Source: Pseudomonadota bacterium (GTDB lineage: Bacteria > Myxococcota > JACRCW01 > JAFGSX01). Taken from it: 18,420 nt of DNA. A program made the translations under genes and the position numbers. The notes beneath the pieces are model-generated. The model had not been told where the DNA came from and did not search any database. It was given only the letters and a program-made list of their open reading frames with translations. Positions 1 through 18,420 of this stretch are shown piece after piece; position 1 is the stretch's first letter, and every line of letters begins with the position of its first letter. The stretch is from NCBI GenBank assembly GCA_043821645.1, contig JBDRCO010000082.1, forward strand, positions 1 to 18,420. Reading direction: 5' to 3'.

Positions 1-2
1 AC

Positions 3-113
3 AACCTCGTCCACAGGTGCCGTGAGCTGCGGGCGCAGCCCGAGGTCATCTTCGGGCACACGCTCTTCGATTGGTGGGCGCACGCGGCCGGGGCAGAGCG
101 CGATGCGGCGTAA
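3..113 (+). CDS. 3' end of a CDS entering from the left edge (…NLVHRCRELRAQPEVIFGHTLFDWWAHAAGAERDAA*)
   Basis: Open frame from position 3 to TAA 111-113 with GC3-rich codons; the stop overlaps the next ATG (TAATG). Confidence 0.45.
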   Translation, partial: NLVHRCRELRAQPEVIFGHTLFDWWAHAAGAERDAA

Positions 114-421
114 TGGGATCAGTCAGTGAGATTCCGTATAACGACGCGGTGCGCAGCGACGTCGGCAAGCGCGTGATGGGCAGCGACTACGACCGTATCC
201 TGTACGAGAACAATGAGCCGTTTTCCTCGGCGGACATCGTCAGGGTTGAAGCAGATGGCAGTGCCGCAACCTGGAAGGCAATCGCGGTGGCGCCGGTGAC
301 GGTGCTTGAAGGATGTCCCTCGCGGGCTGCTGAAGCGTCGCATTCAGAAATTATTTTCCGCTGGTCGAGGGGCTCGCACAGCGCTGAACGTTGGCGTCGT
401 CAGTGGCCGCGTCGGTTCTAG
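113..421 (+). CDS. hypothetical protein, possibly degraded at the 3' end
   Basis: ATG 113 overlaps the upstream TAA. The first ~65 codons look coding (MGSVSEIPYNDAVRSDVGKRVMGSDYDRILYENNEPF…); the tail looks less so. Confidence 0.35.
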   Translation: MGSVSEIPYNDAVRSDVGKRVMGSDYDRILYENNEPFSSADIVRVEADGSAATWKAIAVAPVTVLEGCPSRAAEASHSEIIFRWSRGSHSAERWRRQWPRRF

Positions 422-680
422 ACCGATTCCAACCCGCACAGGGCGCGTGGTGTGGAGTACCCGCGAGGGGAAAGTTTTTCGTTCTCCCCCGACGGGGGCT
501 CCCAAGGGTCATTGCAGGCTGCGATTCTTGTCGTCTTGAAACGAGAGCCTGGGGGGACTATTTGTTGGGGCTCCTCCGGCAGCATGAGCAAAACAATACT
601 TCTCATCGAGTTCGACCAATGCATGCAGGGAGCGATCTCTCGCTTCCCCTATCGTTTCCGAGGCTGTATGCCTGCGTGTC

Positions 681-1409
681 ATGAAAACACTTACCGAGTT
701 CAATGGAACCCAGATCCGAATGGCGGCGAAAGCGATCGAGGAGGCGAAGCGGTCCCTCCCAAAGGACGGCCCACCCGCCCAGCCCTCAGCGGCCGCACCG
801 CCACCGCCGGCCGCCGCGCGAGCTGAGGCCGCCGCATCTGTCGATGATGCGCCCGCTGACACCACTGTCGGCATGACGGGCGCGGTGACCGCGGTCGCAC
901 CTTCGGCTGACAAGAAGCCGCCCGAATCGGTCGAAAGCGAGGAGGTCAAGGCCGCACTCGACGCCGCGGTGGCGGCTGCCACCGGTCTTTCAGGCGACCG
1001 GCTGGCGCGACTCCGCGATGCCGTCCATGCAGTTGCGCGGCGCCTCGAGGATGTGCGCCAGGTCCGCGTGTTCGGTCTCGAGGAGCCGGTCAACGGCGCC
1101 AAGACCATTGGCGAGTTCCAGTATCTGGTCGACTACAACCCCGGTACCGCAGGGCAGGACTCGGATCCGCGCAAGCGAGATCGCGGCGGCCGCGGCAAGG
1201 GCGGCGGAGGCCGCGGCTTCGGTCAAGGCGGTGGTGCCGGTGGCAGTGGCGGCGGAGCCAAGGCCGGGACAACCGGTGGCTTCTCGATGGACTCTCTGCG
1301 CGAAGACCGGAAGGGTGAGCGCGGCGGCGGGCGCCACGGTGGCGGTCGGCCCGGAGGTGGCGGTCGGCCCGGAGGTGGCGGTCGTCCGGGTGGTGGTTCT
1401 CCCAGGTAG
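681..1409 (+). CDS. hypothetical protein with Ala/Pro linker and Gly/Arg-rich (RGG-like) C-terminal tail
   Basis: 242-aa ORF with typical high-GC codon usage; MKTLTEFNG start, helical core, tail with RGGRGKGGGGRG and (GGGRPG)x3. Confidence 0.8.
   Translation: MKTLTEFNGTQIRMAAKAIEEAKRSLPKDGPPAQPSAAAPPPPAAARAEAAASVDDAPADTTVGMTGAVTAVAPSADKKPPESVESEEVKAALDAAVAAATGLSGDRLARLRDAVHAVARRLEDVRQVRVFGLEEPVNGAKTIGEFQYLVDYNPGTAGQDSDPRKRDRGGRGKGGGGRGFGQGGGAGGSGGGAKAGTTGGFSMDSLREDRKGERGGGRHGGGRPGGGGRPGGGGRPGGGSPR
1338..1391 (+). repeat. 18-bp coding tandem repeat x3 (GGTGGCGGTCGGCCCGGA) encoding GGGRPG
   Basis: Units 1338-1355 and 1356-1373 are identical; 1374-1391 is degenerate. Confidence 0.9.
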
Positions 1410-1479
1410 CGACGCCGCGACCGAAACGCTGCCCGTTCAACTTGTGCGCAGCTGGCGAATGGCGGTGGGGACAGAGCCG

Positions 1480-2470
1480 ACACCTCTGTGGGCGATCGTC
1501 GGCCGCGCTACGAGATCGAGGGCGGTCGTCGCTGAGGCTGGCTTGTGGACGCAAACAAGTGCCCCCTGTCGTCCACCGGTGACGACGACAACAACCCGGT
1601 CGGCCAGTCGGCGCTCGGGGATACAGCAGCGTGCCGTTGTTGCGCGCGAGGCTGTAGAACCAGGCATTCGAGGTGGGCGCGAAGGTGACGTGCACGACGC
1701 GGTCGGTGTCGACCAGAAGGCGGTGACGCCCATGTTGGTGACCCTCGTCAGTAGCACGTGCTCGTCCGTCCACTCCTTGGTCAGGTATCGAAAGATGACA
1801 GGCGGAAGGATGTCGAATCAGCCCGATCGAGCAACAACACCTTTCCGTCATGGCCGGCGGCAAAGCGATAGTCCCAGACGCCCGAGGTCGGAGAAGCCCG
1901 CTGTCCGCGTTGAGTACCTTGTAGACGTGGCCGCTGGCAGGCTCTCTTCCAACGGCGATGACGCCGTAGTTTGCGATGGGTGACGTGGCGGGCAGGTGGG
2001 CCTGACCTCGCAATGGAAAGTTCCCGGGTAGTTGACGCAGGGGCGCTCTGGCAAGCAGGTGTGGCCTCTGTCCTCGCCCGCGCACTCGTCCCAGTACACG
2101 CACAGGGTCCCATCGGCATTGCCGTCGTGGTAGCCAGGCGGGCACTCCCCACGGACAAAGGTGCTACTGCCGCTGCAACTCACCAGTAAGTCACTCGGTG
2201 GTGGCTGGCGGGGACGATCCACGCAGTCCAGGTATCCCGCGAACCCTGCCGCGCACGCGTCGCAGCTGTCACCCTGGTAGCCATCCGCACAGGCATATGC
2301 CCCGCTCGCGGAGTCGCAGGAGGTCGCGTGGCCATGGCAGGGATCTGCCTGGCAGAGATCCGCTGCGGCGTTGTCCACAGCGCCACCGTCCGTTGCCAAG
2401 CATCCATCAGTCTGCGCGTGTCCACGGCGGCAGCTCCCGCATCGAGCGCAGCAGCGGCGTCCTAGCTTGC
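1480..2470 (-). pseudogene. frameshifted, 5'-truncated EGF/Ca-binding EGF domain surface protein
   Basis: CQADPCHGHATSCDSASGAYACADGYQGDSCDAC (EGF/laminin-like) and DECAGEDRGHTCLPERPCVNYPGTFHC (cbEGF pattern) in ORF 1848..2753. Plausible coding continues in another frame (IANYGVIAVGREPASGHVYK…; RLLVDTDRVVHVTFAP…). The 5' side abuts an IS110 remnant. Boundaries approximate. Confidence 0.6.
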
Positions 2471-2479
2471 CACTCACGA

Positions 2480-3038
2480 TTGCCAGCACCACCCAACGCG
2501 CCATGAGGGCTTCTCCTTGGCAGGCTCGATCGCATGCGTATTGTCGTCGAGGCCAGCACCAAGTCGTTTTGGATGGCAAACCAGCTTGAGGCACTGGGGC
2601 ACGAGCCCGTCGTGGTGGGCCCTGGCCGCAAGAAGGCGATCGTCGCCATCGCGCGCAAGCTGGCAAGTGTGCTGTGGTCGATGTGGAAGCGAGAGAAGTC
2701 GTTCGATCCCATTTGTTCGACCTGGCGTGACGACGGAGAAATTTTAACGTCACCGCGGAGCCAAGGTGAAGTTTCGGCGGCCATCCACAGGATTGAGTGC
2801 GGCAGTTTCCATGTGTTCAAACGCCGAGTGGCTAATAGCACCGTTCTTTCGAAAACCAACCTGTGCCCGGGTATCAAGGCCCGACCCAGAGCACATGTCG
2901 ATGGCTGAGGAGACGCTCTCGACGACGACACCGGGGCTGCGCTGAACAAGTTGGAGGTCAGGAAGGGACGGCACGACAGCATTGCGATGGCGCGGGTGAG
3001 GTGAGGCTTTACTTGGCATGGCGGGCCGCTCTATCGAT
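2480..3038 (+). mobile_element. IS110/IS1111-family remnant, copy A: internally deleted transposase plus 3' non-coding end
   Basis: MRIVVEASTKSFWMANQLEALGHEPVVV (DEDD RuvC-like N-domain piece) joined to GRKKAIVAIARKLASVLWSMWK (IS110 C-terminal motif). 2724-3038 is homologous to 6704-7019. Left boundary approximate. Confidence 0.85.
2731..3038 (+). ncRNA. candidate bridge RNA/seekRNA region, copy A
   Basis: Non-coding 3' end of an IS110 transposase; colinear with 6711-7019; 35-nt identical block 2898-2932 = 6880-6914; imperfect stem 2789-2800/2838-2848. Confidence 0.55.
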
Positions 3039-3199
3039 GACACACTCCGGCGGGCTGGCGATGACCACATTGGTTTTTCCGGATCGCCTTGCTGGTATCC
3101 TTCGGACATGCGCGCATCAAGGCTCGGTCGACCGGTCACGCTCACCTGCAACCAACGAGAATACCTCGCGCAGCCCAGTTCAACCGGGAGGGACCTCCC

Positions 3200-3538
3200 A
3201 TGAGAAGAGCCTGGCGCGCCACCGCGATCATTGTCGTGACTCTTTTTCTCTCGACCCTCGGATACGTCTCTGTCTCTGCGTTCTATTACCGAATTCATCT
3301 CAACAACGACCCCATGGAGCACCGCTGGCGCAAGGCCAACGCTATGGGTGAGGCGCTGTGTCGCGAAGGACCGGTCGGGGCTGCGGTCTTTGCACTGGGT
3401 GGCTTGCTCCTGGGTTTCCGGATCACTCGTCGCCGGAGTGACTCCGCGTCAACGAAGCCCAAGGGCTCCCTGTCCGCCGGCACCGAGCGGGAAGAGGTGA
3501 TGGCAGCAAGACAGGGTGGTGCGGCCCCCCCCAAATAG
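3200..3538 (+). CDS. small membrane protein with two hydrophobic segments
   Basis: GGGAGGGA upstream of ATG 3200; hydrophobic AIIVVTLFLSTLGYVSVSAFYY and VGAAVFALGGLLLGF. Confidence 0.6.
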   Translation: MRRAWRATAIIVVTLFLSTLGYVSVSAFYYRIHLNNDPMEHRWRKANAMGEALCREGPVGAAVFALGGLLLGFRITRRRSDSASTKPKGSLSAGTEREEVMAARQGGAAPPK

Positions 3539-3666
3539 GTGCACCTGGAAAAATGGATGGCGTTACTTTTTGGTGCCAACTGGGCCACCATGCATCGGGC
3601 TGCAGAAAAGCACGCGCCCCGCAAGCGGGGCGCGTGGCGAGCATCGTGGGTCTGGTGGAAGCGCGG

Positions 3667-4977
3667 CTAACGCAGGTTACGCACTGCCGCCATCTGCATG
3701 TCGTGCATGCTCTTCATCACGTTCGAGAGCATCTCATACATCTTCTTCAGGTCTTCCATCAGCTTCTGCATCTGCATCTGCTTGAGGGCGTCCGAGGTCT
3801 TGTTCGGGTCTCCGAAGGCCCCCTGGGCCTTGGCTTGCTGGCCCTGCTCGGGGGTGAGGGCGCCCTGGTTGACCAGCTGATCGACCTGCTTGTTGTAAGC
3901 CTCGGTCTCGGCGGCAGTGGGCTGCCGCTGCGTCTGAACACCCGACTGCCCGAAGTCGCTGTTCAGCTTGGCCATCTGCATCTGCTTCAGGGTGTCACTG
4001 GCGTTCGGATTCGACATGATCTTGTTCGCGGCTGCGTTGTACTGGGCCTGCGCCTGCGGGTTGGCCGTCCCACCAGTGCCCCCAGCTGCCCCGGCTCCCT
4101 GTTCGGCCTGGGCACCCTGGGTGCCGTCCTTGCTGGACAGCTCGTTCATCTTGCCCAGGATCTCCTTCTCCTTCTTGCGCGCGTACTTCATCATCATCAG
4201 GAACAGCATGTCCTCGAAGCTGAGTGGCGGCGTCATGCCCATGCCCTCGGCGAGCTTCGAGGTCTCGGGATCGCTCAGCAGCGCCGCGTCACTCTGGGCG
4301 CCGGTGGTGCCCTGAGCGCCAACGCCATTCGAGCCGGTGGTGGCACCGCCCTTGGTCATGGACTGGGCCAGGTTCTTGATGTTGCCCTCGAGCCGTGCCA
4401 GTGCGCCGTACAGGCCGGACATCATCGGGTTGCCGGAGATCGCGCCGCTGAAGGGCACGCGGCCGAAGCGTGGCTTGAAGCGCAGAACGGTGATCTTGCC
4501 GTCGTTGCGGCCGTCGAGCTGGATGCGGCCGCCGAGGACCTTCTCCATGTGCGCGCGGAACGCCGGGTTGCGCTTGATCGCGCGCTCCATGCTGCGGCCG
4601 ACCATGCGGCCGACGAGACCCTTGCCACCCAGTTGCTGGCGGCTGGCCTGGAAGCTGCCGAAGGGCGTGGCGAAGCTCTGCCCCCACAGCTTGAGCCCCT
4701 TTGCCAGAGTCTTGCTGGGTGGCGGCATCCAGTGCGCGCCGGGTAGACCGCGGCCGAACACCCCGTCCATCTGGGTGCTGCTCATGCCCGAGGTCAGGTC
4801 CATCATGTTGCGGGCGTAGCCGGCCCAGTCCCCATTGGCGGCGTCGATCTGCGCGCCGATCATGTCGCCGATGTTGTCGGGCAGGCCCAGCGCATCGAGC
4901 ATGCGATTGGTCTGCATCCCGATGGAGCCCTCAGCCATGCGGTTCAGGCCGCCGCCGCCACCAAAGTTGCCGATCAT
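3667..4977 (-). CDS. Gly/Gln/Met-rich protein with type III secretion needle/filament-like C-terminal helix
   Basis: 436 aa, AGGAG RBS, strong codon bias. C-terminus QMQKLMEDLKKMYEMLSNVMKSMHDMQMAAVRNLR resembles SctF/EspA-type termini. No Sec signal peptide seen. Confidence 0.8.
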   Translation of the reverse strand: MIGNFGGGGGLNRMAEGSIGMQTNRMLDALGLPDNIGDMIGAQIDAANGDWAGYARNMMDLTSGMSSTQMDGVFGRGLPGAHWMPPPSKTLAKGLKLWGQSFATPFGSFQASRQQLGGKGLVGRMVGRSMERAIKRNPAFRAHMEKVLGGRIQLDGRNDGKITVLRFKPRFGRVPFSGAISGNPMMSGLYGALARLEGNIKNLAQSMTKGGATTGSNGVGAQGTTGAQSDAALLSDPETSKLAEGMGMTPPLSFEDMLFLMMMKYARKKEKEILGKMNELSSKDGTQGAQAEQGAGAAGGTGGTANPQAQAQYNAAANKIMSNPNASDTLKQMQMAKLNSDFGQSGVQTQRQPTAAETEAYNKQVDQLVNQGALTPEQGQQAKAQGAFGDPNKTSDALKQMQMQKLMEDLKKMYEMLSNVMKSMHDMQMAAVRNLR

Positions 4978-5032
4978 CGTGCTCTCCTGCGTCTGTGGAT
5001 GTGATCGTTCTAGTAAAACGTATCTTACCGCA

Positions 5033-5061
5033 TTATCGGTCCGAGATGTGGGTTGTCTTTA
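5033..5061 (-). promoter_or_regulatory. putative sigma28 (FliA/WhiG)-like promoter of the 436-aa gene
   Basis: Minus strand TAAA-N17-ACCGATAA versus consensus TAAA-N15-GCCGATAA, in an AT-rich patch ~55 bp upstream of the ATG. The spacer is 2 nt longer than consensus. Confidence 0.45.
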
Positions 5062-5213
5062 AAAAAATCAACAATTTCATGTGGTAGTTCCTCCTACCTG
5101 CGGTCCGTGCCCGGATCGGGCCAGAAACACACTAAAAATGCGCGACTTCTGGCGTGCCCGGGGTGCACCGAGCCTGCGGCACGGCACCAGAACGGGCGCC
5201 CAAAGAGGTGCAG

Positions 5214-5263
5214 GGAATAGGTGGCCCGTGGAATAGGTGGCCGTGGAATAGGTGGCTGGCACC
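5214..5263 (+). repeat. three direct copies of GGAATAGGTGGC ending in the imperfect palindrome GGTGGCTGGCACC
   Basis: Copies at 5214-5225, 5230-5241 and 5245-5256; palindrome 5251-5263. Confidence 0.85.
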
Positions 5264-5274
5264 GAACCGGGTGG

Positions 5275-5440
5275 CGCTGGTAAACGCACCGAGAAAGTAG
5301 ATGGCCGCGATCACCCGGGTGTCGAGCAGGCCGTGGTGGGCAGCAACCCCGGCACTGAGCAGCAGGGTCTCGCTCTGTATCAAGCTTCCGCCGAGCACAG
5401 CGAGGTAGCCATAGTGCTGGATCAGATCGGCCACGGTCAT
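5275..5440 (-). pseudogene. DedA-family membrane protein, N-terminal fragment
   Basis: MTVADLIQHYGYLAVLGGSLIQSETLLLSAGVAAHHGLL matches the DedA N-terminus (YGYxAV…EGETxLLxAG); GGAGAGG RBS. Similarity is lost after ~55 aa, next to the repeat cluster. Confidence 0.75.
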
Positions 5441-5500
5441 GACCTCTCCCGCGCGAGGATCATGTCACCTGAAACACATCGCCGCATGAGCACGCCAGCT

Positions 5501-5790
5501 GGTGCCATCGATAAACGACGGTGGGCTCGTGCCCCAGCGCTTCGAGCTGGTCCGCCATCCAGAAGGCCTTGGTGCTGGCCTCGACGACGATGCGCATGGC
5601 GCCGAGCTTGCCAAACACCTTCCTCAAAGCCTCTGGCTTGTTGCTGACCTTGCCCTCGCGCTGGACCTCGCGCTTCTCGTCGACGATACAGAAGTGACTC
5701 GACCTCTTGCCCATGTCCAGTCCACAATAGTTCAAGGTCGGCTCCTTTCCGCTGTGCCTCGAGCACGTTGCCCCCGGGAAAGGTGCCACC
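5501..5790 (-). mobile_element. IS110-family remnant, copy C: transposase N-terminus (TTG 5735) fused directly to the right-end sequence
   Basis: AAGGAG RBS, then LNYCGLDMGKRSSHFCIVDEKREVQREGKV…RIVVEASTKAFWMADQLEALGHEPTVV (catalytic D and E of the DEDD domain). It is followed at once by TTTATCGATGGCACC, identical to 7011-7025. Confidence 0.85.
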
Positions 5791-5844
5791 CGATTTTCAA
5801 CCTAGCAAAAACATACACTTACCCGTCCTCTTGCCCCCCATTCC

Positions 5845-5929
5845 CGGAAGAGGTGCCTGGCTCTCGGAAGAGGTGCCTGGCACTTTCCTCCGACTTTCCT
5901 CCGGGTGGTTACAGAGGGCTCTGTCCCCT
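5845..5929 (+). repeat. REP-like cluster: CGGAAGAGGTGCCTGGC x2, ACTTTCCTCCG x2, AGGGCTCTGTCCCCT
   Basis: 17-mers at 5845-5861 and 5865-5881; 11-mers at 5882-5892 and 5893-5903; imperfect palindrome 5915-5929. Confidence 0.8.
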
Positions 5930-5984
5930 GCTCTCTTGTGCAGTTCACTGCCACCACCAGGAGGACGAACGTGTCGGACGCGCG

Positions 5985-6428
5985 TCAGCCACCGGCGCCC
6001 TCAACGTCGTCTGGCGGATTCTTGAAGACACCCCCGTAGGCGTTTTCCCTGTCCACGATCAGCGGACGGCACTCGGTGACCGGCCCCCAGGCCTGCGACT
6101 TGGGGTCGTTCGAGGCCACCATCGGCAGACCTGCCTCCTGCCACCCCTTCACACCTTCCTCGTACACCTGGACATTGGTCATCCGAAGGTCTTGCAGGCG
6201 CACTGCGGCATCGGCTGCCAGGTGACACGCCCCACCGGCCGAGTAAACGACGACCAGCGAGTCCGGCTTCATGACGCTGGCAACCCGAAAGGTCAACGAA
6301 CCGAGAGGCGCGGTCATCGCACCTGGCAGGTGACCTTTCTCGAACTCCATGTCGCCTCGCACGTCAAACAGCGCCACCTTGCCGGTGTGCAGCAGCTCGT
6401 CCAGCCGCTCTGTCGTCATGTTGGTCAC
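5985..6428 (-). CDS. single-domain rhodanese-like protein
   Basis: LFDVRGDMEFEKGHLPGA, VVVYSAGGAC and VQVYEEGVKGWQEAGLP motifs; GAGGAGG RBS before GTG 6428. Confidence 0.9.
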   Translation of the reverse strand: MTNMTTERLDELLHTGKVALFDVRGDMEFEKGHLPGAMTAPLGSLTFRVASVMKPDSLVVVYSAGGACHLAADAAVRLQDLRMTNVQVYEEGVKGWQEAGLPMVASNDPKSQAWGPVTECRPLIVDRENAYGGVFKNPPDDVEGAGG

Positions 6429-6710
6429 GAAATCCTCCTCTGGACTCTGCGCCCTGTTGCCAGTGGATGTAGCTCAGGAGGGACAGGGCGGCAGCCGGCT
6501 GACGATCGAGATCCGGGCGAGGGTCCTCTGTGGGTCTGGGCCCCAGAAAAGGTGCCATCGAAAAAGTGGCTGCGTGACTGGGGTCTGGTGCTGGTCAAGC
6601 GCCTGGGCCGCAACAAGGCCATCGTCGCCATCGCGCGCAAGCTGGCGAGCGTGCTGTGGTCGATGTGGAAGAACGAGCGCGCGTTCGAGCCCATGTACGG
6701 CGTGGCGTGA

Positions 6711-7019
6711 CGACGGAGATTGCAGGTCACCGCGGAGCCCAAGGTGAGCCGTCGGAGGTCATCAAGAGGGTGGTGTGCGGCAGGTGCCATGGCAGGACAA
6801 CCGTGCCGATTGTGTGATGGCACCCACCCTTCGAATACCATCCTGTGCCCGGGCATCCAGGCCCGATAAAGAGCACCTATCGATGGCTGAGGAGACGCTC
6901 TCGACGACGACACCAGGGATCCGCTGAACAGGGAGGAGGTCAGGCAGGGGAGACACAGAACATAGCGATAGCTCGGGCGAGGTCAGGCTGTGCTTGACAT
7001 GGTGGGCCGCTTTATCGAT
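6711..7019 (+). ncRNA. candidate bridge RNA/seekRNA region, copy B
   Basis: 5' hairpin (CGACGG 6711/CCGTCG 6749; TCACC/GGTGA). Stem 6767-6778/6820-6830 encloses an internal loop containing AGGTGCCAT. A second domain has TATCGAT before hairpin GAGGAGACGCTCTC. Both loop motifs match the element junctions. Confidence 0.65.
6994..6999 (+). promoter_or_regulatory. outward-facing -35 hexamer (TTGACA) near the IS110 right end
   Basis: Perfect TTGACA 18 nt before the AT core; copy A has TTGGCA at the same place. IS110/IS1111 elements form junction promoters on circularisation. No convincing -10 identified. Confidence 0.5.
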
Positions 7020-7124
7020 GGCACCCTCTGTGGGCAGCTTTTGGGCTGGAAGTCATCACAGCCTGTCGGGTTTGTTCCCTCACCAGCACCCATAGTACAA
7101 TCAAGAGCCACGCCGGGAGGGTTC

Positions 7125-7811
7125 ATGAGGAAGCACCTGCAGCTCGCCATCCTTGCCTCTGGCCTGGTCTTTTCACTCGCGACAACAGGCCTGCCGGAGC
7201 CCGGAGAAGATGATGCGGGTGGTGGCGCCGATTCCGGCTCCGTGAATCAGGAATGCACCAACCCTGTTCAGGCGCCGACCGGCAGCGCCAGCCTCACCGG
7301 TGCGGACTTCACGCCAGTCGACGCCGTGGCCTTTGTCATGCGCCGACAGGACCTTGCGAGCGAGGCTGGCCAGGTGCCCTACATGACGAATCTGGAGATC
7401 AAGTTGACCGACTATCCCGGGGCCTGCGGTGTTGAAAACGCCGGTCTCAATGTGCGAGGTGCGCAGTGGTTCCGCCTGGCCCTGATCGCACCTTCGGAGT
7501 CAGAGTACCCAGCCCTGCCCATGCCAGGCACCTATGCCTGGAGCGATGCGCTGCCCATGCCCTGGGATACCTACACCTTTCGTGCCGGGTGGAAGATCTG
7601 GGACTGCAACCTCGACTGCGAGCCTTGTGGCCAGCTCGTCGCCGGAACACCCTCGGGGACATTGACCCTGACCGCGGTCAGCGAAAGCGAGGTCTCGGGC
7701 AGTTTCTCCTTTGATAGCGGCGGAGATGGTGTCTATTCGGGCTCCTTCACGGCCCCCATCTGCACTAGTGGCGTGCCCGAGGACGAGCGTTGCTGCTGGA
7801 CGGGTGAATAG
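7125..7811 (+). CDS. secreted Cys-containing hypothetical protein
   Basis: GGAGG RBS before ATG 7125; signal peptide MRKHLQLAILASGLVFSLA; C-terminal beta-rich SGTLTLTAVSESEVSGSFSF…YSGSFTAPIC. Confidence 0.8.
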   Translation: MRKHLQLAILASGLVFSLATTGLPEPGEDDAGGGADSGSVNQECTNPVQAPTGSASLTGADFTPVDAVAFVMRRQDLASEAGQVPYMTNLEIKLTDYPGACGVENAGLNVRGAQWFRLALIAPSESEYPALPMPGTYAWSDALPMPWDTYTFRAGWKIWDCNLDCEPCGQLVAGTPSGTLTLTAVSESEVSGSFSFDSGGDGVYSGSFTAPICTSGVPEDERCCWTGE

Positions 7812-7880
7812 AACGTCCCCTCACAGGTGCCAGCCACCCCTTCGGGTTGTGTCCATCGTCTGAACACCTTTTCGGGGAAT

Positions 7881-9317
7881 CTATCCTGGCGAACCTGTCC
7901 TGGAGGGCAGCCGCAGCACCGCCATCGGCACATAGGGCGCAAAAAAGTAAGTCAGACTTCGATAGTGCAGCCCTTGCACGATGGCCGCGTCGCGAACCAC
8001 GCCTGCCAGCTCTTCCAGAGCATCCGCCACATCGTGGTGCTCACCCAGCCGCTGCAGCTGCGCGCCCGCAGGCAGCCGACGTCGCAGGCGCACCTCGTCG
8101 AACAGGTCGGCGACGATGGCGGTCATCGCGATCAGCGACACCGGAGACAGCAGCCACAGGGGCGTCTGCACGAGGTGGATGACGACAAACCAGGCGAGCG
8201 TGGAGCCCAGCACGAAGGCTAGACTCTGCCACTGCAGGCGACGCCAGCTGGCACCGTGCTCGGTGACAAAACCCACCTGGCGCCGCCAGTAAAAAAGTCG
8301 CGTTGCGATCACGGCGACCAGCGTGATCACTGTCAGCTCAAAAGCCAGGTAGATGGTGCTCCCTGGTGCAAGACGGCGCGAGAGCTCGTGCAGCCAGTGG
8401 CTATCGAGCAGGCTCGCAAGCGTCGCGGGCACCATGCCCAGGCTGCTGGCCACGACTAGAGGCCAGGTGCCGCAGGTGGGCACTCGGACAGGCAGGGCGT
8501 CGGGCCCGTCATCGCCACGCCTCAGCAGCCACCAGGTGACGCCGACAAAACCGACGATCGCGGCGACCATCAGCACAAGCTGGATACCTGCCAGCGTCCC
8601 CTCGACCAGCATCTGCCGCAGCTGCACTACGACGCGGGGCAGGTCGAGTGCCAGATCGACCAGGATCAGCAGCACGAAGCCAGGTCCCACCCCATGCAGG
8701 TCGATCAGACGGGCCATGGCCACGCACAGACAGCTCGCGGCCACCAGGGTCACGACGCTGCCGGCGCGAAAGGCAAAACCAGCATTCACCAGCGGTTCGC
8801 CCATCACGTTGAGGGACTCGAAGTACACGGCCAGGCTCAGAGCCTGCACGCTGGCCACCAGGACACCGACAATCAGCGCGGCCCTCGTCAGGGCCGACCG
8901 CAGGGCCGGATCTCCGTGCCGACGGCAGCGCCACTGCGGCACCATCAGGGCGACCAACTCGACGAGGACAAAGGCAGAGATGAAGGGTGTGATACCGACG
9001 GCCAGTAGACTCACCCCTTGTGGGATCAAAAGACCGTCCAAGTGCAACATCTCGCGCAGCAGGTCGTGGCGCACAAAGGGCATCCAGACCAGCGAACTCA
9101 GCCAGACCGGCAACAGGCACAGCACGGTGACCGTCAACCGGCGGACCAGGTCGCGCGGCCAGCCTGCCTCGGCGGCCGGTGACGACGTGGACGCGTTCAG
9201 GGATGCGGCGACCAGTGCAGTGCCGCAGTCCGAGCAGTGCTCGACGCGGTCGTTGTACTCGGCGGGTTGACCCGTGCGTGTGCGATGGGGGCAATCGGGG
9301 TTGGTGCAGTGCTTCAT
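7881..9317 (-). CDS. divergent SecY-like membrane protein with N-terminal Cys4 (zinc-ribbon-like) motif and soluble C-terminal extension
   Basis: SLLAVGITPFISAFVLVEL (cf. SecY SIFALGIMPYITASII), ARLIDLHGVGPGFVLLI (GEQITERGIGNGISLII), LPVRVPTCGTWPLVVASSL (LPLKVNMAGVIPAIFASSI), LAPGSTIY (LQPGQPLY). N-terminus CTNPDC…CSDCG. Confidence 0.8.
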   Translation of the reverse strand: MKHCTNPDCPHRTRTGQPAEYNDRVEHCSDCGTALVAASLNASTSSPAAEAGWPRDLVRRLTVTVLCLLPVWLSSLVWMPFVRHDLLREMLHLDGLLIPQGVSLLAVGITPFISAFVLVELVALMVPQWRCRRHGDPALRSALTRAALIVGVLVASVQALSLAVYFESLNVMGEPLVNAGFAFRAGSVVTLVAASCLCVAMARLIDLHGVGPGFVLLILVDLALDLPRVVVQLRQMLVEGTLAGIQLVLMVAAIVGFVGVTWWLLRRGDDGPDALPVRVPTCGTWPLVVASSLGMVPATLASLLDSHWLHELSRRLAPGSTIYLAFELTVITLVAVIATRLFYWRRQVGFVTEHGASWRRLQWQSLAFVLGSTLAWFVVIHLVQTPLWLLSPVSLIAMTAIVADLFDEVRLRRRLPAGAQLQRLGEHHDVADALEELAGVVRDAAIVQGLHYRSLTYFFAPYVPMAVLRLPSRTGSPG

Positions 9318-9453
9318 GAAGTGACCTGGCTGCCGTGGCGAGAGGCCGACGGCCCATGATCTAGCACAGGCTCAAAGGGCTCGACACGCTTGTTGCTTTT
9401 CGGCAGGGGCGGACGGCTGGGGGCCGGATCTCGGACGAGAATGAGAAAGGAGA

Positions 9454-9506
9454 GGGGACAGAGCCCCCCAAACAAGTGCCCCCGGATAGGTGCCCGCCAC
9501 CTCTCC
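9454..9506 (+). repeat. REP-like palindromes GGGGACAGAGCCCC and GGATAGGTGCCCGCCACCTCTCC
   Basis: 9454-9467 and 9484-9506, intergenic, downstream of the thioesterase gene. Confidence 0.7.
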
Positions 9507-9529
9507 AGGGAGGCCTCGCTCGTTGCGTG

Positions 9530-9970
9530 CTATCCCTGCCCCGCGTCCCCCGGGCTGCCGAGGAAGCGACCGAACATCTCCAGGTAAGCCTCCGGTAGCG
9601 GCACCGGCCGCTCGGTGTTGAGGTCAATGAGCACGGTGGTGACATCGGCTGAGAAGCACAGCTCCCCGTCGCGACGTCGTCGAAGCTCGTAGTGAAAAAC
9701 CACCGACGAGGTCCCGATGCGCTTCACCGAGAGGTCGATCACGGCCACGTCGCCGTAGCTCAGGGGGGCTTTGAACTCGCTGCCGATGGCGACGGTAGGA
9801 AACCCCAGGCGCTGGTCCCGGATCATCTCCGGGTAGGTGATGGGCGCGGCGGTGTCGAAGAAGTCCTCGAAGGCTGCATGGCAGAGATGGAAGTACTGCG
9901 GGTAGTACACGATGCCCGCCCCGTCGACATCGTCGAAGCGGATCTTGTGCACGCTGGTGAAGGACATCAT
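9530..9970 (-). CDS. acyl-CoA thioesterase (4HBT/YbgC hotdog fold)
   Basis: [29 protein letters not shown] and [10 protein letters not shown] motifs; GGAGG RBS; start at ATG 9970 or 9967. Confidence 0.92.
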
Positions 9971-10114
9971 TCCTCCGCACGGTCCGGCGACCTGTGTTGC
10001 ACGCGCGCCCACCGCGGCCGGCGGGACCCCCCGAGCGGCGTCCACCCAAATACCCGCCCGCAATTCCAGCCACATAGCGGCTACTCCGGGCCCGGGACCA
10101 GAATAGTGTCACCC

Positions 10115-10342
10115 CGGACCATCACCGCGTTCCTGTTCACCCAGATGACCAAGGGCACCTTTCGCTCCCATGAGCCTGCGAAGGCCTTCTTCGTCGACGT
10201 CTCTGTCCAGCTCAACACGCCCTCGGTGATCTTCGCCGGCAAGCTCATCGCCTGCATCGGGCTCGCGACCAACAAGCCGGCCGAGTTCATCGTGCTGCGG
10301 TTTTCCCAGGTCACCCGTGCCCTCGAGGCCGAGCTCGCCGCA
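10115..10342 (+). pseudogene. contractile phage-tail/CIS sheath protein, C-terminal fragment
   Basis: [63 protein letters not shown] matches the sheath C-terminal signature (AFFV…N…G.L…IG.A..KPAEF..R.SQ). No start codon or N-terminal domains. Confidence 0.75.
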
Positions 10343-10381
10343 TGGGTTCTCCCTGTCCAGGCCTGGGGCCTGACAGCGACA

Positions 10382-11911
10382 CTAGGGTGCGTCGCGCACG
10401 CACATCACCGACTTGGTGCGACTCTTGAGATCGCGGTTGACCGCACCAGCTGAGCGGTTCAGATACCAGGCCTCGTCGAGAAACTGCGCGTTCGTTGTTG
10501 AGCACCAGACCGGATTGGTGACCGGGTTGGGGAAGACGCTTGGGTCGAGGTGGATGGTGATGGTTGTCCGATCCCACAGCACGCTCTGTCCCTCGAGCAC
10601 GCTGGGCAGTCGCCAGTCTGCAAAGCTGCCCCAGTCGAGGTCCGCGCAGTAGCTCAGGGCGGCTTGCCAGCTGACGCTGCTGGCCGAACCCGAGCTGCAA
10701 TCGGTACCGTCCTGACCCGCCAGGCAGCCCTGCCACATCAAGCCCATCGCGTTGTCGACCACCACGGGCTGCGTCAGCCCCTGGCGCACGAACCGCTCGC
10801 CGGCAGGTAGCGGGTAGGTCGCGGTGTGGCGCCGCACGCAGCGCACGCCGCTGGCGGTGGTTGTGGCGGCGACGGAGATGATTCCGGTCGTCCCCCCCAC
10901 GTAGTAAGCCCGGGTTGCATCCTCCGGGTCGGCGCTGATGCTCCAGTAGGTGGAGGCGACAGCGCCAGCGAAGAACGCGCTGTCGAGCGCTGGCGCGTAT
11001 CGTTCGAAGTGAACCGTGGTGGAGAGCTCGAAGCGGTCGGGGAGATGCCAGTCGGTGTGACCACCCCAGGCCAGCGTCTCGCATTGGTCGATGCTCTCGG
11101 TCCAGGTGTGGCTCGCCATCGTGCCATCGGTGCAGGCGGAACCCCGCAGCCCGCTGCTGCAACCTTGCCACATGAGCCCGGTGATGTTGTCGACGACGAC
11201 CGGTTCGCCGGCCACGAGTTCCGTCAGAAGGTACCGCTCGTTCGCCTGGTGTCCGAGATCCCAGCCGTACTGCGCGTCCTGTCCGCAGAACGGCGTGCTG
11301 CCGCAGGTGCCGAGCGCGACGTTGCCGGGGCAGGCGATGGCTGCTGCACCGTCGTAGCAAAGGCGTTGACCCGTGTCCGGCAGCGCAAATCCTGGCCCAA
11401 GTGGGTTGCAGTCGCGGGTTCCGCAGCCGGGTGACGTGCAGGCGCCGCCCTGGCAGATGTCGTAGTCCCGGTCGGGGACGGTGATCGTCGTACAGGGGGT
11501 GTATTCGATGGCCGCTGTGCAGTCGGCGGTCCACGCGTCGCCCCCTGACGTGTCGGGGGCGGGCCTATCCGCTGTCGCCTGGTCGGGGGTGCCGTGGTCC
11601 ATGGGCGCTGCATCGAGCAAGGTACCATCACTTGAGACTGTGTCGGTCGCTGCCGCCTCGGCTGCGCCGGTTTCCGCAACCCCCTCATCTGGCGTGTTCG
11701 CTTGGTCCCGGGCCAGGGTGTCGCAGATCGCATCGAAACCAAGGTCCTGGTGTGCGCGGTCGGTGAGGCCAGTGGCGGCGTCGACTTCGTCGAACGGTGG
11801 TGCGGCGTCAAACGCGCCGGCGGGGGGCGACCAAAATCCGCCGCGCATGCATGCCGACGCACAAGCTGCGGCGATGGATGACACAACGCAGATGCAGGCA
11901 TGGATTCGCAC
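10382..11911 (-). CDS. lipoprotein with two DUF1566 (Lcl C-terminal, C-type-lectin-like) domains
   Basis: GAGGAG RBS before GTG 11911; lipobox-like ACASAC; Asp/Ala linker; [11 protein letters not shown]; two VVDNxxGLMWQ…W..A…C..L..GG..DW.LP…CVR modules. Confidence 0.88.
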
Positions 11912-12393
11912 TGCTACGAGCTCCTCGCCGTGCGACGCGCTTGTGGCCGAATGTGTCACCCGCGTCGACGCCTGCCGTAGGAAGCATGAAGTGCCTTCCC
12001 GTCGCCGACCTCGGGTACACGCCCCTCGTGGTCCGTCTACACACCCATCTTCGGCTATTGTAACACGTCCTCTCAACCCACTGAAACGGCGCCAGTGCGT
12101 AGCCTGAGCAAACGGGCACCCGCTGTCATTTCTCTGCGGCACATACGTGCTGCGTGTGACGTCCTCAGCAGCACCCGAACGCCAGCTCGGCCTGGGGAGG
12201 TGCTCGCGCCGGGGCGATCGAGAAGGACACCGGTCAGATAGCGCCTGGGCTTCACGTCTCTGGTTCGAGGGGAGAGTCCACAATCGACACCCCCCGTCGC
12301 CAGCAGGGGCTACCATCTGGATCATGACCAACGAGTCCCCCAAAACTGTGGCCTTGCCCCGATTCGGTGGACACCTGATAGAAGGAGTTCATC

Positions 12394-12678
12394 ATAGGAA
12401 GGCCGCCCAAGTTCAGCGAGGAGTTCAAGCGCGAGGCCGTCAGGCTGATCGAGGCCGGGCAGCCGTTGGAGCAGGTCGCCGTGGACCTCGGCGTGGGTCA
12501 CTCGTCGCTGTCTCGGTGGAGGAGACACGACGGAATGGCTATCGATGCGCCCACGCCTGTGGATGGCGACGACCTCCGCGAGGAGAACGCACGACTGCGC
12601 AAGCGCGTCCGTGAGCTTGAGGAGGAGCGTGAAATCATAAAAAAAGCCACGGCCTTCTTCGCGAAGGAAAGCAGATGA
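12394..12678 (+). CDS. IS3 transposase OrfA (HTH); start codon appears mutated to ATA
   Basis: AAGGAG RBS then ATA GGA AGG CCG CCC AAG…; KFSEEFKREAVRL…QVAVDLGVGHSSLSRW…EENARLRKRVRELEEEREIIKKATAFFA. Confidence 0.85.
   Translation: MGRPPKFSEEFKREAVRLIEAGQPLEQVAVDLGVGHSSLSRWRRHDGMAIDAPTPVDGDDLREENARLRKRVRELEEEREIIKKATAFFAKESR
12639..12646 (+). promoter_or_regulatory. -1 programmed frameshift slippery site AAAAAAAG
   Basis: A-AAA-AAA-G in the orfA frame; the -1 frame is open (SHGLLREGKQ) into orfB. orfA/orfB also overlap as ATGA at 12675-12678. Confidence 0.75.
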
Positions 12679-13550
12679 GATGTGCTTTCATCGACGTGGA
12701 GAAGGCCCATCACGCGGTCGAGACGCTGTGTCGAGTCCTGCAGGTTTCACGCAGCGGCTTCTACGCCTGGAAAAGCAGGCCAGAATCGGCTCGAACCGTG
12801 CGCGACCGGCAGCTCAGCGCGAAGATTCGCGTGTTCCACGCTCAGAGCCGAGGCCGAGACGGCAGCCCGATGATTCACCGCGACCTGCGAGACGACGGAG
12901 AACGCGTTGGTCGCAAGCGTGTGGCCAGACTGATGAGGCAGCAGAATCTGGCAGGCCGGAAGAAGCGTCGATTTCGCAGGACCACGAACTCGGAACACAA
13001 GCTTCCGATCGCTCCCAATCTGCTCGAACGCCGATTTGACGCTGCGGCGCGCGATCAGGTGTGGGCGGCCGACATCGCTTACGTCCGCACCTGGGAAGGG
13101 TGGCTCTACCTCGCCGTGGTCATCGATCTGTACTCTCGACGCGTCGTCGGATGGTCCGTGGCGAACCACCTGCGGACCGAGTTGCCTCTGACTGCTGTGC
13201 ACAAGGCGCTGCTCCTCCGTCGCCCACCAGCCGGCCTCCTGCACCACTCCGACCGAGGGTGCCAGTACGCCGCCGAGGCCTACCAGAGCCTCTTGGCCAG
13301 CCACGGCGTCACTCCGAGCATGAGCCGCAAGGGCAACTGCTGGGACAACGCGGTGGTCGAGAGCTTCTTCTCGACCCTCAAGGAAGAGCTCATCGACCGG
13401 GGCGCGTGGGCCACGCGTCGCGACGCAGAGCGCGCCATCGCCGACTACATCGAGAACGACGACAACCGCTATCGACGACACTCGTCGAACGGCTACGTGA
13501 GCCCAGTGAAGTACGAGAATCCAGGACTGGCAGTGAAACGAGCAGCGTAG
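12675..13550 (+). CDS. IS3 transposase OrfB (integrase-like DDE)
   Basis: WAADIAYV, HHSDRGCQY and GNCWDNAVVESFFSTLKEE motifs. Confidence 0.95.
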   Translation: MRCAFIDVEKAHHAVETLCRVLQVSRSGFYAWKSRPESARTVRDRQLSAKIRVFHAQSRGRDGSPMIHRDLRDDGERVGRKRVARLMRQQNLAGRKKRRFRRTTNSEHKLPIAPNLLERRFDAAARDQVWAADIAYVRTWEGWLYLAVVIDLYSRRVVGWSVANHLRTELPLTAVHKALLLRRPPAGLLHHSDRGCQYAAEAYQSLLASHGVTPSMSRKGNCWDNAVVESFFSTLKEELIDRGAWATRRDAERAIADYIENDDNRYRRHSSNGYVSPVKYENPGLAVKRAA

Positions 13551-13832
13551 AAAACTGTCCACTGAAACGGGGCAAGGCCACCTTGGCCGGGCAGGCTTTG
13601 AAGGGTGCGGCTTGGGGTTTGGTGCCTGGATGGCTGGCGGCCGGCCGGGAGGTTGGTGGGTTGTTGAAGGGGTGGCCTGGGCGCTCCGCGCCGTCCGGTG
13701 GCATGGGGCCGGCCTGGGGTGGGGTCGGAGGTTGCTTGAGGCGGGGCCGGCCTTGAGGGCCTGGCTCAGGTCACGTGGGGAGCGCGATCAGGGTGTGGGG
13801 TCTCGCAGCCAGATGGAGGCGGGTCAGGCGGC

Positions 13833-14243
13833 TCACCTGGCTCTGACACGGTTGTTCTTGGGATTGTGTTCGAGCTCGCAAAGACCAAGCTCCTCCAGCA
13901 ATGGCGGGATGTAGACGCCGAACCGCCCCCGCAGCCCCTTCTTCAGGCCATACCAGCCCCCAACTGGATTGCTGGTCGAGCGTCCCCACGCTTCGACCGT
14001 GCCCTCCTTCGCGGGTTTCATCTCGTCAGCACCGCCGAGGTCGACCCAGTCCCCCGCCTTCTTGAGCATGATGTGCAGATCCTCGATGCACCTGGCGTCG
14101 TAGTGGAGCACTGTTTTTCCGACAGTACATACGAGAATCTTTCTTCCATCCTTCTCGTCAACATGCATCGTGTACTCGGATGTTCCGGGCGCTGTCTTGA
14201 GCTTCCAGGGTGTGTCCTTGGTACGGTTCAGCGAAGATGCCAT
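13833..14243 (-). CDS. conserved hypothetical protein, DUF6855-like
   Basis: PWKLKTAPGTSEYTM, GTVEAWGRSTSNPVGGWYGLKKGLRGRFG.YIPPLLE.LGL.ELEHNPKNNR motifs; GGGAGA RBS. Family name is from recall. Confidence 0.8.
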   Translation of the reverse strand: MASSLNRTKDTPWKLKTAPGTSEYTMHVDEKDGRKILVCTVGKTVLHYDARCIEDLHIMLKKAGDWVDLGGADEMKPAKEGTVEAWGRSTSNPVGGWYGLKKGLRGRFGVYIPPLLEELGLCELEHNPKNNRVRAR

Positions 14244-14364
14244 GCGTTTTCTCCCGTGATGGACTCGTGGGCTCCATATAAGGGAACGAGGCTCCTGGCG
14301 CAGGCGGGACCGCTTTCGGCTCGGGCGGCGTGGCGGCGTTTGCCGGGAACGTGACGGTTACGGG

Positions 14365-14721
14365 TCAGGCAGCCAGTTCCAATGCCAGATCCTCCTTCGT
14401 GCACAGGACCACCTTGCCCTCGATGACGGGGGCCAGGTCCTGTTGCTCGAATGTCCGCACGAGCTGCTCCCGGTCCCGGATGACGACGTAGATGGGCTTG
14501 AGTATCCTGCTCTCCCCCGAGAGGTAGGTCATGAGAAGCTGCACGTCCCTCAACACGGGCCGGTAGCCCGTCCCGTGGTCGATGGCGATCAGCTTGAGGG
14601 GAGATCTCGCGTCCTTCACGACGCGGCTGAGGTAGGCGATGCCGACGACGATGTCGACCACCCCGCCCACGCGCACGAGGGCGATGTCGTTGAACCTGGT
14701 ATGAAAGATCTCGTTGTTCAT
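14365..14721 (-). CDS. hypothetical alpha/beta protein
   Basis: 118-aa ORF with strong GC3 bias and alternating hydrophobic strands and helices. Confidence 0.6.
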   Translation of the reverse strand: MNNEIFHTRFNDIALVRVGGVVDIVVGIAYLSRVVKDARSPLKLIAIDHGTGYRPVLRDVQLLMTYLSGESRILKPIYVVIRDREQLVRTFEQQDLAPVIEGKVVLCTKEDLALELAA

Positions 14722-14938
14722 GGATGACGCCCCCGACCAGCCCTCGACGTCGAAGGGCCATCAAGCAGCAGAAGGTGAACGCGAAGAAGCCCGCAAGATG
14801 TCGCTGACGGAGCGTCTGCAGACGGACAGGGTCGAGGTTCATGACCTTTCTGAGCTGGGCAAGGTCCTGCAGGAATCCCTCGACGAGGTGAAGGCCGAGC
14901 GGGAAGCTGGAGAGAAGAAGAGCAAGGCCGGGAAGTGA
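14720..14938 (+). CDS. small charged hypothetical protein or gene 3' remnant
   Basis: Coding-like codons, especially from ATG 14798 (MSLTERLQTDRVEVHDLSELGKVLQESLDEVKAEREAGEKKSKAGK); start uncertain. Confidence 0.35.
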   Translation: MDDAPDQPSTSKGHQAAEGEREEARKMSLTERLQTDRVEVHDLSELGKVLQESLDEVKAEREAGEKKSKAGK

Positions 14939-15002
14939 GACCCTCCGGAGCGGTCAGGGCCGGGGACAGACTCTCAAGGTGAAACTGTATCGCTGTCTCG
15001 CG

Positions 15003-15830
15003 CTACTGGCAGTCGCCGTTCACGCACGCGGTTGGGTTGCCAGAGTTGTCAACACATGCGAATTCGGTATAGATTCCGACACATCCTGAATTCTCGCACC
15101 ACCAGCCACCGCCGGTGATTGTGACTGAATCCACGCATTCGGGGACAAACACCGGACAGTCACCGTCTCCATTGCAGGGAATTTTGCATTCCCAGTAACC
15201 TCCATTCGGGGCATAATCGTACGGCCGCCACATGCAAATCTCATCACCAGTGCAGGCAACGACGCAATCCGGCTCACCAGCGTCCACGGGCACTCTTGCG
15301 TCACCTCCCGAGGAGTCCTGAGAAGAAGCATCAGCAGCGCTTGAGTCAGGATATCCAGCATCGCCAGAAGACACGTAGAGAGTTGGGACCATGATGCTGA
15401 ATGACATGGTCTGGACGATGGCCAAACCAACTCCGAAATTCGCATCGCTCATGGATTCCCAGGAAGAATCGCTCTCATCGTCGAGGCGCAGAACGGCATC
15501 CGCCGTGCCGGCGAAAGGAAGTCTGATCGTGGCGGCGACCGAGAAGTTCGTGCCGTGAGGTGTGAACGTGTAGGGAGTGCCCTGCATCGCATGTCCTGAG
15601 GGGAGTGCTGCATTGAGTATTCCAGAGTCCGCCGCTGCAATGGATATCTCGACATCGTGGTCGAGGGCGCCTGCAGGTATCTCCAACTCAACCCCGGCTC
15701 CATTGGACAGCGAACCTCCCGCCGCACCTATGATCGCGGAAACAACGGAGTCATTTCCCGCATCCACCGACTCCGTTGGCGGACAACCCAGGCAGAATGC
15801 AAGACAGGGAGTGACGAGAAAGATACGCAT
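15003..15830 (-). CDS. lipoprotein with ZU5-like domain, Asp/Ser/Ala linker and Cys-rich C-terminus
   Basis: MRIFLVTPCLAFCLGC lipobox; IGAAGGSL…GVELEIPAGAL…YTFTPHGTNFSVAATIRLP (ZU5-like); many C-terminal Cys. Confidence 0.8.
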   Translation of the reverse strand: MRIFLVTPCLAFCLGCPPTESVDAGNDSVVSAIIGAAGGSLSNGAGVELEIPAGALDHDVEISIAAADSGILNAALPSGHAMQGTPYTFTPHGTNFSVAATIRLPFAGTADAVLRLDDESDSSWESMSDANFGVGLAIVQTMSFSIMVPTLYVSSGDAGYPDSSAADASSQDSSGGDARVPVDAGEPDCVVACTGDEICMWRPYDYAPNGGYWECKIPCNGDGDCPVFVPECVDSVTITGGGWWCENSGCVGIYTEFACVDNSGNPTACVNGDCQ

Positions 15831-16059
15831 TGGGGAAATTCGCACGTCCAACCCCTTTCCTGATTTTTGTGACAAGGACCTTTTCCTATTCGTGGCTTTA
15901 CTACCCTCCTTGTTCCATCCTGCCGTCTGGTGGTGGCGTGTGGCGGACAGCCTTGTCGTCAGGTGGTACGAACCACCAGCTTGTCCGGATGCTGCTACAA
16001 CGCGACGTGTGGCTGTGCCTCCATTGCCAGCAGCTCAGGGTGGTCGTCCTCGGCCACGG

Positions 16060-17247
16060 TCATCCTGCCCCCGTTGTGGCGTGCCCCGGTCGCCACGACA
16101 AACCGACCATAGAAATGACACAAAAAACTGCCCCGGCGTAAAACGTGAATGCGGCGCCAGCCTGATCCCAAAGCAGACCGGCGATGACGCTTGCCACGAG
16201 CATGGCAATTCCGCTCATCAGGTTGAAGAAGCCGAAGGCCGTTCCCCGCAGATCCGCTGGGGCCGCAACTGCGACCATTGCTGCAAACAGACCCTGAGTC
16301 ATTCCCATGTGGACGCCCCACAAGCCGACACCTGCGAGCAGGATGGCCCAATGAGTACTCGCCGCCAGCGTCAGATCGGCAGCAATCAGGACGACCAGGC
16401 CGAGCGCCAGAAGGCGCGTGTGATTCATGCGGTCGGAGAGTTTTCCGAAGGGGTAGGCCGATGCGGCATAGACAATGTTCATCGCCACCATGACCAGAGG
16501 CACCAGGGCCAGCGGAATCTCAGCCTGCCGGGCACGCAATACCAGAAAGGCTTCGCTGAAGCGAGCCAGGGTGAAGACGGCACCGACGCCGACCACCCAC
16601 CAGTAGTCGCTACCAAGGCGCCGGAGATTTTCTCTCTTTATCGGATTCGTGCGGTGCGTTCTTGCGTGGCGTTTTTCTCCCCTCAAGCCGAAGAACAGCA
16701 GGGCAACGGACATGCTTCCGGGAATAGCCGCCACCCAGAAGACTGCGCGGAAATCGTTGGACCAAAGCAGCATCAGACCGACCGCGAGTAACGGGCCTAC
16801 AAAAGCGCCGACGCTATCCAGGGACTGCCGAAGACCAAACGCCGCCCCCCGAATTTCGAGCGGTGCGAGGTCTGCGATGAGCGCGTCTCTGGGCGCGCCA
16901 CGGATCCCCTTGCCGAGCCGGTCGATCAGCCGCGCGCCAAAGACATGACCAGCCGTGAGCGCCATCGCGAAAAGGGGCTTGGCCAGAGCACCCATGGCGT
17001 AGCCGAGTACAGCCAAAGCCTTGCGTTTCCCGAGGTAGTCGCTCAGCGCACCCGAGAAAACCTTGACCATCAGTGCCGTCGATTCGGCGAAACCTTCGAT
17101 GACGCCGACAGCCAAAGCGCTCGCTCCGAGCGTCGTGACCATGAAGAGCGGCAGCAGGCTGTGAATCATCTCAGAGGAGATATCCATCAGCATGCTCACA
17201 AAACCGAGGACCCAAATGCCTGGCGGGACCTTGAGTCTTGGCGTCAC
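16060..17247 (-). CDS. MFS transporter
   Basis: 395 aa with ~12 hydrophobic segments; motif A GALSDYLGKRK and GKLSDRMNH; DRLGKGIRGAPRDALIAD. Confidence 0.95.
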   Translation of the reverse strand: MTPRLKVPPGIWVLGFVSMLMDISSEMIHSLLPLFMVTTLGASALAVGVIEGFAESTALMVKVFSGALSDYLGKRKALAVLGYAMGALAKPLFAMALTAGHVFGARLIDRLGKGIRGAPRDALIADLAPLEIRGAAFGLRQSLDSVGAFVGPLLAVGLMLLWSNDFRAVFWVAAIPGSMSVALLFFGLRGEKRHARTHRTNPIKRENLRRLGSDYWWVVGVGAVFTLARFSEAFLVLRARQAEIPLALVPLVMVAMNIVYAASAYPFGKLSDRMNHTRLLALGLVVLIAADLTLAASTHWAILLAGVGLWGVHMGMTQGLFAAMVAVAAPADLRGTAFGFFNLMSGIAMLVASVIAGLLWDQAGAAFTFYAGAVFCVISMVGLSWRPGHATTGAG

Positions 17248-17762
17248 GGCATTTTTTTCATGGGTGATTTGTCACCGGGTGGATAGTAGCAGGACACACC
17301 AGGCCATGAGGGCCATCGTGTTCATTGGTCATGCCTCAACTGGTCAGGAAATATCTACGATCGTTCTGCGCCATCCTGTCCCGAATAGGCGATTGGCGTA
17401 TGGGGTTTAAACCAGGCCTGAGGCTTTGCCGTGAACGAGGAATCCCATGACACAAAATGCAACCAGGATATTTTCAGTAGCGCTCTGTTCTTCTTTCTGC
17501 ACATGACGCCGGCACACTGCGGACTGGGGCATTATCCATGGGCTCCCTGGTCATCTCAGTGGCACATTCCCACGAGTGGTCCACCGAAAGGCCGTCCCAG
17601 AACCTGCTCCACGTCGCCGGGCTTGCAGCACATCCCACCTTGCTCGGTCCGAGGTTCTCGGACGGGCTCCTTGGCGCGGGCTCCATGTAGTCAATTTTGA
17701 AAGAATTCATTGAGAACCAGCAGTTGGGCTACAACGCTTCGCTAGACAGAAAACGGTGGTAT

Positions 17763-18180
17763 TTACTGTGTTATCTTCTCTAAAAGCGCTGTTCTACTGA
17801 GCCAAATACTTGGGCTATTCACCATTGAGAAGCCAACTGCTAGTGCTACATCCATGGATTTCTGGAATGGCTTCTCTTTCACGTGCATTTTGGGTTCGGC
17901 GACCAGAACGCGTCCCCCGTCTCTGACGCTATTGAACAACTCGGACATGAAGCGGCGTTGGTTCGGTACTTCATGGTACATCCAGAATGCGAGGGCAAAG
18001 TCAAACGGTTCCTCAATACCCAACTTGTCTGATTTAGCGAGCATAAGGGAGAGTCTATCTGGATATCCTGTCTTTCGAACACGTCGTTCAACGGCGTTGA
18101 GCATTTTCTGCTGTACATCGATCGCAATTACTTTGCCCTGGTTTCCAACCAATCTGGTCAATGTCCCTGTAAAGCAGCAA
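17763..18180 (-). pseudogene. class I SAM-dependent methyltransferase lacking its N-terminus
   Basis: LVGNQGKVIAIDVQQKML, FDFALAFWMYHEVP and GGRVLVAEPK. Motif I (DxGxGxG) is absent; only …CCFTGTLTR precedes. Visibly lower GC than the rest of the window. Confidence 0.7.
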
Positions 18181-18418
18181 GGGTGTAGACGACAAGCAGA
18201 ATCGTGAGCAGCAGCATGGTGGTGTTCCGCGGAGTCCTCCGAACCGCGTACACCGACATGACCGATGCCACCATGAAAAGGACAACCTCCACGACCTTGG
18301 CCGCCTCGCCCAGGTATGATGCCTTCGGACTCCCAGTGGCGGCATCCAAGAAGGGTTACAGGAACCCGAGTATCGAGGGCACCACAAACGACAGGAGCAA
18401 AACGTAGAAGATCTTTCT
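18158..18418 (-). pseudogene. membrane-protein fragment with an in-frame stop
   Basis: RKIFYVLLLSFVVPSILGFL*PFLDAATG…VVEVVLFMVASVMSVYAV…MLLLTILLVVYTL; TAA at 18356-18358 interrupts a hydrophobic frame running off the window edge. Confidence 0.4.
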
Positions 18419-18420
18419 AT

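Follow-up and report, generated by a model that had tools for sequence, protein, structure and literature searches.

Positions 2517-3039 of the window, by which we mean the whole stretch of 18,420 nucleotides analysed here (contig JBDRCO010000082.1), are probably an immobile relic of an insertion sequence of the IS1111 group (IS110 family). The relic has lost its left end and most of its transposase gene and keeps the RNA-coding right end, with a target-loop allele that is strongly diverged yet structurally preserved and an insertion that was probably not steered by the element's own guides. The non-coding part of this relic (copy A, 2731-3045) and its counterpart at 6708-7020 (copy B) are, from their sequence features, the 3′ non-coding ends of defective IS1111-group elements and are predicted to encode a bridge RNA or seekRNA. 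Elements of this kind are already known, and guide variation among sister subfamilies is the expected behaviour of the family and no new principle. A previous interpretation of the window from its letters only (the sequence-only reading) saw in copy A a naturally retargeted relative of copy B. Our best reading of copy A is a leftover without function rather than a demonstrated case of retargeting.

The assignment to the IS1111 group of the IS110 family is based on the combination of subterminal inverted repeats, a downstream non-coding region of about 310 nt, a two-base core and repeats as targets. The genome to which the window belongs (G000, 140 contigs) contains 13 matching pieces, mostly at contig ends. 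In its copies and in relatives, subterminal inverted repeats lie a few bases inside both tips (left ..TAAAGCGGCC, right GGCCGCTTTA..); in copy A the right-hand one is GGCCGCTCTA at 3024-3033. The non-coding stretch from the stop position to the right tip measures about 307-310 nt in A, B and the sister copy C122, and likewise in relatives L027-L034. True left ends (C5, C66, C67) consist of the flank GGTGCC, then TG, then ATGGAGTAAAGCGGCC, and the right ends of the genome's copies of GGCCGCTTTATCGA, then TG, then GCACC. Occupied junctions read GGTGCC/TG/ATGGAG.. and ..TATCGA/TG/GCACC, and empty sites read GGTGCC-TG-GCACC; the overlap at the junctions is exactly TG, and insertion is site-specific with no target duplication beyond the shared core. 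We had also considered a perfectly palindromic target with a central ATCGAT, which was dropped, as the true left ends and the empty sites give TG as the core.

Transposase_20 (PF02371) is found in the sister copies C109 and C122 with 84.8 and 81 bits, against a cut-off of 21.3, and copies A and B hold merely the transposase tail beyond that domain; the last transposase codons (..KAIVAIARKLASVLWSMWK..) precede both RNA regions. DEDD-domain fragments occur at four places in the genome, none of them full-length on one contig. One lies inside the window on the minus strand (5568-5726), where the PF01548 score of 28.2 bits (E 6.3e-6) is below the cut-off of 29. By translation, about 35 residues of the DEDD (RuvC-like) domain are left in copy A. 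A scan of the whole window against Rfam 15 at gathering thresholds returned no match, and Pfam assigned no family to the long ORFs in the surroundings of the two copies, 5502-6710 and 2534-2908 among them, which are read-through artefacts of GC-rich DNA and short transposase tails. The features of the window are collected in Table 1.

Table 1. Features of the relics and target-like sites in the window, with the basis of each assignment.
Feature	Positions	Strand	Basis
Relic A, transposase N-terminal (DEDD/RuvC-like) fragment ..MRIVVEASTKSFWMANQLEALGHEPVVV	2517-2616	+	82-89% identical to same part of other copies; translation
Relic A, internal-deletion joint (~2612-2629) to last ~35 transposase codons	2617-2730	+	Alignments, translation
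Predicted RNA hairpin P1 (GGUGA...CCAUC)	2765-2785	+	Consensus structure, pair counts
Predicted target-binding loop module in copy A, with the internal loop between stem arms 2790-2800 and 2838-2846	2790-2846	+	9/9 consensus stem pairs standard
Guide 1 of copy A (GCAGUUUCCA)	2802-2811	+	Guide-flank table; predicts right flank TGGAAACT
Inner hairpin of target loop, shortened and replaced (GUGU-UCAA-ACGC)	2812-2826	+	Comparison with B
Guide 2 of copy A (GUGGC + UA)	2828-2834	+	Core G to A relative to relatives
Predicted donor-binding module: stem CUGUGCC/AGAGCAC, terminal hairpin CGGG(U)...(G)CCCG	2847-2912	+	Helices 4 and 5 of consensus structure
35-nt block shared letter for letter by A and B; also conserved throughout the sister copies	2898-2932	+	Sequence match
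Right end of copy A: tip TATCGA 3032-3037, core TG 3038-3039	3013-3039	+	Aligned right ends
Right flank of copy A ACACACTCCGGCGGGCT, diverged member of the family's target repeat	3040-3056	+	Sisters ACACCTTTTCGGGGGG, GCACCTTTTC...
Third relic: part of left non-coding end and first ~80 transposase codons	5506-5771	-	PF01548 match 5568-5726, alignment
Unoccupied target-like site GGTGCC-TG-GCACTT	5872-5885	+	Site search
Relic B: last ~50 transposase codons with the stop at 6708-6710; RNA gene almost intact; right end reaching 7018, then core TG at 7019-7020	6559-7020	+	BLAST, alignments, translation
Unoccupied target-like site GGTGGC-TG-GCACCT; left half equals guide 2 of A	7825-7838	-	Site search

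Much of copy A is missing or damaged. Its homology to the other copies begins at 2517, the left end and the first ~45 codons being absent, and the transposase tail that follows the internal deletion is 96% identical to that of C109. A 2-nt insertion near 2713 leaves the homologue of the stop codon of B (2728-2730) out of frame, and the spurious ORF at 2534-2908, which reads through the RNA, is the result of this insertion. The sequence-only reading had drawn copy A as far as 3045; the aligned right ends place the last base of the element at 3037, followed by the core. A -35-like TTGGCA (TTGACA in the sisters) lies at 3013-3018 and, judging from its letters, may have had a promoter function. 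A scan for sigma-70-type promoters over 2400-7200 gave three weak sites, none positioned to drive the RNA. Two metatranscriptome runs from the same study as the DNA, one with contigs at 3754-4414 only and the other with none, cover neither RNA gene and give no evidence either way.

When we aligned copy A with copy B, we found 79.5% identity over 429 columns by BLAST (2624-3047 against 6606-7028), and within this alignment 2731-3045 is colinear with 6708-7020 at 79% identity. Exactly two places in the window, 2898-2932 and 6880-6914, carry the 35-nt identical block, where shuffled sequences lead one to expect 0.00 occurrences even with three mismatches. The description of copy A as a diverged repetition of the structured RNA gene of B, colinear with it over the non-coding region and with its scaffold kept, was accurate, as were the details on which it was built: both arms of the first stem have changed and kept their pairing, the loop letters are AGTTTCCAT at 2804-2812 in A and AGGTGCCAT at 6782-6790 in B, the inner hairpin is replaced in A (GTGT-TCAA-ACGC, 2813-2824), and a donor-like TGTCGAT (2896-2902) faces a right end that reads TATCGAT (3032-3038). 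We find the inner hairpin of A to be four columns shorter than that of B.

Copy B carries its guide 1 at 6780-6789 and its guide 2, UUGUG-UG, at 6810-6816. On its left side we found an inverted scar of a right-end tip (6559-6566) adjoining a repeat half (6550-6558), and the left border as a whole, GGTGCCATCGAAAAAG at 6551-6566, corresponds to a right-end junction (CTTTTTCGA-TG-GCACC) read as its reverse complement. The sequence-only reading had seen the guide sequence in the left flank of B because this border is an inverted right-end junction; what it called the left junction AGGTGCCAT is a scar and no left end. The third relic has no RNA gene and is fused straight to the last 10 nt of a right end (TTTATCGA-TG), with the flank GCACC at 5501-5505.

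For the anatomy of the RNA we turned to relatives. A DNA search with the non-coding end of B gave no match in any of 60 related genomes. A protein search provided 10 loci in uncultured Myxococcota-like genomes (36-63% identity), a metagenome scan with the donor-loop motif provided 33, and the covariation alignment comprises 25 non-identical RNAs. In their consensus structure a hairpin at the 5′ end is joined by two modules, one for target binding and one for donor binding. Standard pairs are formed in 96.1% of the cells, and compensatory changes affect 15 of the 29 pairs, compared with 4.3 ± 1.2 in shuffled alignments, none of 500 of which reached the observed value; controls in which the structure was slid gave 1-9.

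The base-pairing pattern of the guides with the flanks is apparent from covariation. The 10 nt that follow GUGCG make up guide 1, which reads as the reverse complement of the core TG and the right flank, for example GGGUGCCA with TGGCACCC, GGGGUCA with TGACCCC, UUUGGACA with TGTCCAAA, and UGGGGACA with TGTCCCCA. At least four of six positions agree with the right flank in 18 of the 20 non-redundant elements other than A; the guide 1 of the remaining two, L049 and L054, mismatches its own flank. Scores between guides and the flanks of other elements are also high (mean 3.18 of 6) because many elements have the common GGCACC target, and the argument therefore rests on the elements with distinct targets. 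Guide 2, five nucleotides followed by UG and located 3 nt before GCAC, copies the left flank and the core: in the 12 elements with a left end, five of five positions match in eight, four in three and three in one, against a mean of 2.31 for unrelated pairs. The donor loop G-UAUCGA-UG-NN copies the right end ..TTATCGA-TG including the core, and its NN equals the first two bases of the flank in 17 of 29 elements, among them every one of the four whose NN differs from GC. In these counts, identical guide and flank pairs were collapsed, loci lacking the loop or the end in the fetched stretch (contig ends) were left out, the guide of L036 was re-read by hand, and four elements with 9-nt spacing were shifted by one. 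The changed loop letters of A thus do lie at genuine guide positions, as the sequence-only reading had supposed, although it had the loop AGGUGCCA reading the left flank, where it in fact reads the core TG and the right flank as a reverse complement.

By analogy with published family members, the region would be transcribed, the RNA would bind the recombinase and be required for transposition, and the chemistry would be theirs too. In intact relatives, guide 1 of the target module would pair with the top strand of the core TG and right flank, while the partner of guide 2 would be the bottom strand of the left flank and TG; the donor-binding module would copy the element's two ends, and the DEDD recombinase would join the excised circle to the target at TG.

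Within the genome of the window, guide 2 differs between subfamilies. The guide 2 of C122-type copies, GUGUC-UG, fits GGTG[C/T]C-TG-GCACC, and that of B-type copies, UUGUG-UG, fits a second repeat family, TCGTG-TG-ACACCTTTT, as well as the left junction TTCGTG/TG at C112:8303. Copy A differs from both with GUGGC-UA, and its guide 1 is AGUUUCCA where the sisters have AGGUGCCA. Its donor 3′ strand, UGUCGA-UG-GC (2896-2905), copies the right end together with the core and 2 nt from the right flank, and the donor guide UGUCGA departs from the element's own end TATCGA by one G-T wobble. No change affects the lengths of the loops or the invariant motifs GAGUGCG, GCACC, UGUGCCCGGG and AGAGCAC.

According to the sequence-only reading, the target of A could not be verified, its left junction being lost. 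The left end is indeed missing, but since the loop reads the core and the right flank, the right flank can be compared with guide 1. Where guide 1 predicts TGGAAACT, the actual flank is TGACACAC(T) (TG-ACACAC), a match at one of six positions, which sets A apart from the 18 of 20 elements mentioned above. This flank is a variant of the usual repeat and resembles the ordinary target beside the sister copies C25 and C105 (TGACACCTTTTC); it fits the sister guide better than the one that A carries. In the one flank open to comparison, retargeting finds no support. Since the copy sits in the ordinary repeat target of the family, its allele probably did not direct its insertion. Moreover, the core of guide 2 is UG in all 24 other aligned RNAs and UA in A alone, and the guides of A contradict each other here, with CA in guide 1 and UA in guide 2.

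We consider it unlikely that copy A was truly retargeted, which would mean that an A-type subfamily exists or existed for sites like GTGGC-TG-GAAACT and that copy A either owed its move to a sister recombinase-RNA complex acting in trans, or acquired its loop by gene conversion after insertion, the UA arising later. This scenario draws on the fact that six GTGGC-TG-GCACCT sites and one left junction (C3:62379) have GUGGC as their left half, on the sister subfamilies of the same genome that vary guide 2 in step with repeat families, and on the pattern of changes in the target module described below. Against it stand the right flank, the disagreement of the two guides on the core, and our searches. 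The predicted flank TGGAAACT occurs 37 times in the genome and never next to a right end. The full predicted target GTGGCTGGAAACT has eight scattered hits at no more than one mismatch, none of them repeat-like, against 23 for the C122-type prediction, and with TA as the core it has four. The suggestion that A-type copies be sought elsewhere led to none: a second A-type loop or donor motif was absent from the 12 other pieces of the genome, the 33 metagenome loci and 400 other genomes of the phylum. The A-type donor motif was found only at 2888-2910 of the window; all 33 metagenome loci read GUAUCGA, and the single match to the donor-loop pattern in the 400 genomes (G096) is not of the A type.

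The changes in copy A are unevenly spread. Its target module is 61-66% identical to those of eight sister copies, compared with 82-96% to the best sister for the other segments, and the same module is 82-87% identical between C122 and B-type copies, in line with the rest of C122. Positions specific to A make up about 20-25% of 2790-2860, and none is found in 2640-2700 or 2900-2960, a total of about 120 nt that includes the transposase tail and the conserved block. All nine pairs of the target stem are standard in A in the 25-RNA alignment, two through double changes and one through a wobble, with A supplying the sole A-U at pair 41/117, the sole U-G at 42/116 and the sole G-U at 40/118; when we simulated five random substitutions in a B-type stem, at least six of seven pairs were left in 5% of trials. 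The differences between A and the sister majority are also depleted at columns that show no variation among relatives (5 of 56, compared with 38 of 115; Fisher p = 6e-4).

These observations bear on the notion that copy A was once of B or C122 type and that all its differences, guide letters included, are random mutations since its death, a plain neutral decay that we hold to be quite improbable, even though the element is dead (internal deletion, frameshift, no left end), its flank fits a sister guide, and its RNA has lost fold stability. In line with a relic, copy A keeps 32 of 37 consensus pairs standard, against 36-37 in seven sisters and 36 in B, and its fold has a z-score of +0.08, no better than shuffles, where B has -1.82. 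Moreover, five of the 29 A-specific changes fall at positions invariant in all 13 other compared RNAs, about what chance gives (9.5 expected if uniform); they include the G to A change in the core of guide 2 and the break of the closing A-U pair of P1, which is A-C in copy A and the sole unpaired cell at pair 16/30. However, uniform decay after insertion cannot explain A, since the target loop is far more diverged than its neighbours and some 120 nt flanking it are without A-specific change. The sequence-only reading had itself held that its view would be refuted by A-type elements in the sisters' kind of site, or by substitutions placed at random with respect to the stems, as in simple decay; the usual-target flank of A comes close to the former, and the latter is a poor fit to the clustered changes and the retained pairing.

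The target loop of A has the look of an allele that has diverged and not of uniform rot, and its guide letters may be the real guides of a functional lineage that has diverged. In our preferred reading of copy A as an immobile relic, the target-module allele would most likely have come from a once-active sister lineage or have been brought in by recombination, and would now be stranded in a dead copy, with the UA core of guide 2, the broken closing pair of P1 and the altered donor guide as disabling changes. A non-autonomous copy could have been placed by the RNA of a sister, which would uncouple its flank from its own guide. One may go further and imagine, as a speculation to which we attach little weight, that co-resident IS1111-type elements diversify their target loop as a separate, fast-evolving or exchangeable module, and that A is an otherwise unsampled allele for a target of about GTGGC-TG-GAAACT, natural retargeting within one genome; relics made of RNA plus right end and devoid of transposase, such as A and B, could then still provide guide RNAs in trans, which would steer the resident recombinase elsewhere.

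These structures are similar to those of known elements. The IS1111-group elements with a seekRNA (ISEc11, ISKpn4, ISPa11 and ISPst6) share with ours, in the sections of Siddiquee et al. 2024 (PMC11187229) that deal with them, a transposase with a PF02371 C-terminal domain and, as the fragments suggest, a DEDD domain, subterminal inverted repeats, a long downstream non-coding region and site-specific insertion into repeats, and their seekRNA likewise has the segment complementary to the top strand of the target 5′ of the bottom-strand one, the two overlapping at the crossover. Unlike the elements covered in those sections, ours belong to uncultured Myxococcota-like genomes, have TG as the core, use GGTG[C/T]C-TG-[G/A]CACC and TCGTG-TG-ACACC repeats as targets, are known from sequence alone and, in the window, are relics without a working transposase.

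In the portion of Durrant et al. 2024 (PMC11208160) relevant here, bridge RNAs are predicted in the right end of 93% of IS1111 elements, and the IS621/IS110 bridge RNA has, like the one proposed here, target- and donor-binding internal loops with two guides each and a common core dinucleotide. As in the IS621/IS110 bridge RNA, extra letters after the core match the partner DNA. These letters resemble the 'handshake' guides of the bridge RNA, and the core of IS621 is CT. Unlike in IS621, as far as that portion of the paper describes it, the RNA lies here 3′ of the recombinase gene, its top- and bottom-strand guides come in the opposite order, and the element has long subterminal repeats and a TG core (PMC11208160).

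A further parallel is ISPpu9 with its RNA Ssr9 in Pseudomonas putida KT2440, for which the relevant part of Pares-Guillen et al. 2025 (PMC12288879) describes RNA-gene modules without a transposase, one of them linked to a 3′ fragment of the transposase gene. Relics A and B have the same composition of transposase tail, RNA and right end, and ISPpu9 is also of the IS110 family, inserted in repetitive palindromes. In contrast to the modules presented in that part, the relics of the window are bounded by deletions and scars, with no second pair of ends and no sign of movement.

RNA-guided recombinases of the IS110/IS1111 kind are under development as programmable tools for genome insertion, and the roughly 25 RNAs assembled here with their flanks form a clean natural data set for both target guides, the donor guide and the TG core. 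Copy A serves as a caution in this context: a changed guide in a relic is no evidence of a changed target unless the flanks agree, and here they disagree. In the sister subfamilies of this one genome the second guide tracks different repeat families, and if the target loop of A turned out to be a live allele, modular guide evolution would be documented in nature.

The right-end tip of the insertion sequence of which relics A and B are defective copies (IS1111 group, IS110 family) leaves recurring scars at several breakpoints. A third relic of the same element retains about 80 codons and part of the left non-coding end, joined straight to the right end's final 10 nt, and upstream of it another scar resembling a right junction, ATCGGG-TG-GCACCTTTCC, was found at 5777-5794 on the minus strand. 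The left border of relic B (6551-6566) is itself composed of a target half and the right-end tip, inverted (reverse complement CTTTTTCGA-TG-GCACCTTTTCTGGGG). With the third relic lying in the opposite orientation, the arrangement as a whole would be compatible with inversion or deletion between copies.

Relic A (2612-2629), the third relic (5516-5528) and a 170-nt mini element elsewhere in the same genome (G000 C67:1716-1886) are three independent deletion derivatives. All three break no more than about 15 nt past ..GGGCACGAGCCC, at about codon 80, and their downstream rejoining points differ. The common break may represent a deletion hot spot or a pseudo-site.

At the right tip, a conserved TTGAC(A) lies 17 nt ahead of ..GA|TG, both in the window (6993-7020 and 3013-3039) and in the related loci L027-L034. 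In a circle junction, the AT of the left end would supply the next bases and create GATGAT, which could serve as a -10 box; judged from the sequence, the two motifs would form a junction promoter. Junction promoters are of a kind described for this insertion-sequence family.

The other features of the window and the target-like sites are listed below. The IS3-type element is a second mobile element in the window and is unrelated to the IS1111-group relics. The cysteine-rich ORF likely starts near 2506, immediately next to relic A's truncated left edge.

Relic, open reading frames and target-like sites (window coordinates unless a contig is named)
Feature	Position	Strand	Remarks
Third relic	5506-5771	minus	same insertion sequence as A/B; flank 5501-5505
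Target-like site	5872-5885	plus	unoccupied; <1 kb from relics
Target-like site	7825-7838	minus	unoccupied; <1 kb from relics
Second repeat family	G000 C112:358, C112:8303, C16:1216, C128:8546 and others		
Cysteine-rich ORF	1848-2753	minus	weak EGF-like matches
SecY-matching ORF	7881-9317	minus	69 bits; profile covered partially
Lcl C-terminal domain ORF	10382-12343	minus	
IS3-type transposase ORF	12675-13550	plus	HTH_21 and rve integrase core domains, E 5e-25
DUF6855-matching ORF	13833-14243	minus	
MFS transporter ORF	16060-17247	minus	

In two related metagenome loci, too, the right flank is mismatched to guide 1 (L049, 1/6; L054, 3/6) and guide 2 still fits the left flank (4/5 and 5/5, respectively); such loci may reflect insertion at a site that matched on one half, or rearrangement at a later time.

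The second repeat family, (A)TTCGT[G/C]-TG-AC[A/C]CCTTTTCTGGG, matches the B-type guide pair (that of relic B and its like) and differs from the near-palindromic GGTG[C/T]C-TG-GCACC repeat, which matches the C122-type pair, named after the sister copy C122. Since the two pairs fit distinct repeats, sister subfamilies of one insertion sequence appear, within a single genome, to be tuned to different repeats.

Follow-up and report, generated by a model that had tools for sequence, protein, structure and literature searches.

A probable 5'-truncated remnant of an IS1111-group insertion sequence that resembles a mini-element inserted in a REP-like palindrome

The element at positions 6547 to 7029 of the window (the entire 18,420-bp contig C82, from a high-G+C draft genome of 7.07 Mb in 140 contigs) is probably a nonautonomous, 5'-truncated remnant of a multicopy insertion sequence of the IS1111 group that has lost its left end and 291 transposase codons. 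A preliminary description, which presented it as a nonautonomous member of the IS110 family that keeps its whole RNA region, is borne out on both points: only the C terminus of the transposase remains (46 codons), and the 309 nt that follow align end to end with other copies. Its broader proposal, a MITE-like element that could be mobilized, is not supported, as the true left end is missing, the structure occurs once, and the relatives and run contigs described below showed neither an empty site nor a skip or circle joint.

Reading from 6547 to 7029, arm AAAAGGTGCC is followed by ATCGAAAAAGTGG, an open frame that ends in ...LRDWGLVLVKRLGRNKAIVAIARKLASVLWSMWKNERAFEPMYGVA and a stop codon, 309 nt of noncoding sequence ending in GGGCCGCTTTATCGAT at 7019, and arm GGCACCCTCT. 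The features of the copy and its immediate flanks are as follows.

6541..6556, plus strand: left arm, the REP-like host unit CCCCAGAAAAGGTGCC, a target half-site; the unit is shared with the flanks of other copies
6557..6567, minus strand: stub of 10 to 13 nt that mirrors the family right end, ATCGAAAAAG(TGG) against ATCGATAAAGCGG, and is not a left end
6568..6710, plus strand: 3' end of a transposase gene, comprising 46 codons at 6570-6707 and the stop codon at 6708-6710, lacking the catalytic domain
6711..7019, plus strand: complete downstream noncoding region (by end-to-end alignment), with a putative seek/bridge RNA and the right end
6782..6794, plus strand: guide-like segment AGGTGCCATGGCA, matching the target arm and center (exact match to the joined flanks)
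6815..6824, plus strand: second guide-like segment TGATGGCACC, matching the center and right arm
6864-6871, plus strand: donor-like segment CGATAAAG, the complement of the right-end tip
6878-6887, plus strand: donor-like segment TATCGATGGC, repeating the right-end junction at 7013-7022 (direct repeat, 10/10)
7005-7014, plus strand: subterminal repeat GGCCGCTTTA in the right end
7020..7034, plus strand: right arm, the REP-like unit GGCACCCTCTGTGGG, an imperfect reverse complement of the left arm (inverted repeat)

When 6547-6558 (AAAAGGTGCCAT) and 7020-7029 (GGCACCCTCT) are joined at the AT, the central 14 bp form a perfect palindrome, and the 13-mer at 6782-6794 is present in the joined sequence; both observations had been made from the letters and were confirmed by script, the palindrome by direct reading as well. 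The insert itself is 463 bp long and is bounded by an inverted repeat whose arms (6542-6570 and 7006-7034) span 29 nt and are 83% complementary. The transposase fragment aligns to residues 292 to 337 of two 337-amino-acid database relatives, P0004 and P0005 (82 to 83% identical), and a Pfam search with the 53 amino acids of the flagged fragment detected no family. Homology to full-length copies begins at 6568-6576, where the run contigs have four loose ends belonging to other copies. From 6711 to 7019, end-to-end alignment to the copies on C122, C25, C105, C67, and C54 indicates that nothing is missing. The copy has no promoter-proximal leader, and a simple scan of 6300-7200 returned neither a sigma-70-like promoter nor a terminator, with the proviso that the promoters of this organism may differ. 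A 402-amino-acid frame (5502-6710) that runs into the fragment was discarded as an artifact of high G+C content; it overlaps a rhodanese gene on the other strand. This gene (5985-6428, minus strand) lies between the flagged copy and another relic of the family at 5496-5771.

The 483-nt stretch has 15 matches on 12 contigs of the same genome, many of them at contig edges, as expected of repeats, which break short-read assemblies. At least 10 right ends and four to five left ends of the family are present, situated in the REP-like unit CCCCNGRAAAGGTGCC. The longest assembled transposase frame, on C122, reaches 259 amino acids, is open to the contig edge, and matches PF02371 (3e-22), and the 337-amino-acid relatives P0004 and P0005 carry both PF01548 and PF02371 and, where named, are called IS110-family transposases. 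The traits that set the IS1111 group apart from IS110 proper, as given in PMC11187229, recur in this family. Its relatives have a transposase of PF01548 (DEDD) plus PF02371 within the expected range of about 330 to 350 amino acids. A long noncoding region lies 3' of the transposase gene (309 nt from stop codon to right end in the window and 316 nt in C122, compared with about 100 nt from left end to start codon). Subterminal inverted repeats (TGATGGAG-TAAAGCGGCC on the left and GGCCGCTTTA-TCGAT on the right) match at 10 of 10 positions and lie 8 and 5 nt from the tips. A single specific target is also evident, with 10 of 10 right-end flanks resembling G(G/A)CACCTTTT. With its downstream noncoding region, its subterminal inverted repeats, and a transposase of 330 to 350 amino acids, the parent is of the IS1111 type. 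It would encode a DEDD/serine recombinase of about 337 amino acids and carry its guide (seek/bridge) RNA region 3' of that coding sequence. A search of genome_contigs with P0004 yielded one distant match (30%) and a search of 300 genomes of the phylum yielded one match at 39%, so the full-length relatives are too few for covariation or a target logo beyond the present genome. Our guess is that the family, which comes from an uncultured high-G+C bacterium, is undescribed.

The elements of this family appear to be aimed at a palindromic host repeat. All 10 right-end junctions align as ...GGCCGCTTTATCGAT followed by a G(G/A)CACC(T/C)TT-like sequence, and the flanks diverge past about 10 to 16 nt. 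The flanking motif thus exceeds chance but is shared by the family as a whole, in line with the earlier proposal of a palindromic target, which is specific to the family. Flanking arms vary among copies (GACACC, GGAACC, GTCAGC, and GACAGC) and extend into the 16-nt unit CCCCNGRAAAGGTGCC, which also occurs free of any element, as single or tandem units and as short palindromes, both in the window (5772-5788 and 5842-5881) and elsewhere (C77:6270, C105:426 and 4022, C112:17068, and C12:8680). The unit at 6541..6556 recurs beside the left ends on C5, C66, and C67, and its reverse complement adjoins the 10 right ends. Because the arms are variable between copies and the unit exists independently of the element, the arms are best read as a REP-like host repeat and not as part of the element. 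For the same reasons, the alternative that GGTGCCAT belongs to the terminal inverted repeat of the element is not favored. Site-specific targeting of a palindromic repeat would account for GGTGCC and GGCACC flanking the flagged copy and for the matching segments in its RNA region, and together the two arms make an imperfect palindrome, which is what a single target occupied by a single element would show. Elements of this family are classically found in REPs, as with IS1111 in the REP palindrome of QMITE2 (PMC5896051) and ISPpu9 in REPs (PMC12288879).

For the center of the uninterrupted target, a search of the assembly for two arms separated by 0 to 8 nt recovered a few palindromes with 1-nt centers (C12:8680, C112:17068, and window position 5870) and no unoccupied target with a TGAT or AT center. 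The full-length left junctions suggest that the target reads GGTGCC-TGAT-GGCACC, if the core is shared, and the RNA segment TGATGGCACC agrees with a TGAT-centered target; the bare AT center assumed in the preliminary description is one possibility among several.

Left ends of the family were located by reading upstream from N-terminal (PF01548) fragments and then searching with the resulting pattern, allowing up to five mismatches. The search returned seven matches in the genome: three exact left ends (C5:54729, C66:180, and C67:247), a near-exact one with two mismatches (C67:1502), a degenerate one with five (C84:2306), and two short left-end-like stubs (C3 and C112). The true left end of the family is TGATGGAGTAAAGCGGCC. 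In the three exact cases, the element starts with TGATGGAGTAAAGCGGCCGGCTCC directly after an arm reading (A/C)AGGTGCC, and the start codon follows about 100 nt on; the left flank of C67:1502 reads CAGCTGGC, and the four best left ends together conform to GGTGCC- or GCTGGC-|TGATG(G/A)AG(T/A)AAAGCGGCC. Additionally, a loose end at window position 5771 in run X1 runs on into family left-end sequence. On these comparisons, the left junction of the family is GGTGCC|TGATGG and not GGTGCC|ATCGAA.

The sequence that does abut the left arm matches the other end of the element. Compared without gaps and in exact alignment with the arm, 6557-6569 scores 9 of 10 and 11 of 13 against the right end of four copies read in inverted orientation, as opposed to 6 of 20 positions for the family left end. 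With the register fixed, agreement of this kind would arise by chance with a probability of about 5e-6. A genome search with the 23-mer 6547-6569 (up to five mismatches) gave 11 matches, namely, the flagged site, seven right-end junctions on the opposite strand, and three unrelated sites, and the 29 nt of left arm plus stub resemble whole right-end junctions elsewhere (e.g., on C25 and C71). An origin of the stub from a left end is conceivable, given that the subterminal repeat TAAAGCGGCC is common to both ends, but it would need 3 nt of indels (8/11 with one gap, by eye, versus 9/11 ungapped after the AT) and is clearly less parsimonious. The favored description of the left terminus is an inverted right-end scrap of another copy, which the preliminary description had listed only as an alternative. 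Its statement that the insert keeps inverted ends thus stands in part: an inverted repeat does bound the insert, but the left arm of that repeat is not the family left end.

The left junction is real. It is crossed without a single difference by contigs of two public runs from different studies, assembled independently of each other (Logan contigs), in record 10 of X2 (6412-6581) and record 19 of X3 (6393-6684). Over 6700-7019 and the right junction, the run contigs show the letters of other, more abundant copies at about 15 positions, so the continuity of the flagged copy to its right arm rests on the genome assembly alone; a misjoin on this side is unlikely and would in any case not create the stub. 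The deletion form itself, with the junction of arm and ATCGAAAAAGTGGCTGCG, occurs once in the 7.07-Mb assembly, and among the 11 matches to the 23-mer, only the flagged one continues into transposase 3' sequence. The exact 22-mer of the junction was found 0 times in metagenome_contigs and 0 times in genome_contigs, collections that may omit the records of this genome and of its near relatives. The 2.1-kb locus was unmatched in 40 relatives, which gave no empty site and only a 35-nt right-end-like match in one genome, and the downstream protein, used as an anchor, had no relative in metagenome_contigs. Neither a skip joint nor a circle joint was present in the contigs of four runs, in which rare variants are dropped.

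The core GTGCCATGGC of the first guide-like segment is unchanged in six of the eight aligned copies and in the C109 fragment, with one change in C105:10465 and a degenerate version in the second window copy. The second segment, TGATGGCACC, is identical in five of the eight and exact in the C109 fragment; C122 and C105:10465 have one change each, and the second window copy is again degenerate. The consensus fold has two adjacent stem-loop domains, with a compensatory change (GGCA/UGCC to GGCG/CGCC) in one stem in C122, among copies too similar to one another to serve as a true test of covariation. The loop at 6864-6871 varies among copies, and a comparison of this loop with the right-end variants across copies gave no clean pattern of covariation. 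An Rfam scan of 6300-7300 returned no family at an E value of ≤1. Seek and bridge RNAs are described as having short stretches that match both target strands and overlap in the target (PMC11187229), and the region fits a putative RNA of this kind, in which 6864-6871 and 6878-6887 would be the donor-recognition segments. The 13-nt match between guide and target appears to be a property of the family and not particular to the flagged copy. Since the guide-like segments of the flagged copy equal the family consensus, supplying a guide in trans would add nothing new; its RNA, if transcribed, would only duplicate the guide of the other copies.

The flagged copy is one of many incomplete copies in this genome, each incomplete in its own way.

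5496..5771 (window), minus strand: N-terminal codons 2 to 73 with some of the 5' leader, running directly into a 9-nt stub of the right end (TTTATCGAT) and then a GGCACC arm
2520..3038 (window), plus strand: 79% identical; codons ~44 to 73 fused to the last ~35 codons, the noncoding region, and the right end; no left end
C67:1502-1882: 381-bp form with both true ends and no guide loops
C71: right-end remnant of about 150 bp
C138: remnant of about 70 bp
C43: remnant of about 50 bp

In the relic at 5496-5771, ~70 nt are missing from the start of the left end and a PF01548 match is retained (1.9e-7; 5505-5732, minus strand), and its junction is confirmed by record 1 of X1 (5000-5696, 0 differences). 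The deletion in the relic at 2520-3038 apparently lies across the similar stretches PGRTKAI and LGRKKAI. These at least six other truncated or deleted copies have no structure in common; because every relic is built differently, no form has been amplified, and the family has the look of a decaying population of differently truncated relics. Separately, the copy on C54 appears by eye to be cut about 12 codons before the stop codon, beside a REP unit.

The most likely history of the flagged structure is one of two copies and a deletion. A palindromic target could be entered in either orientation, and the left junction of the flagged copy is the one that an insertion in the minus orientation would produce, whereas the right junction is that of an insertion in the plus orientation. 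Two head-to-head copies, one in each orientation, would have occupied the flagged repeat or neighboring repeat units. An illegitimate deletion at the level of microhomology would then have joined a point ~10 nt inside the right end of the inverted copy to codon 291 of the direct copy. The center of a large inverted repeat would thereby have been lost, leaving almost nothing of the inverted copy and depriving the direct one of its 5' part. Long inverted repeats are prone to such deletion in bacteria. Similarity at the junction is of microhomology level only (AAAG/CGGC versus GAGTCGGC). No intermediate allele was seen, whether a left arm with a full inverted copy or an empty site. The imperfect palindrome formed by the arms fits a single insertion as well as it fits the two-copy history.

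Lacking a left end, the remnant has no means of making the normal donor junction of right end and left end and is therefore most probably immobile. It resembles a MITE in being small and devoid of a functional transposase gene, but it does not retain both functional ends of a parent, and there is a single copy of its deletion form in the assembly rather than several. Mobilization of an element with a right end on one side and an inverted right end on the other is unlikely; the recognition of IS1111-type ends is described as incompletely understood (PMC11187229).

We weighed three other accounts of the flagged structure. The one put forward originally, a MITE-like derivative with functional inverted ends and a guide RNA, inserted in the AT center of GGTGCC-AT-GGCACC and able to be mobilized or to supply guide in trans, is improbable, although several features recommend it: inverted repeats of 13 nt (29 nt with the flanks) bound the insert, the RNA region is intact with guide-like segments of consensus sequence, the flanks form the perfect 14-bp palindrome, at least one long transposase frame exists elsewhere in the genome (the 259 amino acids on C122, open to the contig edge), and the trans-mobilized modules MITEPpu9/ssr9, one copy of which has a 3' tnp fragment, set a natural precedent in the family (PMC12288879). 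Its difficulty lies foremost at the left terminus, which is not the family left end, whereas the engineered mini-IS that moved had 50 to 84 bp of true left end (PMC11187229). The preliminary description had itself suggested counting copies of the same structure across the genome and took a single copy lacking evidence of movement as contrary to its reading; one copy is what the genome holds, with none in the two contig collections, and neither an empty site (40 relatives) nor a circle joint (contigs of four runs) came to light. Left junctions of the form GGTGCC|TGATGG also make it probable that the target center is not a bare AT, and the lack of a sigma-70-like promoter in the simple scan of 6300-7200 counts as weak evidence in the same direction.

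Just as doubtful is a rearrangement made by the recombinase itself, in which a palindromic target and a site containing a right end would have undergone RNA-guided recombination, as an inversion or at half-sites, to give the junctions at 5501-5515 and 6551-6565. These two junctions, 1,050 bp apart, share a 15-nt sequence (14/15) in the same orientation, and each consists of a REP arm, a right-end stub of 9 to 10 nt, and an internal fragment of the transposase gene; bridge recombinases are known to invert or excise DNA between sites on one molecule (PMC11208160), and half-matching sites can recombine according to a preprint (10.64898/2026.08.31.748434). However, a recombinase crosses over at the core, by the flank, and the breakpoints here fall 9 to 13 nt inside the right end and meet internal gene sequence. 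Single-inversion models worked out by hand need an ancestor with two right ends set back to back as a palindrome within the gene, or else one whose arm has the wrong polarity, and the run contigs contained no polymorphism. Models of this kind that link the relic at 5496-5771 to the flagged copy were rejected for their implausible ancestors. An assembly artifact, i.e., a contig chimera formed through the multicopy repeat, with arms from different sites or an unreal left junction, is less probable still. In its favor, the draft genome comes in 140 contigs, many of which have an end within the repeat, and the run contigs lack the letters private to the flagged copy at 6774-6973, with none of those listed spanning 7019/7020. 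Against this, contigs of two runs from different studies read across the left junction with 0 differences, the flagged copy differs by 4 to 21% from every other assembled copy and so is not a collapsed consensus, and a misjoin farther to the right would not make the stub.

Known systems place the truncated remnant in context. The IS1111-group elements with a downstream seekRNA/bridge RNA (ISEc11, ISPa11, and ISKpn4; Siddiquee et al. 2024, PMC11187229) are like the parent in their DEDD plus PF02371 transposase (~337 amino acids in the parent), in their downstream noncoding region and subterminal inverted repeats, and in site-specific insertion without obvious duplication, with segments of the RNA region matching the target on either strand. 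In contrast to these elements, the flagged copy lacks its left end and 291 codons, its RNA is putative and read from sequence, its target is a palindrome in which top- and bottom-strand matches are indistinguishable, and the family comes from an uncultured high-G+C genome. IS1111 of Coxiella burnetii in the QMITE2 REP (Wachter et al. 2018, PMC5896051) likewise splits a repeated palindromic host element, but the repeat sequence and host are different, and the flagged copy is a truncated one with a stub of inverted right end. MITEPpu9/ssr9 of ISPpu9 (Pares-Guillen et al. 2025, PMC12288879) is similarly a small, noncoding IS110-family module apart from an intact transposase gene, and its ssr9-'tnp copy, a module in REP targets with a 3' transposase fragment, is like the flagged copy. 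As described there, MITEPpu9 is present in eight copies with A'/B' end boxes of its own and has been shown to form circles that depend on the transposase, and Ssr9 is presented as something other than a guide RNA; the flagged remnant is single copy, without a left-end box or any sign of a circle. The engineered ISEc11 mini-IS (left end of 50 to 84 bp and right end of 46 to 71 bp, with Tnp and seekRNA in trans; PMC11187229) is also short, devoid of a transposase gene, and flanked by target, but it keeps the true left end, of which the flagged copy has 0 nt. By that account, a mini-IS needs both ends, at 50 bp of left end and 46 bp of right end. We regard the flagged copy, with reasonable confidence, as the ordinary decay of a known kind of element and not as a new kind of mini-element.

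The case illustrates that in this family, where flanks and guide are matched by design and a subterminal repeat is common to both ends, a truncated copy can mimic a tidy mini-element inserted in a palindrome. A remnant shown to move or to supply its guide would be of interest to engineers as a natural MITE that belongs to a bridge-recombinase element and carries a guide RNA, but nothing found points there. Were the rearrangement account true, the relics flanking the rhodanese gene would record a natural genome rearrangement by a bridge recombinase. It is a long shot that the structure, with a right end on one side and an inverted right end on the other, is a footprint of palindromic targets acting on RNA-guided IS1111 elements and not random decay. 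Such targets, alike on both strands, would admit copies in both orientations at one repeat and then allow recombination or collapse, giving rise to solo guide-RNA modules with a right-end repeat at either edge, which might be expressed or be moved by a transposase with symmetric recognition of the subterminal repeats. What the result documents is an IS1111-type family that appears to be aimed at a REP-like palindrome and to be decaying into many relics.

The REP-like palindromic repeats of the host genome are the insertion target of the IS1111-type element, and remnants of that element other than the copy at 6557-7019 (plus strand) lie both in the window and elsewhere in the 140-contig draft assembly. 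The features concerned are as follows.

2520-3038, plus strand: third relic of the same element, 79% identical
5496-5771, minus strand: second relic of the same element
5772-5903; C77:6270; C105:426 and 4022; C112:3054, 5518 and 17068; C54:3671: REP-like repeats of the host, a family with CCCCNGGAAAGGTGCC(A/-)CC as its basic sequence
5985-6428, minus strand: rhodanese-domain protein, 147 aa (PF00581, 4.3e-16)
7125-7811, plus strand: 228-aa protein downstream of the 6557-7019 element, with an N-terminus that by eye resembles a signal peptide
Contig C67, 1502-1882: 381-bp derivative with both true ends, left and right

Within the window, the repeat family forms 20-nt units in tandem (5842-5881), after which come two repeats of 11 nt (5882-5903). 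The minus-strand relic at 5496-5771 retains codons 2 to 73 of the transposase and part of the leader, beginning some 25 nt upstream of the ribosome-binding site, with a REP-like unit adjoining its upstream side, where the left end would be expected. At the other side, the codons are joined without a gap to a 9-nt stub of the right end, TTTATCGAT, and then to a GGCACC arm of the palindrome. This arm and stub (5501-5515) match the left junction of the 6557-7019 element (6551-6565) at 14 of 15 positions, in the same orientation.

The plus-strand relic at 2520-3038 is without a left end, and its last ~35 codons are fused to codons ~44 to 73. The fusion runs across two short stretches that resemble each other, PGRTKAI (near residue 75) and LGRKKAI (near residue 303), and the guide-like segments are degenerate.

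The C67 derivative lies in a variant palindrome, AACAGCTGGC ... GTCAGCTGTT, and carries ~73 degenerate N-terminal codons and a right side reduced to its last 63 nt, with the guide loops absent. As a MITE candidate it is stronger than the 6557-7019 element, which the preliminary description had likened to a MITE, though it too is single-copy in the assembly. The left deletion endpoints of three independent derivatives (the window relics and C67:1502-1882) fall within ~12 nt, directly after the LGHEPxVV codons (residue ~73); a short internal direct repeat accounts for one of the three.

Elsewhere in the assembly, C3:62377-62420 carries a stub of 17 nt that resembles the left end, TGATGGAGTAAAGCGGC, and behind which no element lies. 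Direct repeats of TAGGTGGCTG are on either side of this stub, and a REP arm comes next; the stub may be the footprint of an excision or deletion.

The rhodanese gene is located between the 5496-5771 relic and the 6557-7019 element. The 228-aa protein has no match in Pfam and yielded no relative in metagenome_contigs, the public sequence collection searched. A 402-aa open frame on the plus strand (5502-6710) continues in frame into the transposase fragment, but this frame is a spurious, high-GC product that overlaps the rhodanese gene on the opposite strand. An automatic gene caller could take it for a full-length transposase.

Follow-up and report, generated by a model that had tools for sequence, protein, structure and literature searches.

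A predicted bridge RNA (seekRNA) gene in the truncated tail of an IS1111-group insertion sequence of the Myxococcota, and the wiring of its guides

A truncated element and its relatives

The window, i.e., the whole 18,420-nucleotide stretch of DNA that was analysed, is contig C82 of a 7.07-Mb, 140-contig assembly. At 6558-7018 it holds what is very likely the tail of an IS1111-group insertion sequence, in which the non-coding region encodes a two-loop bridge RNA (seekRNA) and the copy itself is most likely a non-autonomous relic (Table 1). The element is 5'-truncated, and there remain only the last ~50 codons of the transposase gene, the non-coding region, 308 nt long when counted from the stop codon (6710) through 7018, and the right end. 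When the full-length transposase of the relative L009 (338 aa) was used as a tblastn query, residues 288-337 matched 6558-6707. In the ORF ending at 6710, homology to IS110-family transposases is confined to the last ~50 codons, and DNA homology to C122, the longest copy in the same genome, starts at 6568. None of the four ORFs across the region (162, 50, 50 and 64 aa) had a Pfam match.

Table 1. Features of the element tail and of its surroundings, in window coordinates
Feature	Position	Strand	Basis
Inverted separate fragment, transposase codons 1-74 (DEDD domain), without left end	5508-5771	-	PF01548, tblastn
Right-flank-type half target plus core, read on minus strand (TG-GCACCTTTTCTGGGG); originally taken as left flank	6541-6557	-	junction alignment
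Inverted 13-nt right-end tip, 2 differences from consensus tip; GGC overlap joins transposase remnant	6558-6570	-	junction alignment
Transposase gene remnant, last ~50 codons, stop TGA 6708-6710	6565-6710	+	tblastn, DNA homology
3' non-coding region with predicted bridge/seek RNA gene, and right end	6711-7018	+	conserved in relatives
Target-binding loop (loop 1), outer stem, 5' strand	6767-6778	+	pairs with 6820-6830
Loop 1, 5' strand 6779-6789, ending in 5' guide CAGGTGCCA (RTG equivalent)	6781-6789	+	flank covariation
Loop 1, inner stem TGGC/GCCG (6790-6793/6805-6808) with variable hairpin	6790-6808	+	columns 99-102/131-134
Loop 1, 3' guide ATTGTGTG 6809-6816 (LTG equivalent; copies left target plus TG), then ATG 6817-6819	6809-6819	+	flank covariation
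Loop 1, outer stem, 3' strand	6820-6830	+	consensus fold, pair counts
Donor-binding loop (loop 2), 5' strand ACCATCC, candidate guide for the core and the start of the left end (TG-ATGG)	6837-6843	+	alignment and left ends; inferred
Loop 2, inner stem 6844-6849 with 6871, 6873-6877; encloses hairpin CGGG 6850-6853/CCCG 6862-6865	6844-6877	+	helices 4 and 5
Loop 2, 3' strand: TATCGA (right-end tip), TG (core), GC	6878-6887	+	sequence, alignment
TTGACA, -35-like box	6994-6999	+	right-end rows
Right subterminal inverted repeat GGCCGCTTTA 7005-7014, terminal TCGA 7015-7018, core TG 7019-7020	7005-7020	+	left-end partner TAAAGCGGCC
Right target GCACCCTCTG	7021-7030	+	sequence, flank comparison

A second piece of transposase gene was found ~800 bp upstream of the tail, where tblastn matched residues 1-74 at 5735-5514 on the minus strand and PF01548 was recognized at 5460-5789 (E = 4.9e-07). 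This inverted fragment is joined to an 8-nt right-end tip (5508-5515) and to TG-GCACC (5501-5507), and a rhodanese gene (5985-6428, minus strand) sits between the two transposase fragments. Because the N-terminal codons lie upstream on the opposite strand and only a C-terminal remnant adjoins the tail, the guide-RNA gene resides in a broken element, not an intact one. A single inversion linking 5508-5771 (minus strand) and 6558-7018 was considered, and it could not recreate both junctions. The presence of three right-end tips (5508-5515, 6558-6570 and 7011-7018) calls for two insertions or more, with deletions in addition. The tail sequence occurs in 14 copies in its own assembly, this copy included, many of them reaching contig ends. 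No complete transposase gene has been assembled anywhere in the genome; the copies of the element break the assembly.

The left boundary of the tail, at 6541-6570, begins with a half target and CA, after which an inverted right-end tip of 13 nt joins the transposase remnant via GGC; it contains no left-end-like sequence. When compared with the reverse complement of four right-end junctions, those of three other copies and the element's own right end, this segment agreed at 25-27 of 29-30 positions. The original prediction had taken 6550-6558 as the left flank of the element. Instead, the transposase gene is cut there, and the site is an inverted right-end junction. The octamer AGGTGCCA, found at 6550-6557, is TG plus GCACCT in reverse complement, and it is this octamer that the 5' strand of loop 1 copies. 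The identity of the 9-mer at 6550-6558 with that at 6782-6790 is thus explained by 6541-6570 being an inverted right-end junction which is copied by the 5' strand.

Relatives were collected from three sources, namely Myxococcota/Polyangia genome records (10 loci, 36-63% protein identity), a phylum-wide sample in which 36 of 401 genomes, our own counted, matched at E <= 1e-25, and metagenome contigs (73 stretches with the donor-loop motif). The loci and the genome itself were filtered for a conserved box neighbouring the donor-loop motif, which left 48 family instances with 33 distinct guide pairs. In the class to which the genome belongs, the transposase search matched none of the three other genomes. 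Relatives with both ends measure 1,456-1,476 bp, or 1,605 bp in one with an insertion in the non-coding region, and encode a 338-aa DEDD/Transposase_20 recombinase with PF01548 (E = 2e-13 for L009 and 5.3e-19 for L011) and PF02371 (Transposase_20; E = 3e-22 for the C122 copy, 1.8e-26 for L009 and 1.6e-25 for L011). Both domains are absent from the remnant at 6565-6710, as is the GL-P----S/T-G motif, which appears as GLVPSLYASG in the C122 translation. That motif and the defining features of the IS1111 group are taken from the available text of PMC11187229; the latter include subterminal inverted repeats of 7-17 bp with short terminal extensions and a transposase of 330-350 aa. The family has the DEDD domain, Transposase_20, subterminal inverted repeats, a long downstream non-coding region and site-specific insertion, and is assigned to the IS1111 group.

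In the genome, intact left ends (C5, C66, C67) read ...GAA(A/C)AGGTGCC-TG followed by the element sequence ATGGAGTAAAGCGGCC, and right ends read GGCCGCTTTATCGA followed by TG-G(G/A)CACC.... The left end consists of ATGGAG-TAAAGCGGCC and the right end of GGCCGCTTTA-TCGA. The 10-bp subterminal inverted repeats TAAAGCGGCC (left) and GGCCGCTTTA (right) have short terminal extensions, and the source copy has only the right end (7005-7018). Of the 75 right-end-like rows listed, 46 have TTGAC upstream of that repeat, starting 25 nt ahead of the core, the other rows being mostly chance matches to a loose pattern. In a circular form of the element, TTGACA, a 17-nt spacer and the hexamer GATGAT, made of GA from the right end, the core TG and AT from the left end, would constitute a junction promoter, in which the -10-like hexamer has 4 of 6 consensus positions. 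The Pjunc junction promoter of ISEc11, reportedly described by Prosseda et al. in 2006, resembles this arrangement in having a right-end -35-like TTGACA at a fixed distance from the end and a -10-like hexamer across the circle junction; ours is predicted from sequence only. Junction promoters are known for this element family (review PMC13604230, in the text available).

The TG core and the conserved two-loop structure

Intact left junctions read ...AGGTGCC-TG followed by ATGGAG, and right junctions read ...TATCGA followed by TG-GCACC. Empty sites consist of the left flank, TG and the right flank with no target duplication (AGGTGCC-TG-GCACC). The empty site at C112:17087, GAACAGGTGCC-TG-GCACCTTCCC, is exactly the left flank of the C66 copy plus the right flank of the C71 copy via one TG. 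Another was found at C12:8699 (AAACAGGTGCC-TG-ACACCTTTCG), and in L014 an empty target, AAGTCTC-TG-GCACGCACC, adjoins an occupied one. Since intact junctions and empty sites share one TG, the core is TG and not AT, as had been proposed. The proposed AT straddles the end of the element, its A closing the right end and its T opening the core. Among the true elements listed, TG is present at both junctions of every one, with the sole exception of L076 (AG). A loose-pattern search for uninterrupted palindromic sites was too noisy in this G+C-rich genome; a stricter half-site pattern worked. The target in the genome is the near-palindrome AGGTGCC-TG-GCACCT, and a true left half of it would also look like the sequence at 6550-6558.

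To derive a consensus fold, 36 of the 48 instances were aligned, with duplicates and copies cut by contig ends omitted. RNAalifold gave an outer and an inner helix around loop 1, an inner helix and a hairpin in loop 2, and one invariant long-range helix. For the 26 proposed pairs, 98.8% of the cells across the 36 sequences were standard pairs, as against 32-46% when the partners were slid by 1-3 columns. Seven pairs had changes on both sides, compared with 2.2 in shuffles, of which 0 of 500 scored as high; these pair counts, like the permutation counts given below, overstate independence because the sequences are related. In the outer stem helix (columns 79-87/146-153), 3 of 7 pairs were changed on both sides and 99.6% of cells were paired. 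The inner-stem pair 101/132 was GC in 18 cases, AU in 11 and UA in 5. The long-range fifth helix (columns 67-72/210-215) is invariant and never covaries. A covariance model made from the alignment scored 166.5 bits at 6719-6920 in the source copy, itself a member of the seed. It also found a distant AG-core subfamily that was absent from the seed alignment, and in that subfamily the outer stem GTGC/GCAC has become GCGC/GCGC, a further compensatory change. We conclude that the predicted two-loop RNA is conserved, with four helices kept paired by compensatory changes.

The pair counts over the 36 sequences bear out the stem that had originally been drawn by eye between AGGGTGGTGTGC (6767-6778) and GCACCCACCCT (6820-6830), along with the second domain behind it. 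The 5' hairpin of the original prediction (TCACC 6727-6731/GGTGA 6743-6747) was not recovered in the consensus fold. Nor was folding of the element's own sequence informative: the single-sequence fold of 6711-7019 was no better than shuffles (z = -0.79), 25 of 100 shuffles folding as well. Rfam gave no match, either for the whole source stretch at gathering scores or for 6600-7060 at E up to 1.

Guides, flanks and donor ends

The 5' guide of loop 1, CAGGTGCCA, is complementary to the top strand of the core TG plus the right target, and the ATG that follows the 3' guide is identical to the first bases of the left end. To ask if the loop follows the insertion sites, the last 9 nt of the 5' strand were compared with the reverse complement of core plus right flank, and 138 of 196 non-core positions matched over 28 unique pairs. 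Permutation gave 112.0 expected matches, and none of 20,000 permutations reached 138. The 8 nt of the 3' strand, compared with left flank plus core, matched at 70 of 90 non-core positions over 15 unique pairs, where 40.3 were expected and again 0 of 20,000 permutations were as high. The swapped wiring gave only background, i.e., 30 of 105 for the 5' strand against the left flank (15 unique relatives with a known left flank) and 46 of 168 when the 3' strand was set against the right flank in reverse complement. The two strands of the predicted loop 1 covary with the insertion flanks on opposite DNA strands, overlapping at the core.

Element L011 decides the wiring question because its target, GTTCAGTAC-TG-TCCAAAA, is non-palindromic; its 5' strand, TTTTGGACA, matched at 9 of 9 positions and its 3' strand, CAGTGCTG, at 7 of 8. 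In L122, the 5' strand is CTGGGGACA and the right flank is TG-TCCCCAG. The 3' strands of L013 and L014, GTCACTG and GTCTCTG, differ by one change that is matched in their left flanks, GTCAC-TG and GTCTC-TG. For the source copy, 7 of 9 positions of the 5' strand fit the right flank of the element itself (TG-GCACCCTCTG). Poor rows were retained in the counts, namely L090 (4/9), L014 and L089 (5/9 each), the second copy in the window (3/9), and L100 (1/9), in which an extra base shifts the register. The AG-core subfamily, which had been used for building nothing, served as an independent check. Its 5' strand matched at 60 of 72 positions over eight elements, one of which (L017) has a TG core, and its 3' strand at 37 of 48 over six. 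In this set L022, L024 and L027 scored 9/9, and L023 just 3/9.

In loop 2, TATCGATG (6878-6885) is identical at 8 of 8 positions to the right-end tip plus core; the donor ends hardly vary. The 5' strand, ACCATCC, is a candidate guide for the core and the start of the left end (TG-ATGG), with CCATC matching and one mismatch that is a different one in each lineage; here the ends barely vary, and covariation is thin. The GC at 6886-6887 corresponds to the first bases of the right target. The base after the loop 2 core is T in L011 and L122, whose targets are TG-T..., and A in L012 and L058/L078, whose targets are TG-A..., yet it stays G in L075, L088, L100, L101 and L109, despite guide or flank predicting otherwise. 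On the 3' strand of loop 1, the bases after TG are A/G-T where the left end starts ATGG, and AGG or AGA where the left end starts AGGAG (L027, L028). These patterns, which include few independent changes, are suggestive of handshake-like guides formed by the 2-3 bases past the core on each 3' strand. Such guides would explain why the matches first noted in this region ran past the proposed core.

In the mechanism we propose, the RNA would be produced from the non-coding region and bound by the recombinase. Loop 1 would read the target, and loop 2 the donor, i.e., the (right end)-TG-(left end) junction of the circular form. Within loop 2, the 3' strand, TATCGA-TG, would copy the right-end tip and core, and the 5' strand ACCATCC would be the candidate partner of the left-end TG-ATGG. 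The bases past the core on each 3' strand would copy the right half of the other partner.

Much of the original prediction survives this comparison. An IS1111-type bridge/seek RNA gene 3' of the transposase is supported by family membership and conserved structure, the order of a target loop followed by a donor loop stood, and TATCGAT(G), a copy of the right end and core, would be the left donor guide in IS621 terms. The covariation of the loop with the flanks was found as well (0 of 20,000 permutations), but with the 5' strand following the right flank. It was the guide wiring of the target loop that failed. That wiring had 6782-6790 as left target guide, 6878-6884 as left donor guide, a core AT and a left junction at 6558/6559. 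It was built on real identities: AGGTGCCAT is present both at 6550-6558 and at 6782-6790, TATCGAT is present both at 6878-6884 and at 7013-7019, and these flank and end matches exceed chance, belonging to the target motif and the right end, both of which recur across the family. The element is cut at 6558-6570, however, with an inverted right-end junction there, and intact junctions and empty sites give TG as the core. Further, the 5' strand, with the AGGTGCCA read as a copy of the left flank, matched left flanks at 30 of 105 positions, yet it tracks the reverse complement of right flanks at 138 of 196. Given also that the non-palindromic target of L011 decides against it, we regard the original wiring as extremely improbable.

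The possibility was also considered that the conserved 3' region acts as DNA, supplying recombinase-binding or end-recognition sites, and that the flank matches are captured copies of targets. The region does adjoin the right end, and its single-sequence fold is no better than that of shuffles. Compensatory changes that keep four helices paired, in contrast, point to constraint on a folded single strand. Moreover, one internal loop carries copies of both target halves, one on each strand and opposite in sense, a layout that fits the experimentally demonstrated RNA guides of IS1111 and IS110 elements, as far as described in the available text of PMC11187229 and PMC11208160; captured target copies would not be split and inverted in this way. 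A role of the region as DNA is very improbable on these grounds, and the two-loop guide RNA is the reading we follow below.

State of the source copy and relation to known systems

The source copy is probably a relic, because it has lost the left end and the recombinase gene, carries private changes, has a 3' guide that fits poorly, and shows no promoter-like site. The left end and ~290 of 338 transposase codons are missing. At 6774 the source copy has T where 35 of 35 other aligned sequences have A, and at 6877 it has C where 34 of 35 others have G, a change that breaks the closing pair of the donor-loop stem. The 3' guide ATTGTGTG, common to the copies on C25, C54, C105 and C109, is a poor match to the left target GGTGCC-TG, with 5 of 8 positions in agreement; the AGTGTCTG of the C122 copy matches at 6 of 8, plus a wobble. 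Neither promoter-like nor terminator-like sites came up in a scan of 6400-7200. The sequencing runs listed as containing this stretch included none of RNA, and two metatranscriptome runs that share a study with a DNA-matching run gave 0 contigs on 6400-7100; both outcomes are uninformative on expression. The matching DNA contigs span just ~6540-7025.

A role of the source copy in trans is possible, if unsupported. The copy would then be a live solo guide-RNA module, transcribed and serving or exploiting the recombinase of intact copies elsewhere, like the solo ssr9 of ISPpu9. The loops and most invariant positions are intact, and the copies on C54, C67 and C105 consist of the non-coding region only; all three begin at position 755 of the C122 copy, ~25 nt ahead of the stop codon of the transposase gene, and lie in contexts unrelated to one another. 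For ISPpu9, both solo ssr9 modules and circles of ssr9 alone have been described (PMC12288879, in the text available). The scan of 6400-7200 nevertheless gave no promoter-like site, the upstream gene is on the opposite strand, two private changes fall at invariant positions (6774 and 6877), and the left boundary holds an inverted right-end tip only, with no left-end-like sequence, so we consider a live module unlikely. A related reading takes up the common start of those three copies and the right-end tips that stand at either boundary of the source copy, the two in inverted orientation. Under that reading the non-coding region plus right end would form a selfish, mobile module built around the guide RNA, which the recombinase of intact copies would move or rearrange in trans via right-end junctions in place of a normal left end; this is speculative and improbable. 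We retain the relic as the preferred interpretation.

The kind of system is already known (PMC11187229, PMC11208160), and what is added here is a well-supported new member from a Myxococcota lineage, with corrected wiring. One close likeness is to the seekRNAs of ISEc11, ISPa11, ISKpn4 and ISPst6 (Siddiquee et al. 2024, PMC11187229), as described in the text available, in which the guide RNA is encoded in a long non-coding region downstream of the transposase gene. Those elements likewise have subterminal inverted repeats, and relatives among them are naturally re-targeted by changed guides. They have two short target matches on opposite strands that overlap at the insertion point; of these, the bottom-strand match comes second, 3' of the one complementary to the top strand. 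The present family differs in its Myxococcota lineage, its transposase being matched at 28-63% identity in the searches made. It also differs in its TG core (AG in the sister subfamily), in the near-palindromic repeat target in its own genome, and in the truncation of the source copy. ISPpu9 and Ssr9 (PMC12288879, text available) offer parallels in their full elements, internally deleted elements and RNA-gene-only copies, and in a repeated palindromic target. Ssr9 is reported there as not needed for ISPpu9 transposition.

The bridge RNA of IS621 (Durrant et al. 2024, PMC11208160; Hiraizumi et al. 2024, PMC11208158), in the parts of those papers available, has the two internal loops, one for the target and one for the donor, that are predicted here. 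In each loop one strand pairs left of the core on one DNA strand and the other pairs right of the core on the other. A 2-nt core lies within the guides, and extra bases by the core on the 3' strands would here fit the other partner in the manner of the handshake guides of IS621 (PMC11208158). In contrast to IS621, whose RNA is encoded at the left end, the RNA here is encoded at the right end, after the gene. The donor loop here encloses an extra hairpin, and our RNA has no match to an Rfam family. IS621 uses its 5' strand to pair with bottom-strand DNA on the left side of the core, and its 3' strand to pair with top-strand DNA on the right side (PMC11208160, text available). The guide order here is reversed in element coordinates, and reading the DNA from the opposite strand brings it into line with that of IS621.

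The principle is not a new one, as IS110/IS1111 elements have been known to carry out RNA-guided recombination since 2024. Bridge RNAs have been predicted in 93% of catalogued IS1111 elements (Durrant et al., PMC11208160, text available). The literature found included no IS1111 bridge RNA in Myxococcota, and related predictions may be present in supplementary tables. Handshake positions in IS1111 elements are likewise undescribed in the literature found on IS1111 and handshake, in the text available. IS1111-type systems are less studied than IS621, and the natural re-targeting series found here, with 33 guide pairs plus the AG-core sister subfamily, could be of use in working out how long the guides are, which mismatches they tolerate and where the handshake positions lie. 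For 6711-7018 itself, the appropriate annotation is an insertion-sequence remnant, not a regulatory element of the neighbouring genes.

Element debris and reiterated target halves

The rhodanese-domain gene, which is intact, sits between the two element fragments. The N-terminal transposase fragment is preceded by a right-flank-type half target, GGCACCTTTCCCGGGGG (5772-5790), and terminates in an 8-nt right-end tip, i.e., the element's last bases before the core, which is followed by TG-GCACC. Three right-end tips are thus found within 1.5 kb: that of the N-terminal fragment and those at 6558-6570 and 7011-7018. A Pfam search with the 102-aa frame found no match; by eye, the frame looks like the N-terminus of a small membrane protein whose remainder was lost at the element debris.

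Genes and transposase fragment near the element tail
Feature	Window position	Strand	Remarks
102-aa frame	5132-5440	minus	neighbouring gene
N-terminal transposase fragment	5501-5771	minus	left end lacking
Rhodanese-domain gene, intact	5985-6428	minus	PF00581, E = 4.3e-16

The left half of the target is reiterated in tandem at window 5214-5256 and 5846-5895 (GGAATAGGTGGCCCGT x2.8 and GGAAGAGGTGCC-TG x2), and the last tandem unit makes an empty target-like palindrome, AGGTGCC-TG-GCACTTTCC. Comparable clusters of target halves adjoin copies on other contigs of the genome, at C2:30669-30681, C105:304-323 and C112:17087-17118.

Further copies in the same genome

A second copy of the same element, ~80% identical, lies at window 2517-3043 and is older than the 6558-7018 copy. 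Its left end is missing, as are the first ~40 transposase codons; transposase residues ~40-84 are fused directly to residues ~304-332, after which come the non-coding region and the right end. The strands of its target-binding loop, loop 1, are CAGTTTCCA and AGTGGCTA; they differ from those of the main copy, and only 3 of 9 positions agree with the right flank of this second copy, TG-ACACACTCC.

Three copies elsewhere in the genome (C54:234, C67:13141 and C105:10468) consist of the non-coding region only. All start at the same point, corresponding to position 755 of the reference copy on contig C122, ~25 nt upstream of the stop codon of the transposase gene. The sequences upstream of this point are unrelated among the three, and on the other side each copy runs to a contig end. 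These guide-only copies recall the solo ssr9 modules described for ISPpu9.

A sister subfamily with an AG core

A sister subfamily with the same RNA architecture is present in Myxococcota genomes (loci L021-L028, L030 and L049). It is set apart by an AG core, a (C/T)AGA right-end tip and GCGC/GCGC stems. At one of these loci, L030, a left-end-like sequence directly abuts the right end, which suggests either that two copies lie in tandem or that a circle junction was assembled here.
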